Positions 1 to 64,000 of a stretch of 64,000 nucleotides of DNA are shown here, one piece after another. Positions within the stretch are counted from its first letter, which is position 1. Each line of letters begins with the position of its first letter. Source of the DNA: Alkalispirochaeta sp. (lineage in GTDB: Bacteria; Spirochaetota; Spirochaetia; DSM-27196; Alkalispirochaetaceae); contig OZ271854.1 in the NCBI GenBank assembly GCA_965601925.1, positions 576,001 through 640,000 of the forward strand, read 5' to 3'. The notes beneath the pieces were generated by a model. The model ran no database searches and was not told the DNA's origin. It saw only the letters and a program-made list of their open reading frames with translations. The translations under genes were made by a program, and so were the position numbers.

Positions 1-582
1 GAAGGACGATCGATCGCGGTCTTTGCGGGAGGCTGCTTTTGGTGCATGGAGCCGCCCTTCGATGCGTTGGACGGTGTCGAGGAGACGATCGTCGGCTACA
101 CCGGCGGCCACTACGAGCGCCCGTCGTATCGAATCGTCGCCCACACCGACACCGGCCACTACGAGGCGGTCCTCGTCGTCTTCGACCCGTCGCGCGTCTC
201 ATATGAGGAACTACTGGAAGTGTTTTGGATAAATGTGAATCCCGTCGACTCCACGGGGCAGTTCTGCGATCGCGGCGATAGTTATCGGAGCGCGATCTTC
301 GCCGCCGATGCGGCGCAGGCGGACGCTGCCGATGCAACGCGACGAGCCCTCGATACCTCGGGCCATCTCTTATCGTACGATCGCCCGATTGCCACCGCCG
401 TCTTACCGTTGTCGACGTTTTGGGTCGCCGAAGAGTATCACCAGGACTACTATCTGAACCACTCGTTCAATTATCGCTACTATCGCAGTCGCTGCGGCCG
501 CGACGACCGGCTGGAGGCGCTGTGGGGTCCCGAGGATGGGCGCCGCACCCTCATTCGTCGTCTGATCGAGTCCGAGCGGTAG
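1..582 (+). CDS. msrA: Peptide methionine sulfoxide reductase A (5' end outside window)
   Basis: Frame 1 is open from base 1 and reads AVFAGGCFWCME (GCFW active-site motif). Also GYTGG, GHYEAV, GQFCDRG and AEEYHQDY. Confidence 0.95.
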   Translation, partial: EGRSIAVFAGGCFWCMEPPFDALDGVEETIVGYTGGHYERPSYRIVAHTDTGHYEAVLVVFDPSRVSYEELLEVFWINVNPVDSTGQFCDRGDSYRSAIFAADAAQADAADATRRALDTSGHLLSYDRPIATAVLPLSTFWVAEEYHQDYYLNHSFNYRYYRSRCGRDDRLEALWGPEDGRRTLIRRLIESER

Positions 583-683
583 CCGCGGCGCAACTCATCG
601 ATAGCCGCCGACCTCGGCGGGCGCCGACAACACCGACTCCGAGAAGGGGACGATCGTTCAAGCCGGCTTTTCTGCCTATCCGA

Positions 684-2816
684 TCACACCCGGAAGCGTT
701 CTACCGAAGTACCGAGACGGTCCACCTGGTGAGATAGAGACTGCGTGAGCCGTTGGACTTCATCGATTGCGGTACTGACTTCCGAATTCCCGGCATCAAT
801 TTCGGCCATTCGATCGGCCGCCGAGGCGAGCTGATCGGCAATCGCTTTGAGGTTGTCCACGACGACCCGGATCGAATGCTTCATGTGCTCCTCCGAGTCT
901 CTGACTTTCGAGGCGGCAGCGGTGAGCTCGGCTATCGCGGTGAGGACCTCGTTGCCTCCGATCGACATCTCCTTCGCGGTCTGTTCGAGCTCCGAGTACG
1001 CGCGATAGTTCTCTTCCGCATTGTGGGCTACCTGCTCGAAAGTCTCGGAGCCGGCCCTCGCCAATTGGGTCGCAGATTCGATGCGTGCGGTTATCTCGCT
1101 GAGGATTTCCTGAATTCGAGTCGAGTTTCCCGCGGAATCCTCGGCGAGTTTGCGGATCTCGTCCGCCACAACGGCGAACCCTTTACCGGCGTCGCCGGCA
1201 TGAGCCGCCTCTATCGCAGCGTTCATTGAGAGAAGATTGGTTTGACTCGTAATGCCGGTTATGACTTCCGTGATTTCGGTGATTTGACCGGCAAAGCTGG
1301 CGACCTCTTCGATCATGGTTCTGGTTTCAGCGGCGCCCTCGTCGCCTTTTCGGGCCGCGTTCATCAGAGCCTCGGTATCGCCGCGACGAGCGCTCACGAT
1401 GCTCGCGACGTTTGTCAGGCTCGAGACGATCTGTTCAACGCTGGCCGTGGATTCCTCGGTCATGGCGGTCTGATCCTGCACGTGGTCGTCCAGCTCTTGT
1501 ACGGCGACCGTAATCTCCTCGATCTCATGCAGCGCCTCTCGGACGCGCTCGTTGATGCCGTCGACGTCCTTTCGCACCGCCGCGGTATTCTTGGCCATGT
1601 TTCGCCCGCTCACCGAGGTTTGTTCCGCGGTCGAGGCAAGACTGTTGATCGAGTTCCCCGCCGCGGTCGTGACTTCCTTGATTGCGACGACGTTGGCACG
1701 CTGGTTGTCGCTCATCTGCTGCATCGAGCCCGCGAGGTTGTCCCCGTGGTCTACGCCCAGATCGGTCGTCGTCAGATCACCTTCGGCAATGCGTCGCGCG
1801 AGGGTCCGAAGCGCCGCCGGGTCGGCGCCGAGCTGCGTAAGAATCGAGCGGGTGAGCACAAACGCCGCGGCCAGTCCGATGAGCAGGGCCGTCGCTCCCG
1901 CAATCTGCGAGAAAAGGCGTGCCCGCGAAGCCCGCATCGCGATCACGCCGCGAAGCTCCTCCAAATCGTCGGAGATTCCGAGGGCCAGGTCCTCGGAAAG
2001 GGCGTCGATCCGCGAAAGGGCGGGGAAAATCACCTCATCGTCAAGCCGGTTCCGCGTGATTATTGCTTCGCCCACGTCATCGAGCGCATCGAAATATTGA
2101 TCACTACCGGATCGGACCTGCGCGAGAATCGCTCGCCGCCGGGGGTTCTGAAGGTCTCTATCGAGGGCGTCGAGCTGTCGGACGAGCTCGGCAAACTCCG
2201 TCGTCGACTCCTCAAGATCGCTTTGCCTGTTGTTCACGAGGAACTTGTTTACCGCGAGACGCCCCCTCAAGAGGTGTCGCAACGCGAGGGCGGCTTCGTA
2301 GGCGGCAACGAGGTCGCCGTCGGCTTCCGCCGACACCAAGATCTCCGTGAGCAGTGCGTCGATCCTCGGGCCAACCACGTCCATGGTATTGAATACAATG
2401 TCGTCCCTTCGCGCCACCGCCGCGAGAAGCTCCGGTTTGACCTCTTGGAAGCGGTCGACAAGCGTGATCATCTCCCGCACCCCTTCGATACGCTCGGGAT
2501 CGGAAATAGCCCCCTCGAGTTCGTCGAGCAGCTGTTCTTCTCGCTCTCCGAGCCGATCCATCTCGGCGATGCTCTCACTCACGTAATCCGGGTCCAGGCG
2601 AGCACCGTGATTCGTCACGAAATCGGTAAATATTCGGTCTTGAGTGAGGACGGCGGTCTGAAGCTGGACGGCTAATCGCTCATCGACGATGAGATCGCCC
2701 AACACTGCGAGATCCCGACCGGTTTGCACTTGCAAGATCACATTCGAAACGATTGACACTAAAAACGGCGCGATTACTACGGCGAACCCAACAACGATTC
2801 GTGTCCTAAGTTTCAT
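684..2816 (-). CDS. Methyl-accepting chemotaxis protein (2 TM, large helical periplasmic sensor)
   Basis: Two TM segments and the signalling hairpin QTNLLSMNAAIEAAHAGDAGKGFAVVADEIRKLA. Confidence 0.95.
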   Translation of the reverse strand: MKLRTRIVVGFAVVIAPFLVSIVSNVILQVQTGRDLAVLGDLIVDERLAVQLQTAVLTQDRIFTDFVTNHGARLDPDYVSESIAEMDRLGEREEQLLDELEGAISDPERIEGVREMITLVDRFQEVKPELLAAVARRDDIVFNTMDVVGPRIDALLTEILVSAEADGDLVAAYEAALALRHLLRGRLAVNKFLVNNRQSDLEESTTEFAELVRQLDALDRDLQNPRRRAILAQVRSGSDQYFDALDDVGEAIITRNRLDDEVIFPALSRIDALSEDLALGISDDLEELRGVIAMRASRARLFSQIAGATALLIGLAAAFVLTRSILTQLGADPAALRTLARRIAEGDLTTTDLGVDHGDNLAGSMQQMSDNQRANVVAIKEVTTAAGNSINSLASTAEQTSVSGRNMAKNTAAVRKDVDGINERVREALHEIEEITVAVQELDDHVQDQTAMTEESTASVEQIVSSLTNVASIVSARRGDTEALMNAARKGDEGAAETRTMIEEVASFAGQITEITEVITGITSQTNLLSMNAAIEAAHAGDAGKGFAVVADEIRKLAEDSAGNSTRIQEILSEITARIESATQLARAGSETFEQVAHNAEENYRAYSELEQTAKEMSIGGNEVLTAIAELTAAASKVRDSEEHMKHSIRVVVDNLKAIADQLASAADRMAEIDAGNSEVSTAIDEVQRLTQSLSHQVDRLGTSVERFRV

Positions 2817-3311
2817 AACGAGCCAAACGTAACGTCAAAGGGGTGGCGAAAACAATTCTCGAAGCTTATCGTTATAGAATATAACCGAATTTTTATAAAC
2901 AAAAATAGCATATTATGCCGCATTTTTTTATATCTATCGATAAATATACATAACAACCTCGGTGCTTCGGTGCAAATACGCGCCGTCCAGATTGCGCCGA
3001 CAAACTGCCGTACGTGCACCCCCGACAGCCACTATCCGGCCCGGTGTAGGCGACACGTGGGCCCAATCGGTAGTTGGGAACCGGCCTCGCGAGACTCGAA
3101 AAGCCCCCTTGCAGCGTCGCGGGGCATGAGGCGCTACGGGATCGGCGTGCCGCCTCAAGCTTCCCGGTGACGACGAAAAGTCGCATTTCCGGACCGCGCA
3201 GGACATTGACCCGACGGCGGCCGTCCATCTACCCTGCCTCATGGTCCATGAGTCGACAACGACCTCGCGGCGACGATCGAATACGTATCGGCAAGACGGC
3301 GCGGCGGTGCG

Positions 3312-4802
3312 ATGACGCAGTACTCGGAAGACGCCGTACCGCTCGCTCCGCGTATCCTCCTCGTGGAAGACGATCCCCTGTGGGCGTTCAATACCAAGAC
3401 GGCGTTGGATGCGTTGGGATACCGCGTGCACTACGTTCTCGAAGCGGAGGAGGCGCTACGGAGTATCGAGACGTTTGCGCCGGATACGCTTCTCATCGAT
3501 ATCGATCTCGGCCCCACCTCGGACGGTCCCGGGCTGGCGTGTACCATTGCGAGGGAACGGCCGGATATGCCGATCGTCTTTTTTTCCGCCCACGTCGACG
3601 AACGCACCGTGGAACGTGTCGCCGGCATCGACCACTACGGCTACGTGACCAAGGAAGCGGGGCCGTACGTATTGGACCAAATGTTGCGAATGGCACTCAG
3701 ACTCTCTGCGGCGCGGCGAGGAAAACGGGAGAGCGACGATCTCTTTCAGAGCGTCGTCGAAGAGAGCACCGACGGTATAGCTATGAGCGACGAAGAGGGA
3801 CGTCAGATCCTTTGGAACCGCGCCGCCGCGGAACTAACGGGCATCCCGGGGACCGAAGCGCTCGGCCTGGCGGTATGGGACACCTTTGAACGACTCGTAC
3901 CGGATACGGGCCCCGGGAGGCGCTCGGGGCGATACGAGGCGGTGGTCAGGGCGTGGCTCAAACGGGGAGTCCCTACCGAGGTTACGCGTCCGCGCATCGT
4001 CACCATTCGACACGGCGACGGCATCTCGAGGCGCGTCGAACAGCGTATCTTTCCCATACCGGGTGAGCGAGGCCTCCGTCTCGGGGCGCTGATCAGAGAC
4101 GTCACGCGCCGAGTCGAGGCCGAAGAGAAGGTTCGCGCACTCTTGCGGGAGCAGACCGAGTTGCTAAGGGAGTCGCATGAACGCATCCGCGTCGATCTGG
4201 ATCTCGTTCGCTCGCTTCTCACCGTTCAACGCTTCCAATCGCACGACGCACAAACGCAAGGGGCGCTCTACGACGCCGAGCAGCACATTACGCTGCTCAG
4301 CCGCGTCTACGATCGGATGTATCGCAGCGAGGACATTACCTCGATTCCTCTCGAACGGCTCATGGACGATCTCATCGCCGATCTACAGAGACAGCGTCAC
4401 GGCGTGCGGTCCGGAGGTGACGGTTCCCGGCGGGACGGATCAAACGGTTCTTCGACGGGACCGACGGTCTCGCTCAACGTCGAACGAGTCGCGGTTGCGC
4501 GACGCTTTTGTCTACCCGTCGCGCTCATCGCGTGGTTACTCGTCGACAATGTACTCGCCCGTACTCCCGGTGCCGGCGCCGTAGGAGCGGTTACGGTATA
4601 CGTCGGCAAACTGGGAGAGGACTGGTTGGAACTGGTCGTCTCCTACGATGGAGACGATCTCAGGCCGCAGGATACGGTAGAGGGCCGGGCGAGATTCGAC
4701 ATCGAGCTGGTAGCGACCCTCGCCGAACAACTGAACGGCGCGATGACCGTCGAGAGCGGCGGCGCCTCGATTCGTATCACGCTGCAGCTCCCCGGGACGT
4801 GA
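3312..4802 (+). CDS. REC-PAS-HisKA_2/HATPase-like hybrid signalling protein with degenerate kinase motifs
   Basis: Receiver domain (ILLVEDD...LLIDIDL...YVTKE), PAS domain (ESTDGIAMSDEEGRQILWNRAAAELTG), then an HWE/HisKA_2-like C-terminus. Confidence 0.8.
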   Translation: MTQYSEDAVPLAPRILLVEDDPLWAFNTKTALDALGYRVHYVLEAEEALRSIETFAPDTLLIDIDLGPTSDGPGLACTIARERPDMPIVFFSAHVDERTVERVAGIDHYGYVTKEAGPYVLDQMLRMALRLSAARRGKRESDDLFQSVVEESTDGIAMSDEEGRQILWNRAAAELTGIPGTEALGLAVWDTFERLVPDTGPGRRSGRYEAVVRAWLKRGVPTEVTRPRIVTIRHGDGISRRVEQRIFPIPGERGLRLGALIRDVTRRVEAEEKVRALLREQTELLRESHERIRVDLDLVRSLLTVQRFQSHDAQTQGALYDAEQHITLLSRVYDRMYRSEDITSIPLERLMDDLIADLQRQRHGVRSGGDGSRRDGSNGSSTGPTVSLNVERVAVARRFCLPVALIAWLLVDNVLARTPGAGAVGAVTVYVGKLGEDWLELVVSYDGDDLRPQDTVEGRARFDIELVATLAEQLNGAMTVESGGASIRITLQLPGT

Positions 4803-4919
4803 CGGCCTTACGCAGGGGCGATAACGCTCTCCGAGGCGAGGTCGGTCCGCGGTTGCCCACCTGAACTTTCTTGCTCACCGAGCACACCGACGCTATAATG
4901 CGTCCATCCGGAGGTACTA

Positions 4920-5435
4920 TTGAACGCAATCAAGACGGTAGCGGAGCTGATGGAGGTATCCGCCGTCACCGCTCCTAAGGCGGTGGGGCGTAACTACGTC
5001 GTGACCGCCACGATCGAAGGTGACGAGCTGCAGCGTCTGGCACAACGGATGATCGAGTACGGAAAAGAGAGCGGCAAGAAGAATTTCGACCGTGACGGCG
5101 CCAATCTGGCGGCCTCCGAGGCGGTCTTACTGATCGGTCTCAAAGATGCTCTCCCGCCGGGGATCGATTGCGCCGCATGCGGACACCCGGTCTGCATCTC
5201 GATCAACGACGGCGAGCGGAACGGGGAGTTTCTCGGCCCTCAGTGCGCGGTCCGTCTTCTTGACATGGGCATCGCCATCGGGAGCGCAGTCAAAACGGCG
5301 CAGATGCTCAACGTCGACAATCGCATCATGTACCGCATCGGCGTCGCGGCGCGACAGCTCGATATGATCGACGCCGACTTTGTCATGGGAGTACCCCTAT
5401 CGGTAACGGGTAAGAGTATTTACTACGATCGCTGA
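4920..5435 (+). CDS. DUF2148-type ferredoxin-motif protein
   Basis: TAPKA.G, CAACGHPVC, C..RLLDMGIAIGSAVKTA, VDNRIMYRIG and SVTGKSIYYDR. TATAAT and GGAGG precede a TTG start. Confidence 0.8.
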   Translation: MNAIKTVAELMEVSAVTAPKAVGRNYVVTATIEGDELQRLAQRMIEYGKESGKKNFDRDGANLAASEAVLLIGLKDALPPGIDCAACGHPVCISINDGERNGEFLGPQCAVRLLDMGIAIGSAVKTAQMLNVDNRIMYRIGVAARQLDMIDADFVMGVPLSVTGKSIYYDR

Positions 5436-5451
5436 CGGCCGCCGGTACCTA

Positions 5452-6156
5452 CTAAGCTACTTCGCCGGCGGACGGTTCCGACGCACCCTTGGGACCTCGT
5501 AACAGTCGGACGCCCAAGTACACAAACGGCGTGTCCAACAGCGCCATCAAAACCTTGAGCAGCCAGTACGGGGGCACCATGCTTCCCAGCACGAAGGCGA
5601 GCGTGAATTGCTCTCCGACGCCCCAAAAGGCGATCAGCATAAAGACGACCGTGTCGATGAGCTGACTGACCATCGTCGATGCGTTGTTGCGCAGCCACAG
5701 CATTCGACCCTGGGTCGCTCGCTTCCACGCTTCGAATGCCCACACATCGTGGGCCTGCGAGAGGGCAAATGCAACGATACTCGCCGCGGTGATACGCAGG
5801 GAGTTCCGAAATATCGTCCGATACGCCTCGTCGTTCGCGGCGAACCGATCGGCAGGCGGAAGTACGGTGGCAACGGCGGTCACGGCAAATACCAAAAGCA
5901 GCACGACGATGGTGGACCAGATGAGCGATCTGATCGCCTTCCCGCCCCAAATCTCCGCCATGATATCGGTCACCAAAAAAGAGAGCGGAAAGAGAAAGAT
6001 CCCCACGGAACCCGTGAACTGAAACCCCCGAATCGTGAAAAAGGGTATCACCTTGGTCCCCATCAGATTGACCGCGACGATCGAACCGATGAAGAGCGCC
6101 GAGAGATAGGTATATGCTCGCGGGTGCGGCCCGCTCTTGCCGTCAATGCTCATCAT
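5452..6156 (-). CDS. yhhQ: Queuosine precursor transporter (YhhQ/Vut_1 family)
   Basis: FPLSFLVTDIMAEIWG, LWLRNNASTMVSQLIDT and K..MALLDTPFVY; multi-TM protein. Confidence 0.88.
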   Translation of the reverse strand: MMSIDGKSGPHPRAYTYLSALFIGSIVAVNLMGTKVIPFFTIRGFQFTGSVGIFLFPLSFLVTDIMAEIWGGKAIRSLIWSTIVVLLLVFAVTAVATVLPPADRFAANDEAYRTIFRNSLRITAASIVAFALSQAHDVWAFEAWKRATQGRMLWLRNNASTMVSQLIDTVVFMLIAFWGVGEQFTLAFVLGSMVPPYWLLKVLMALLDTPFVYLGVRLLRGPKGASEPSAGEVA

Positions 6157-6248
6157 GATTCACGCATACTATTCGATGTGCCGAGTAGCGGCAAGTAAAG
6201 CCGATTGTCTTGACCAACGACCACGAGCGACGCACTATCGAGAGACAC

Positions 6249-7691
6249 ATGCTCCTTGCAATCGTCATCACCGTCGCGCAAATCTTAGGGGTCCTGTCGT
6301 CGATCTCGGCGCTCTTTACCGCTCGCACCTCGCAGGGAGCGATCGCCTGGATCGTATCGTTGGTGACGTTCCCCTATTTGGCGGTACCGGCGTACTGGAT
6401 CTTCGGCAGAACGCGGTTCAACGGATATGTGCAGTCGCGCAAGGCCGTCGACGCGCAACTGAAGGACCGTGTGGGCGAGTTGCGAACCTCCTTGGAACGC
6501 TGGCGCCGCCCCTTGTCCGACGACACGAACGGCCTCGAGGCGGCGGAATCGATCGCCAAAATCCCCTTCACCTTCGGCAACACGGTCGAACTGTTGATCA
6601 ACGGACCTCAGGCGTTCGAGCGCATGTTCGACGCGATAGGGCGCGCACAGCGCTACGTCCTCATTCAATTCTACATCCTACGAGCCGATCGTTTCGGGCA
6701 GGAACTCAAGGAGCTGCTCCTCGCAACGGCCGCGCGGGGCGTACGGATCTACTTTCTCTTTGACGAGATCGGAAGTTATAGACTCCCCCTCTCTTTCGCG
6801 CGCGAGTTGCGACTGGGTGGGGTGCGTATACACCCCTTCTCCTCCACGCGCGGGCGTCGCAACCGTTTTCAACTCAACTTTCGCAACCATCGCAAGGTAC
6901 TCATCGTCGACGGGGTCGACGGGTACGTCGGCGGGCTCAACATCGGAGAGGAGTATCTGGGGCTGAGTGAGAAGTTCGGTCGGTGGCGCGACACGCACTT
7001 GCGCCTCCGGGGTCCGGCGTTGGTCGGGCTGCAACTGCCCTTTGTCGAGGACTGGCATTGGGCGACCGGCGAGCATCTCGATCTCGACTGGACGCGGTGC
7101 ATACAGGCGGCAACATCGGGAATCGCGTCGGTGGACTCCTCCGACTCCACCGCATTGGTCTTGCCCTCGGGGCCGGCCGACGAGTATCCCACTGCGGGCC
7201 TCATGATACAAAATGCGATTCACTCGGCGAGGACGCGCCTGTGGATTGCAAGCCCGTACTTCGTCCCCGACGAGGCGGTGCAAGATGCACTTCTACTCGC
7301 GGCGATGCGGGGCGTGGACGTGCGTATTCTCATTCCCGACCGACCGGACCATACGTTGGTGTATCTCTCGGCGTTCGCTTTTGTGGGCGCGATGCTTCGC
7401 GGCGGCGTCAAAATCTATCGCTATCTTCCGGCGTTTCTCCACGAGAAGGTCTTTCTGGTGGACGACGAAGTGTCGGGAGTGGGAACGGTGAACCTCGACA
7501 ATCGGTCGTTTCGGCTCAACTTCGAGATTACCGCACTCATTATCGCCGAGAACTTCGCGCGAAACGTCCAGCAGATGTTCATTCACGATTTCGAGCGCTC
7601 CCGGGAGATGACCGTTGAAGAGGTCGACCGGATGCCGATTTGGCTCCGCGGCGCCTCGCGACTGGCGTACCTCTTTGCGCCGATACAGTAG
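6249..7691 (+). CDS. cls: Cardiolipin synthase
   Basis: N-terminal TMs and two PLD HxKxxxxD motifs (NHRKVLIVDG; LHEKVFLVDD). Start placed at ATG 6249. Confidence 0.92.
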   Translation: MLLAIVITVAQILGVLSSISALFTARTSQGAIAWIVSLVTFPYLAVPAYWIFGRTRFNGYVQSRKAVDAQLKDRVGELRTSLERWRRPLSDDTNGLEAAESIAKIPFTFGNTVELLINGPQAFERMFDAIGRAQRYVLIQFYILRADRFGQELKELLLATAARGVRIYFLFDEIGSYRLPLSFARELRLGGVRIHPFSSTRGRRNRFQLNFRNHRKVLIVDGVDGYVGGLNIGEEYLGLSEKFGRWRDTHLRLRGPALVGLQLPFVEDWHWATGEHLDLDWTRCIQAATSGIASVDSSDSTALVLPSGPADEYPTAGLMIQNAIHSARTRLWIASPYFVPDEAVQDALLLAAMRGVDVRILIPDRPDHTLVYLSAFAFVGAMLRGGVKIYRYLPAFLHEKVFLVDDEVSGVGTVNLDNRSFRLNFEITALIIAENFARNVQQMFIHDFERSREMTVEEVDRMPIWLRGASRLAYLFAPIQ

Positions 7692-7750
7692 TGAGCCGGA
7701 AGGACCGGCGTGCGGGATCGTTCGGCGCCTCGTAACGCCGCTCGGTGTTC

Positions 7751-7759
7751 TGATATGAT
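7751..7759 (+). promoter_or_regulatory. Extended -10 (TGa TATGAT) 6 nt before the ATG; probable leaderless start
   Basis: TATGAT at 7754-7759, ATG at 7766, no SD visible. Confidence 0.55.
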
Positions 7760-7765
7760 CGCGCT

Positions 7766-8815
7766 ATGCAAGAGCAATTCCGAGCAGTGCGCACCCGCGG
7801 CGGTGGAGCGGAACAATCCGATACCGGTCCTTACGGCGGATTCGCGTCTCGCGTTGAAGAGTGTCGTACTGAGGAGTTACCCGCCGGTGACGTTCTCATT
7901 AAGGTCGAGTACTCCTCCCTGAACTATAAAGACGCCCTCTCCATGGCCGGGCATCCCGGCGTAACGAAACGCTACCCCCACACGCCGGGTATCGACGCGG
8001 CGGGGCGCATCGCTCGAATCGACGGCGCGGGAACGGGCGAACTGCAACCCGATATGCCGGTGATCGTCCACGGGTACGATCTCGGTATGAACACATGGGG
8101 CGGACTCGGCGAATACATTCGCGTCCCCGCCGACTGGGTAGTACCGCTTCCGGAGTCTCTGGACGCAAGGAATGCGATGGCGTACGGCACGGCGGGGTTT
8201 ACCGCCGCCCTTTCGGTGGAACGCCTCCGACACGCGCTGGGAGACGCTCCGTTCCCGCCGGACCTACCGGTAGTCGTCTCCGGTGCGTCGGGCGGCGTCG
8301 GATCGGTGGCCGTTGCCATGCTCGCGGGCCTGGGTTGCGAGGTGGTCGCCTCTACCGGCAAGGTCGACGAGGCGGCGTCTCGGGACTATCTGGACCGCCT
8401 CGGCGCACGCGATGTGGTGGGACGCGACGCGCTGGAGGTCGATCCGGGACGACCGTTGGCCAAGGCGCGTTGGGCCGCCGGAGTCGACACAACCGGCGGG
8501 ACGATTCTCTCGGGCGTCGTGCGCTCTACGGCATATCGCGGCGCGGTCACGTGTTGCGGCCTTACCCAAAGCGCGGAGGTACCCTTGAGCGTGTACCCTT
8601 TTATTCTACGCGGCGTACAGCTGGTCGGCATCGACTCCGCACAAACGCCCATCACCGAACGTCGCCGGATCTGGCAACGGATCGCCGACGAACTGCGTCG
8701 GCCGGTCGTGGAGGAGCACGCCGAGGAGATACCCCTCCATCGCGCACCGGAAGTGGCGGCGAGCCTGCTCGACGGCACGCACCGAGGTAGGACGATCGTC
8801 GCGGTACGGTCCTAA
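7766..8815 (+). CDS. YhdH/YhfP (AcuI-like) MDR-family oxidoreductase
   Basis: YSSLNYKDAL, PGIDAAG, GASGGVGS and PFILRGVQLVGIDS. Confidence 0.9.
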   Translation: MQEQFRAVRTRGGGAEQSDTGPYGGFASRVEECRTEELPAGDVLIKVEYSSLNYKDALSMAGHPGVTKRYPHTPGIDAAGRIARIDGAGTGELQPDMPVIVHGYDLGMNTWGGLGEYIRVPADWVVPLPESLDARNAMAYGTAGFTAALSVERLRHALGDAPFPPDLPVVVSGASGGVGSVAVAMLAGLGCEVVASTGKVDEAASRDYLDRLGARDVVGRDALEVDPGRPLAKARWAAGVDTTGGTILSGVVRSTAYRGAVTCCGLTQSAEVPLSVYPFILRGVQLVGIDSAQTPITERRRIWQRIADELRRPVVEEHAEEIPLHRAPEVAASLLDGTHRGRTIVAVRS

Positions 8816-8821
8816 GCAGCC

Positions 8822-9523
8822 GTGACGCGGAGCGAAACGAGACGCTTGGTGTGCCTGGTCACCGAGTCGATACCGGCCGCCCGTAAAGTCACCGCCGGAG
8901 AGCTCGCGCTCCGCATCGCTCGGGGGACGGCGTGCATCCCGCGGGAGAGCGCCGCGGCGCTCCGCGATACCCTCGCCGCGGCGCCGTCCCTCGACGATCT
9001 TATGGACGGCGAGGCGCGGTGGCGCGAGTTGGTCTATCGGGACGCAGCCGACCGTTTTCACCGCCGGCGCTGGAATCGGCCGGAGCGACGGCGGGCGGTC
9101 GTCGACCTCAGCAACCTCGCATGGACGTTCCGCGTGAAAGGGTCGCGCCCCACCGTCGCGGCGCTCCTGCCGGTCGTAGCGTTTCTTCGCTCCCTGAACA
9201 TCGAGGAAATCCACGGCATTGCGGACGCCAATATTCGTCACGTGGTCGACGATCCCGATTCAATATCCGAGCTCGCCGTCGCCTTGGACGAGCTCACGAT
9301 CGTCGAGGCGCGACAACCGGCGGATCCGGCGATTATCGACACGGCGCTCCGCTGGGGTTCTCTCATTGTGAGTAACGACCGTTACCGAGAGTGGAAACGG
9401 AGCTCCGCCGGGAGACGGCGAGCGGTGTGGCGTATCGTCGTTCCTCTACGCCCGGCTGCGCACAACCGAAGCGATATCTACGACCTGGGCGAGCCGGGCG
9501 CCGAGCTTCGAGATCCCGTCTAA
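8822..9523 (+). CDS. PIN/NYN-domain (Zc3h12a-like) putative ribonuclease
   Basis: AVVDLSN, IADAN, ADPAII and IVSNDRYREW follow the acidic motif series of NYN/Zc3h12a-like domains. Confidence 0.65.
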   Translation: MTRSETRRLVCLVTESIPAARKVTAGELALRIARGTACIPRESAAALRDTLAAAPSLDDLMDGEARWRELVYRDAADRFHRRRWNRPERRRAVVDLSNLAWTFRVKGSRPTVAALLPVVAFLRSLNIEEIHGIADANIRHVVDDPDSISELAVALDELTIVEARQPADPAIIDTALRWGSLIVSNDRYREWKRSSAGRRRAVWRIVVPLRPAAHNRSDIYDLGEPGAELRDPV

Positions 9524-9538
9524 GAAATACTTTGGCAA

Positions 9539-9559
9539 TTTGTTGAAAAATCGGATATC
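9539..9559. promoter_or_regulatory. Putative ROK operator upstream of the ROK gene
   Basis: TTTGTTGA-N5-CGGATATC, similar to the sites at 10828 and 16869. Confidence 0.4.
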
Positions 9560-9580
9560 ATCGTTCGAGGATTAGACTTC

Positions 9581-10828
9581 ATGGCAACGGACAAATTGGG
9601 AATTTTCGGCGCCGCAACGGGGGGTGCTATCTTCGATCTGGTACGCCGCAACGGGCCGATTACTCGGGCCCAGCTGGTGAGACGGACGGGACTTTCCAAG
9701 AGTACCGTCTCGCTCCAGACCGATCGGCTCCTACGCATGGGGCTCATACGCGAAGAGGCGAAAGAGACCGGATCCGGACCGGGCCGGCGGAGCGTTCTGC
9801 GCTTTGCCACCGACCGCGGCGTGGTGGTCGGAGTCGAGCTCGGCGCCACGAGTGTCGACATGGCGATCTGCGACCTCGACGCGGGCGTACTCGCCTCGCG
9901 ATGCGAACCCCTCGACATCGCCCAAGGCCCCGTACCGGTACTACAACGGGTGTATCAACTCGCCGATGAGCTTCTCGCCCTCCCGGCGGGCGACGAGCGA
10001 CGCCTGTTGGGAATCGGGATCGGTCTGCCCGGCCCGGTGGATATCGCGCACGGGTATGTGACGAGTCCGCCGATAATGCCGGGGTGGGACCGCTACCCGG
10101 TCCGCGACGAGGTCTCCGACCGATTCGGCGTGCCGTGCTTCGTCGACAACGACGTCAACGTCATGGCGATCGGCGAGGCGCGAGCGGGGGTCGGGAAAGA
10201 GCTCAAGGACTTTCTCTTTATAAAAGTCGGAACCGGCATCGGATGCGGAATCATCACCGATGGACAGATCTACCGCGGAGCCCAGGGCAGCGCCGGCGAT
10301 ATCGGTCATATCGCCATCGACGGCGAGACGGAGCGCTGTCCGTGCGGGAACCAGGGGTGCCTCGAGGTGGTCGCCGGCGGCGCCGCGATCGCTCGCCGCG
10401 GACGGGAGCTCGCGAAGCGCGGGGAGAGTCCCCTCCTCCAATCATTCATCGCCGGCGGCGACGAGATCCCGGGCGACATCACCGCAATCGACGTCGGACG
10501 CGCCGCAAGCCAGGGAGACGCGGCCGCGATCGACCTCGTCGTTACCAGCGGGCGCCATATCGGGTCGGTCCTGGCAAAACTCGTCAACTTCTTTAATCCC
10601 GAGATGATCATTCTGGGCGGCGGCGTCACCAACCTCGGAGACGTGTTCGTCGCGGCGATTCGCGAAATGGTCGTGAGTCGGTCAACGGCCCTCGCAACCG
10701 CCGAGCTGGTCGTGCGGCGTTCTACCTTCGGCGAGCAGAGCGGCATGGTGGGCGCCGCGGCGATGACGGTCGATGAGTTGTTCTCCTCCCGCGAGGTAAC
10801 GGAGATGGTGAAAGCCTTTCCCGGTTAA
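9581..10828 (+). CDS. ROK-family transcriptional repressor (XylR/NagC-like)
   Basis: N-terminal wHTH, DNDVN, GTGIGCG and AGDIGH...CPCGNQGCLE. Confidence 0.93.
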   Translation: MATDKLGIFGAATGGAIFDLVRRNGPITRAQLVRRTGLSKSTVSLQTDRLLRMGLIREEAKETGSGPGRRSVLRFATDRGVVVGVELGATSVDMAICDLDAGVLASRCEPLDIAQGPVPVLQRVYQLADELLALPAGDERRLLGIGIGLPGPVDIAHGYVTSPPIMPGWDRYPVRDEVSDRFGVPCFVDNDVNVMAIGEARAGVGKELKDFLFIKVGTGIGCGIITDGQIYRGAQGSAGDIGHIAIDGETERCPCGNQGCLEVVAGGAAIARRGRELAKRGESPLLQSFIAGGDEIPGDITAIDVGRAASQGDAAAIDLVVTSGRHIGSVLAKLVNFFNPEMIILGGGVTNLGDVFVAAIREMVVSRSTALATAELVVRRSTFGEQSGMVGAAAMTVDELFSSREVTEMVKAFPG

Positions 10829-10882
10829 ATGTCCTAAGATCGAACAAAAAAGATTGACATATGGTCTTTATCGACCTACGAT
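10828..10882 (+). promoter_or_regulatory. sigma70 promoter with upstream ROK-type operator
   Basis: TTGACA 10854-10859, N17, TACGAT 10877-10882. The site at 10828-10848 reads TTTGTTCG-N5-AGGACATT on the minus strand. Confidence 0.65.
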
Positions 10883-10936
10883 GTTCTCAGGCACGTCGGA
10901 AACGGCCCAATTTGTGCCGTTACGAAGGGGAATAAC

Positions 10937-12178
10937 GTGAAAATTGGATTTATTGGATCAGGATTTATTTCGAAATTTCAAGCCGACGCATTGGCGATGG
11001 TGCGCGGAGTGGAGGTCTCGGCGGTCCTCAAACGATCGAGCTCCCACGAGCTCGTGGAACACTGCACGCATATCGGCGTCGGTACGCCGAAGGAGTACGA
11101 GACCGTCGCAGACGTCGTACGGAACAGCGATGTCGTCGCGATCTACAACCCGAACCACTCGCGCATCGAGACCGTTGAGGCGATCGTCGACGCGGTGGCG
11201 GGCGGGGCCGAGCTCGCGGGGGTGATCATTGAAAAACCCTTGGGCCGCACGGTGGCCGAGGCGCGCCGTCTTGTAGAGCTCGTGCGGAAGGCGGGGCTCA
11301 AGACGGCGTACTTTGAAAATCAGATCTTCATGCGTGCGATCCGCACCCAGATGCACCAACTGCGACCGACGATCGAGGCGATGGGATCACCCTCCCTCGT
11401 CCGGAGCGCCGAGGAGCACGGCGGCCCGCACGCACCGTGGTTTTGGGATCCCACGCGCCTGGGCGGCGGCGTGCTCATGGATATGGGCTGTCACAGCATC
11501 GCCGTCGGCCAGTTCTTGTTGACCCCGCCGGGAAAACCGCTCGACTTTCTCGAGCCGGTGTCCGTCTCGTGCGACACGAGTCTTCTCAAATGGGGCTCGT
11601 CGCCGTGGCGGGAGGAGCTCTTGAAGCGTACCGGCATCGACTACGCCAAGACGCCGGCGGAGGATTTTGCGACCGGCATCGTGACCTATCGTAACCCCGA
11701 GACGGGGCGACTCGTCAAATCGCAGTTTACCGACTCATGGATGTACGAGAAACAGGGACTCCGACTCCTGATGGACGGCATGGGTCCGGGGTACGCCTTC
11801 GAGGTCAACTCGCTGCGTTCCCCCGTTGAGATTTTCATCGGCGACGCCGCCGCGGAGTCGCTAGCGGACGCCGAGACGGCGCTCGAAAAATCCACGGCGA
11901 CGCGCGGGCTCTTGGCGGTCCAACCTAACGAGGCCGATCTCTACGGTTACGTCGACGAGAATCGCGACGCCGTGGAGAGCTTCGCGGCGGGGAGAGACGC
12001 ATTTCTCCCCTGGGAGTTCGGTCTGGAGATCACCCGGCTCCTTATGGCGGCGTATTACTCCGCCGAGACCGGCGCGGTGGTCGATATGACCGATCGACGA
12101 ACCGTCGATGCACTTGAGGAGTTTGTACCCGCGATTCAGCGGGGAGAAGGCTCGCGCATCCTCTCAGGGCGCGCATAA
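10937..12178 (+). CDS. Gfo/Idh/MocA-family NAD(P)-dependent oxidoreductase
   Basis: IGFIGSGFIS, EKPL and GGGVLMDMGCH. Confidence 0.9.
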   Translation: MKIGFIGSGFISKFQADALAMVRGVEVSAVLKRSSSHELVEHCTHIGVGTPKEYETVADVVRNSDVVAIYNPNHSRIETVEAIVDAVAGGAELAGVIIEKPLGRTVAEARRLVELVRKAGLKTAYFENQIFMRAIRTQMHQLRPTIEAMGSPSLVRSAEEHGGPHAPWFWDPTRLGGGVLMDMGCHSIAVGQFLLTPPGKPLDFLEPVSVSCDTSLLKWGSSPWREELLKRTGIDYAKTPAEDFATGIVTYRNPETGRLVKSQFTDSWMYEKQGLRLLMDGMGPGYAFEVNSLRSPVEIFIGDAAAESLADAETALEKSTATRGLLAVQPNEADLYGYVDENRDAVESFAAGRDAFLPWEFGLEITRLLMAAYYSAETGAVVDMTDRRTVDALEEFVPAIQRGEGSRILSGRA

Positions 12179-12203
12179 TATCGAATCGTACGAAGGAGGA
12201 GTT

Positions 12204-13250
12204 ATGGTACGACGAATCATTTTTTCGGTGTTGATCGTGGTGGGAACGGCCGGTCTCGTCTTTGCGGGCGGCCAGGACGAGGGCGACGGCTTTGTCGTCG
12301 GCATTAGCAATCCCTGGGTCGGTAGTGAGTGGCGAACGCAGATGGTCGACAACGTACTCGCCGCGGCGCAGCCGTATATCGATTCGGGCCTGATTCAAGA
12401 GGTGATCGTCCAGAGCTTCGATACGACCCTCGAGGGGCAGATCGACCAGATACGGAATCTTATGAGCGCCGGTGCCGATCTCATTCTCGTCAATCCGGCG
12501 GACGCCAGAGCCTTCAATCCGGTCATCCGAGAGGCGGCCGCTCGGGGCGTGATCGTCATCGGTACCGACACGGAGCTCGCCTCCCCCGACGCGATTAACG
12601 TCGCGATCGATCAGAGCGAGTGGGCACGCATATCGGCGCGTTGGCTGGCGGAAAAGATCAACTACGAGGGGAACGTCGTCACGATCAACGGCATCGCCGG
12701 CCATCCGGCAAACACGGCCCGCGTCGCGGGGTACCAAGACGTCTTTGGGCAATATGAGGGGATCACCATTCTCAACGAGACCAACGCGGACTGGGACAAC
12801 GCCCGAGGGCAGGCGACGATGCAGAGCCTCTTGGCGACGTATCCCGACATCGACGGTGTGTGGGTCCAGGACGGCATGGCCGAGGGCGCCCTCAGAGCGT
12901 TGCTGGCCGCCGATCGCCGCGACATTCACGTAACCGGCGAAGCGCGACTCGGGTATCTCAGATTGTGGGACGACGAAGGAATCGACGGTATCGGTGTGGC
13001 GAACCCGCCGGGAGCGATGACCAGCGCCTTCTACGTCGGACTGCATCTTCTTCGCGGCCGCGAGTTGCGTGAAGAGGTCCTCGCCGGCCCGTACGGCAAT
13101 ACGATCTACGTGCCGATTCCCGTGGTCGTGACCAACGTCAACTTCGACACGATCTTCGACGCTCATACCGACTATCCGGACTTCTATTCCGTCGACGGCC
13201 ACCTCACCGAGGCGCAGGCCGGTCAGTACTTCGCTCCCGAGGCGGAGTAG
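12204..13250 (+). CDS. Monosaccharide (CUT2) ABC transporter substrate-binding protein
   Basis: AGGAGG SD, signal peptide ending FAGGQ, RbsB-like fold (YPDIDGVW). Confidence 0.88.
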   Translation: MVRRIIFSVLIVVGTAGLVFAGGQDEGDGFVVGISNPWVGSEWRTQMVDNVLAAAQPYIDSGLIQEVIVQSFDTTLEGQIDQIRNLMSAGADLILVNPADARAFNPVIREAAARGVIVIGTDTELASPDAINVAIDQSEWARISARWLAEKINYEGNVVTINGIAGHPANTARVAGYQDVFGQYEGITILNETNADWDNARGQATMQSLLATYPDIDGVWVQDGMAEGALRALLAADRRDIHVTGEARLGYLRLWDDEGIDGIGVANPPGAMTSAFYVGLHLLRGRELREEVLAGPYGNTIYVPIPVVVTNVNFDTIFDAHTDYPDFYSVDGHLTEAQAGQYFAPEAE

Positions 13251-13276
13251 CCGAAAAAGACACGGAAAGGCTCCCG

Positions 13277-14770
13277 ATGAACGACGTACTACACCTGACC
13301 GAGATTGAGAAGCGCTACGGCAACGTCCGGGCCTTGGACAAGGCGGAACTGCGACTCCGCGCCGGAGAGGTACACGTCCTGTTGGGAGCCAACGGGTCGG
13401 GCAAGAGCACCCTGAGTAAGATTATCGTCGGGGTGGTGCGGCCGGATCGGGGCGGTATGGCCCTGGACGGTCGCCCCTTTGCTCCCCACGGCCCCGACGC
13501 CGCGCGGCGCGAGGGTATTGCGGAGGTGTATCAGGAGATGAGTCTCGTACCGACCCTCACCGTCGCGGAGAACATCACCCTCGGCTCATCGGAAGATCGG
13601 CCGAGCCTCCTCGTCGACCAAAACCGGATGCACGAATCGGCGCAACGCGCCCTCGACTCGTTCGCAGGCGTCTTTGACACGGAGCGCTGCCGGCCCGACG
13701 CGACGGCGGGGAGTCTCCCCCCGGACGAGCAGCAGATCGTCGAGATACTCAAAGCGCTCCACCGCAAACCACGCATCCTCATACTCGACGAGGCGACCGC
13801 AAGCCTCCGAGGGCGTCAAGTCGAGCGACTCTTTACGGTTGTCGAAGAGCTGAAGCGTACGGGATGTGCCGTCGTGTTCATCAGTCACCGGATGGAGGAG
13901 ATCTTCCGCATCGGAGACCGCGCCACGGTACTGCGCAACGGACGCACGGTAGGGAGCTTTGTCCTGGCCGAGTCGAACCGCGAGGAGCTCCTCGCCGCGA
14001 TGGTGGGGGAAGCGGTCGAGGAGCGGGAGCGCTCGCCGGACGTCGGCGGCTCGAACGCAGAGCCACTCTTGTCCGCTACCGATCTCCGCTGCGCCGGCGT
14101 GCGGGGCGTCTCATTTACGCTCCGGCGCGGCGAGGTGTTGGGGCTGAGCGGCCTACAAGGTCAGGGACAGAGCGAGCTTCTACGCGCCCTGTTCGGTGCC
14201 GAGGGAGCGGTGGACGGAGAGATCGAACTCGACGGAGATACCGTACGGATCGCCCATCCGGCCGACGCGGTGCGACGGGGAATCGCGTTCGTGACCGGCG
14301 ACCGAAAGCGATTCGGTATCTTCCCCACGCGAGCAATCCTGGAGAACCTTGCAGTCGTCGGAATCCGCACGCGTCGTTCGGCGATCTTTTCCCGCCGCTC
14401 CGTCGCACGATGGGTACAACCGGTGGTCGGCCGACTGGAGATTGTCTTCTCTCGCCTCGCCGCGCGTATCGTCTCCCTCTCCGGCGGTAATCAACAGAAG
14501 GTGATTATCGGCCGCTGGCTCCTTACCGCGCCGCGCGTCCTCCTCATGGACGATCCGACCAAGGGTGTCGATATCAAGACTAAAAACGAGCTGTACGACG
14601 TCGTGGCGCAGATGTGCGCCGAAGGGGTGTCGGTGATTTGGAGCTCCAGCGAGGATCGCGAGCTTCTGGACGCCGCCCATCGCGTACTCGTGATGCGCGA
14701 AGGACGCGTAGCGGCGGAGCTGCAAGGTGAAAAGCTGAATGCCTATGAACTATACAACGCCGCTCTCTAA
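13277..14770 (+). CDS. CUT2 sugar ABC transporter ATP-binding protein (fused double ABC)
   Basis: GANGSGKST, ILDE and LSGGNQQKV. Confidence 0.93.
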   Translation: MNDVLHLTEIEKRYGNVRALDKAELRLRAGEVHVLLGANGSGKSTLSKIIVGVVRPDRGGMALDGRPFAPHGPDAARREGIAEVYQEMSLVPTLTVAENITLGSSEDRPSLLVDQNRMHESAQRALDSFAGVFDTERCRPDATAGSLPPDEQQIVEILKALHRKPRILILDEATASLRGRQVERLFTVVEELKRTGCAVVFISHRMEEIFRIGDRATVLRNGRTVGSFVLAESNREELLAAMVGEAVEERERSPDVGGSNAEPLLSATDLRCAGVRGVSFTLRRGEVLGLSGLQGQGQSELLRALFGAEGAVDGEIELDGDTVRIAHPADAVRRGIAFVTGDRKRFGIFPTRAILENLAVVGIRTRRSAIFSRRSVARWVQPVVGRLEIVFSRLAARIVSLSGGNQQKVIIGRWLLTAPRVLLMDDPTKGVDIKTKNELYDVVAQMCAEGVSVIWSSSEDRELLDAAHRVLVMREGRVAAELQGEKLNAYELYNAAL

Positions 14771-15749
14771 GGTGCGCTCGCTCTTTCGTCGCGACGTCCT
14801 GAAGCGCCGCCCCTTTGTATTGAGCGCCGTAGTGGCCGCCGCACTGGTCGTCCTGATCGCCGTGGTGGAGCCGCGCTACCTCAGCCCCTTTGAGTTGAGT
14901 ATCAAACTGCGCATCTGGATGCCTCTCGTCATGGCGGCGGTCGGACAGACCTTCATCATCCTCGGCGGCGGCATCGATCTGTCGGCGGGGACAATGATCG
15001 CCATGATCAACGTGACGACGGTTCGTGTGCTGACCGGCCTCGGGGGAGACGGCCTCGCGATAACGGCGGGTCTCGCCGCCGGCCTCGCCGTTGCGATCGT
15101 TGCCGGAGCGTTCAACGGCTTTGTCGTGGCCTTTTTGAGGATCCAGCCGATTATCGCGACCTTCGCCACCAGTGTACTGTGGCAGGGGATCGCGTTGTGG
15201 ATCATGCCCCAGTCGGGGGGCGAGGTTCCCATGGCGGTGTACGACGTCTACGCCGGCCGGTTTCTCTTTCTTCCCAGCTCGGTTTGGATGCTCGCTTTGC
15301 TTGCCGTCGTCTTTCGGCTCCTCGCCAGATCGCGCTTCCACGTTGAGTTGAGGGCAGTGGGCGGCAATATGACCGGAGCGTACGAGAGCGGTCTGGCGGT
15401 TGTGCGTATTCGTATCGCGAGCTACGTGATCGGGGCGGTCTTCTTTGCCGTGGCGGCGTGGCTCATCGTCGGTGAAACGATCACCGGCAACCCGTTGGCC
15501 GGTCAAGGCTATGAGTTGGAGTCGATCGCCTCGGCGGTTATCGGCGGCGTCGCCCTCTCCGGCGGATTCGGTGCCCCGGTCGGCAGCGTCTTCGGCGCCT
15601 TCGTGGTGAAGCTGGTAAACGACGTGATCTTCTTCCTTGGGATTCCGGTAACCTTTCAGCGCCTCATGCAGGGCGTCATCATCATCGCCGCCCTCGCCGC
15701 CGGTGCCATGCTCACCGGAGCGACCAAGGCGACGCGGAGGGAACGATGA
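14739..15749 (+). CDS. Sugar ABC permease (RbsC-like)
   Basis: GGIDLS and ELESIASAVIGG; multi-TM. Confidence 0.92.
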   Translation: MPMNYTTPLSKVRSLFRRDVLKRRPFVLSAVVAAALVVLIAVVEPRYLSPFELSIKLRIWMPLVMAAVGQTFIILGGGIDLSAGTMIAMINVTTVRVLTGLGGDGLAITAGLAAGLAVAIVAGAFNGFVVAFLRIQPIIATFATSVLWQGIALWIMPQSGGEVPMAVYDVYAGRFLFLPSSVWMLALLAVVFRLLARSRFHVELRAVGGNMTGAYESGLAVVRIRIASYVIGAVFFAVAAWLIVGETITGNPLAGQGYELESIASAVIGGVALSGGFGAPVGSVFGAFVVKLVNDVIFFLGIPVTFQRLMQGVIIIAALAAGAMLTGATKATRRER

Positions 15750-16693
15750 AACGACCGAACGTAGATGCGACACTCCTCGCAGCGGTTGCGACCGGTGCGC
15801 TCCTGTTCATCGGGCAGATCGTCTCTCCGGGCTTCGCTTCGCCGCGGCAGATCGTGAATCTCCTGACCGTCGCCGCCTTTCTCGGCATCGTCGCGGCCGG
15901 TCAGTCCTTGGTCGTGATCGCCGGCGGAAGCGGCATCGATCTCTCGGTCGGCAAGGTCGTCACGCTGGGAGCTATTATCGGCGGCGCGGTCATGAACGGG
16001 AACGACGAGCGCGTACTCCTGGCATTGGGGGTCGTAGCGGCGGCGACGTTTCTCGTCGGACTCGCAAACGGCGCCGGTGTCGCCTACTTGGGCATTCCCC
16101 CGTTGGTCATGACGCTGGGAATGAGCATCGTCGTGGCGGCGATCAGCCAATTCATCACCGGCGGCGTGCCGGTCGAGGGCGCCCCGGACGCCCTCAAAGG
16201 GGTCGTCATCGGGCGACTCTTCGGCCTCCCGGGAATTCTCTTTTGGTGGCTCCTTTTGGGCGTAATCGTCACCGTCGTCCTGCGCAACACGCGCTACGGT
16301 ACCTACCTCTACGCGTTAGGGTCCAGCACGAGCGCGGCGTTTCTGTCGGGGATACGCGTCCGTCCGACGCGGATGGTAACGTACGGCGTGTGCGCCGCGA
16401 TCGCGGGGCTTGCGGGCTTCCTCTACCTCGGTTACGTCGGGAGCGTCTACAACGTCACCCTCGGCGACCAGTATATGTTGGCCTCTATCGTCGCGGTGGT
16501 GATCGGCGGGATCTCGCTCTCAGGGGGTGTCGGTTCGTATCTCGGCGTCGCCGTCGGGGCGGTGCTCCTGCAAGTGCTGGAGAGCGTGCTCATCACGATC
16601 AACATCGAGCAGTTCGGTCGCAATATCATCTTCGGGTTCGCCCTCCTCCTCCTCTTGCTCGCCTATGGCCGTGAGCGCCGCCTGAGACAGTAG
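15746..16693 (+). CDS. Sugar ABC permease (RbsC-like)
   Basis: GIDLSVG and LASIVAVVIGG; ATGA overlap with the previous gene. Confidence 0.92.
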   Translation: MKRPNVDATLLAAVATGALLFIGQIVSPGFASPRQIVNLLTVAAFLGIVAAGQSLVVIAGGSGIDLSVGKVVTLGAIIGGAVMNGNDERVLLALGVVAAATFLVGLANGAGVAYLGIPPLVMTLGMSIVVAAISQFITGGVPVEGAPDALKGVVIGRLFGLPGILFWWLLLGVIVTVVLRNTRYGTYLYALGSSTSAAFLSGIRVRPTRMVTYGVCAAIAGLAGFLYLGYVGSVYNVTLGDQYMLASIVAVVIGGISLSGGVGSYLGVAVGAVLLQVLESVLITINIEQFGRNIIFGFALLLLLLAYGRERRLRQ

Positions 16694-16827
16694 CGCCGCC
16701 GAACCGTCCGGCCGCGTTGCGCCGGCCTTCCCGGATCGGTGTCCGAACAGCCGAAAACGCGTCCCTAACGCAAGAAATGGGTTTTCGGCGATCAGGCAAT
16801 CGACAGGGACACCGTATTCGATAGCCT

Positions 16828-16891
16828 TTGACGAATACACAATGCTACCATACTATGAATGCGGTCGAGTTTATTCATCCAATGAACAAAC
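16828..16891 (+). promoter_or_regulatory. sigma70 promoter plus downstream ROK-type palindromic operator
   Basis: TTGACG 16828-16833, N17, TACTAT 16851-16856. GTTTATTCA-TCCAA-TGAACAAAC at 16869-16891. Confidence 0.7.
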
Positions 16892-16922
16892 GCGTTCCGC
16901 GGGATGAACCAAAGGAGGAGTT

Positions 16923-18200
16923 ATGAAACGACTGACGGTTGGTATTGCATTGATGCTGGTAAGCGCATCGCTGGTATTCGCCGGAGGGCAGGGAGAACAG
17001 CAAGGGGCGGACGATGCGGTCACCCTTACGATCGAGAGCTGGCGCAACGACGATCTACGAATTTGGCAGGATCAGATCATTCCCGCCTTCAATGCTCGCT
17101 ACCCCGACATTCAGGTCCTATTCCAGCCGCTTCCCCCGGCGGAGTACAACGCGGCGCTCAACGCGAGGCTGGAAGGCGGCACCGCCGGAGACCTCATTAC
17201 GGCGCGACCCTTCGATGCGTCCTTGGCGCTCTATCAAGCGGGGTATCTCGCCGAGCTGTCGGATCTCTCCGGGATGGAAAACTTCTCCGACGTCGCCAAG
17301 AGCGCGTGGATGACCGACGACGGATCGGAAGTCTTCGCCGTTCCCATGGCTTCGGTCATTCACGGTTTCATCTATAACGCCGAGATATTCGCGGAGCTCG
17401 GTCTGGACGAGCCGGAGACGGTAGACGAGTTTTTCGCCGTTTTGGATGCGATTCGCGCGGACGGTCGTTGGGAGCCGTTGGCCATGGGTACCAACGACCT
17501 ATGGGAGGCGGCGACGATGGGGTTTCAGAACATCGGTCCCAACTTCTGGGGCGGTGAAGTCGGGCGACGGGGGTTAATCGACGGAACCGAAGCGCTCACA
17601 GACGGACAGTACGTCGCGGTGTGGGAGCAGCTCTCGCGGTGGGGCGAGTACATGCCGTCCGGTTTTCAGGCCCAGACCTATCCCGACAGCCAGAATCTCT
17701 TTACGTTAGGTCGCGCGGCGATCTACCCCGCGGGCTCTTGGGAGATTTCGCTCTTCAACGAGCAAGCGGACTTCGAGATGGGGGTCTTTCCGCCGCCGGT
17801 ACCGGCCGCGGGCGACACACTCTACATCTCCGACCACACCGATATCGCCCTGGCGATGAACGCCGCCACCGAGCATCCCGAGGAGGCGCGGCTCTTTCTC
17901 GAATGGATGACGACCGCGGAGTTTGCCGAGCTTTACAGCAACGCGCTCCCCGGCTTCTTCAGTCTCGCCGACGTCCCGATCGCATTGGACGACCCGATGG
18001 CCCAGGAGTTCATCAGCTGGCGGGGCCAGGGAGAGAGCACGATTCGTAACAGCTACCAAATCCTGAGCCGCGGCGAGCCCAACTTGGAGAACGAGCTATG
18101 GGTCGTGTCCGCGCAGGTCATCAACGGCGAGATGACGCCCGAGGAGGCCGCCAGACGCACGCAGGCGGGCCTCGAGAGCTGGTACGCTCCCCAACAGTAG
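16923..18200 (+). CDS. Oligosaccharide (CUT1) ABC transporter substrate-binding protein
   Basis: AGGAGG SD, FAGGQ N-terminus, SBP family-1 pattern (GFIYNAEIFAELGL.EPET). Confidence 0.9.
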   Translation: MKRLTVGIALMLVSASLVFAGGQGEQQGADDAVTLTIESWRNDDLRIWQDQIIPAFNARYPDIQVLFQPLPPAEYNAALNARLEGGTAGDLITARPFDASLALYQAGYLAELSDLSGMENFSDVAKSAWMTDDGSEVFAVPMASVIHGFIYNAEIFAELGLDEPETVDEFFAVLDAIRADGRWEPLAMGTNDLWEAATMGFQNIGPNFWGGEVGRRGLIDGTEALTDGQYVAVWEQLSRWGEYMPSGFQAQTYPDSQNLFTLGRAAIYPAGSWEISLFNEQADFEMGVFPPPVPAAGDTLYISDHTDIALAMNAATEHPEEARLFLEWMTTAEFAELYSNALPGFFSLADVPIALDDPMAQEFISWRGQGESTIRNSYQILSRGEPNLENELWVVSAQVINGEMTPEEAARRTQAGLESWYAPQQ

Positions 18201-18215
18201 CGGTGCCGTTAGCGG

Positions 18216-18252
18216 AGTCGGCGCGATCCTTTCGCGGTTCGCGCCGGCTTTT
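18216..18252 (+). terminator. Stem-loop after the SBP gene (partial terminator or mRNA stabiliser)
   Basis: AGTCGGCGCGA...TCGCGCCGGCT followed by a short T run. Confidence 0.55.
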
Positions 18253-18307
18253 CCCGTAGAGCGGGCTGCGCGGCGGCGCGGTAGGAAACGCGGAACGAGG
18301 TGGTAGG

Positions 18308-19225
18308 TTGCGCAACAAACGTCTTCGATCGTACATCGCAGTGTTCCTTGCTCCCGCCGTCATCATTTACTCCCTATTTCTCATCTATCCGCTTATCGGG
18401 TCCTTAAGCCTCAGCTTTTTTGCCGACGCCCCCGAAGGTGGGCGCGTGTTCGTCGGATTCGACAACATTCGGCGCCTTCTTACCGACGACCGATGGGCGC
18501 CGGGGTTTTGGAACGCCGTGGGCAACAACGTGCTTTTCTTCGTGGTCCACTTTCTGGTGCAAAATCCGATCGGGCTCCTATTGGCGACGCTCCTCACGGC
18601 GGGACGAGTGAGGGGACGCGGCATGTATCGCACGGTCCTGTTTATGCCGACGATGCTATCGGTCGTAATTGTGGGATTCATTTGGCAGCTCATACTGTCG
18701 CCGCTATGGGGCGTCGCCGAGGGATTTCTCACCGCCATCGGCCGCGGGGAGCTCTTTCAACCGTGGCTGGGCCTTCAGAATACGGCACTGATTACGCTTT
18801 CGCTCATTTCGGTGTGGCAGTTCTACGGCATCCCCATGATGCTGTTTTACGCGGCGCTCATCGGCATACCGCGCGAGCTGACCGAGAGCGCGTTCGTAGA
18901 CGGAGCGGGGAGTTGGAACGTCTTTTGGCGTATTAAGTTTCCCCTTATCCTCCCGGTTCTGGGGGTCGTGACGGTGTTGACCTTCGTTGGAAACTTCAAT
19001 GCATTTGATCTCATCTATACGACGCAGGGTGTGCTCGCGGGGCCGGATTTCAGCACCGATATTCTGGGGACCTATTTCTTCAGAACCTTCTTCGGCCAAC
19101 AGCTTCAACTCGGCAACCCCACCATGGGAGCGACGGTCGCAACGATGATGTTCGTCATCATTCTTTCGGGGGTACTGGCCTATATGTTTGCGTGGCGACG
19201 CAGGGTGCAGACCTATGAGTTGTAG
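18308..19225 (+). CDS. CUT1 ABC permease (MalF-like)
   Basis: FVGFDN and the EAA loop ESAFVDGA. Confidence 0.92.
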   Translation: MRNKRLRSYIAVFLAPAVIIYSLFLIYPLIGSLSLSFFADAPEGGRVFVGFDNIRRLLTDDRWAPGFWNAVGNNVLFFVVHFLVQNPIGLLLATLLTAGRVRGRGMYRTVLFMPTMLSVVIVGFIWQLILSPLWGVAEGFLTAIGRGELFQPWLGLQNTALITLSLISVWQFYGIPMMLFYAALIGIPRELTESAFVDGAGSWNVFWRIKFPLILPVLGVVTVLTFVGNFNAFDLIYTTQGVLAGPDFSTDILGTYFFRTFFGQQLQLGNPTMGATVATMMFVIILSGVLAYMFAWRRRVQTYEL

Positions 19226-19234
19226 GGACGGTCG

Positions 19235-20074
19235 GTGATGCGACGCGGTAGCGTCCGCCTCGGTTCGGTGGCGACCCACGGCCTCCTCTCGTGCGCCGTA
19301 CTGATCGCCGGATTTCCCATTTTTTTGGTCTTTCTCAATAGCTTCAAGACGCGCCGCGCGATCTTTGAGGGACCGTTACGCCTTCCCACCGCGGAGACGT
19401 TCAGCGTACAGGGGTTCGAAACCGTGTTTCAGCGCTCGTCGTTTCCGAGTTACTATCTCAATAGTGTGCTGGTAACGACGATATCCATGGCGATGGTGGT
19501 CTTGTTCGGCGCGATGGCCGCGTGGGCGTTGAGTGAATATCGCTTTAAGGGTAATCGCCAGATGAGCCTCTATTTGGCGATCGGCATCATGATCCCGATC
19601 AGAATCGGTACCGTCGCGATTCTTCGCCTCATGGTGAGCCTCGGGCTGGTAAACACGCTCTTATCTCTCATATTGGTGTATACCGCCCAGGGCCTGCCGC
19701 TGACGGTCTTCATCATGCAGCAGTTCCTCTCCCAGGTTCCTCGGGCGATGAAGGATGCCGGGAGAGTCGACGGGGCGAGCGAATACCGCATCTTCGCTCT
19801 CATGCTCCCCATGGTCCAACCGGCCCTGGCGACCGTTGCGGTCTTCACGATAATTCCGATTTGGAACGATCTCTGGTTTCCTCTCATTCTGGCGCCGAGC
19901 GAGGCGACCAAAACGGTCATCCTCGGAGCGCAGGAGTTTCTCGGTCAATTCGTCTCCGATTGGAACAGCGTACTCTCGTCCCTCTCGCTCGCGATCTTTC
20001 CGGTATTGGTGCTATATATACTCTTCTCGCGCCAGCTGATCGAGGGACTGACCGCGGGCTCGGTGAAGCAGTAG
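19235..20074 (+). CDS. CUT1 ABC permease (MalG-like)
   Basis: DAGRVDGA, WNDLWFPL and GLTAGSVK. Confidence 0.92.
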   Translation: MMRRGSVRLGSVATHGLLSCAVLIAGFPIFLVFLNSFKTRRAIFEGPLRLPTAETFSVQGFETVFQRSSFPSYYLNSVLVTTISMAMVVLFGAMAAWALSEYRFKGNRQMSLYLAIGIMIPIRIGTVAILRLMVSLGLVNTLLSLILVYTAQGLPLTVFIMQQFLSQVPRAMKDAGRVDGASEYRIFALMLPMVQPALATVAVFTIIPIWNDLWFPLILAPSEATKTVILGAQEFLGQFVSDWNSVLSSLSLAIFPVLVLYILFSRQLIEGLTAGSVKQ

Positions 20075-20175
20075 CGATACGGCGGGATAAAGGCGGCCGA
20101 TGGAGTACGCGTCCATCGGCCGACGCGTGGTGACGGTACGGCGTCATGATCGAAACCGGCGGAAGGAGGAACGTC

Positions 20176-21186
20176 GTGAAAATCGGACTCATCGGAGCGG
20201 GTTTCATGGGACGCACCCACGCCGACGGGTGGCGGGAGTGCGGAGGAGAGATCGGGGGCGTTCTTGCGACTCCCGATCGGTCGGCGCGGGAGCTCGCGGA
20301 CGCATACGACGCGCCGGTTGTGGAGACCATCGCCGAGCTCGCCGGTGGTGTAGATATCGTCGATGTTTGCAGCCCCACTCCGCTCCACCGCGACCACGTG
20401 TCCGCCGCCGTCGAGGCCGGATCGCGCGCAATCTTTTGCGAGAAGCCTTTGGCTCGCCATCTCGGGGAGGCCGAGGCGATGGTACGCGCATGCCGCGGCG
20501 CCGGTATCCCCCTGGGGGTCGGCCACGTACTACGATTCTTTCCGGAGTACGGGAACGCACTGGCGGCGGTACGACGCGGCGAGTTGGGTAAACTCGCTGT
20601 GCTCCGTTTCAGTCGTCGCACGTTTGCTCCCCGAAAACCGTGGTTTCTCGACACCGCTCAGTCCGGGGGCGTCGTTTTGGATCTGATGATTCACGATCTC
20701 GACTTCGCGCGGCTGGCCGCCGGCGAAGTACAACGTGTCTACGCTCGCGTCGATCCCGGCAGCGACGGTCGACAACACGCCTACGCGCTTCTCACCCACG
20801 CCTCCGGGACGATAACGCACGTCGAGGGGAGCTGGCGCTACCCGCAGCCGGAGTTTCACACATCATTCGAGTTTGCCGGAAGCAAGGCGCTGGTGACTTT
20901 CGATTCTCAGTCGACCCAAGCAATTCGACTCCACCTCACGCCGCTGCGCGGGTCCGTGACGGATGCCGATCGCCTCCTTCCGGAGGTGCCGGTGGCCGCC
21001 AGTCCGATTTCGGAGAACCCTTACGCGGCGGAACTTACGGCGTTTCGGCGGGCGATAGATGCCGGCTCGGAACCTCCGGTATCCGGCGAAGAGGGCGTTC
21101 GCACCCTCCAACTCGCCCTCGCCGTGTTGGAATCGTCAGAGAGCGGACGACCGGTCGAGATTACCCCGTGGGAGGAGGCGCCGTGA
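20176..21186 (+). CDS. Gfo/Idh/MocA-family oxidoreductase
   Basis: IGAGFMG, CEKPL and SGGVVLDLMIHD. GTG start after AGGAGG. Confidence 0.9.
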   Translation: MKIGLIGAGFMGRTHADGWRECGGEIGGVLATPDRSARELADAYDAPVVETIAELAGGVDIVDVCSPTPLHRDHVSAAVEAGSRAIFCEKPLARHLGEAEAMVRACRGAGIPLGVGHVLRFFPEYGNALAAVRRGELGKLAVLRFSRRTFAPRKPWFLDTAQSGGVVLDLMIHDLDFARLAAGEVQRVYARVDPGSDGRQHAYALLTHASGTITHVEGSWRYPQPEFHTSFEFAGSKALVTFDSQSTQAIRLHLTPLRGSVTDADRLLPEVPVAASPISENPYAAELTAFRRAIDAGSEPPVSGEEGVRTLQLALAVLESSESGRPVEITPWEEAP

Positions 21187-22184
21187 TCCGCGTCGCAATC
21201 ATCAGTTTCGCCCACCTTCACGGAGAGGCGTACATCTCGAATCTCAGAGCCAACGGCTCGGCGGAGTTCGTCGGCGTGTACGACCCCGATAGCGAGAGAC
21301 GAGCGACCTACGGCGAGCGGATGGATGTACCGACGTTCGCGAGCCGGGACGCCATGCTCAACGCGGGGATCGACGCCGCGGTCGTGTGCAGTGAGAACAG
21401 TCGTCATCGCGAAGATGTCGAGGTCTTGTCCGAAGCGGGGGTGCACCTCCTCTGTGAGAAACCGCTCGCGGTAACCGCCGACGACGGAGCGGCGATGGTG
21501 GCGGCGTGCAAACGCGCCGGCGTTCTCCTCATGACCGCCTTTCCGATGCGTTTCAGCGCGCCACTCGTCGCCGCCGAACACAACCTCACCGACGGTGCCT
21601 TCGGTACGCTGACCAGCTGCGTGGCGATCAATCAAGGCCAGCTTCCCAAGCGACATCGCGCGTGGTTTGTCGACCCCATGCTCGCCGGCGGCGGCGCGAT
21701 AACCGACCACACCGTGCACTTAGTCGATGTGATGCGTTGGTTCACACGCTCGGAGGTAGAGAGCGTATATGCAATCGGCAATCGTATCGCCTACGCCGAT
21801 GAGGCGGTCGTGGAGACCGGCGGCTTGGTGAGCCTGCGCTTCAAAAACGGCGTCGACGTCTCGATCGACTGCAGCTGGTCTCGTCCGCTCAACTTTCCGA
21901 CGTGGGGCGGTCTCACCATGCGTCTCGTGACCGATCGCGGAGCGGTAGATCTCGATGCGTTCGTGCAGAACAACACGGTCTACGGCCTCCCCGACCGCCA
22001 TACCCGTTGGGACAACTGGGGAAGCGACGCCAATCAGGCGATGATCGATGAGTTCATAGCGGCCGTTATCGAACGGCGCGTCCCCGCAGTGACCGGTGAG
22101 GACGGGCTCCGCGCCGTGGAGGTCGTGGAGGCGGCATACCGCAGCATCGCGAGCGGCGGTGTGGAGTCGGTCGTGCAGCGGTGA
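21183..22184 (+). CDS. Gfo/Idh/MocA-family oxidoreductase
   Basis: C-terminal part of ORF 20640..22184. GTGA overlap at 21183, ISFAHLH, CEKPL and GGGAITDHTVH. Confidence 0.9.
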   Translation: MIRVAIISFAHLHGEAYISNLRANGSAEFVGVYDPDSERRATYGERMDVPTFASRDAMLNAGIDAAVVCSENSRHREDVEVLSEAGVHLLCEKPLAVTADDGAAMVAACKRAGVLLMTAFPMRFSAPLVAAEHNLTDGAFGTLTSCVAINQGQLPKRHRAWFVDPMLAGGGAITDHTVHLVDVMRWFTRSEVESVYAIGNRIAYADEAVVETGGLVSLRFKNGVDVSIDCSWSRPLNFPTWGGLTMRLVTDRGAVDLDAFVQNNTVYGLPDRHTRWDNWGSDANQAMIDEFIAAVIERRVPAVTGEDGLRAVEVVEAAYRSIASGGVESVVQR

Positions 22185-22302
22185 GGGACGGGCGGCCCGG
22201 TATATCGGGGCGGCCGCCCTTGCCACCACCATCCCGTATACGACGCATTATATGCAGTTCTCGCCGATGCATGTACGCGCACGAGCGCGGAGGCGATAGT
22301 AT

Positions 22303-23250
22303 ATGGATATGAACGGCCGAGTATTGATCACCGGCGGATCCGGACTGATCGGTCGACGTCTCACCGATCTTCTTCTCGAGAAGGGCCATGAAGTCGCCTG
22401 GCTTAGTCGCGGCGCCGCAGAGTCTCATCGCGTACCGCGCCCGCATGCGGTACGAGTCTTTCGATGGGACGTCGAACGCGGCGACATCGAACACGACGCC
22501 GTCGAATGGGCCGATGCGGTGGTGCACCTGGCGGGAGCCGGCGTTGCCGACCGGCGGTGGACCGCACGCCGCAAGCGGACCATCCTCGATAGTCGAGTAC
22601 ACGCCACGCGCCTCCTGAGGAAATCGATCCAAGGGGCGACAAGGAGGCCCGAGGTCGTCATTGCCGCGTCAGCGACGGGGCGGTACGGTTCCGGCGGGGA
22701 AGATCGCTGGATGTCGGAAAATGACGACCCGGACGAGTGCGATTTTCTGGCCGAGGTCGTGCGCCAATGGGAAGCCGAGAGTGCAGTTATCGCAAACACG
22801 GGTGTTCGATCACTGGTGGTCCGAATCGGCATCGTGCTGAGTCGCGACGGCGGTGCACTGCCCAGGATGGCGGCGCCCTTCCGGCTGGGCCTCGGAGCGC
22901 CGATTGGGACGGGCGAGCAGTACATGAGCTGGATTCATATCGACGATCTCTGCCGCATGATCGTACACGCGTTAGACGACGCGACCCGGCAGGGCGTCTA
23001 TAACGGCGTGGCCCCCCATCCGGTGACGAACGCGGTCTTTTCCGATGAGCTTGCCCGCGCAATGGGGAGGCCGTTTTTCATGCCCGCCGTTCCGGCGTTC
23101 GTTCTACGGATGGTGATGGGCGAAATGGCGAGTATCGTGCTGGGGGGTGCGCGCGTCTCGAGCCGGAAGGCGCAACACGACGGCTTCACGTTTCGCTATC
23201 CGACGGTGCGAGATGCCCTGAACGAGCTCTTTCGGAACGGTTCGAGATAA
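22303..23250 (+). CDS. TIGR01777-family (YfcH-like) NAD-dependent epimerase/oxidoreductase
   Basis: ITGGSGLIG, HLAGA, RRWT..RK..I.DSR and QYMSWIHIDD. Confidence 0.9.
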   Translation: MDMNGRVLITGGSGLIGRRLTDLLLEKGHEVAWLSRGAAESHRVPRPHAVRVFRWDVERGDIEHDAVEWADAVVHLAGAGVADRRWTARRKRTILDSRVHATRLLRKSIQGATRRPEVVIAASATGRYGSGGEDRWMSENDDPDECDFLAEVVRQWEAESAVIANTGVRSLVVRIGIVLSRDGGALPRMAAPFRLGLGAPIGTGEQYMSWIHIDDLCRMIVHALDDATRQGVYNGVAPHPVTNAVFSDELARAMGRPFFMPAVPAFVLRMVMGEMASIVLGGARVSSRKAQHDGFTFRYPTVRDALNELFRNGSR

Positions 23251-23397
23251 TCCCGCCCCACTGAAACACCATGTCGGCCGCGCGCCGACCGGCCTCCCTC
23301 GCATCGTGTCGAGACGCGGAGTCTCGTACCATCCTGCTACGCCTCATCCACCGGTATCCCGCACCAGTCGCCGTTGAGCGGTGCGTAATCACAAAAC

Positions 23398-23434
23398 ATG
23401 AAAAATACTCATATTATATGTGAGCATATTTCAT
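23398..23434. repeat. AT-rich imperfect inverted repeat
   Basis: ATGAAAAATACTCA-N9-TGAGCATATTTCAT (12 of 14 positions pair). Confidence 0.65.
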
Positions 23435-23612
23435 TTTTGGTTCACTATGGAGTACGCTTTGAGTGAATCTTGGATGATATGAGCGGCGAAAGAGGGCCTG
23501 CATCGTGCGCACGGCGACCGACGACCGGCGGCGAATATCATCCACACTATGTACGACGATACATCGCTCACGGCGCGATTCCGTGTAGCGGCACACCGGG
23601 AGGAACGACGAC

Positions 23613-24377
23613 ATGAATCGTATCGGGATAATCGCCGCGTGCGTGGCTGCGGCTCTGACTATGATAGGGTGCGCCAGCGCCAACGATTGGACCAGGCTAA
23701 GCGCCGCGGAGAGCATTGCAATCGTACAAGTAAGCGCGAATCGCGTTGTAGAGACGGAGGCCGAAGGACGGGGAGCCGACGTCATGGCGGGAGTGCGGAC
23801 CGTCGGTGCGTTGGTTCGCGGAGGCAGTGTCGGCGACGCCATGGAGGCCGCAACCCACTCGAGCGGCAATGCGATTGACGCGAGCGTCGATTCTCTCTTT
23901 CGGAACGTGCGCGAAGCAGGCACATTCACGCTCCTCTCCCCCTCACAGGTAACCGGCAGCGAGTTTTACCGCGAACTCGGTGAGTTGGCATCCTCCGGCG
24001 AGTACAACACGGCGGAAGGCTTTCGCTTCGTGGCCGCCGGCGGCCGTTTTTCGGCGGCGGAAGCGTTAATGGGCGCGCTCGATGTCGACGCATTGATGGT
24101 GGTGTTCATCGACTATAACGCGGTGATGTGGACCGGCATACAGAGTTCCGGAACGATGAAGGCGTACGTGGAGGCTACCGCTTATGTGTACGATGAGAGC
24201 GGCGTACCCTTCGTCACCGTGGAAGGGAGCGCCAACTCAGAGGACACCGTCGTTGTTGCAGCCGGCGCGTACGACTTCGACGCGATGGACGAGTTGGCCG
24301 CTCAGGCGATCAATCGGGCAAGCCTGGAGCTCGCCGAGCGCATCCGGTCGGAGGTAGCCGAAAACCGCGAGGGATAG
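23613..24377 (+). CDS. Hypothetical lipoprotein
   Basis: GGAGG SD and a signal peptide ending TMIG-C. Confidence 0.75.
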   Translation: MNRIGIIAACVAAALTMIGCASANDWTRLSAAESIAIVQVSANRVVETEAEGRGADVMAGVRTVGALVRGGSVGDAMEAATHSSGNAIDASVDSLFRNVREAGTFTLLSPSQVTGSEFYRELGELASSGEYNTAEGFRFVAAGGRFSAAEALMGALDVDALMVVFIDYNAVMWTGIQSSGTMKAYVEATAYVYDESGVPFVTVEGSANSEDTVVVAAGAYDFDAMDELAAQAINRASLELAERIRSEVAENREG

Positions 24378-24467
24378 CACCGACCGTATACGCGATGTCG
24401 GTCGCGTCGCCGATGAGGCCCGATTTCCCGTTACGTCGGTGTAGGTCGCATGAGGACAGGAGGAACA

Positions 24468-24959
24468 ATGAACGCTTACGCGCTGCGTGCCAAGACTGTT
24501 GCGATAATAGTATGTGCCGTTGCAGGTTGCACTACCGTCTCGGAGATCACCGATGAGGTGTTGGTTGAAACGGGGCCGAGTAGGTTTAGACGCTTCGAGC
24601 CCGCCGATCCCGGTCCGTGGTATGGACCGCTGGCGGAGGAGTACGCGGGTCAGGTGGTCTTTTCCTCCGAATACATACCGCATGACAGCGATGACGACGG
24701 CGCGGTGATAACCGAGTATCGCCCCGGCGGCAACGTAACGATGGAACTCGGCCGCGAGTCGGTGGGTTTCGACAACGTCCGGGAGAGAATCGCGGCATCC
24801 ATCGGGAGCGAAGAGATGACGACGCGAGTTCCGCACATCGTCGGAATCGGATCGGAGTCGATAGACATCGCTGTACGCCGGACGTTCAGCGACTCCATGG
24901 TTCCACGATCGCCGGACGGATCGACGATGCTGGAAAATGCCGGACTCCCCGACGTTTAG
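24468..24959 (+). CDS. Hypothetical lipoprotein (possibly truncated)
   Basis: AGGAGG SD before ATG 24468; lipobox VAG-C. Confidence 0.6.
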   Translation: MNAYALRAKTVAIIVCAVAGCTTVSEITDEVLVETGPSRFRRFEPADPGPWYGPLAEEYAGQVVFSSEYIPHDSDDDGAVITEYRPGGNVTMELGRESVGFDNVRERIAASIGSEEMTTRVPHIVGIGSESIDIAVRRTFSDSMVPRSPDGSTMLENAGLPDV

Positions 24960-25033
24960 CTCTCAATAAGGGAGATGTAGTCAACGCATCTGAGCAAACA
25001 GAAAAATATCACCGAATAATGCAAGGAGTATGT

Positions 25034-25453
25034 ATGCGTACGATGTTAAGCAGATTGACGGTAGTTGGATGTACGGCGGTCGTACTGTCGGCCTGTGCAT
25101 CCCTCACATTCGGCGCACCGGATGAGCCGGAGACGTTTCTGAGAACGGTGGAACTGCCCGACGGAAGGACGGAAGTCGACTCGTACATCCTGACCTACGA
25201 GACGCAGAACAGCGGGAGTTACCTCCACACCATCGTTGCATCCGGAAACCGTTTCGGAAACGTCGACAGCATGGTATCCGGCGAGTTCGTCATCAACGAG
25301 GGCGCGGGTAACACCGGTACGATCACCTTCTCCCCGGATTTGCCGGACGCGGGAGAACCGGTTCGCGAGGATGCCTATCTGGATCCCTTTGTCGCCGACT
25401 GGACGCCCTTCGTCATCACGATCGACGGCACCGAGTACGCGCTTCAGTTTTAG
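25034..25453 (+). CDS. Hypothetical lipoprotein
   Basis: AAGGAG SD, lipobox LSA-C, acidic beta-rich mature part. Confidence 0.7.
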   Translation: MRTMLSRLTVVGCTAVVLSACASLTFGAPDEPETFLRTVELPDGRTEVDSYILTYETQNSGSYLHTIVASGNRFGNVDSMVSGEFVINEGAGNTGTITFSPDLPDAGEPVREDAYLDPFVADWTPFVITIDGTEYALQF

Positions 25454-25640
25454 CGGGACGCGCACGGCCGGGTCGTGGACACCCGTTCGACGCGGCCCCG
25501 CCACCGTACCGTCCTCAGACGCTCGGAAACCCGCTTTGATGATCGACTGTCGTATAACACCGAGACGCACATCGAGATATGTCGTCCGACGCGCAAGGCC
25601 TCCGATTCACTACCTTACCTCCTAACATGGAGGAAGTATT

Positions 25641-26111
25641 ATGAGTCGAGTTGCGTCGATTGTTATGGCGGTATCCGTTGTGATGACCGCTATGGTCGTT
25701 ACACCCGCAGTTGCCCAAACGCCGATAAACGCCGGAGACGACAGCGTAGCGATCCACGGTTACGATCCGGTGGCGTACTTTCAGGAGGGTGCGGCGCGTC
25801 AGGGTTCGACGTCTTTTCAGTATGAGTGGAACGACGTAACGTGGCACTTCGCGTCGGCGGAGAACATGGAGCGCTTTCAAGAAGACCCCGAACGCTACGC
25901 ACCGCAGTTCGGCGGCTATTGTGCGTGGGCCGCCTCGCAAGGCTACATCGCCGGTATCGATCCTAACGCGTGGACCGTCCACAACGGACGGCTCTACCTC
26001 AACTTCTCCGCCGGGGTGCGGCGTCGATTCCTCAGAGGTATCGAGAGCAATATCCGCGCGGCGGAGCGGAACTGGCCGGTGCTGGCGGCGGACATTACGA
26101 CACAGCGTTAG
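25641..26111 (+). CDS. Secreted YHS-domain protein
   Basis: Signal peptide, AIHGYDPVAYF, PERYAPQFGGYCAW and GRLYLN. Confidence 0.9.
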   Translation: MSRVASIVMAVSVVMTAMVVTPAVAQTPINAGDDSVAIHGYDPVAYFQEGAARQGSTSFQYEWNDVTWHFASAENMERFQEDPERYAPQFGGYCAWAASQGYIAGIDPNAWTVHNGRLYLNFSAGVRRRFLRGIESNIRAAERNWPVLAADITTQR

Positions 26112-26144
26112 AGACGGCGTCGGATGCCGCCGGACACGGTCGGG

Positions 26145-27098
26145 TCACATCGGGACGGATCGCACCGGGGTCGGCTCGGCTACTCCACCGGCCCGGGAGA
26201 TCGAACCGCGATATCGACTCGGCGGACATCCCACGAGCCGCTTAAACACGGTACTGAAGCTGTAGATACTTGCAAAGCCGCTTTTTATCGCCACATCCCC
26301 GACGCGCTCGCCGTGAAGTAGCAGTTCCTTCGCCCGTTCGATACGGCACATCACGATGTACTCCGAAAGGCGCATTCCCGTCTCGGATGCGAAGCGTCGG
26401 GAGAGGTAGGCCGGACTCACCCCGACGTATCGCGCGAGACGCTCGACGGACAGATCCTCGTCGTAGTGGGCACGAACGCGATCGGACACGGCCTGTATTA
26501 CCTCCGATCCGGTCGTCCGCTCGCGCTCCGGTAGAAGGCGGCGATGAAGCATCACCAGGAGTTCGAGCAGTTTGGAGTAGATGAGAAAGAGCTGCAGATG
26601 CCGCGTCTTGCGTATCTCGTTCAATAACGACGCGAACGGCGCACAGAGCTCCGGGGCGTTGCGCACGATCGCGAAACGATCGATCGCGAGTGTCGCTCCC
26701 AACTTCAGAAGCTCCGGATAGTCGTGGTCGGGGGTAAGATAGCGACTCGAGACGCCGCGGCGGTTGACGAGTGCGCGCGGGGGAATGCGATGGTCACTCG
26801 TGATTCCCACACTTTCGGTCGTCTGAATCCCGATCCAGTAGTAACAGATGTCGGCGTGGGGAATTCGAAAATTGTGAAGCACGCCCGGAGAGGTGACGAA
26901 AACGTCGTCGGTGGAACAGAGAATCGGGTCGGCGTGGGGAAACACACCGATCTCAGCGCCGCCGCGCTTCACATACACGATCTCATAACCCAAATGATAG
27001 TGCTCACCGATGGTTCGCCCCGCTTCGCCGTCGCAACAGCCGAAATGGGTGATGCGCGGAAAGTCGGGAACGGGATACTCGACGAGATAGTAACTCAC
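26145..27098 (-). CDS. AraC-family transcriptional regulator (cupin + double HTH)
   Basis: HYHLGYEIVY and C-terminal SGFASIYSFSTVFKRLVGCPPSRY. Divergent from the 27427 operon. Confidence 0.92.
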   Translation of the reverse strand: MSYYLVEYPVPDFPRITHFGCCDGEAGRTIGEHYHLGYEIVYVKRGGAEIGVFPHADPILCSTDDVFVTSPGVLHNFRIPHADICYYWIGIQTTESVGITSDHRIPPRALVNRRGVSSRYLTPDHDYPELLKLGATLAIDRFAIVRNAPELCAPFASLLNEIRKTRHLQLFLIYSKLLELLVMLHRRLLPERERTTGSEVIQAVSDRVRAHYDEDLSVERLARYVGVSPAYLSRRFASETGMRLSEYIVMCRIERAKELLLHGERVGDVAIKSGFASIYSFSTVFKRLVGCPPSRYRGSISRAGGVAEPTPVRSVPM

Positions 27099-27226
27099 TC
27101 ACTTACTGTACCACGATCGTGTAGTGCAGACGCATTGAAAATTCGGTCGTTGATAAGCAAATACGAATGTGAGAAACGAGGCGTACAATGCAATCGACGT
27201 CGTGATCGAATGGAGGAGGGACAGGC

Positions 27227-27415
27227 ATGAGACCCAGCACTACGGCACTCCGCAGCGTGACGCACGCGATTCTCCCCCTCGCGAGAGCGACGGTTTCCTC
27301 GCAGATTGCGACCGCGACGTCGTCGGCAGCACGGGTCCGACGACTCGTGGTGCGGCAGCTTCGCGTTGTGACGGCAGTCCTCGTCGACGACGTACCGCCG
27401 CGTAGGTATTCGTAG
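27227..27415 (+). CDS. Small ORF of unknown function (62 aa)
   Basis: GGAGGAGG SD. Lies between TACAAT (27184-27189) and the M24 gene. Confidence 0.35.
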   Translation: MRPSTTALRSVTHAILPLARATVSSQIATATSSAARVRRLVVRQLRVVTAVLVDDVPPRRYS

Positions 27416-27426
27416 GGAACATCGCC

Positions 27427-28611
27427 ATGGATCGAAGAGAACGAAAAGAGACGCTCATGGCACAGATGCGCCTCGATGCGTATCTTGCGTGGAAGCCGGA
27501 GGAGTTGGTGGCGCTGTGCGGCTGCTACCCCCACTGGGGCGCATCGATCGCCCTGCTCCTCCCGGGGCGGAATCCCATCCTCTTCATACCCGCCGGCGAG
27601 CCGGACGACGCCGTGCCCGAAGATGTTATCGCGGTTGAATCACCCTGGGGGACCTCGACGCGTCCGTGGACGGACCTCGCACGGCGGATGGCTGAATACC
27701 TTCCGACCGCGACGACACGGCCGATCAAAATCGGATACGACCCGCGATTCGGCCGTATTGCACCGCCACGGAACGCCGCGGAGGGTCCGCCGGTGGATCT
27801 GGCGGTAGTCCACGCGATACACGCCCTCTCTGGTGTCGAGGTGGCGGATGCGTCCGAGGCGGCATCGGCACTCTACGCGCGAAAGTCCACCCATGAGATC
27901 GACGCGGTAGAGCGGGCCAACGGCGTCGCCGATCGCGCCCTCCACCGATTCTATGCGATGCTGCAACCCGGCGTGAGCGAGGCGGCCGTCGCGTCGGAGG
28001 TGGAGACGGTGATACAGCGCGCCATGGAGGACTCCGATATTGCCTACGCCCGTGGGTGGGCGTTCGTTCAGTCGGGACCGGAAACGGGACACACGGGCAC
28101 GTACAACCGGTCCACCGGCCGTATGCTGCGCGAGTCGGATATGGTGACGATCGAGCTCGCCACGTGCGTCGACGGTTACTGGTCCGACCTTACCCGCACC
28201 GGCGTCGTCGGTCCACCATCGGCGCGACAACGACACTTGCACGCCGTAGTTCGCGAGGCACAGGAGGCTTCTTTGGCACGCGTACGTCCCGGAGTGTCGG
28301 GACGCGAGCTGGACGCGGCCGCCCGCGGAGTCGTCGCCGGCCACGGCTTGGCGACCTACTTCCCCCACCCTCTGGGTCACCAGACGGGGTTTCGCTATCA
28401 CGACGACGGCCCCACCCTCTCCCCGGACGAGGAGCGTACCATGGAGGAGGGAATGGTCGTCACCGTCGAGCCCGGCGTCTATCTTCCCTCGGACGTTTTC
28501 GGACGCGGATCCCCGAGCGAGGGATGTCGTGTAGAGGACAACGTGGTGGTGACGTCGGACGGCTACCGACTCCTCTCCCACGCGCCGCGTGACCTCGGGG
28601 GCCGGACGTGA
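27427..28611 (+). CDS. M24-family (Xaa-Pro peptidase/creatinase fold) metallohydrolase
   Basis: GYWSDLTRT, HPLGH.TG..YHD, VTVEPGVY and RVEDNVVVT. Confidence 0.88.
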   Translation: MDRRERKETLMAQMRLDAYLAWKPEELVALCGCYPHWGASIALLLPGRNPILFIPAGEPDDAVPEDVIAVESPWGTSTRPWTDLARRMAEYLPTATTRPIKIGYDPRFGRIAPPRNAAEGPPVDLAVVHAIHALSGVEVADASEAASALYARKSTHEIDAVERANGVADRALHRFYAMLQPGVSEAAVASEVETVIQRAMEDSDIAYARGWAFVQSGPETGHTGTYNRSTGRMLRESDMVTIELATCVDGYWSDLTRTGVVGPPSARQRHLHAVVREAQEASLARVRPGVSGRELDAAARGVVAGHGLATYFPHPLGHQTGFRYHDDGPTLSPDEERTMEEGMVVTVEPGVYLPSDVFGRGSPSEGCRVEDNVVVTSDGYRLLSHAPRDLGGRT

Positions 28612-29495
28612 CGACGGCCCCTCAAACCGCTCTCTTGGCGGGGAAGCGTGCGATCGTCACCGGCGGCTCCCGGGGAATCGGAGCGGGAATCGTCGACGCG
28701 CTGCACGAGGCCGGTGCCCGCGTCGTGGTGAACTATCGCTCCGCCTCAGACCTCGCGGCGCAGAGAGTAGAGATGCTTAACGCTCGGCGGCCCGAATCGG
28801 CGATTGCAATGCGCGCGGACGTTACCGACGAGGCGGCGGTGGTGGAGATGTTTCTCAGGGTCGACGAGTGGTGCGACGGGGTGGACATCCTGATAAACAA
28901 CGCCGGCTACGAGCGGTGCGATCACCTCCTCGATATATCGCTGTCCGACTGGCGGCGCGTGTTCGAGACCAACGTGACGGGCGCCTTTCTCTGCACTCGA
29001 GAGGCGGGGCGCAGAATGGAGGCGCAGTTCGTCGCGAGCCCGCGTTCAACGGGGGTGATCGTCAACCTCTCGTCGATCCACGACCGCGTACCGCGCAAAG
29101 GGTTTGCTCACTACTGCGCGGCCAAGGCGGGCCTCTCCATGCTTACCAAGGCGACGGCGCTGGAGCTTGCGGAGGTGGGCGTGCGGGCGGTAACCGTGTG
29201 TCCCGGGGCGATCGCAACCGACATGAACCGGGACGAGATCGCCTCATTCGGCGAGGACCGGTTTCGCGAATGGATTCCCGCAGGACGAATCGGCGAGGTT
29301 GACGATGTATCACACCTCGTCGCGTTTTTGTGCGGTCCCCACGCCGCCTACGTTACCGGCACCGAGCTCTATGTCGACGGCGGCTACCTGCAGCGCCTCG
29401 TCCAGTACGATCCGAGAGCACCGCGAAACCTCGGCGCGGAACGGCACGGGACGCCGACGACCGGGGGTGACGTATCGAACGGGGGCGACCGGTGA
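28608..29495 (+). CDS. SDR oxidoreductase, glucose-1-dehydrogenase-like
   Basis: TGGSRGIG, VVVNY, NNAG, SSIHD and YCAAK. Confidence 0.88.
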   Translation: MTTAPQTALLAGKRAIVTGGSRGIGAGIVDALHEAGARVVVNYRSASDLAAQRVEMLNARRPESAIAMRADVTDEAAVVEMFLRVDEWCDGVDILINNAGYERCDHLLDISLSDWRRVFETNVTGAFLCTREAGRRMEAQFVASPRSTGVIVNLSSIHDRVPRKGFAHYCAAKAGLSMLTKATALELAEVGVRAVTVCPGAIATDMNRDEIASFGEDRFREWIPAGRIGEVDDVSHLVAFLCGPHAAYVTGTELYVDGGYLQRLVQYDPRAPRNLGAERHGTPTTGGDVSNGGDR

Positions 29496-30562
29496 AGATC
29501 GGATACGGTTTTTACGCGCACATGGCGCACGAACGGGAGTTTCAATTTGCCCGGCAGTGCGGGGCGACGCACGCGGTGGTGCACCTCGTCGACTACACCG
29601 CCGGCGGCGGACAGGAGCGCTCCGGAGCCAAAGACAACCAGCCGATCGGCGGCGACGACGGATGGGGTCGCGCCGGAGAGAATCGCTCGGCGTGGACGGA
29701 GGAGCGTCTGCGTAGCCTCAAGGCGCGTCTCGCGGCGTCGGGGCTGGAGCTCGCCGCAATCGAGAACTTCGACCCTGCAGACTGGTACGACGTACTGCTC
29801 GACGGTCCCCGAAAGGACGAGCAGCTCGAACGGCTCAAGGGGCTGGTCCGCACGGTGGCCCGGGCGGGAATCTCGATGATCGGCTACAACTTCAGCCTCG
29901 CCGGGGTCGCCTCCCGCACCGTCGGACCCTTTGCCCGGGGCGGCGCCGAATCGGTGGGAATGACGGGGGTCGACGAACGACCGATTCCGAACGGCATGGT
30001 GTGGAACATGACCTACGACTCGTCGGCGCCGCCGGGAAGTCTGGCCCCGACGACCGAGGAGGAGTTATGGCGTCGTCTCAAGGACTTCTTGGATGCCGTG
30101 CTACCCGTGGCCGAAGAGGAGGGTGTCATCCTCGCGGCGCATCCCGACGACCCGCCGGTAGAACGAGTCCGTCAACAGCCGCGTTTGGTATGGCGACCCG
30201 ACCGTTACGACCGCCTGCTCGATCTCGCGCCGTCGCCGTGTAACAAGCTGGAGTTCTGTCTCGGCACCCTGGCCGAGATGCCGGGGCACGACCTCTACGA
30301 GACGCTCGACCACTACCTCGGCCGGGACGCGGTGGGTTACGTGCACTTCCGAAACGTCCGCGGCACGGTACCGTCCTACGTGGAGACATTTATCGACGAG
30401 GGCGACATCGATATGGGACGCGTCATGCGCATCTTCCGCGATCGACGATACGACGGCGTACTAATCCCCGACCATACCCCGCAAATGAGCTGCGACGCGC
30501 CGTGGCACGCCGGTATGGCGTACGCGTTGGGGTATATGAACGCACTCAAACGAAGCGTGTGA
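29492..30562 (+). CDS. uxuA: Mannonate dehydratase (UxuA family)
   Basis: [30 protein letters not shown] and PDHTP. Confidence 0.88.
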
Positions 30563-30576
30563 ACGAAGGAGACGAT

Positions 30577-31242
30577 ATGAAGCCATGGCGGAACGAACGG
30601 GAGCTACGCGATCTTGTTATCCGGGAACTCTACACACCGGTCCTCGGAGATATCTTGGATAGCTTGGGATACGTTCACCAGTTCCTCCCCCAACCGATCC
30701 ACCCCATGCGGGACGAGATGGTCGTGGCGGGGCGCGCCATGCCGGTGCTCATGATGGACGTCTACGGAGAGCAAGCGGAACCCTTCGGCCTCATGACGCA
30801 GGCGCTGGACGATCTGACGGAGGGAGAGGTATACATCGCCGGCGGAGCGCATCACCGGAGCGCAAACTGGGGAGAGATCATGACCGCGACGGCCAAGGTG
30901 CGCGGCGCGGCGGGCGCGGTGGTCGACGGCTTCCATCGTGACACGCGACAGGTAGTGTCGCAGCGATTCCCCGTCTTCAGCCGCGGCCCATACGGCCAGG
31001 ACTCGGGACCGCGCATGAAGGTGGCCGACTTCCGTACCGGAATCGAAATCGGCGAGGTGGCGATTCGTCCGGGCGACTTTGTCTTCGGGGATGTCGACGG
31101 TGTGCTCATTGTGCCCCACGAAACGGTCGACGACGTCGTTACTACGGCGCTTGAAAAGGCGCGCGGTGAAAAAGTGGTGCGGAGAGAGATAGAAAACGGC
31201 GTGTCGGCGACCGAGGCGTTCAGAAAATACGGGATCCTATAA
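30577..31242 (+). CDS. RraA/HMG-aldolase family protein
   Basis: [17 protein letters not shown] and [12 protein letters not shown]. Start after AAGGAG. Confidence 0.9.
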
Positions 31243-31263
31243 CTCGCTCACCGCACGAGTCCG

Positions 31264-31638
31264 TCACCACTCATCACCTACCGGAGCGTCGATCGAGATT
31301 ACGGTTCCGTCCCCCCTTACGATTTCGGTCGCGTACATCTCCCGACTGAACGCGATCGCGTCGTCGTCGACCCACCCGGAAACGGTGATCGTCTCTCCTA
31401 CCTCGGCCGGCGGCTCCGGGGATCGAGCGCCCCTCACGAAGATCTCGATACGCCCGCTTCCGTCGCGTAAGAGAATTTCGTCGGAATCCCGATAGCGCAC
31501 CACCTCGCCCCGGATAGTCGCGAAGTCGCCGCGGCGGAGACTCTCGATCGGTACGATCGCCTCCTCGTCGGAAGATTGAGCGCTTGCGACGCCCCCAAGC
31601 AAAACCAAGGCCGCAATAACGATGGCCGCTTTGTTCAT
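31264..31638 (-). CDS. Periplasmic OB-fold (YgiW/YdeI-like) protein
   Basis: Signal peptide, IRGEVV, LRDGSGRIEI and VGETITVSG. Confidence 0.7.
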   Translation of the reverse strand: MNKAAIVIAALVLLGGVASAQSSDEEAIVPIESLRRGDFATIRGEVVRYRDSDEILLRDGSGRIEIFVRGARSPEPPAEVGETITVSGWVDDDAIAFSREMYATEIVRGDGTVISIDAPVGDEW

Positions 31639-31863
31639 ACGGTCCCCCTTTTCAGCGTTCGGCCGGCAAAGCCGACGGTCGTCCCTCACAAAGGGATCGG
31701 ATGCGACAAAATGTAACGGAAAAAAGAGCGTCAGCCACGAGCACGACGGCGACAATCGTGAATCATCCTACGGAGGGCCGGTATGAAGGGGTAGCGAGTC
31801 GGATGTCTGCATGGGCAAGTCGAGGCGCTAAGCTTCGGAAACGACGACCCTCGAGTTTTCATG

Positions 31864-32346
31864 TTATATAATATCGAGATTCTTCATGCTCACATCGACG
31901 GTAAAGGGTCCCAAATCGGTGGTAAAGGGCATCCCGATGATCGGAGCGCTACTTGGCCAGTGTATGCGGTGATTCTTGCCCTGCACCACCAGGGGGGGCG
32001 ATATGTCGAGATCGATGCCTTTCTGATACAGGGGCCCCAGGGCGTTTCCGGCGATAATGTTGGTAAACTCTCCGACCATCTCGTTTATCATAATCTCCCG
32101 TTGCCGCTCGGTTTCGAAGACCATACCCGTGCGCTCCAGGAGCTTATCCGCCAGCAATCGCGGAAGCCGAATAACGACGACGCCGGTATGAGTCCCGAGA
32201 AAGCTGATAACACCTGATATTTCCCAGCGGTGATTGCCGAGGCGTTGCACTAAATGGGGAGTGCCGGGAGTCGGGTCGAGCCTGAACATCTTCTTGAAGA
32301 GATTCATCGTCGACTCCAGGAACGGATTGATGATGATGGCCCTCAT
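31864..32346 (-). CDS. cheX: Chemotaxis phosphatase CheX
   Basis: IINPFLES, ISGVI, EFTNIIAG (ExxN) and ISPP.VVQG. Confidence 0.88.
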   Translation of the reverse strand: MRAIIINPFLESTMNLFKKMFRLDPTPGTPHLVQRLGNHRWEISGVISFLGTHTGVVVIRLPRLLADKLLERTGMVFETERQREIMINEMVGEFTNIIAGNALGPLYQKGIDLDISPPLVVQGKNHRIHWPSSAPIIGMPFTTDLGPFTVDVSMKNLDII

Positions 32347-32648
32347 ACCTGTAGCGCCCGTCTCCTTGGATGAATAATAGAGAGAGATACCGACCTGTAC
32401 AATAGCGCGACTCGGCGACGAGTGTCTCCGGGCGATGAACGAGATCGATTTCTCTCACTTCCTTAATACCATCCAATATAACGCTCGATGGGGCTAACGG
32501 CGAAAGTGACCTCTCCCGATGCTGCTCCTCATCGACGCCGTCGTACGCCGAATGAGGGCGCCACGTTCGCGCTCGGCCGGCACACTGCGCTGCGGCGGAA
32601 GCGGTGCGCAACCCGAGTATCGCAGGCGCGTATACACAAAGCGGTACA

Positions 32649-32843
32649 CTATACCGCCGCCGTCCGGATGTCCGAGCATTGGGTGCGGGTCTCTCGACGA
32701 AATCTCCGTCGCGCACCGAGGCGAGCGAGACTCCATAGTCGGAGCCCGCCCCCCTTCGCGAGAGTCGTCGGGGCACCCCCGGCGGCCTCATGTCCAATCG
32801 ATTGCATGAACGAAAACAGAATCACATGCTGAATTGAATACAT
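32649..32843 (-). pseudogene. Possible gene remnant (Dabb-like N-terminus) behind a strong SD
   Basis: GGAGG at 32850-32854, then MYSIQHVILFSF. The remainder does not look like a folded domain. Confidence 0.3.
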
Positions 32844-32862
32844 GTCGCACCTCCACGAACGC

Positions 32863-32936
32863 TGTCGTCCTTTATCGGACAACATATTATCGATAAGGTA
32901 TGCCTACAGGTGAATGTAGTCAAGTAGTGGACAACA
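32863..32936 (-). promoter_or_regulatory. sigma70 promoter bracketed by two 22-bp palindromic operators
   Basis: Sites TGTCGTCC-N6-GGACAACA (32863-32884) and TGTAGTCA-N6-GGACAACA (32915-32936). Minus-strand TTGACT (32923-32918), N17, TACCTT (32900-32895). Confidence 0.7.
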
Positions 32937-33052
32937 AAAAACAGAGGTAGGCCGTACAAACCGCTACGACCGTCGATACATCGCGTGCAAGGACTCTGAG
33001 AACGTCGAATATCTCTATCGGAGGAACAATCTTCAAGGAGAAACGGGAAGCG

Positions 33053-33853
33053 CTATACGATGCTGTCGATAGAGGACGATTCCTGCAAGCTGTGGAGTAG
33101 TATGTCGTCCTCTACGATGTTCTTGACCCCGTGCTTTTTTTCCAAACGATGTAGGTAGATATCGTGGTGAAAGTGCTCCGATACCAGATCGATCAAAATC
33201 ACGTCGTCCGAGTAGACACCGCGAAAATCGTCCTCTCCGTGACCACGAACGATAAGAGCCTTACCGTTGTCGACCACCATCATCATTTTGGAATACGGCC
33301 TACGCGAAGCGTCGAACTTGTCGCTGTAGTAAAACTCCACCGGCAGCGCTCGTTCGTTCACTCGGCAAAATGAAAAGACGATGACCCGCACGCCCCGGTC
33401 GGCAAGCTCGTTCAACTCGCGCTCGAACACCGACAGCTCGATGTTCGTATGCATGTAGATCTCTGCACGCGCCGAGGTCAAAAACTCCTTAGTCTTCACC
33501 AACACGTTGGTGTAACCCTCTATGTTGACGAATCCCTGGGAGGTCTTCTTCACCGACAACTTCGACAGCTCGTCGGAGATGGTAGCGGCGGAGCGGCGCA
33601 AATCGTCGGTGAGACGCGCAAACAGGGCCTGCGGCTCCTCCGCCTGATAGACGCTGATATTGCCGGGAATCAGAATCACCGCTCCGCGCCGTTCCAGATT
33701 ACCGAGAGAGTTGTACACGGTACTGCGCGGCAAATTGACGATTTTGGCCAACTGAGAGCCGTTGAGTTCCGGATATTGCAGCAGATTGACGTAGATTTCG
33801 GCCTCGATCCTCGTGAAATGAAACTTCGTCATTTCGGCGTACAGTGCGTCCAT
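33053..33853 (-). CDS. TrmB-family transcriptional regulator
   Basis: FTRIEAEIYVNLL..LNGSQLAK..LPRSTVYNSL HTH, followed by an effector-binding domain. Start at ATG 33853. Confidence 0.88.
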   Translation of the reverse strand: MDALYAEMTKFHFTRIEAEIYVNLLQYPELNGSQLAKIVNLPRSTVYNSLGNLERRGAVILIPGNISVYQAEEPQALFARLTDDLRRSAATISDELSKLSVKKTSQGFVNIEGYTNVLVKTKEFLTSARAEIYMHTNIELSVFERELNELADRGVRVIVFSFCRVNERALPVEFYYSDKFDASRRPYSKMMMVVDNGKALIVRGHGEDDFRGVYSDDVILIDLVSEHFHHDIYLHRLEKKHGVKNIVEDDILLHSLQESSSIDSIV

Positions 33854-33975
33854 AGTGTGTCCTGTTTTCCAGTGTAGGACGACTCCGAAATTGAGGCAAC
33901 CGGCCGCGCCCGCGCGCGACGGACGGAACGAGCCATACGCCGCATGCGCACGGATCGCGCCGACGGCGTTCGGGT

Positions 33976-35349
33976 TCAACACCCCATCTTCGTCAGTTGC
34001 TCCTTGGGAATACGAATATGAAACGAGGCGCCGCCGCCCTCCGCATTCCGCGCGTCGATCGTCCACCCGTGACTATCGACAATCGCGCGCGCCGTCGAGA
34101 GGCCGAGCCCGAACCCCGGCTCCTGGCGCGAGTTGGTACCCCGTGCCAAGGGTTCGAACAACTTCTCCGGATCGTTATCGCCGAATCCCGGGCCCGTATC
34201 GTCGACACACACCGTCACCGCGCCGTCGCCTTCGATCCCTGCGGAGACGGTGACGCGGTCGCCTTCGTTCGTGTACCGCAATGCGTTGTGAAAGAGGTTT
34301 TCGAATACGCGTGTGAGAAGCGCCTTGTCGCCCATCACGTTGAGATCGGCGGGAAGGTCGATATCGTAGCCGAATGTGCGGCCGTGGACGCGCGCATCTT
34401 CGGTGAGCACCGCGCAGTGGCGGGTCAGAAACTCGCGGAGGGAGAAGCAGGCGTTCTGCATGCGCCAATCGCCGGTCTCCATACGCACGAACTCAATCAA
34501 CTCCACGATACGGGTTTCCAGAACTTCCGACTTCTGTCGAATGATCGATAGGTATTGAGCCAGCGTCTCCGCACTATCGGCGAGCCCGTCGTCGATCGCC
34601 TCCAGATACCCCCGTATCGTCGTCAACGGCGTCTTGAGGTCGTGAGAGACGCTCATGAGAAAACGCGATCGCTTGGCGTACTCCTCCTTGAGCGTACCCC
34701 GCGTCGCATCGAGATCGCGAGCCAAGTCGGACAGCTCGTCGCTACCCACTACCTCAACCGGGACGTCGAGATTGCCGCCGGCGATGCGTCGAATCGCCTC
34801 ACGGATCGAACTGAGTCGCCGCCGGAAGGAGATGATTGCGAGGTTACCGCCCACCGCTCCGATCAGGACCATACCGAGAAAACCGGCCAGGGCTATGATG
34901 ACGCGTCGCGTCCGACTGAAGAACTCCCGCTGCAGCGCTGCGGGAAAGGCCTGTGCGATCTGAAAGACGCGACCGTTGGCGTTTTCTATATTTTCGAGAA
35001 AGAAGGTGAAGTTGCTTTGCGGCGGACCGTCGAACCCCGGGGGATGATCCAACTCGTCGGCACGATGTCCCTCGACGAGCTCCGGTATCGATGAGAAAAG
35101 CACCGTTCGCTCCGCGTGGTCGATAACGACCACCATGACGCCCTCGGGGGGGAGGATGCCGTCGAAGTTCTCCGTCTCTATGCGCGGACGGATCTCGCGC
35201 TCGATCCAGTCCCGTTGCTCGACAAACCGCGTAATCGTCTCGCTGTCGCGAGAGAACAGCGCGACACCGGCCGAGAGAAGCACCGCGGTGACCGCGGGCA
35301 CCGTCACGATACCGACCATCAGCACGCGGAATTTGTGCTGCAACGTCAC
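33976..35349 (-). CDS. HAMP-containing sensor histidine kinase
   Basis: Two TMs, SHDLKTPLT, ENLFHNALRY, DTGPG and GFGLGL. Confidence 0.95.
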   Translation of the reverse strand: MTLQHKFRVLMVGIVTVPAVTAVLLSAGVALFSRDSETITRFVEQRDWIEREIRPRIETENFDGILPPEGVMVVVIDHAERTVLFSSIPELVEGHRADELDHPPGFDGPPQSNFTFFLENIENANGRVFQIAQAFPAALQREFFSRTRRVIIALAGFLGMVLIGAVGGNLAIISFRRRLSSIREAIRRIAGGNLDVPVEVVGSDELSDLARDLDATRGTLKEEYAKRSRFLMSVSHDLKTPLTTIRGYLEAIDDGLADSAETLAQYLSIIRQKSEVLETRIVELIEFVRMETGDWRMQNACFSLREFLTRHCAVLTEDARVHGRTFGYDIDLPADLNVMGDKALLTRVFENLFHNALRYTNEGDRVTVSAGIEGDGAVTVCVDDTGPGFGDNDPEKLFEPLARGTNSRQEPGFGLGLSTARAIVDSHGWTIDARNAEGGGASFHIRIPKEQLTKMGC

Positions 35350-36050
35350 TGCAACTGGTCCTCGGCGAAGGTATATCCGTATCCGTGAACGGTCACAATG
35401 TAGCGCGGGGAGGAGGGGTCCTCCTCGATTTTGCGCCGTAGTCGCTGAATGTGGACGGCCACCGTTGCGACCTCGCCGAACTGATTACCCCACACCTCTC
35501 TATAGATATCTTCGGGGGACTTTGGTACTCCGGCGTTGCGGACCAGAAAGGTGAGGAGATCGAACTCTCGCGGAGCGAGGGGCACGCGCTCCCCCTCCCG
35601 ACGAAGCAGATAGCTCTCAGGCTCCAGCTGGAACGGTCCGAATCGATAGGTCACACCCAGCGGCACCCGTTCCCGGGCGCGGCGCAGCCTCGTCCTAATA
35701 CGCGCGACGAGCACTTTGGGTGAAAAGGGTTTGGTGACAAAGTCGTCCGCTCCGATTCCCAGTCCCAGAACGATATCGGAATCGTCTTGGCGTGCGGACA
35801 CGATGACGACCGGAATCTGCGTCGTCTTCCGTAACTCCTGCAGCACCTGAAACCCGTCGATTCCCGGTAGGTTGAGATCGAGAATAACCAGATCCCACGT
35901 CTCCTCTCGGAGGGCGGCGAGACCGGCCTCGCCGGTCTCACAGTGGCGCGTATGTACGCCCTCGCGCTCCAGATACATGACGATGAGATTCGCGATATCG
36001 GAATCGTCTTCGATGATAAGAATGGAACCCTTCACATCGACCATTATCAT
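35346..36050 (-). CDS. OmpR-family response regulator
   Basis: IIEDD, ILDLNLP, DFVTKPF and the wHTH VAVHIQRLRRKIE. Exact start uncertain. Confidence 0.95.
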   Translation of the reverse strand: MIMVDVKGSILIIEDDSDIANLIVMYLEREGVHTRHCETGEAGLAALREETWDLVILDLNLPGIDGFQVLQELRKTTQIPVVIVSARQDDSDIVLGLGIGADDFVTKPFSPKVLVARIRTRLRRARERVPLGVTYRFGPFQLEPESYLLRREGERVPLAPREFDLLTFLVRNAGVPKSPEDIYREVWGNQFGEVATVAVHIQRLRRKIEEDPSSPRYIVTVHGYGYTFAEDQLQ

Positions 36051-36103
36051 ACGCGTAATGCACGCCCGCCGCCAGGGGAGCCCGGCGACGGTGTACGCCT
36101 CCA

Positions 36104-39100
36104 CTACTGCGAATCGTGTGCCAACGCGACCTGTGCGGCGTGCGCCGTCGGATCGACTTTACGTACCGTGGACTTGCTGGCGATGAGCGAGTAGAGCACC
36201 GGGACGACGAAGAGCGTCATGAAGGTACTCGAGACCAGCCCCCCGACGATGGTCAACGCCACCGGCTGCGTCGCAACGGCGGCGTCGCCGGGAAAGAACG
36301 CCAACGGCACCATGCCGAGTATGGTCGTAAAGGTGGTCATGAGCACGGGGCGCAACCTGCTGCGTCCCGCCTCGACACATGCATCGATCAGAGACAAGCC
36401 GCGCACGCGCAAAAGGTTGGTGTAATCGACCAACACGATCCCGTTATTTACCACCAGCCCCGCGAGCATGATGAGTCCCATGAAAGAGAACATGCTGAAG
36501 GGTTGACCCATGAGAAAATAGATCCCGATGGCTCCGATCAACATCAAAGGAATCGTGAAGACGATGATAAAGGGTGAACGGAACGACTCGAACTGGCTCG
36601 CCATGACGGCGAAGACCAACAATATCGCCATCGCCAACACGACGAGAAACGCCGACGCGGTCTCGGCGATGACCGCCTGTTCCCCCGAAAAATCGAGTCG
36701 TACCCCTTCATCGAGGGTGATAGTCGACTCGATCGCCGCCTGCAGACGCGCCTGTACTTCAGCCGGCGTATTCTCCGGCAACAGACCGCCTGTCACATTT
36801 ACGATGCGCTGTTCGTTCTCACGCTCGATCGAGACCGGACCGCCTCGCCGTTGGAGTGTCGCGAAGTTGGAAAGGGGCACGACCTCGCCGGCCGAGCTTC
36901 TGAGAAAAATCCGCTCCAAATCGGGAATATCGGACCGATCCTCCTGACGCAGGGTCACAAACAGGTCGATCTCCTCGCCGCTGGAGCGGTACTGCGTCGC
37001 GACGGTACCTTGCACGTTGGCGCGAATCTCCTCGGCTATGTCGGCGACACTCAGACCGAAGGCGTAGGCGCGGGAGCGGTCGATCACCACTTCGAGCTCG
37101 GGCAGGGCGTCCGAGATGCTCAACGTCGGCTCGGTAATCTCCGGAAAGCGGTCGAGCATGAGACGTTGAATCGAGTACGCCGTATCGGTAGCGGCGTCCA
37201 AATCGTCGGCGATGATCGCCACATCGATCGGATCCGAGCCGGACAATGCCGCGCCCTGGCTCTCACTGAAACTGAGCTGCACGCCGGGGAAAAGGTTCGC
37301 ATTATCACGAACGAACTGTTCGATGTCGCCGACCGACGTCGTGCGTTCGCCGACCGTCGGGAGATTCACCGTGACCTCGCCGAGATGTTCGCTGGACGCA
37401 CCCCCGAAGAAGCCTCCTCCGGCCGATCCGGCGGTCACCAGAATGTTCTGAATCTCGTCGAATTCTTCGACGATCATCGTTTCCAGCCGTCTGAGCGAGG
37501 CCTCGGTAACCTCGATGCGCGTACCGACCGGCAGCTCAAACTCGACGGAGATGCTGTCCTCTTCGGTCGGGGGTGCGAATATGATGTCCAGACGCGTAAC
37601 GAGGAGGAGCGATACGACAAGCACGGCAAAGGCGACCACGAGAGTGGCCGCACGCGCCGAAAGAACGCCACGTACCGCGGACGCATAGACTCGGTCGAGC
37701 CATTGGAAAAACTGCTCCATCTTTCTATCGGCGCCGCGAAATACACCCAACTTCTTCTCGCGAGCCTCCGGGGAACGCAGAGGGAGGTAAGTACTGGAAA
37801 GCACCGGCACCAGAAGCACGGCGACGAGGAGGGAAGCGAGGATGGCAAAAATGATCGTAAAGGCGATCTCGCCGAACATGACCCCGATGACATCCAACTC
37901 ACCGCGCATGAGGACGATCGGCAAAAAGACGCTGATCGTCGTCATCGCTGAGGCGGTAATGGCTCCGACCATCTCCTGCGTTCCGAGAACGGCCGCCTTG
38001 TGGGCGTCCAGGCCCTCCGCGCGCCGATTGTAGATGTTCTCCAGAATGACGATCGACGAGTCGACGATCATCCCCAACCCCATGATGAGCCCGGATAATG
38101 AAACGACATTGAGAGAAACGCCGGCGAAGTACATCGCTCCCAAGGTGATCGCCATGGAGATCGGAATCGAGAGAGCGATGATGAGGGTCGTGCGAAGGTT
38201 CCTCAGGAACACGAAGAGCACGAGCGTGGCGAAGGCCAGCCCGATCACGAGGGAGGATGCAACCTCATTGAGGGCGCTGCGAACGATCGTGGTGGAGTCG
38301 TCGACGACCTCGAGTGAGACACCGGAAGGGAGTGTCGGCGCGATGAGCTCGATCTCCGAGCGCACACCGTCGGCAACCTCGACCGAGTTGGTCCCGCTCT
38401 CCTTGCGAATCGAGAGATAGACACCCGGCTCGCCGTTGATATAGGCCGTCTGGTCGACGTCGCTCAGTCCGAACTCAACCTCGGCCACGTCACGCAGGCG
38501 AATCGGCCGCCCGAGGCGGGAGGTCCTTCCGCGAGAGTCGGCCGGAGCGCCGGTGGCGATGACGGTGTTGCGAATCTCGTCCAGGCTCCCAAACTCCCCG
38601 GAAGTCCGCAACAGAAGATTGCGCTCCCCCTCTGCGATCTCACCGCCGCCGACCTGTTGGTTTTGCGTTCTGAGCGCCGCGGCGATCTGCGTGATCGTGA
38701 TGTTCAACGCCTGAAGTCTATTTTGGATCACCTCGACGCGCACCTCGCGCTCGCGCCCCCCTTGAATGTTCGCCTCGCCCACGCCCTCGACGCGTTCGAA
38801 GCGGGGCTGCACGATATCCTCGGCGACCTCGCGCATCTCGGCGGCCGAAAGATTTCCGCGGAGCGCGATGTCCATGATCGGCTGGCTCGAGGGATCGAAC
38901 TTAAGAATCTGCGGGTCCTCGGCCTCGGAGGGAAGCAGAGAACGAACCAGCTCCAACTGATCGCGAATCTCGTTCGTCGCCTCGGTAAGGTCGCTCCCGA
39001 AGACGAACTCCAATACGACCGAGCTGAGCCCTTCAGAGGAGCTGGAACTCATCTCCTCGATACCGCTGACGCTCGATAGCGACCCCTCCAGGATCCGCGT

Positions 39101-39289
39101 CACATTGGTCTCGACCTCCTGGGGCCCGGCGCCGTCGTACTGCGTATTGACGACGATGATCGGGAGCTCGAACTCGGGGAAAAAATCGACGGGTATGTCC
39201 CCGAGACCGAATATCCCCAGCCCCACCAAGACGATGAAGAGCATGATGATCGTTACGGGCCGTCGTACGACCCCTTGTACGAAGTTCAC
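36104..39289 (-). CDS. RND efflux permease (AcrB/BesB-like)
   Basis: 1061 aa; RRPVT, FP....P.I.V.T.Y.GA.P.EVE, IVILENI and RLRPVLMT. Confidence 0.95.
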   Translation of the reverse strand: MNFVQGVVRRPVTIIMLFIVLVGLGIFGLGDIPVDFFPEFELPIIVVNTQYDGAGPQEVETNVTRILEGSLSSVSGIEEMSSSSSEGLSSVVLEFVFGSDLTEATNEIRDQLELVRSLLPSEAEDPQILKFDPSSQPIMDIALRGNLSAAEMREVAEDIVQPRFERVEGVGEANIQGGREREVRVEVIQNRLQALNITITQIAAALRTQNQQVGGGEIAEGERNLLLRTSGEFGSLDEIRNTVIATGAPADSRGRTSRLGRPIRLRDVAEVEFGLSDVDQTAYINGEPGVYLSIRKESGTNSVEVADGVRSEIELIAPTLPSGVSLEVVDDSTTIVRSALNEVASSLVIGLAFATLVLFVFLRNLRTTLIIALSIPISMAITLGAMYFAGVSLNVVSLSGLIMGLGMIVDSSIVILENIYNRRAEGLDAHKAAVLGTQEMVGAITASAMTTISVFLPIVLMRGELDVIGVMFGEIAFTIIFAILASLLVAVLLVPVLSSTYLPLRSPEAREKKLGVFRGADRKMEQFFQWLDRVYASAVRGVLSARAATLVVAFAVLVVSLLLVTRLDIIFAPPTEEDSISVEFELPVGTRIEVTEASLRRLETMIVEEFDEIQNILVTAGSAGGGFFGGASSEHLGEVTVNLPTVGERTTSVGDIEQFVRDNANLFPGVQLSFSESQGAALSGSDPIDVAIIADDLDAATDTAYSIQRLMLDRFPEITEPTLSISDALPELEVVIDRSRAYAFGLSVADIAEEIRANVQGTVATQYRSSGEEIDLFVTLRQEDRSDIPDLERIFLRSSAGEVVPLSNFATLQRRGGPVSIERENEQRIVNVTGGLLPENTPAEVQARLQAAIESTITLDEGVRLDFSGEQAVIAETASAFLVVLAMAILLVFAVMASQFESFRSPFIIVFTIPLMLIGAIGIYFLMGQPFSMFSFMGLIMLAGLVVNNGIVLVDYTNLLRVRGLSLIDACVEAGRSRLRPVLMTTFTTILGMVPLAFFPGDAAVATQPVALTIVGGLVSSTFMTLFVVPVLYSLIASKSTVRKVDPTAHAAQVALAHDSQ

Positions 39290-40239
39290 AGCTCGCCTCC
39301 CCCTTCAACGAAGAGACGGTCGGCGGAGAGTACCTGTACCGAGGATCCCTCTTCGATGACGCTTTGGCCGCGCACGACGACCGGATCGCCCGGTTCGAGT
39401 CCCTCTTGGATCTCCGCGAGTTGATTCTCAATGAGCCCGACCCGGACGGGACGTAACGAAGCGACCGAATCGTCGACCACGGTGAAGATGAAGTCGCGAT
39501 CGGAACGGGTGATGATACTCTCGACGGGAATCACGACGACGTCGTCGCGCGTCTCGGTAATGATCGTCACCTCGGCGAACATCCCCGCCTCCGCTCCCGT
39601 CTCGACCGGATCGACGAGAAAGCGAACCTCCTTAGTACGCGTCGTGGAGTCCAGAAGCGGACTGATCTCGTTGGCCGCCACGGTGAACCGACTGCCCGGA
39701 AAGGCCGACAACTCGACGTCGGCGGTCATACCGGGACGCGCCGCCGAGACAAAACGTTCGGGAATGTCCACAACTACTTCCAACGTGTCGAGCTCGCCGA
39801 CGGCGACGATCGGCGTGGCGGTCGAAACGGTACCCCCCTGATCGACGTATACGGCGGTTACCGTACCGGAGATCGGCGCGGTGACGGGGCTCACCTCAAA
39901 GCGCGCGCCGGGCCGCGAAGGGTCGATGTTCGCCACGACCTGCCCCCTACGGACGCGGTCGCCGAGGCGCACGAACAGACGCTGCACCTCGCCGGCGACC
40001 TCGGGATACGTGTCGACGTTGGTCGTGGGGACCACCTCTCCGTTGAGCCGTATCAAGGAGCGGACGGTACCCGACCGCGCCTCATCAAGCTCGACCGAGT
40101 ACACACGGTCGGTCGCCGCCACCTCGAGATTTCTCCCGCCGGGTCCTCCGTCGCCGCCCAGGACGAAACGGGCGCTTATGACGACAAATAGAATCGAAGC
40201 GGCTATGGTGATGGAAGATACGACTCTCTTCTTTTTCAT
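39286..40239 (-). CDS. RND periplasmic adaptor lacking the alpha-hairpin (BesA-like)
   Basis: The lipoyl halves VRLGDRVRRGQVVA and VTAPISGTV are joined by only a short linker. Confidence 0.88.
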   Translation of the reverse strand: MKKKRVVSSITIAASILFVVISARFVLGGDGGPGGRNLEVAATDRVYSVELDEARSGTVRSLIRLNGEVVPTTNVDTYPEVAGEVQRLFVRLGDRVRRGQVVANIDPSRPGARFEVSPVTAPISGTVTAVYVDQGGTVSTATPIVAVGELDTLEVVVDIPERFVSAARPGMTADVELSAFPGSRFTVAANEISPLLDSTTRTKEVRFLVDPVETGAEAGMFAEVTIITETRDDVVVIPVESIITRSDRDFIFTVVDDSVASLRPVRVGLIENQLAEIQEGLEPGDPVVVRGQSVIEEGSSVQVLSADRLFVEGGGEL

Positions 40240-40250
40240 CGGTGTCTCCT

Positions 40251-41552
40251 TTACTGACTGGTGCGTATGGTTGTATTGAGTGCGTACTCGAGATCGAGCA
40301 GCGTCGATAGATAGGTAAACTGTTCACTGAGCAGCTGATATCGCGCCTCTTCGAGGTCGTCGGCGGCCTCCAGCACGTCGATGAAATCGGTAACGCCCTG
40401 CTGATATGAGTCGAGGGTAAGCAGATAAATCTCTTCCTGGAGGCTGAGGCTGAGTTCGAGCGACTCCAAGGCGACCGCGGAACTCTGCAGCGCCCGCAGG
40501 AGTGAATCCACCTCGAAGCGGGCGTTATCGAGCACGTTCGCGCGCTGGATCTCAAGGGCGCTCAGGATGTCGTCGTTTCCCCGTAGATCGACGCCCGTAG
40601 AGGAAAAGGGCAGATAGTTGTCGAGTGGAATCGTTACCGTAACGCTCAACGAGCCCTGATCGTTCCACTCGTCGCCGGCGGGGTTGTCGGCGTTAAAGGG
40701 ATCGGCGAGAGCGGGGCTGTACGAGGCGCCGAGGGTCACCGTCGGCGTGCGCTCCAACTGTGTGGTGGCGCGGTTGACGCTGCGCCGCGTGGCAATCTGG
40801 GCGTCAATATCCTGCAAATCCCAGCGACCCGTAAGATCGGTGCGCCCGGCAATCTCGTCCAGCCCGTCGAGCGCCTCAACTTCGATGGTACCCTCCAGCT
40901 CGATCACCTGCTCTTCGCGAATCCCCAAAAGGAGGCGAAAGTTCGCCAGCGCATCGTCGTAGGCCGCCTCCTGGCGTTGCAACGTCAGCCGCCTGTTCCG
41001 CAACGTCACCTCCGCCTGGCGTAGCGTCACCTCCGAAACCAACCCGGCATTGAACTCCGTTTGGGTTTGTACCAGCGTCTCTTCGGCCGTCGCGACGCTC
41101 TGCTCGGCGACGGTGATGTTCTGCTCCGCCAGGATCAAGCTGTAGAAGCTCTGACGTACCGCGAGCGCGACGTCGGCGACCGCCTGCTCGTAGGTGATTT
41201 GGTCGTTGATGTACTGCAGCCGCGCCGTCGAGATTCCCTCGATCGAGGCGATCGAGAATACGAGTTGAGCCTCCAAGCGTGCAGAAAACGTCGTATTGTA
41301 CGGATCGGTCGTCGATATCTCCTCGTTGGACCGGGCAAGGGTGCCGCTCACATTCATGGACGGCAGGAGGGCGTTCCACGCCGTATCGGCCGAGCGAGCC
41401 GACGTGGATAGATTGACTCGCCCCTGCGCGAGACTCAGATTCTCGACGATCGCCCGCTCTACCGCCGAGTCTTCGGTGAGCACGATTGTCTGCGCGAATA
41501 CCGGCAGCAAGGCGGTCGAAATCATTAGGATCGTTAGCACTGTTCTTTTCAC
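40251..41552 (-). CDS. TolC-family outer membrane channel
   Basis: Signal peptide, two OEP-type repeats, YQQGVTDFIDVLEA. First gene of the RND operon. Confidence 0.88.
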   Translation of the reverse strand: MKRTVLTILMISTALLPVFAQTIVLTEDSAVERAIVENLSLAQGRVNLSTSARSADTAWNALLPSMNVSGTLARSNEEISTTDPYNTTFSARLEAQLVFSIASIEGISTARLQYINDQITYEQAVADVALAVRQSFYSLILAEQNITVAEQSVATAEETLVQTQTEFNAGLVSEVTLRQAEVTLRNRRLTLQRQEAAYDDALANFRLLLGIREEQVIELEGTIEVEALDGLDEIAGRTDLTGRWDLQDIDAQIATRRSVNRATTQLERTPTVTLGASYSPALADPFNADNPAGDEWNDQGSLSVTVTIPLDNYLPFSSTGVDLRGNDDILSALEIQRANVLDNARFEVDSLLRALQSSAVALESLELSLSLQEEIYLLTLDSYQQGVTDFIDVLEAADDLEEARYQLLSEQFTYLSTLLDLEYALNTTIRTSQ

Positions 41553-41580
41553 GTGTTGCCTCTCAGTCTCGTTTAAACCA

Positions 41581-41637
41581 AATGTAGTCGGCTCTCCGAC
41601 TCATTGCTATAAACGACGTTTTAAAGTTGGGATAACG
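41581..41637 (-). promoter_or_regulatory. RND operon promoter with phased GTTTAT/TAA repeats
   Basis: Plus strand: AATGTA 41581-41586, 22 nt, ATAAACGACGT from 41609, further TTAAAG and ATAACG at about 11-bp steps. Confidence 0.7.
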
Positions 41638-41665
41638 GATCGTTTATGAGTTGTACCACTCCCCT

Positions 41666-42736
41666 CTAAACCGTAGCAACTTCTTTTATTATTTGTAATT
41701 GCATAAGAAACGACCTCGATACGTGCATCCGTCGCTCGAGCGGATGTATGCCCCGGCGCGCGCGCAACGGTCCCCTGCCGGCAAACGCCGAACGCGCCTG
41801 TGCGGACGCGTACACGCGCGCCCGTCGAGATGCGGCGAGTGGGCGGTAGCGGTGACGATGAAACGTCAACGGAAATCGTCCGGTGGCGTATGCGCACGTC
41901 AGGAGGTTCGTGAAAAGCGCGCCACGGGGTTGCGTCAACTCCTCGTCCGAAACGCCGAATACGCGCTCGAACGATCCGATACGCGAGAACCGATCGAGAT
42001 CGCCGGTGACGGCCGCCGGAGCGTTGAGGGAGACGACCGTTCCGCGGCCGGATGACCGCCCGAGCCCGTACGATCTCACGCCTGCGGCGGACTGCGCCGG
42101 TGCAGCGTTACGGGACGGAGCCTGGTGTTCATCGGCGGGTGCGGATAGGCGGCGCCATAAACGGGTTGCCGCCTCGTCGATACGATCGACTCCATCGCCC
42201 GAACCCGATGCGAACCGGAACCGCGTGTGGCCTGATCGGGTCGCGAGCTCCACCGCCAAGGAGAGGGCGGGCGCCCACCGACCGACTACGGTGACCTCAT
42301 CGCTCTCCAACAACCGCTCAACGAGTTGATGCCGGAGCGTCGCGTCGACAATCGCTCGATCGCCCGCCGTCTCACGATACGTTGATACGATCCCATCGTA
42401 GAGGCCGTAGGACGGAGTGCACAGAAGCGCCTTGAAACCGACGGTTCGCACTGCTCCGTCGGGCGAGCGCATCGTGATGGAGTCGGCATCGATATCGATC
42501 GGATCGGCGACGAGATACCCGTCTATCGGAAGGAACTCATCGACATCCCGGACGAACGCCTCTACCGGATATCCGGCGACAAGCGCGCCGGCAAAGTACG
42601 GATCGTATATCCGAGTCGTGGGAGTGACCAAGGCGGCCGGAACCAATCGTCGTAAGGCGGCGGTCCAGGCGATCGCCGTCGGGCCGTTACCGACGATGAA
42701 TATGTGGTCGTCGCCTATGTCTCGCAGGTGTGCCAT
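41666..42736 (-). CDS. Hypothetical protein with degenerate FAD/NAD Rossmann motifs
   Basis: GGAG SD. HIFIVGNGPTAIA and VTVVGRWAPAL resemble two dinucleotide-binding starts. 3' end uncertain. Confidence 0.5.
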   Translation of the reverse strand: MAHLRDIGDDHIFIVGNGPTAIAWTAALRRLVPAALVTPTTRIYDPYFAGALVAGYPVEAFVRDVDEFLPIDGYLVADPIDIDADSITMRSPDGAVRTVGFKALLCTPSYGLYDGIVSTYRETAGDRAIVDATLRHQLVERLLESDEVTVVGRWAPALSLAVELATRSGHTRFRFASGSGDGVDRIDEAATRLWRRLSAPADEHQAPSRNAAPAQSAAGVRSYGLGRSSGRGTVVSLNAPAAVTGDLDRFSRIGSFERVFGVSDEELTQPRGALFTNLLTCAYATGRFPLTFHRHRYRPLAASRRARVYASAQARSAFAGRGPLRARRGIHPLERRMHVSRSFLMQLQIIKEVATV

Positions 42737-42802
42737 TGCGTTTCTCCAGTGACGTCGTCGTCGGGTGCCACTCATTCCGACGACCGACATTCGATGTAGG
42801 CC

Positions 42803-42858
42803 AATCTACGGCGGTGAGCGGCGACGTACCATAAACGGCGGGTAAGCTTCGGATAACA
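42803..42858 (-). promoter_or_regulatory. Promoter with the same GTTTAT-N22-TAnnnT architecture
   Basis: Plus strand: AATCTA 42803-42808, 22 nt, ATAAAC 42831, GTAAGC 42842, ATAACA 42853. Confidence 0.65.
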
Positions 42859-42944
42859 CGTTCGTTTAAACGATCGCGGTCCTCGACGCGTCGTGTCCGC
42901 GTTCATCCGGAACGGGCGAACGGACTGCGCCGGGCGCGGGTCAC

Positions 42945-43002
42945 AAAAAAACCTCACCCGTTCGGTCACGAGCGCGTCGGCCTGCTTCCGAACGGGTGAG
43001 GT
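42945..43002 (-). terminator. Intrinsic terminator
   Basis: Perfect 15-bp stem (42951-42965 with 42988-43002), 22-nt loop, T7 run on the minus strand. Confidence 0.8.
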
Positions 43003-43030
43003 GAATCCTAAGATCCCGAGAAGGAATCCG
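42945..43030 (-). ncRNA. Candidate small regulatory RNA (~85 nt) divergent from the porin gene
   Basis: Bounded by its own -10 (TATGAT 43042-43037) and an intrinsic terminator. No start codon with SD inside. Confidence 0.6.
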
Positions 43031-43036
43031 AGATAG

Positions 43037-43079
43037 ATCATAACGAGGCGACGTGAACGGGAGGTGAAGCGGAGCTGAA
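43037..43079 (-). promoter_or_regulatory. Promoter with three 11-bp-phased TTCA repeats
   Basis: Minus strand: TTCAG-N6-TTCAC-N6-TTCAC-N10-TATGAT. Confidence 0.7.
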
Positions 43080-43127
43080 GTCTTGCTGTATGTTGCGACG
43101 GTCGCCCGAGCACCTCATCAGGGCGTT

Positions 43128-43170
43128 TTCAGTTCCCGTTCAGCTTGCGTTCATATTGCTCAGCTATAGT
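43128..43170 (+). promoter_or_regulatory. Porin promoter with three 11-bp-phased TTCA repeats
   Basis: Plus strand: TTCAG-N6-TTCAG-N6-TTCAT-N10-TATAGT. Confidence 0.7.
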
Positions 43171-43271
43171 ACCTCCGACTGCGACGGCCGCTCGCGGCGG
43201 TCGTCGGGCACTAGAAAAAGCCGGGGAAAAGGGCCGTCGGTCCACCCGGGAAACCCTTGAGGAGGAATAGC

Positions 43272-44453
43272 ATGAAACGATTTGCGATCGTCGGCTTGGC
43301 GCTTTGCACTATCGGAGCCGCCGTCTTTGCGGAAGAAGAGGTCGGTCCGAGCATCAACGTAGGCGGCGAATTGACCTACGGCTTCGTCGTGAATCCCGAA
43401 ACGGATCCCACGTTCACCGATCTTCTCGACGCCGCCGATATCAACTTGACCGGTAACATGGATGCATATAACTCATATCGCATACGTCTCGACTTCAACG
43501 GCGGTACCGACGAGCTCCAGGAGGCCGACGATGTGGCGGTCGACGAGGCGTTCATCAACACCGATCTGGCGCACTATTTCGGACTCGACGCATTGGGCGT
43601 CGTCATTCAGTGGCGCAACGGATTCGACGATACCAACGCGTCGGTGCACAGCGCCGGTACGCGTTATGCGTTCGACGAGATCACCGACAACGACGATTTG
43701 TCCACCGACGACACGTGGATATCCGAAGTAACGCTCGGATACATGGACGTATTTCGTCTGAAGAGCGCTTGGGCGTGGGACACCGATCAAGGCGCCGACG
43801 ATATTCCCGAGATGCTCTTTGAGATATCAAGCGCTCCGGTCACCGGTGTCGAGGCGGCGGTCGCCTATACCACCAACCGTACCGCGGGCGGTACGATCGG
43901 CGTGAGCTCGAGCTTTGCGCTCGCTGAGTTCGTTCCGACGTTCGCCTCGTCCGGCATCGGACTCGATCTCGGCGCCAACTTCGCCTACAACCTTTCGGCG
44001 TCCGACGACTTCACCGAGTCCGGCGTGGAGCCCGATGTCATCGCGGCGGAGCAGGCGGTCTGGGGTGCATCGGCTAAGGTCACCTACCTCGGCGCCGACC
44101 TCGGCGTGTCCTACGTCGGCGGCGCGGAAGACGATGAGAACACAGCGGCCGGCTTTGTCGTTATCGGCATCGACGCCGGATACCAGCTCATCGAGGATTT
44201 GGGTGTGTACGGCGGAATCGCCCTTGACTTCACCGATTACGAGGCGGTCGGCGGCGCCGAGAACATCGAGGGCGTCGCCGGCGGAGAGTTCGGCGTGTCG
44301 TGGGACATCGGCGGCCTCAACCTCAAGACCGGGTACTGGTTCAGCGACGGGTACGGGTTGGGTAGCATCGACGCTCTCGGAGAAGACGTCGACGGCGACA
44401 TGAATCCCGACGGCGGCATGTTCTTCCGCTTCTCCTACGAGTGGGGAATCTAA
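43272..44453 (+). CDS. Putative outer-membrane beta-barrel porin
   Basis: GAGGAGG SD, signal peptide (AVFA-EE), amphipathic Gly/aromatic-rich strands, C-terminal FFRFSYEWGI; strongly acidic. Confidence 0.7.
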   Translation: MKRFAIVGLALCTIGAAVFAEEEVGPSINVGGELTYGFVVNPETDPTFTDLLDAADINLTGNMDAYNSYRIRLDFNGGTDELQEADDVAVDEAFINTDLAHYFGLDALGVVIQWRNGFDDTNASVHSAGTRYAFDEITDNDDLSTDDTWISEVTLGYMDVFRLKSAWAWDTDQGADDIPEMLFEISSAPVTGVEAAVAYTTNRTAGGTIGVSSSFALAEFVPTFASSGIGLDLGANFAYNLSASDDFTESGVEPDVIAAEQAVWGASAKVTYLGADLGVSYVGGAEDDENTAAGFVVIGIDAGYQLIEDLGVYGGIALDFTDYEAVGGAENIEGVAGGEFGVSWDIGGLNLKTGYWFSDGYGLGSIDALGEDVDGDMNPDGGMFFRFSYEWGI

Positions 44454-44479
44454 CATCGATCGAGTTGTTCAAAGAATCG

Positions 44480-44518
44480 GGCCGCAGTCGGGTAACCACT
44501 CGACTGCGGCCTTTTTTT
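44480..44518 (+). terminator. Intrinsic terminator of the porin gene
   Basis: GGCCGCAGTCGGGT-AACC-ACTCGACTGCGGCC followed by T7. Confidence 0.88.
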
Positions 44519-44532
44519 GCTCTTCCGCCGGA

Positions 44533-45285
44533 TCACGATGCGGGGGATAGTGCGGCGGGAGACGGCACCGGGGAACCGCCGAACTGGTACCCGTATCCTC
44601 GAATCGTCTCGATCCAATCGGGCCATCCCAGTTTCTTCCGTATGTTCTTGACATGGGCATCCAATGAACGCAGATAGCTGCTCGTATACTCGTACCCCAT
44701 GCACTCCTGTACAATCGCGTCGCGCGCGCAGTTCTTCTCGGCGCGATACGCGAGATACCGCAGGACTTTCCATTCGGTTTCGGTCACCCTGAGCGCCTTC
44801 CCATCCAGAAAGACCTTATGGGCGTCGTCGTCGATGGTGAGCGTACTCCCGTGGAGCCGCCAAGAGCGACGTATATCCGAGGTCTGCTGCGCCGCGGAGT
44901 AATCCGAAGTGGAGGCGTGAAGTATTCCGGCGATACGGAGCGCAATCTCGCGCATCGAGAACGCCTGATCGATAATGCCGCTGGCTCCGATTCGTAACAA
45001 GTTGAGTCGGTCACCCTCGCCGATTGCGGTGCTTACCACGATGACGACGCGCTGGTGCCCCAGAGCCAACTCCCGCACGGTGTCGAAGGCGAGCCGCTTT
45101 CGCCCAAAATCGCCCACGACGACCGTCGGTGTCGGATACGGTTTCGTATCGACGGGTCGCGAGACAACTTCACGAATGCTGGAACACGCGACGATCGAAT
45201 AGCCCAAGAGCGCCAACTCGTTTTGCAAGGGTCGACTCGTCTTCTCATCGAGAGTCAGGACTTCAATTTCGATACCATGCATCAT
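44533..45285 (-). CDS. Orphan OmpR-family regulator with atypical receiver
   Basis: Clear wHTH (LRVTETEWKVL...RSLDAHVKNIRKKLG...TIRGYGY). The receiver has IIDQAF in place of KPF. Confidence 0.85.
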   Translation of the reverse strand: MMHGIEIEVLTLDEKTSRPLQNELALLGYSIVACSSIREVVSRPVDTKPYPTPTVVVGDFGRKRLAFDTVRELALGHQRVVIVVSTAIGEGDRLNLLRIGASGIIDQAFSMREIALRIAGILHASTSDYSAAQQTSDIRRSWRLHGSTLTIDDDAHKVFLDGKALRVTETEWKVLRYLAYRAEKNCARDAIVQECMGYEYTSSYLRSLDAHVKNIRKKLGWPDWIETIRGYGYQFGGSPVPSPAALSPAS

Positions 45286-45458
45286 TCTCTCCAAGTGTGG
45301 ACTACCCCCGTACGAGAACTATGGTATACACGCTGGACGACGACATTGAATCGACGGAATACCACACGTCGACGCGCATTCGTCGAGAGAAACGACGTTG
45401 GTTCCGACGATGTCGCCTAACGGGACAATCGGGCCGTCGGCGCCGAGTACGGCGACGC

Positions 45459-46115
45459 CTACGCGCTTTCCATCCGCCGCGTAGCATCGTCGACGAGGGT
45501 GAGAAACTCACGACTGACCGGCGGCATTCGGGCGTTCAGAAGGTCGGGCGTCGCGATGAAGAAGTTTGCAACGAGGAACGCCGCAATGTCCTCGACCGAT
45601 ACGCGGCAATCCTCTTTCACCCACCACGATAGGAGCCCGAGAAGGCTTCCGGCCAGCAGGTGCGCCAGAACGACGAGGGGCATCCTCGGCGTGCTGTGAT
45701 TATGATCGACGACGTGGGTCAGGCGGTGGCGAAATGCATCGACGGCGGAGTCGCGCATCCTCAAGACGAAGTCTCCCGAGCCTCGCGGGCCGAACATAAG
45801 CTTGTAAAAGTCGAGATTGTGTTTGATGTGGGTAAGCATAGCAAGGGTGTATTGCCGCGGTTTGTCGATCCCGTTGTCCTCCATCTCTTCCGGCACGGAC
45901 CAGAGGGTGTTCCAGATCTCGTCGAGCATTTCGTCCATGCCTCGCGTAAACAGGTCGCTCTTATCCTCGTAGTGTCGGTAAAACGTCGTTCGATTGACCA
46001 TCGCTCGCTCGGCGATCTCGGCGACGGTAATCGCCTCGTACGATTTCTCGTTCATGAGGTCCATGAGCGCCTGGCGCAGTATCTGCTTTGTTCTACGAAC
46101 CCGTAAGTCCGGCAT
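45459..46115 (-). CDS. TetR/AcrR-family regulator
   Basis: DLRVRRTK...ITVAEIAERAMVNRTTFYRHYEDK. Confidence 0.93.
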   Translation of the reverse strand: MPDLRVRRTKQILRQALMDLMNEKSYEAITVAEIAERAMVNRTTFYRHYEDKSDLFTRGMDEMLDEIWNTLWSVPEEMEDNGIDKPRQYTLAMLTHIKHNLDFYKLMFGPRGSGDFVLRMRDSAVDAFRHRLTHVVDHNHSTPRMPLVVLAHLLAGSLLGLLSWWVKEDCRVSVEDIAAFLVANFFIATPDLLNARMPPVSREFLTLVDDATRRMESA

Positions 46116-46357
46116 CGTTCCCTCCTGTCACCGATCGGTGCCCAACGCGTAGTCGCGATCGACCGTCGGCTATACGGTTCGACGCGCACTCCGCCGTCGA
46201 ACATGCTGGAAAAACCCGACGAGGTTTTTTATATGGAGCATACGTTTTACGATTCGATGTGATACGGCGACGAGATCCTCGTGCGGACACGGCGCCGATA
46301 GTCGACGAACGCCCGCGACACAGCTGCCGGTCACGACGGTCGCGCATCACGATCGCG

Positions 46358-47197
46358 TCAAAAACGATACGAGACGAACACTCCGCCATTGAACTGCTCA
46401 CCTTGTTGCACGATCGGACTATCCTCGGCGTCTCCGGTAATCCACGTATAGCCGAACGTACCGTTGAGGAGCCAGCGCTCCCCGAGGACATACATGACGC
46501 CTACGTTCGTTCCCAGTGCGTAAAAGCCGGCGTCGGCGTCATGTCGATTCAGACCGGAGCGTACGGCCTGCTCACCGTTCACGCCGAAGTAGCGTTCCAT
46601 ATAGGTTTCGTTCGCCCACTCGGCCGAAAAACCGAGCATAACGGCGGGTCCGGGAGGCGGTCCTCCGCCGCCCATTTCTCCCGGACGAATGTCGCCGGTC
46701 ACCATTGCAAGGGGAACCATGGCGCGCACGCCTACCTCGGCCGTGAGGCCGTCGGTTCCGCCGAGGTGTTGCGTGAGCGTTCCATAGGGCGTGACGGGCC
46801 CGAGTCGATACTCGAATCCACCGTTGACCGTCACCGCGGGATCGATATCGCCGAGACCGTTGAGATCGTCGTGGTCATCGGGGCGCCCGGTGGAGTATCC
46901 GAGACCGCTCGAAATGGTGAAGCCGCCTCCGCGGTACAGATGCACACCGATTCCGCGCGGGACGCTGAGATATAAGCGATCGTTCCACTCGATGTTTACC
47001 ATCGGCAGGACGCGCAGTTCCATCTCGTCGGCGCCGTCGTAGGCCGAGCCGTATAGGGACCCGACGCCGACGGATATATCCCACATCCCCGCCTCGACGA
47101 GCCGATCGCCGTCGGCGTCTACCGGACGGGGAGACGCTACCATACACAGCGCCGCGACCATCATCATCGTCGCGGCGCTCGACGAGCCTCTTACCAT
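46358..47197 (-). CDS. MipA/OmpV-family outer membrane protein (copy 1)
   Basis: YDGAD..RVLP, LNGLGDID, YMERYFGV and GDAEDSPIV...YRF. Confidence 0.88.
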   Translation of the reverse strand: MVRGSSSAATMMMVAALCMVASPRPVDADGDRLVEAGMWDISVGVGSLYGSAYDGADEMELRVLPMVNIEWNDRLYLSVPRGIGVHLYRGGGFTISSGLGYSTGRPDDHDDLNGLGDIDPAVTVNGGFEYRLGPVTPYGTLTQHLGGTDGLTAEVGVRAMVPLAMVTGDIRPGEMGGGGPPPGPAVMLGFSAEWANETYMERYFGVNGEQAVRSGLNRHDADAGFYALGTNVGVMYVLGERWLLNGTFGYTWITGDAEDSPIVQQGEQFNGGVFVSYRF

Positions 47198-47263
47198 GGC
47201 TCACCCCTCCTCGATCGATGCGGAACGGAGAGCGCCTCTCGCAGACCGTTACGTATCGCGTTC

Positions 47264-47319
47264 AGGGTAGCGATTCGACCGGCTCGACACCATAAACGAC
47301 GTCTTAAGTTTCTATAAAC
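47264..47319 (-). promoter_or_regulatory. mipA promoter with GTTTAT-N22-TAnnnT architecture
   Basis: Plus strand: AGGGTA 47264-47269, 22 nt, ATAAACGACGT from 47292, TTAAGT 47304, ATAAAC 47314. Confidence 0.7.
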
Positions 47320-47365
47320 AATTTGGCGCGTCCGCGGTGCATATCGATTTCATGGCATAGAGAGT

Positions 47366-48613
47366 TCACCGGCGACTGCGCCGGGCAAAGGCGTACAGCC
47401 GCTCAACCGCATCGATGACCACGTGCGGGGCCTCGTCCTGCACCCAATGCCCGACGGACGGGTCCGTCCACACACCGACGATCCGGTCGTCATTCCAACG
47501 GTCGAGAAAACGCTCCAATGGATACCAGTACGGTCGACCCGCGGCATCGACGCAGTTGGTGCGCGCATCGACCTCGCCGGGTTCCGGAACAAACCCATCA
47601 ACGCACAGCGCTCGCGGCTCGCCAAGAAACCCGAGATCTACTTTGTAGGGTCCAAAGGCCGTATCATCTCCGAAGGCGAAGTACGCGGGTACATCGGTGA
47701 GCGCATCCAAGGACTCGTCGAGCTGTTGAAGAAACGCGCCGTCTCGGACGGTGGCCATCGCCGATATGTGTATCGCATCCGTGATATCGTCTCGCAACAG
47801 CTCGTAGGGCTCGGTAAGCTCCAAGTACGGCGCCCACATCGCATTTCGCAACGCGACGTACTCAGCCGTCCCCTCCTCGGCGTTGCGCCGGGCAACGCCC
47901 AATCCGCCGCGACGGATGAGCGCGCCGCTGCGATAGAAGGCCGGCTCGGCCGCCGCGTGGACTCCGCGATCGTGGACGGCGTGCATAAAGGCGGTCTCCC
48001 CTCGCCGGATGTCCGGTAGACGCCACGCCCACGTGTTCATGATCACCACGGCCTGAATGCGATGCGACTCCTCGATACCGGCCGCGAGTCCTATGGGCCC
48101 GCCCCAATCCTGCACTACGAGATAGATCTCCCGCAGATCCACGTCGCGGATGAAATCGGCCAACACCTCCGCGTGATCGTGGGGCATATAACCGAACCGT
48201 GAGACCGGAGGCTTGTCCGACATACCGAAGCCGAACTGATCGGTGGCGACGACGCGAAATCCCGCCTCGGTAAGCGGGGCGACGATCTTGCGGTAGATGA
48301 AGCTCCACGCGGCGTTCCCGTGGACCGCAAGCACCGTGCCCTTCGGCTCGCCGCCGCCGATCGGCGGCTCATCAATGTAGTGATAGGCGATGCCGTTCCA
48401 TTCGTAGACGTGCGAATCGAACGGATAGAGCGCCTGCGAGACGTCGAACGGTCGCGTCCAGTCGGCTCCGTGTGCGGTGTCGACGGCGCGGCGTTCACCG
48501 ATGTCCGAGGTACCGGCGTCGGCGGTCTCGTATCGGCCGGTAGTAGAGCAGCTCGCCGCGACGGCGAGCGCGACGACAACGACGATCGATCGAAAACTAC
48601 GGTAGGTATACAT
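47366..48613 (-). CDS. Haloalkane-dehalogenase-like alpha/beta hydrolase with lipoprotein signal
   Basis: HGNAAWSFIYR, GFGMSDKP, QDWGGPIG, MNTW and GHWVQD. GGAGG SD before ATG 48613; signal ends AAS-C. Confidence 0.82.
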   Translation of the reverse strand: MYTYRSFRSIVVVVALAVAASCSTTGRYETADAGTSDIGERRAVDTAHGADWTRPFDVSQALYPFDSHVYEWNGIAYHYIDEPPIGGGEPKGTVLAVHGNAAWSFIYRKIVAPLTEAGFRVVATDQFGFGMSDKPPVSRFGYMPHDHAEVLADFIRDVDLREIYLVVQDWGGPIGLAAGIEESHRIQAVVIMNTWAWRLPDIRRGETAFMHAVHDRGVHAAAEPAFYRSGALIRRGGLGVARRNAEEGTAEYVALRNAMWAPYLELTEPYELLRDDITDAIHISAMATVRDGAFLQQLDESLDALTDVPAYFAFGDDTAFGPYKVDLGFLGEPRALCVDGFVPEPGEVDARTNCVDAAGRPYWYPLERFLDRWNDDRIVGVWTDPSVGHWVQDEAPHVVIDAVERLYAFARRSRR

Positions 48614-48827
48614 AATGACCTCCTGAGTCACGTGAAATAGCGTGTGAAACGATGCATCGAGGCCTGGAAGGGTCCTCAACGCCGAGAGGAGCGTAGCGTA
48701 GTGCTCCGGGGAACGGCGCGACCGTCGACGGCCGGCCGATGTCCCACGTACGAGGAGCGCGGCCCCGGTCGTCGGCTGCTCCGCGCCATGCGCGACCGCA
48801 GATCGCGACATCCACGCAGCCGCCCCC

Positions 48828-49625
48828 TCAAAAGCGATACATCACGAGGAGCGCGGTGACGTACTGGTTTTCATTCCGCACGATCGGACTGTCCGCCGCA
48901 TCCCCGATGAGGCGGGAGTATTCGAACGACGCGGTGGCAAAAAACCGAGCGCTCAAGGGATACATGAGGGCGATGCTACCCCCGAGGGACTTAAACCCCG
49001 CCTCGGCGTCGTGGCGCTCCAGCCCGGACCGCGTCGCCTGCTCGGCATCGACACCGAAGTACGAACTCATATACCGATCATCGGCCCAACTGACCGCCAC
49101 CGCGGGTGCAATCGCCGGTCGCGGTCCGTTTTGGTCCGCCGGCCGTCCGAGAGGAATCCGTCCCCCGACTTCCAACGACGCCTCCACACCGTCGGACCCG
49201 CCGACGTACCGCTTTGCCGAGAGGCCGGTCGTAATCGGTCCTACCTCGTATTCGATCCCGAAATTGACTGTAGGGGCGCGATCTATGTCGCCGAGCCCCG
49301 ACAACGCGTCGTCGTCGTCGCGACCGAAGTCGTAGCCGATACCGATATTCGCCTCGATATTGCGGTTGTTATAGAGCGTTACCCCGAGTTCTTCCGGTAT
49401 CGTAAGATAGATACGGTCGTTCCACACGAGGCGAACCATCGGCACCGGGGAGACGCGCATATCGTCCGCCCCTTCGTATCGAGGAGAGAGAGCCACACCC
49501 GCACCGATCGATAACTCCCACGGAGAGTCGTCGTGTTGCTGTGCCGCAAGGGGTACCCTCGTTACAAGAATTACCGCCGCGATCGACAACACGGCGCGCG
49601 CCGTATCTAACGTGATCGTTCTCAT
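48828..49625 (-). CDS. MipA/OmpV-family outer membrane protein (copy 2)
   Basis: PRYEGAD, LSGLGDID, YMSSYFGV and GDAADSPIV...YRF. Confidence 0.88.
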   Translation of the reverse strand: MRTITLDTARAVLSIAAVILVTRVPLAAQQHDDSPWELSIGAGVALSPRYEGADDMRVSPVPMVRLVWNDRIYLTIPEELGVTLYNNRNIEANIGIGYDFGRDDDDALSGLGDIDRAPTVNFGIEYEVGPITTGLSAKRYVGGSDGVEASLEVGGRIPLGRPADQNGPRPAIAPAVAVSWADDRYMSSYFGVDAEQATRSGLERHDAEAGFKSLGGSIALMYPLSARFFATASFEYSRLIGDAADSPIVRNENQYVTALLVMYRF

Positions 49626-49755
49626 CTTTTTTACCCTCCACTGTGTTTTAGCGACACACCGCGATTCGGCCGAACGAAGCGCCGGGTTTCGACGCGCCGC
49701 CGGCGGCACGGTCAAGGTCGCTACGGCCGAACGTGCCGTACGGAGGGGTAAAGGT

Positions 49756-49779
49756 CGTTCGAGTACGCGTACTCGAACG
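49756..49779. repeat. Perfect 24-bp palindrome between divergent genes
   Basis: CGTTCGAGTACGCGTACTCGAACG. Confidence 0.85.
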
Positions 49780-49837
49780 TTTTTCGTATGATGGAGCCTT
49801 GATCGGAGGGATCGATTACCCTATATCGTAGAATGAG

Positions 49838-51013
49838 ATGAACGGCATTGTCTCATACATACTCTTTACCTCCTCAATTTGGGGGTTCACGATCTCATCG
49901 GTACTGTTCATCGCGAATCGCAATCAGAAAGCGAACCGTGTGTTGGCGTTGTTTCTGTTTTTCGTGGCCCGGGGATTGCTCCAGGGATACTTCACCTCCC
50001 TCGATATACACACCCGCGTTCCCCACCTCTTGTGGCTGACATTTCCCCACATGTTTATCTTCGGACCGCTTCTGTACATTTACTGCCGAGTACTCACACG
50101 AAACGCGCCGGTGTTCTCTGCGGAGGCCGCCTATCATGCGATACCGTTTCTCGCGAGCCTCCTGTACCTGAGCCTCTTCTTCTATGCGCTCCCAGCGCAG
50201 GAGAAGCTTGCGCGCTTCCTCGCGATCGAAGCGAGCGGTCCACCGATATCCCTCACGATCATGCGCATCGCGGGACGCATATCCGGCATGACCTACTCGC
50301 TCTTCTCATTTCTCCAGGTGCGCTCCTATACCAAGAGAATCAAGGGGTACTTCTCCGACATTCATCAAGTGAACCTGAACTGGCTCCAAGCCATACTGGG
50401 GATGGTCATATGCGCGTGGTCGCTCTCGAGCGTTTCGTTCGTCTCCGAGACATTTCTGGCGACACCCTTGGGGGTCGTGGACGGTGCGACCAACCTTGTC
50501 GCCTTTTTGCTGTTCTATACGATGTCGTATCTCATGATTCAACAACCCGATCTGTACAACTGGGTCGAACATCTGAATGCCGAGCGCGTGTTGTGGGAGG
50601 AACGAAGAGACTCCGCGCCGTCGGATGAAAAACGAGAACAAAAATCGATCAATCTTAACGAAGCCTCGTTGGAACTCTATCGCAACGAGATATACCGCTG
50701 TATGGAACGTGAGCGCCCCTATCTCGACAGCCTCCTTACGATCAAGAAGCTCTCTTCCGTCTCGCGCGTGCCGGTGAACGTACTCTCCTACATCATCAAC
50801 ACCGATACGGGGAACAACTTCTACTACTTCATCAATCGCTATCGTATCGATCACGCCGCCGCGCTGCTCCTCGACAAGGAGGAACCCGATACTCGCATCC
50901 TGGATATCGCCTATTCGTCGGGGTTCAACTCAAAGTCGGTCTTCAACACGATGTTTCGTAAGTTCAAGGGCACGACGCCAAGAGACTACAGAACACGGGG
51001 GGAGGCGCAATGA
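49838..51013 (+). CDS. Membrane-anchored (multi-TM) AraC-family regulator
   Basis: About 7 hydrophobic segments, then PYLDS.LT, FINRYR and SGFNSKSVFN..FRK..GTTP. Confidence 0.9.
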   Translation: MNGIVSYILFTSSIWGFTISSVLFIANRNQKANRVLALFLFFVARGLLQGYFTSLDIHTRVPHLLWLTFPHMFIFGPLLYIYCRVLTRNAPVFSAEAAYHAIPFLASLLYLSLFFYALPAQEKLARFLAIEASGPPISLTIMRIAGRISGMTYSLFSFLQVRSYTKRIKGYFSDIHQVNLNWLQAILGMVICAWSLSSVSFVSETFLATPLGVVDGATNLVAFLLFYTMSYLMIQQPDLYNWVEHLNAERVLWEERRDSAPSDEKREQKSINLNEASLELYRNEIYRCMERERPYLDSLLTIKKLSSVSRVPVNVLSYIINTDTGNNFYYFINRYRIDHAAALLLDKEEPDTRILDIAYSSGFNSKSVFNTMFRKFKGTTPRDYRTRGEAQ

Positions 51014-51098
51014 CGGTTCGGCTACACCACCGCTTCACAAGGAGCGCTCGCTCCGATGTCACGTCATCCCGCGCATCGAACTCATTTGAGAGGACGGT

Positions 51099-52454
51099 AT
51101 GACGCGCTGTACGATTCTCACGTTGTGGCTGATTATGTCCGTGGGGGTAGTGGCGGTGTCTTCGCAATCCCCACACACGGCCCTCACCGAACTCGGCGAT
51201 GTCACGACGGCGCTCGAAACACACCGAGTACCGCTCATCGCGATCGTCGTTACCCGGGACGGAGTGTCCTATCGCCTTACACAACACCGAGACGGCCGTA
51301 CCGTCCCGGCGGCCGTCGACGATGAGGATCGCGCGCCGATCTTTGAAGCCGCCTCCCTCGGGAAGGTGGTGACGGCCTATCTCGTCTGCATCCTCGCCGA
51401 TCGCGGTATCGTCTCTTTGGACGAACCGGTATTTCCGTATCTCGAATCTGAGTGGACCGCGGACGACAGTGTCCGAGATGTCACGTTGCGCACGCTCCTG
51501 TCTCATACCGCCGGCTACGGCAACTCGGTGGTTCCCCTAGATAGAACGATATACGACCCTCCGGGCACGCATTTTCGCTACTCCGGCGTCGGATATGTAG
51601 CGGTTATGCGCATGCTGGAGTATAAAACGGGCCGCCCATTCGAGGCGTTGGCCGACGAACACGTCTTTACGCCCTTGGGAATGACCTCGAGCAGTTTTGT
51701 GACCGATCGATCTATCGTCGCGCGCAAGGTGGCACCTCACGTCAATACGACCACCGCACTGGCTGCGGTAGTGATCCCCGCCGTGGCGATTTTTACCGCG
51801 TGTGCGATCGTCGCCGGTCTTATCGTGCGGGTCACAAGACGCCGCCGCACGCTCCGCTCGCTCTTTGTCCCGCTTTTGATCGGCACCGCGCTTTTGGAGA
51901 CCGCGCTCTTTCTGGTGACGGCGCCGCGCTTTCTGTGGATCAACGTCGCCGTATGGGGTGCTACTCTCGCGTGTGTGATTGCGACGCGACATCTGCTGAG
52001 GAGGACGTGGATCGGGATCGCCGTCATCGCGACGTCCATCGCGGCGACCGCCCTTTTCGCGGGAGAGGCGCAGGTACCGCTCATGGCGGAGGCGGTGACG
52101 AAACCGAACGCCGCCTATACGTTCCACACCACGAGCTCCGATCTCTCCCGATTTGCGGAAATCCTACTGGCCGATATCGGTGAGTCGTACCTGCGTCCCA
52201 TGGTCACACCGCAGATTCGCGTCGACACGCATATGAGTTGGGGAAGCGGACTCGGTATCGAGGAGCACGCAGGCCGTACGGTGTACTGGCACTGGGGGTC
52301 CAATATGGGATTCAAGAGCCTCTTGATTATCGACCCTGCAGCGGGAACGACCTCGGTTATGTTGACCAACGGCGACAACGGCTTGGAGGTAGCGCGTCAC
52401 GTGGCACGCACGATGCATGGCGCTGCATTTCGCTTTCGACTTCCGGACGAATGA
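51099..52454 (+). CDS. Serine hydrolase (beta-lactamase family) with internal TM insertion
   Basis: SLGK (SxxK), LLSHTAG, PGTHFRYSG and WHWG. Several hydrophobic helices mid-protein. Confidence 0.82.
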   Translation: MTRCTILTLWLIMSVGVVAVSSQSPHTALTELGDVTTALETHRVPLIAIVVTRDGVSYRLTQHRDGRTVPAAVDDEDRAPIFEAASLGKVVTAYLVCILADRGIVSLDEPVFPYLESEWTADDSVRDVTLRTLLSHTAGYGNSVVPLDRTIYDPPGTHFRYSGVGYVAVMRMLEYKTGRPFEALADEHVFTPLGMTSSSFVTDRSIVARKVAPHVNTTTALAAVVIPAVAIFTACAIVAGLIVRVTRRRRTLRSLFVPLLIGTALLETALFLVTAPRFLWINVAVWGATLACVIATRHLLRRTWIGIAVIATSIAATALFAGEAQVPLMAEAVTKPNAAYTFHTTSSDLSRFAEILLADIGESYLRPMVTPQIRVDTHMSWGSGLGIEEHAGRTVYWHWGSNMGFKSLLIIDPAAGTTSVMLTNGDNGLEVARHVARTMHGAAFRFRLPDE

Positions 52455-52498
52455 GCGCTCGGCCGCGGGCTGTGCGCCGAGGACGGAAGAGCGCTACG

Positions 52499-53965
52499 CT
52501 ATAGATTCGGCGCCGGGCTCAACATCGCCCAGGAATCGGCCAACTTCTCCGCTATCTGGAACTGCAGGTCACGCAAGCCGGAGAGCGCGATATCGTATTG
52601 CCTCCTGATCTGCTCCAGTCCGGAGTCGCGGACCCCGCGGACTCGCTTCGCGAGAGCGCGCTCATACCGAACGCCCAGCTCCGCGGCCCGGCCCCCCAAC
52701 CCGTCGTACCGGCTCCGTAGCTCCTGCACGTTGGCGACCAACGTTGTTAACCGTCGAGCCGTACCCTCCCGCGCCTTGAGTCGGAATCCGTCGGCCAGCT
52801 CACGCACCAGCTCCGCGACGGGCACGATCTCCTTGATTCGATACGCATTGGCGCCGACGAAAACGAACCCGTGGTTGAGCCGTCCCCGGCGAGCGTTGTT
52901 GAGAGCGATAGAGATGCAGTAGCGCGCCGAGTCCGCCTTGCAGCTGGCCAAACAGCGCCACGCACACTTGAACGCCGGTCGTCTCCCCTCTTCGGCGGCG
53001 GCGATGAACTCGTTACGGATAGCGCGTCCCGGCATGCCGACGGGACTCCGTATAATTCCGATCTCCTCAGGCGTACAGTCCACGTAGGCCTGTTTGAACG
53101 CGTCGTCGGCGTCACACTCGTCGGTCGCCACGAACCGTGTCCCCAACTGTACCGCTTTGGCGCCGAGCGCAAGGGCTGCATGAATATCCGCGCCGGTAAA
53201 TATCCCCCCGCCGGCGACAACGGGAACGGCGCGGCCGAACTCCTCTTCGTACGGTTTTACCGCCTCGACGATCCGTGGAACGATCGCCTCCAACTGATAC
53301 GCCGGATCGTCCAGCTGCTCCTCCGAAAAGCCCAGATGTCCCCCGGCCGAAGGTCCCTCGAACACAACCGCGTCGGGCACGTCGTGGTAGCTCTTCTTCC
53401 ACATCCGAAAGATGAGCTCTGCCGCCCGCGCAGAACTGACGATCGGAAGCGCCTTGACGCCGGCGGCGCGCATCCGTTCAACGGGGATGTCTTTGACCGG
53501 AAGGCCGGCTCCCATGACGACTAAATCGACCTTCTCCTCTATCGCGACGTCCAGAAGCTCGCGAAAGTCGTTGACCGCCACCATGATGTTCACTCCGATA
53601 ATACCCTCGGTGCGTCGTCGTGCAGCGCGAATCTCCCGCCGAAAGGCCCGCAGATTGGCGGCGCGTCCGTCCTTGTAGTAGTCCTTCTCGAGCATACCGA
53701 TACCGTTTGCGGCGATGATGCCGACCCCACCCGCCTCGGCCACCGCTGAGGCGAGCCCCGACAGAGAGACACCGACCCCCATACCGCCCTGGATGATGGG
53801 CACCGGCGCGCACAGATCGCCGATCCGCAACGGGGGCCACTCGAAACGCGGCGAACGGGGAAGCCGCAAGGACTCACGCAGCTCCTTAAAGGGAAGCGTA
53901 GCGGATAGCTCCTCGGTCAGACTCTTCAAAGTAGTCAACACGTTTTCCAACTGAAATGTGTGCAC
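52499..53965 (-). CDS. Nitronate monooxygenase/FabK-like FMN oxidoreductase with terminal extensions
   Basis: PIIQGGMGVGVS, AGGHLG, AGGI, QLGTRF and CWRCLASC...YCI. Confidence 0.88.
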   Translation of the reverse strand: MHTFQLENVLTTLKSLTEELSATLPFKELRESLRLPRSPRFEWPPLRIGDLCAPVPIIQGGMGVGVSLSGLASAVAEAGGVGIIAANGIGMLEKDYYKDGRAANLRAFRREIRAARRRTEGIIGVNIMVAVNDFRELLDVAIEEKVDLVVMGAGLPVKDIPVERMRAAGVKALPIVSSARAAELIFRMWKKSYHDVPDAVVFEGPSAGGHLGFSEEQLDDPAYQLEAIVPRIVEAVKPYEEEFGRAVPVVAGGGIFTGADIHAALALGAKAVQLGTRFVATDECDADDAFKQAYVDCTPEEIGIIRSPVGMPGRAIRNEFIAAAEEGRRPAFKCAWRCLASCKADSARYCISIALNNARRGRLNHGFVFVGANAYRIKEIVPVAELVRELADGFRLKAREGTARRLTTLVANVQELRSRYDGLGGRAAELGVRYERALAKRVRGVRDSGLEQIRRQYDIALSGLRDLQFQIAEKLADSWAMLSPAPNL

Positions 53966-54101
53966 GTATGTCTCCTAGGAGCGGGCGGCTCAAAGATATT
54001 CGGCCCGCGGCCGATTTCTTATTATCGCACGTTTGCCGTCTCTCGGATAGTGACGCGCCGGTTGGTTGCCGCTCCGACGCCGGCACAGCAGATATGGCGG
54101 T

Positions 54102-55811
54102 TCAGTCCGGCCCTTCCGTATCTCGATCTCCGGCGGCAACGTCGACGAACAGCGGGAAAAACTCGCTCATCGGAGTGTGCGGCGGCGCCTGAGAGCCCTC
54201 CATGCCGAACTCGAATCCCCGTTCGACGAAGCGGTCGAGAATCTCTCCATCGCGGGCGGCGATGTGAATCGGAACCGAAAGATGCGCGTCGAGTTCGCGG
54301 ATGGGTCGTTGCGCCTGATGGTCGCCGAATATCATAATGACGGGACTCCGCGACACATCGAGGTGCTCTTCGACGTAGTCGGAGATCACCCGAAACACAT
54401 ATGAGATGGCGGCAATGTACCCCTCGTCCAACTGAGTACCGCCGGTCCACGTGTTGTCGAAGGTGCGCACCTCGTCTGCGAGCTCACGGTAGATCGATCC
54501 GTCGCCCAGCCGCTCCCAATCATCGATAAGCGGCGGAATACGGTTGAACGGAGTGTGACTGCTCACGAGTTGGTAGTAGGCGAACAGCGGCCGATCGTAT
54601 GCCGCGCCGCCGGGAGAGGTGACCTCCGCGATACGGCGATGGGCGGCCCATAGTGCAAACTGATCGGTGACGGCGACGTAGGAGAACCACGGACCGGCGT
54701 ACCCGAAATCGCCGTCGTAGGCCACCAGCATATCCTCGAAGCGGTAGAGCTCCCACCCCTCGGGCCACGATCCGTGCACCGTCCCGGGGCGAACCGTTAG
54801 GGTGTAGTATCCGCCGGCGTGGAGGAACCCGCTCAGCGTCGGAAGCTCGGCACCGTACAGCTCCTCGAACGCCGGTTGCGAATCGATCCATTGGCCGGTG
54901 AGAAGTGTCGCTTCGGCGAGCCAACTGAACCCGCCGGCGACCGGAGAGCGCAGAAAGCTCGAGACGACGCGATACCCCTTTTCACCGAGCGTCGCCTCCA
55001 GCGCGGTCCTCTCCGGGCGTAGGGATGCGGCGAGCTCTTCGCGGCTGAAGGCGGCGTACCCGTAAGCCTCGACGGCGAACACGTAAATATCGCGGTCCAA
55101 GATTCCCGGGAAACGGTAGTGCGTCTCGACGGCGGCGCCGCTCGGGATGAGTGGATCCCCGTGTCGCTCCGTCGGGTCGTCGGCCAACGCGTCTCGTATA
55201 TCGGCGCGGCCGCTCTCACCCCAGGCGGCGACGGCGCGTATCGCAAGATCGGGAGACACCCCGGCGACAGCGATCGCGCCCCCGCTCAGGACGGTCGCCG
55301 CCGCGAGGACGTGCGCCGCGTACGGGACGCGACTGAGTACGTTGCCGGCGGCGGACACGTAGGCGATCCCAATGAGAAAAAACGCGACAAAGACCGCCGT
55401 GATGACGACCGGAGTCAGGATGCCGGCCCACGGACCGATTCTCCCGACCGTCAGCTGCAACAGGCTCCGCGCCATAGGAATATCCGCACGAGGTACGAAA
55501 GGGCGCGCGTAGATGTACCGAATAGCCGCCTCTGCGACGGCAAACCCAATTACGTACCCGACGACGACGCCGACGGCGGCTCGCCATCGCGCCCGGAGGC
55601 GGCGCGAGTAGACCAGAAACGTCGCCCAAAGGGCGCCAACCGTCTCGATACGGGGAATGAAGATCGAGCGGGGCGACCCTTCGGCGCTCCACTCCGGGAG
55701 CGCGATCGCGATATTGAGAGCGAAAAACGCGATCGCGACGAAGAAAACGCTCGCGATGATGCCGAGGCGGTCGCTGTTTTTACTCATACGGCGTCGGGAA
55801 ACGTACCGCAT
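54102..55811 (-). CDS. Membrane-anchored sulfatase-like (alkaline phosphatase superfamily) protein
   Basis: N-terminal TMs, VEAYG, GGFSWLA, SSHTPF and FGDHQ. Confidence 0.72.
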   Translation of the reverse strand: MRYVSRRRMSKNSDRLGIIASVFFVAIAFFALNIAIALPEWSAEGSPRSIFIPRIETVGALWATFLVYSRRLRARWRAAVGVVVGYVIGFAVAEAAIRYIYARPFVPRADIPMARSLLQLTVGRIGPWAGILTPVVITAVFVAFFLIGIAYVSAAGNVLSRVPYAAHVLAAATVLSGGAIAVAGVSPDLAIRAVAAWGESGRADIRDALADDPTERHGDPLIPSGAAVETHYRFPGILDRDIYVFAVEAYGYAAFSREELAASLRPERTALEATLGEKGYRVVSSFLRSPVAGGFSWLAEATLLTGQWIDSQPAFEELYGAELPTLSGFLHAGGYYTLTVRPGTVHGSWPEGWELYRFEDMLVAYDGDFGYAGPWFSYVAVTDQFALWAAHRRIAEVTSPGGAAYDRPLFAYYQLVSSHTPFNRIPPLIDDWERLGDGSIYRELADEVRTFDNTWTGGTQLDEGYIAAISYVFRVISDYVEEHLDVSRSPVIMIFGDHQAQRPIRELDAHLSVPIHIAARDGEILDRFVERGFEFGMEGSQAPPHTPMSEFFPLFVDVAAGDRDTEGPD

Positions 55812-55885
55812 GGCGGCTCACCGGGGCAAGTGTGACCGCTACGGGACGAGCGTCGGCATCGACGCCGGAGCCGTACTACTGAGTA

Positions 55886-56160
55886 TCAGCTCTCACCGTC
55901 GGGGAAAAAGCCGTACACCGCACCATCTCGACATCGACCGGCGCCGGCGGCTCGACACAACGCTCATGATGTTCTTTTGAAATGCGAGAAACGCCTCGGT
56001 ATCAGCCGGCGGACTCCTTCCGTCGGTAGTATCGATGGACGCCACATAAAAAAGGTTACTCCGTCCTCGGCCCTGAACGTCGCATACCGCAGATTCGCCG
56101 GCCTCATCCGGTGGAGCTCCTCGTATACGCCCTGACGCCCAGCGGGTCGCGGTTCTACCC
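55886..56160 (-). pseudogene. Frameshifted remnant of a small (~100 aa) hypothetical protein
   Basis: VYEELHRMRPANLRYATFRAEDGVTFF / VASIDTTDGRSP..EAFLAFQKNI / ERCVEPPAPVDVEMV / YGFF lie in successive frames. Confidence 0.6.
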
Positions 56161-56234
56161 GGTGCTTAAGCTCCTCGGCGATTGGGCGGATGCCCACACC
56201 AGAGACGCCCGGCGAGAGTGAGGCATCCGGCGTC

Positions 56235-56730
56235 TCAGCGCGCCTGCCGTCGATACCGTGCATCGCGGGCGGCTTGCGCCCGCACTCGATAGGCGCGTCT
56301 GCCGGCGGCGAGAAAGAATGATGTTGAGGCGACCACATGCAGGAACACGGCCACGGTATACAGCTCGGGATACCCGCGCTTGATGAAGAGTAAGTCCCGT
56401 CGTACGACCGCGGCGATCGCCTCCCATGTGGCGAGTATCCACGTCGCCGCGGCAATCCCGTGATGTCCGCTCCCATAGGCGCGAAACGTTATCGCGACCA
56501 ATATGAACGTCTGGAACAGATAGGCGGAGAAGAGTTCCACGGGGGAAACGGATATGACGCCGGATGCTCCGACAAAGGCGAACCAGATATTTCTCAACCC
56601 GTCGGTGGCTCCGAGCGCCGCCAAGACGATACCGGCGAGAATGCCGATTCCGATTGCACGAGCACGCGCGTTCTCTCGACGCTTGGCCTCGGTGAGAATC
56701 TGTTTGTCGTTCCCTCGCATCGGCACCATG
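56235..56730 (-). CDS. Hypothetical membrane protein
   Basis: About four hydrophobic segments within ORF 56235..56837. Start uncertain. Confidence 0.55.
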
Positions 56731-56785
56731 AGCAAAGTAGTATTTTCTACCGAAGACGGCCACAATGCAAACAGAGGACGGTGCC

Positions 56786-57649
56786 ATGGAAACACGACGG
56801 AATGGACGGCGATGGTGGCGATGGATCGTATTCGCACCGGTAGCCCTTATCGTCGCTGCGGCGTTATGGGGACTCCTCGATGCGGTGGACGGCGCGAGCG
56901 CCCGAACGGTGTGGAATCGCACCTGGAGGGACGCCGGCGGGCGCGAACTCGGAGGATATCTTGTCGTACCGGAAGAGGCGCGGCGCGTGGTGTCGGTCAC
57001 CGCAACCCGCACCCTCGCCGCGACACAACGTTCGGACGACGGACGGTATCCCGCAGTGCTACTCATTCACGAGTGGTGGGGACTCACCGTCGATACGGCG
57101 CGCATGGCCGACCAGTTGGCCGCCGACGGTTACATCGTACTCGCCGTCGACGCGTTGCGGGGTCGACGCGCGGTAAGTGTACCGGGAGCTCTCACCCTCA
57201 TGATCATGACGAGCGAGGAGGTGATCGATCGGGATATCGATCGCGCCTTGGACGAGCTTGCGGCGCTTCCCGACGTCGATCCCCGACGAATCGCAGTCGC
57301 CGGTTTCTGCTTCGGCGGCTCCCAAGCGATGCGATTGGGTAGCCGACGGGACGACGTCGCGGCGACGGCGATTTTTTACGGCGGGGGGCCCTTTTCAACC
57401 GCCGAGGAGGTCGGCCTGCTCGGACGATCGGGGCCGGTGTTGGGCATCTACGGAGCGGCGGACCGAACGATTCCCACCGAGGAGGTACAGCGGTTCGAGT
57501 CGCTGCTCCTCGACGCCGGTGTCGACGCGCGAATCACGATCTATGACGGTGTCGGACACGCCTTTGTCGATCCGGTGAGCATCGGCATCGACCCCATCGC
57601 CGCCAGGGCGTGGGATCAGTTCCGCCTGTTTCTGATGAGCGCCTTGTAG
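56786..57649 (+). CDS. Dienelactone hydrolase family protein with N-terminal TM
   Basis: IHEWWG, GFCFGG and GVGHAF. Confidence 0.9.
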   Translation: METRRNGRRWWRWIVFAPVALIVAAALWGLLDAVDGASARTVWNRTWRDAGGRELGGYLVVPEEARRVVSVTATRTLAATQRSDDGRYPAVLLIHEWWGLTVDTARMADQLAADGYIVLAVDALRGRRAVSVPGALTLMIMTSEEVIDRDIDRALDELAALPDVDPRRIAVAGFCFGGSQAMRLGSRRDDVAATAIFYGGGPFSTAEEVGLLGRSGPVLGIYGAADRTIPTEEVQRFESLLLDAGVDARITIYDGVGHAFVDPVSIGIDPIAARAWDQFRLFLMSAL

Positions 57650-57670
57650 TCTGCTCATCCGCCATTGAGT

Positions 57671-58267
57671 ATGTTTACGGGCATGGTAGTGACGATCCTG
57701 CGAATCCTTGCGAGCGTGGCCGCCTTCACGGCCGCGGCGATCGGCATGGAGTTTGTCGCGCGCTTCATGCACAAATACGTCATGCACGGAAGAGGGTGGT
57801 GCTTTCATTACGATCACCACAACCATTCGGGACGCGTATTTCAGAAGAACGACCTCTATTTTTTCTTCTTTGCCGGGCTCTCCTTTGTCCTGATATTCTT
57901 CGGATTGCGCGCCGGGTGGTACGAAATGGCCGCCGCCGGACTGGGCGTGGCGCTCTACGGCGTGGGCTACGTGCTCTTTCACGACATCATGTTTCACGGC
58001 CGGATCAAGCGGTTTAAGTTCAAACCGAAACACCCGTACCTCAAGCGCATCATTAACGCCCACCGCGTGCACCACGCAACCGTGACCCAAGGCGGCGCGG
58101 TGAGCTTCAGCTTTCTATGGGCGCCGAAGTTCTACAACCCGGACAACCAAGAGGCGATCAACGCAAAACTCAAAGAGATTAGAGAGATGCAACTGGCCAT
58201 AAAGCGTCGTGAGCGAGAGCGCGCCGCCGCATCGGGCGTCACGACGGCGGAGCCGAACAACAGCTGA
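57671..58267 (+). CDS. crtZ: Beta-carotene hydroxylase-like non-heme diiron enzyme
   Basis: GME, His boxes HKYVMHG, HYDHH, HDIMFH and HRVHH, plus KND.Y and VSFSFLWA. Confidence 0.82.
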   Translation: MFTGMVVTILRILASVAAFTAAAIGMEFVARFMHKYVMHGRGWCFHYDHHNHSGRVFQKNDLYFFFFAGLSFVLIFFGLRAGWYEMAAAGLGVALYGVGYVLFHDIMFHGRIKRFKFKPKHPYLKRIINAHRVHHATVTQGGAVSFSFLWAPKFYNPDNQEAINAKLKEIREMQLAIKRRERERAAASGVTTAEPNNS

Positions 58268-58291
58268 GCCCCACCGCTCCGACGTACGATC

Positions 58292-58966
58292 TTAACCGAG
58301 CGCACCTTTGACGTAGGTAGTCACCGCGTCCAGTTCGTCTTCGTTGATGGTGTGCCCCATTCCCTCGTAGAGTCGTAGATCGACCGCACCGTTCAACGAT
58401 TCCGCCACACGCGCACTCTCGACGACGCGCTCTTTGGGTATATGCATGTCCACATCGCTGCACCCGAAAAAAACGGGCGTCCCATCGAGATCGCCGTCGA
58501 AGGCGAAGACCGTATCGGGCGGGCCGATGAGGCCACCGCTCAGAGCGAATACGCCGCCGTAGCGCCGCGGGTACCGTACGACGGTATCGCTCGCGAGGCA
58601 CGCGCCCTGGCTGAACCCGGCGATAAAGAGGCGTTGGGGCGGCGTTCCCTGCTCGATCAGTTGATCGATAAGGGAGGCCGCGGCCGCTCTCGCGGAGTCG
58701 AGCCACGGCTGATTCTGCTCTTCGGGAGCCAGAAAGGGATAGGGGTACCACGTCGCATTCGCCGCGTCGGGAGCCACGAGCAGCGTATCTTCGCGGCCGA
58801 GGCGACGGGCGATCTCCCGCCCGAGCCCGATGATCCCGTCGGCCCCCGCTCCGCGGCCGTGTAGCAACAAGATCGTAGCGCCCGCACGAGCCGGGCTCGG
58901 CCCCTCCGAGAAGACCGGTCTACCGGCGTGCGGCCCGTCGATTCGGGACAGATCGATTGCTTTCAT
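58292..58966 (-). CDS. Phospholipase/carboxylesterase (alpha/beta hydrolase)
   Basis: LLHGRG, WYP..FLAP, GFSQG, SDVD.HIP and MGHTIN. Start ATG 58966 overlaps the cupin stop. Confidence 0.88.
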   Translation of the reverse strand: MKAIDLSRIDGPHAGRPVFSEGPSPARAGATILLLHGRGAGADGIIGLGREIARRLGREDTLLVAPDAANATWYPYPFLAPEEQNQPWLDSARAAAASLIDQLIEQGTPPQRLFIAGFSQGACLASDTVVRYPRRYGGVFALSGGLIGPPDTVFAFDGDLDGTPVFFGCSDVDMHIPKERVVESARVAESLNGAVDLRLYEGMGHTINEDELDAVTTYVKGALG

Positions 58967-59400
58967 ATGTCGTCTCCTGTGATGTCGTCTCGAGCCGTCG
59001 AGCGATACGGAACGGCCCCGTCGGTTTGAATGAAGATCGAATACCGCGGGACGCCCCCGACGTTGCGCGTACGGTGCCCCCGGCCTTCGGTGTCTTCCAA
59101 GAACAGCGTCGTTCCCGCCCCCACCACTCGCGTCTCGCCGTCGCCTACTTGGATTTCGATCGCGCCGGTCACGACGACGACGAACTGGCGCGCCGGCGTC
59201 GGGTGCCAGTCGTAGTCGTAATCCGCACCGGTGCTCCGAAAGATGATCTTCGCCGGACCGATGACGTCCGAGAGTCGCCCGATCTCTCCGGCCGACCGCA
59301 ACTCGACTCGGCCGTCCTCGAAATGCGTTACACCCTCGGTATCGCTGTAGATGCGCACCACGGGAAACCACTCCTCGGTATGATTCGATTCCTGTTCCAT
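58963..59400 (-). CDS. Small cupin-domain protein
   Basis: RIYSD.EG.THFED, WHPTPARQF and EDTEGRGH. Confidence 0.82.
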   Translation of the reverse strand: MEQESNHTEEWFPVVRIYSDTEGVTHFEDGRVELRSAGEIGRLSDVIGPAKIIFRSTGADYDYDWHPTPARQFVVVVTGAIEIQVGDGETRVVGAGTTLFLEDTEGRGHRTRNVGGVPRYSIFIQTDGAVPYRSTARDDITGDDI

Positions 59401-59406
59401 GGCGCA

Positions 59407-59435
59407 AACATACGAACACCGCGAAGAAAGGTCAA
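59407..59435 (-). promoter_or_regulatory. sigma70 promoter, leaderless
   Basis: TTGACC (59435-59430), N17, TATGTT (59412-59407), 6 nt, ATG 59400. Confidence 0.7.
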
Positions 59436-59482
59436 TGTTGAACTATATTAAACGTAGAGCGGTCGGCGACTTTCGAACCGTA

Positions 59483-60445
59483 CTACCCTTCAAGCGGCGC
59501 CTGCAGCGTCTCACTCCCGGTCCGTGACGCACTACTACTCAGACGGACCGCGACCAGGACGAAGAACGCACCGGCCCACTGTATCGCGGTAAGTCGTTCG
59601 TCAAGAACGATCCAACCGGTAACGGCGGTGACAACGGGAATCGCGTTGATGTACAGCGCTGCGCGGCTCGCCCTCTCGTACCGCAACGCCCAGTTGTACA
59701 AGAGAAACGCCGCGACGGTCGCTCCGATGGAAAGAAAGAGCAGCGCTCCCCATCCGAACCCGTCGAGGGAGATCGGCCCGAATCGGTCGCCGGTGACGGC
59801 CCACAGGAGCACGAACACACCGCCGCCCCACCACGTCTGCACGATCGTGACGCTGACCGGATCGTGGTGCTGGTTGAGCCTTCTCGCCAGCGTGATGTAG
59901 CACGCCGCGGAGAGGACCGCACCGATCACGAGAAGGACACCCGCGAGCTGCCCCGTGAGCACACCCGCCACGATGCGCCGCCCATTCGGACCGGCCTCCG
60001 AGGCGGCAGTCCCGGCCGATGAGCCGAACACCAATAGGGCGATACCCGCCATAGAGACGAACACTGCGACGATCCCACGCCCACTCAGCGGTTCTCCGAG
60101 AAACAGCGAGGCGAGCACGGCCACCGCGAGGGGTATCGTGGCGATGATGAGCGCGGCGGTCGTCGCCGGTATGAGACGAAGTCCGAAGCTCTCGAACAGA
60201 AAGTACGCGATCGGCTCCGCCAGGGCGGTGAGGGCGATGAGCGCATGGGTACGTCGGGAGAATCGCGGTCGCCCTCGTACAACCATCACGACGCCGAGCA
60301 CGGCGGAGGCGATTAAAAACCGAATCGCCATGTAGGTGATCGGCGATATCTGCTCCAACACCAACTTCGACGCGACAAAGGAGACGCCCCAGAAGAGCAT
60401 CGTCGTCACCATTGCCAGCTGTACCGCAACTCCGGGGGGCTTCAT
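59483..60445 (-). CDS. DMT/EamA-family transporter
   Basis: FWGVSF, RFLIA, LGE and LDE repeats; about 10 TM. Confidence 0.9.
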   Translation of the reverse strand: MKPPGVAVQLAMVTTMLFWGVSFVASKLVLEQISPITYMAIRFLIASAVLGVVMVVRGRPRFSRRTHALIALTALAEPIAYFLFESFGLRLIPATTAALIIATIPLAVAVLASLFLGEPLSGRGIVAVFVSMAGIALLVFGSSAGTAASEAGPNGRRIVAGVLTGQLAGVLLVIGAVLSAACYITLARRLNQHHDPVSVTIVQTWWGGGVFVLLWAVTGDRFGPISLDGFGWGALLFLSIGATVAAFLLYNWALRYERASRAALYINAIPVVTAVTGWIVLDERLTAIQWAGAFFVLVAVRLSSSASRTGSETLQAPLEG

Positions 60446-60563
60446 AAACGGTGTGAGTGTATCGCGCTCAGTACGCTCGTCACAAGCTGCCGGGAGGGAC
60501 CGCAACGCGCCTCGTACGTCCCGGCGCGTTGCGGCGTTCTCCGAGCAATGCCATAATGGCGAC

Positions 60564-61529
60564 ATGCGGGAATATCGGTGGCCGCTGGGCGGCATTGCGA
60601 CCGGCGAGGTGATCTACGGTTGCATGGAAATCGGGGGCGGCTGGGACGATACGCCGCCGGGACGGGAAACGCGCAGCCGCGCCTTTGCCGTCCTCGACGC
60701 GGCGATCGAGGCGGGATACACGATGTTCGACCACGCCGACATCTATTGTCGGGGCAAGTCGGAGACGCTTTTCGGGGAATGGCTCTCCGCGCGGGGCGAT
60801 GTTCGCGATCGAATCACGATTCAGTCGAAATGCGGCATCCTACTCGCCGACGGAGACGCACAACCCTCACCGCGTCCGACGATGTACGACTTTTCATACG
60901 ACCATATTACACGATCCGTCGACGGCATCCTTTCGCGACTCGGGGTGGAGAGAATCGATGTTCTTCTCCTCCACCGACCCGATCCACTCGTCGAGCCGGA
61001 GGAGGTCGCCCGCGCCTTCGACGATCTTCACGGCGCCGGCAAAGTTCGTTCATTCGGCGTGAGCAACCACTCGGCGATGCAAATCGATCTCCTACGTTCG
61101 GCGACCGATTATCCGATTGTCGCCAACCAGATGGAGATCAGCCTCGCCCATCCCGATCTCCTCCTTGCCGGAACGGCGGTCAACCAGCGTGAACCGACGT
61201 GGTCGATGCGGGCCGCCGACACGGTTGAGTACTGCCGGTTGGAGGGAATTACCCTTCAGGCGTGGTCGCCGTTAGGTCGCGGCATCTACTCAGGGCGCGA
61301 GGAAAATGCGACCGCACGAGTGGTGGAACGCCTCGCCGCCGAGTACGACGTGAGCCGAGAGGCGATCGTGTTGGCGTGGATCATGCACCACCCGGCGCCG
61401 ATCTTACCGGTCGTGGGATCTACGAACACCGACCGCATCGCTGCCGCCGCGGAGGCGTCGGGAGTACGACTGAGTCGCGAACACTGGTATCTTCTCGCCG
61501 AGTCGGCGCGCGGCATGGGGATGCCCTGA
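60564..61529 (+). CDS. Aldo/keto reductase (YdhF-like)
   Basis: YGCM, FDHADIY, QSKCG, LLHRPD, GVSN and AWSPL. Preceded by TTGCGG-N17-CATAAT-N6-ATG. Confidence 0.9.
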   Translation: MREYRWPLGGIATGEVIYGCMEIGGGWDDTPPGRETRSRAFAVLDAAIEAGYTMFDHADIYCRGKSETLFGEWLSARGDVRDRITIQSKCGILLADGDAQPSPRPTMYDFSYDHITRSVDGILSRLGVERIDVLLLHRPDPLVEPEEVARAFDDLHGAGKVRSFGVSNHSAMQIDLLRSATDYPIVANQMEISLAHPDLLLAGTAVNQREPTWSMRAADTVEYCRLEGITLQAWSPLGRGIYSGREENATARVVERLAAEYDVSREAIVLAWIMHHPAPILPVVGSTNTDRIAAAAEASGVRLSREHWYLLAESARGMGMP

Positions 61530-62554
61530 TGCGCCGCATCTGGATACCCCGCGCCGGGAGGGCGCACGTGCTTGAAGTGCGAGAAGAGCCCGACGTTACA
61601 CCGGCTGAGGGCGAGGTTTGTATCGACGTGGTCGCGGCGGGCGTCAACTTCGCGGATGTGCTGGCACGCACCGGAATGTATCCCGACGCGCCGCCCTTTC
61701 CGTGCGTCGTCGGTTATGAGGTATCGGGGCGCATCCGGGCGGTCGGTAACGCCGTCTCGGAGGCGAGGCCGGAACTGATACCGGGAGCGGCGGTCGTAGC
61801 GCTCACACGGTTCGGCGGTTACAGTGACACGGTATCGGTCCCCCACGGTCAGGTATTCGTTCTGCCGCCGGAGATACCGGTGGAGGATGCGGCTGCCTTA
61901 CCCGTCAACTATCTCACGGCGTGGCTCGCCCTCAGGCGTCTGGCGGTCGTCCACCCCGGCGACCTCGTGTTGATCCACAACGCCGGCGGAGGCGTGGGAA
62001 TCGCCGCCACCCAGCTCGCAAAGGCGGCCGGAGCGCGCACCGTCGGAACATCGTCGGCGTGGAAGCACGACGCGCTTACGGCCGGCGGCCTCGACCACGC
62101 GATCGACTATCGCACGCGCGATGTGGCCGAGGAGGTTCGCCGCATCGAGGCGCGCGGCGCCGACGTCATACTCAATCCGATGGGAGGTTCCACGGTGCGT
62201 CGCGATCTCCGTCTCCTCGCTCCCCTCGGTCATCTCGTGCTGTTCGGTCTATCGGAACCGGTCGCGGAGGGTCGTCGCTCGTGGTGGCGCCTCCTCCGCT
62301 CCCTCGTCGCGATGCCGCGCCCCGGGGTACTGGGCCTCATCAGCCGCAACCAGAGCGTCGCGGGACTCAACATCGGCCATCTCTGGTCGGATTTTCACCG
62401 ATTCCGGGCCGCCGGCGAGTATCTGCTCGAGGACTGGAAGAACGGTGTGATAGCGCCCAAGATTCACGCGCGCGTTCCCTTCGTCGACGCGGCACAGGCG
62501 CACGAGATACTCCAGGAGCGTAAGAATCTCGGCAAGGTACTCCTCGTCCCGTAA
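61529..62554 (+). CDS. VAT-1-like MDR/quinone oxidoreductase
   Basis: C-terminal part of ORF 61262..62554: GVNFAD, GYEVSG, PVNYLTA, AGGGVG and RKNLGKVLL. Confidence 0.88.
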   Translation: MRRIWIPRAGRAHVLEVREEPDVTPAEGEVCIDVVAAGVNFADVLARTGMYPDAPPFPCVVGYEVSGRIRAVGNAVSEARPELIPGAAVVALTRFGGYSDTVSVPHGQVFVLPPEIPVEDAAALPVNYLTAWLALRRLAVVHPGDLVLIHNAGGGVGIAATQLAKAAGARTVGTSSAWKHDALTAGGLDHAIDYRTRDVAEEVRRIEARGADVILNPMGGSTVRRDLRLLAPLGHLVLFGLSEPVAEGRRSWWRLLRSLVAMPRPGVLGLISRNQSVAGLNIGHLWSDFHRFRAAGEYLLEDWKNGVIAPKIHARVPFVDAAQAHEILQERKNLGKVLLVP

Positions 62555-62665
62555 AGCGGCCTACCGGGGGCGACCGCGCCGTATCGGCCAACACGACATC
62601 GGCGCTCACCATTGACGATACCGCATCGGCGGTAGTAGAGAAGGAGATGTGACGGAGTTTTCTAC

Positions 62666-63664
62666 ATGAGTAACGACCGCCTCGGCGCATCGGCGCTTGA
62701 CGACAAGGAATACGAGCAGCTCCTGCGATCGGCTCTCGACGCGTATGTGGCGGTACTCGTCGCCGACCTTGACGATCGAATACTGTACGCCAACAAGCAA
62801 TGGTGCGATATCTGGGGCTACACCGACGGGCCACCGGAGGTGGTCGATACGAAACTTCTCACTCTCGCACGCAACATGATTCACGATGTCGACGCATTCG
62901 AAGCGCGCATCGTCTACTTACGCGCCAACCCTCACGAAACCTCCTTCGAACTCGTACAATTCACCGACGGTAGAGTCCTGGAGCGACTCACCGCTCCATT
63001 GTACGTCGCGGGCGAGCTGCGCGCGCAGATATGGGCGTTCAGAGATCTGTCGGACCGCCTCAGCCCGTCGCTCATCTCACCCTCGAGCGGTCTCATATCC
63101 GGAAGCGGCGAGTCGGCGCGGCGCCTCGCCGCGACATCGGCGCGCGTTCGCGATTTCGTCAGTCGACACGTCGACGACATGTGCACTGTCTGCGTGGGCC
63201 TCGTATCGCTCCTTCACGACGCCATCGAGTCCGGAAGCGAGGATGACGAGTCACCAGTTCGCGCGCTCTCGCGTTACACCGCCATGTACACCGCAACCGG
63301 CCTCGGCTGCGATCCGAACGCCATCGACATCTCCGACACCCGTGAGAACGGCGCGGCGATGGTACCGCGGAGTCTAGACGCGCTTCTCGGTGCCGAACTG
63401 CTCCTCGCCGGCCTCGTTGCACTCGCGGCCGGGGAGGAGGTTGTGGCCGAGGTGCGGATTCACGCTTCGACGCTGGACATCGCCGGGCGACATCTCGGCT
63501 CGTATCCGCCCGTCGTAACCTACCCTCACATCGATATCGCCCGCGACTGCGCCGATCTTATACGGCGAGAGACGGACCACACGAGGACGGCGCAACCGGG
63601 ACTGGTGAGATTCGCGAGGCTCCGGTTTGAGGAGGAGACGACTCGCGGGGAGGATACGCGATGA
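62666..63664 (+). CDS. PAS-domain protein with unrecognised C-terminus
   Basis: VLVADLDDRILYAN..W..IWG...FTDGRVLER.TAP...WAFRD. Confidence 0.7.
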   Translation: MSNDRLGASALDDKEYEQLLRSALDAYVAVLVADLDDRILYANKQWCDIWGYTDGPPEVVDTKLLTLARNMIHDVDAFEARIVYLRANPHETSFELVQFTDGRVLERLTAPLYVAGELRAQIWAFRDLSDRLSPSLISPSSGLISGSGESARRLAATSARVRDFVSRHVDDMCTVCVGLVSLLHDAIESGSEDDESPVRALSRYTAMYTATGLGCDPNAIDISDTRENGAAMVPRSLDALLGAELLLAGLVALAAGEEVVAEVRIHASTLDIAGRHLGSYPPVVTYPHIDIARDCADLIRRETDHTRTAQPGLVRFARLRFEEETTRGEDTR

Positions 63665-64000
63665 ACCGGTCCGTGGCGTTTTACGACGCCATCCTCGACA
63701 CGTTGGCCGCCGTGCTCATCGTAGATGAGGAGGGTAGAGTACTATACGCAAACGAGCCGTGGTACGACATGGTCGATGTCGAACGGAGTATCGTAGATTT
63801 TCGCATCACGCCGGAGCTTCGCGAGCGGTGGTCGGCCATGCTCCGCAATCCCGAGGGCTTCAGCGCTCGACTGGAGGAGTTACGGGAACACCCCGAGTTG
63901 GAAGCGCACGACCTGATCGAGTTCAAGGACGGGAGACTCTTCGAACGGTACAGCAAGCCGATTCCGAACGAGAACTATAAGAACGTACGCTTATGGGTCT
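63661..64000 (+). CDS. PAS-domain protein (runs off the window end; absent from ORF track)
   Basis: GGAGG SD and ATGA overlap. Reads MNRSVAFYDAILDTLAAVLIVDEEGRVLYANEPW...EFKDGRLFERYSKP. Confidence 0.75.
   Translation, partial: MNRSVAFYDAILDTLAAVLIVDEEGRVLYANEPWYDMVDVERSIVDFRITPELRERWSAMLRNPEGFSARLEELREHPELEAHDLIEFKDGRLFERYSKPIPNENYKNVRLWV

Follow-up and report, generated by a model that had tools for sequence, protein, structure and literature searches.

An 85-base RNA encoded beside a porin gene (porin A) in Alkalispirochaeta sp. is very probably a real regulatory RNA gene that, judging from its complementarity, is built to silence the message of the main porin (porin B). We put the probability at roughly four in five that it acts as an independently transcribed, trans-acting antisense sRNA and forms the repressing arm of a porin switch. 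The initial annotation of the window (the whole stretch of DNA analysed here, 64,000 nucleotides in length) had proposed a small RNA divergent from the porin gene in a layout resembling micF/ompC. The features on which our reading is built are collected in Table 1.

Table 1. Coordinates of the RNA gene, its parts and its neighbours in the window
Feature	Position	Strand	Remarks
Predicted small RNA, 85 nt	42945..43029	-	Probable +1 at G43029; 7 nt past the -10 box
Intrinsic terminator: 15-bp stem, 22-nt loop, U-run	42945..43002	-	Hairpin alone z = -6.6
Conserved 5' seed, RNA nt 1-14	43016..43029	-	Complementary to porin B ribosome-binding site, -17 to -4
Second pairing site, RNA nt 15-27	43003..43015	-	13 Watson-Crick pairs with porin B -71 to -59
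Activator-type RNA promoter: TACA and three TTCA boxes, 11-bp spacing, -10 TATGAT, no -35	43037..43090	-	
Mirror-image porin A promoter: ATCA and three TTCA boxes, -10 TATAGT	43117..43170	+	
Porin A, 393 aa	43272..44453	+	Putative co-induced alternative porin
Atypical OmpR/PhoB-family regulator, candidate activator	44533..45294	-	Trans_reg_C, no Pfam receiver domain
RND efflux operon (OEP, HlyD, AcrB) with response regulator and histidine kinase	33976..41552	-	Pfam

The RNA gene and its promoter

The RNA gene has its own promoter and an intrinsic terminator and contains no reading frame. As the initial annotation had it, no protein gene lies in the roughly 85 nt between promoter and terminator: there is no ATG, and two GTG codons are followed by no stop before the terminator. 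The perfect 15-bp stem that it described (43002-42988 paired with 42965-42951 around a 22-nt loop) is present, but the T7 run (A at 42945-42951 on the plus strand) overlaps the stem by one base, its own first and the stem's last, and the tail is properly either 15 bp followed by U6 or 14 bp followed by U7. An 88-nt stretch folds at -43.7 kcal/mol (z = -5.4), a value equalled by none of 200 shuffles, and a scan of the whole genome (5.05 Mb) for perfect stems of at least 15 bp followed by T6 returned this terminator as its sole match (six matches when stems of at least 12 bp were allowed). The locus is single-copy in the genome by blastn and is therefore not a REP-like or MITE repeat. A proposed 5' hairpin (GGAUUCC-UUCUC-GGGAUCU) can form, locking part of the seed into seven base pairs, but taken alone it is not significant (z = -0.2, with 76 of 200 shuffles as good) and it is absent from both homologues described below. 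The layout is thus that of an unstructured or weakly folded 5' arm followed by a terminator. The window contains no Rfam match at the gathering threshold, in line with the first impression, in which the RNA was not recognised as one of a known family, and the three RNA-carrying loci likewise gave none at E ≤ 1. In three contig-only runs from one sample the stretch was matched without differences. Apart from a 2-nt insertion, 14 nt of the promoter boxes of the RNA (43054-43069) recur at the base of the terminator (42988-43005), a possible hint of local duplication as the origin of the stem in this genome.

The promoter is of an activator-dependent type. A minus-strand -10 box with phased upstream repeats had been noted at the outset, and both are found: TATGAT occupies 43042-43037, 15 nt after the last of three TTCA boxes that start at 43079, 43068 and 43057, and a weaker TACA box begins at 43090. 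The porin A promoter has the same geometry on the opposite strand (TTCA at 43128, 43139 and 43150, with TATAGT 15 nt past the start of the last box), and together the two form an inverted repeat of 26 nt (77%). When a weight matrix built from four porin promoters only was run on both genome strands (10 million positions), the porin A promoter ranked first (36.4 bits) and the RNA promoter second (29.0 bits), with the best unrelated site at 19.6. The RNA promoter lacks a -35 hexamer, and for this reason a generic promoter scanner did not detect it. A promoter in which direct repeats spaced 11 bp apart replace the -35 box is typical of activation by members of the OmpR/PhoB family.

One candidate activator is the atypical regulator encoded beyond porin A; the 4 of 16 genus genomes that have its best orthologues (E ≤ 1e-48) are those that have porin A. 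The other candidate is the response regulator and histidine kinase pair of the efflux operon (regulator gene at 35346-36044). Homologues of that operon adjoin porin A in one relative (G003) and a small protein gene in another (G001:C7). The box architecture common to the two promoters, and the co-occurrence of the regulator, are consistent with control of the RNA and porin A by one OmpR-family protein through putative binding at the boxes. At locus L054 of the second relative (G001:C7:46000-50000) the RND and response-regulator homologues are split tblastn pieces, which suggests frameshifts or assembly errors.

Porin A is, in its predicted model (pLDDT 61, an all-beta barrel), a porin-type barrel, with Campylobacter MOMP and OmpF/OmpC-type porins as best fold matches. 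Its Atlas neighbours are named as porins or major outer membrane proteins of Spirochaetota (score 0.97), in support of the spirochaete origin that the initial annotation thought probable, and it has no Pfam match. Orthologues are present in 4 of the 21 other family genomes; a metagenome scan with the porin A alignment gave 262 candidates, none of them confirmed.

Homologues of the RNA in related genomes

A DNA search of 41 genomes with a 701-bp region as query returned no homologue, and the homologues were reached through the promoter pattern only. A search with that pattern in five genomes located two further RNA promoters (G001:C1:97887-97929 and G009:C139:5475-5517). In both, a GGATTCYTTCTCG seed lies 6-7 nt past the -10 box and is followed by a long stem and a T-run, giving RNAs of 68 and 96 nt (85 in the present genome, G000) that open, as the original does, with GGATTC. 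Twelve of the first 13 seed nucleotides are identical in all three. The conservation of promoter and hairpin in relatives on which the original proposal hinged is therefore seen as a recurring architecture of promoter, seed and terminator, in three distinct sequences from one genus, two of them closely alike. Across the order, promoter plus seed with at most two mismatches was found in 3 of 99 genomes (G000, G001 and G009), a count in which G003 (site past the contig end) and G010 (no TetR orthologue) were not scorable; a backwards-pattern control gave none. The promoter pattern by itself added just two AT-rich matches, in G093, and seed-only matches in G003, G010 and G017 were rejected, since they lie in coding or target sequence. 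A metagenome pattern scan yielded 92 stretches, of which 80 had flanks that could be examined: one was identical to the G009 copy, and so not independent, and the other 79, which had neither the three boxes nor the terminator, served as a negative control.

The stems of the G001 and G009 copies differ at four aligned pairs, all of which still pair (one G-C/A-U double change and three wobble changes), and the G000 stem cannot be aligned to them. Neither copy is divergent from a porin; they lie about 9 kb away or on another contig. That part of the initial description accordingly holds for G000 only. At the corresponding place in each of the three relatives with the region assembled, where the porin A promoter geometry is kept, the divergent promoter drives a signal-peptide protein of about 130 amino acids, a gene not found in G000. 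The small-protein loci (L005:2885-3283, L004, L006 and G001:C7:42414-42791) belong to the same TTCA-box regulon in the relatives; the protein has a conserved C-terminal PVY.EFGPLYWG motif, only weak Atlas neighbours, and no Pfam or NCBIfam family. A further three-box promoter (L102, G010:C124:11292-11334) drives a secreted, possibly TPR-like protein, an apparent homologue of which sits just downstream of porin A in G001.

These small-protein genes raise the alternative that the RNA is a vestige, namely the promoter, 5' leader and terminator left behind after the loss of the secreted-protein gene, and a TCGGGA..AGGA motif common to the RNA and the small-protein leaders would agree with this. 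We nevertheless regard a vestige as highly improbable, and the homologues appear largely to refute it: G001 carries both the small-protein gene and an RNA unit, and the G000 promoter can be aligned with those of the RNA homologues and reaches a score of 29.0, where the small-protein promoters reach 6.9-17.0.

The homologues bear in the same way on a second alternative, that the RNA is a leader or attenuator governing read-through into the downstream gene and efflux operon. The stem is strong and all three copies point into an efflux cluster, as this would require. The downstream gene, however, differs (a 356-aa gene in G000, a TetR gene in G001 and G009), a separate promoter for the TetR genes (TTGAC-17-TATAGT, serving the TetR-efflux operon) begins just 7-9 nt beyond the terminator, there is no leader peptide, and the conserved part is a 5' single strand that matches a distant mRNA. 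An attenuator is in our estimate very unlikely. In G014 this TetR gene is present without the RNA and without porin A.

Since promoter, seed and terminator recur together at a different spot, they form a free-standing unit rather than a leader or a vestige; that such an RNA is real we consider highly likely. A block that moves while its 5' single strand is kept and its terminator drifts shows the pattern of a trans-acting sRNA. In all three genomes the RNA is linked to RND efflux clusters, which points to stress on the envelope or from toxic compounds.

Complementarity to the porin B leader

Porin B (G000:C1:2532659-2533759), the one detectable paralogue of porin A, lies 1.9 Mb away (tblastn E 4.6e-7) and was found as such before any target search. 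Its promoter, TTGACA-17-TATACT, is close to consensus and is followed by a leader of 72 nt. The RNA's seed is complementary to its ribosome-binding site over 14 contiguous pairs, four of them G.U. The second site is the complement of the predicted first 13 transcribed bases of the porin B mRNA, and its 13-mer occurs exactly twice in the genome. Among 4348 leaders (-150 to +30) the perfect 13-nt match is found in porin B only, the next best being 11. On the mRNA the two sites follow each other in antiparallel order, one on either side of a hairpin in the porin B leader; when RNA and leader are cofolded they form a single complex, with every one of the 27 bases that precede the terminator paired. 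This two-site pattern is confined to G000 among the family genomes, with four unrelated-looking matches elsewhere. The second site is absent from the G001 and G009 homologues, whose terminator starts at nt 16 and whose stem base loosely resembles it.

When the RNA was cofolded with 4350 start regions, taken from a rough gene calling made for this analysis, porin B ranked first at -22.5 kcal/mol (next -14.1, mean -3.6, s.d. 2.3), in a window of -75 to +25 that was chosen after the 13-nt match had been seen; just 1 of 1500 dinucleotide shuffles of nt 1-28 did as well. In a window set before the 13-mer was seen (-45 to +20), porin B ranked 8th of 4350 and first of 135 genes with a strong Shine-Dalgarno sequence. 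Other measures separate it less: by plain duplex energy 11 of the 4350 start regions at least equal porin B for nt 1-14, and with nt 1-34 in a window omitting the 5' site porin B falls to 167th; 107 of 5000 shuffles reached its alignment score. On this evidence porin B is probably the main target of the RNA, and the idea that the RNA represses a different porin from the one beside it gains support from complementarity to that porin's translation start region, the repression itself being a prediction.

Another reading of the same complementarity accepts the sRNA but makes it a broad anti-Shine-Dalgarno regulator, for which porin B would be one target among many and for which porin A (as feedback) and a ribosomal-protein-S2-like gene would be equally relevant. 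Of the 14 seed positions, 12 also pair with the porin A start region, a 10-nt core match occurs in 16 of 4350 start regions, and porin A comes second among the 135 strong-SD genes. With the whole leader included, however, porin B leads the next gene by 8 kcal/mol, and seed nt 1-4 match the spacer of porin B, not of porin A, in all genomes tested. Such a broad role seems unlikely to us, though side targets including porin A are likely on the strength of these matches. The adjacent porin A was itself considered as the main target and rejected, having ranked 15th of 4350 at first and 89th with full leaders. An 11-nt seed match at the ribosome-binding site of the gene G000:C1:3587216, whose product resembles ribosomal protein S2 by its motif, marks a possible side target.

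The pairing can be followed in one relative. Against its own porin B leader the G001 seed forms 14 bp at -22.2 kcal/mol, a value that none of the 4350 G000 start regions equals and that is 8 kcal/mol ahead of the pairing with its own porin A; a shuffle test is weak here (55 of 1500 as good) because the 15-mer is low in complexity. In G009 the porin B leader is not assembled. RNA gene and target differ at four positions in G000 and at two in G001, one of them common, and within limits that were themselves drawn by pairing all of these differences are G.U wobbles in the polarity of RNA on mRNA, a pattern more readily explained by RNA pairing than by a DNA motif common to both. Compensatory covariation between RNA and target was looked for and none was found. 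The G000 RNA pairs better with a G001-type leader (-32.1) than with its own (-23.8).

The target side is conserved more widely than the RNA. A search with the porin B protein found it in 0 of 21 relatives, and counterparts were reached by synteny through a neighbouring gene present in 17 of 22 family genomes. The promoter and leader are conserved at nine syntenic family loci, with the 13-mer exact in eight and bearing two changes in one, while the syntenic genes are only 22-28% identical to G000 porin B. Both of the two syntenic relatives tested match NF033926, a model of Msp porins, at E 7e-13 and 3e-14 but with scores under its cut-off; the G000 protein does not match it, and the structure model of porin B is unusable (pLDDT 31). 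Porin B thus appears to be an Msp-like outer-membrane protein, an identity weaker than that of porin A. Across the family the promoter and leader (G000:C1:2532588-2532661, syntenic with L063-L076) are almost invariant, and the G000 leader contains a GGAATC(C)TAAGAT motif twice.

Because the 5' site of porin B is conserved in genomes that have no RNA, another factor may use it. One could go further and suppose that the shared sequences are DNA sites for a transcription factor, or that the RNA is a CsrA decoy, with the complementarity a by-product. The 13-mer is nearly palindromic and lies at +1 of porin B in eight genomes, CsrA is present, and the G000 RNA has four GGA motifs. Against DNA sites, the 13-mer is missing from two RNA homologues in which the SD-pairing seed is kept, and every seed difference is compatible with wobble pairing in one polarity. 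RNAs of the CsrB/Rsm kind carry many conserved GGA motifs in loops; here the counts are 4, 1 and 5 across the three copies, mostly in stems, and only the GGA at +1 is shared. Neither version strikes us as anything but very improbable, and we return to the antisense sRNA in what follows.

A putative porin switch and its known counterparts

In the proposed mechanism, an OmpR/PhoB-family regulator would bind the phased TTCA boxes and turn on porin A and the RNA from their back-to-back promoters. Nucleotides 1-14 of the RNA would then cover the Shine-Dalgarno region of the porin B mRNA, which a sigma70-type promoter drives, and block ribosome loading. In G000, nt 15-27 would also grip the first 13 bases of the mRNA, with the leader hairpin looped out in a 27-bp three-way junction; pairing may enter through an exposed loop (nt 8-12) or through the linker (nt 20-27). 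The cell would in this way exchange its main porin B for porin A under envelope or efflux-linked stress. No match to Hfq (PF17209) or ProQ (PF04352) was found in the one-contig, 96.7% complete genome, in which the controls were positive and proteins of the Jag_N (KhpB-type) and CsrA families are present. The circuit would run without Hfq, and the long pairing would make a chaperone less necessary.

MicF is described as a 93-nt RNA that is divergent to ompC, is induced along with it by EnvZ-OmpR (PMC5745476) and base-pairs with ompF mRNA across the ribosome-binding site and the start codon (PMC5745476; PMC5415839 for the overall description), and MicC, encoded opposite ompN, as a repressor of ompC (PMC5745476). 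The present RNA resembles MicF in its similar size, its position divergent to one porin, the shared OmpR-type boxes and a 5' seed predicted to lie over the ribosome-binding site of another porin. With the porin B leader at the top of 4350 and 27 consecutive RNA bases paired, the analogy originally drawn to micF/ompC survives. It differs from MicF in that it has no sequence relation to it (no Rfam match at the gathering threshold or at E ≤ 1), belongs to another phylum, comes from a genome in which no Hfq or ProQ was found, has the divergent layout in G000 only, and uses a second site that grips the very 5' end of its target.

OmrA and OmrB also combine a conserved 5' seed with a terminator, are activated by a response regulator and repress outer-membrane protein mRNAs, but they are Hfq-dependent, multi-target and enterobacterial, and have no sequence match to this RNA. 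Nearer in lineage is OspR (SR0899) of Borrelia burgdorferi, presented in a 2026 preprint (PMC13734083) as a base-pairing sRNA that represses ospA in an organism without Hfq; the likeness, compared for homology through Rfam only, is that of a spirochaete sRNA lowering the mRNA of an abundant envelope protein without that chaperone. We regard the RNA described here as a new family of sRNA, of a functional kind already known, whose target is unusually clear; it is not a member of the MicF family.

Few base-pairing sRNAs with a validated target are known from spirochaetes, where Hfq is mostly missing. Our literature search, which left most subscription journals outside its reach, found no paper that deals with sRNAs in this genus or with the control of Msp by an sRNA. 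A bolder reading, which we hold as tentative and at slightly less than even odds, is that the whole micF/ompC/ompF circuit arose independently, with no Hfq involved, in free-living spirochaetes, and that G000 shows it tightened: the RNA gene would have replaced the small protein gene at the porin's divergent promoter, a step to which the same tentative odds apply, and, no more firmly, its 27 bases, with the perfect 13-nt site, would clamp both ends of the leader around its hairpin. Spirochaetes may also have other porin-switch RNAs linked to efflux clusters, each with a seed of its own, in which case this RNA would belong to a wider class. If the main reading is true, a distant phylum came to porin exchange by antisense RNA through convergence, an Msp-like major sheath protein is controlled in part after transcription, and an sRNA may be able to do without a chaperone by pairing at length at two sites. 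With the promoter, seed, target and exact pairs named, a handful of mutations would test it.

Other features of the locus were also observed. The 356-aa gene downstream of the RNA (41666-42736, minus strand) has no Pfam or NCBIfam match, and its distant homologues (29-35%) in G001 and G009 lie between the RND pump and the atypical regulator. Upstream of it, a near-perfect 16-bp palindrome around GTTTAAAC (42860-42876) is a possible operator; a TetR gene is found at 45459-46115 in the window. Two genes for MipA/OmpV-family outer-membrane proteins (46358-47197 and 48828-49715) flank an alpha/beta hydrolase gene near the porin locus.
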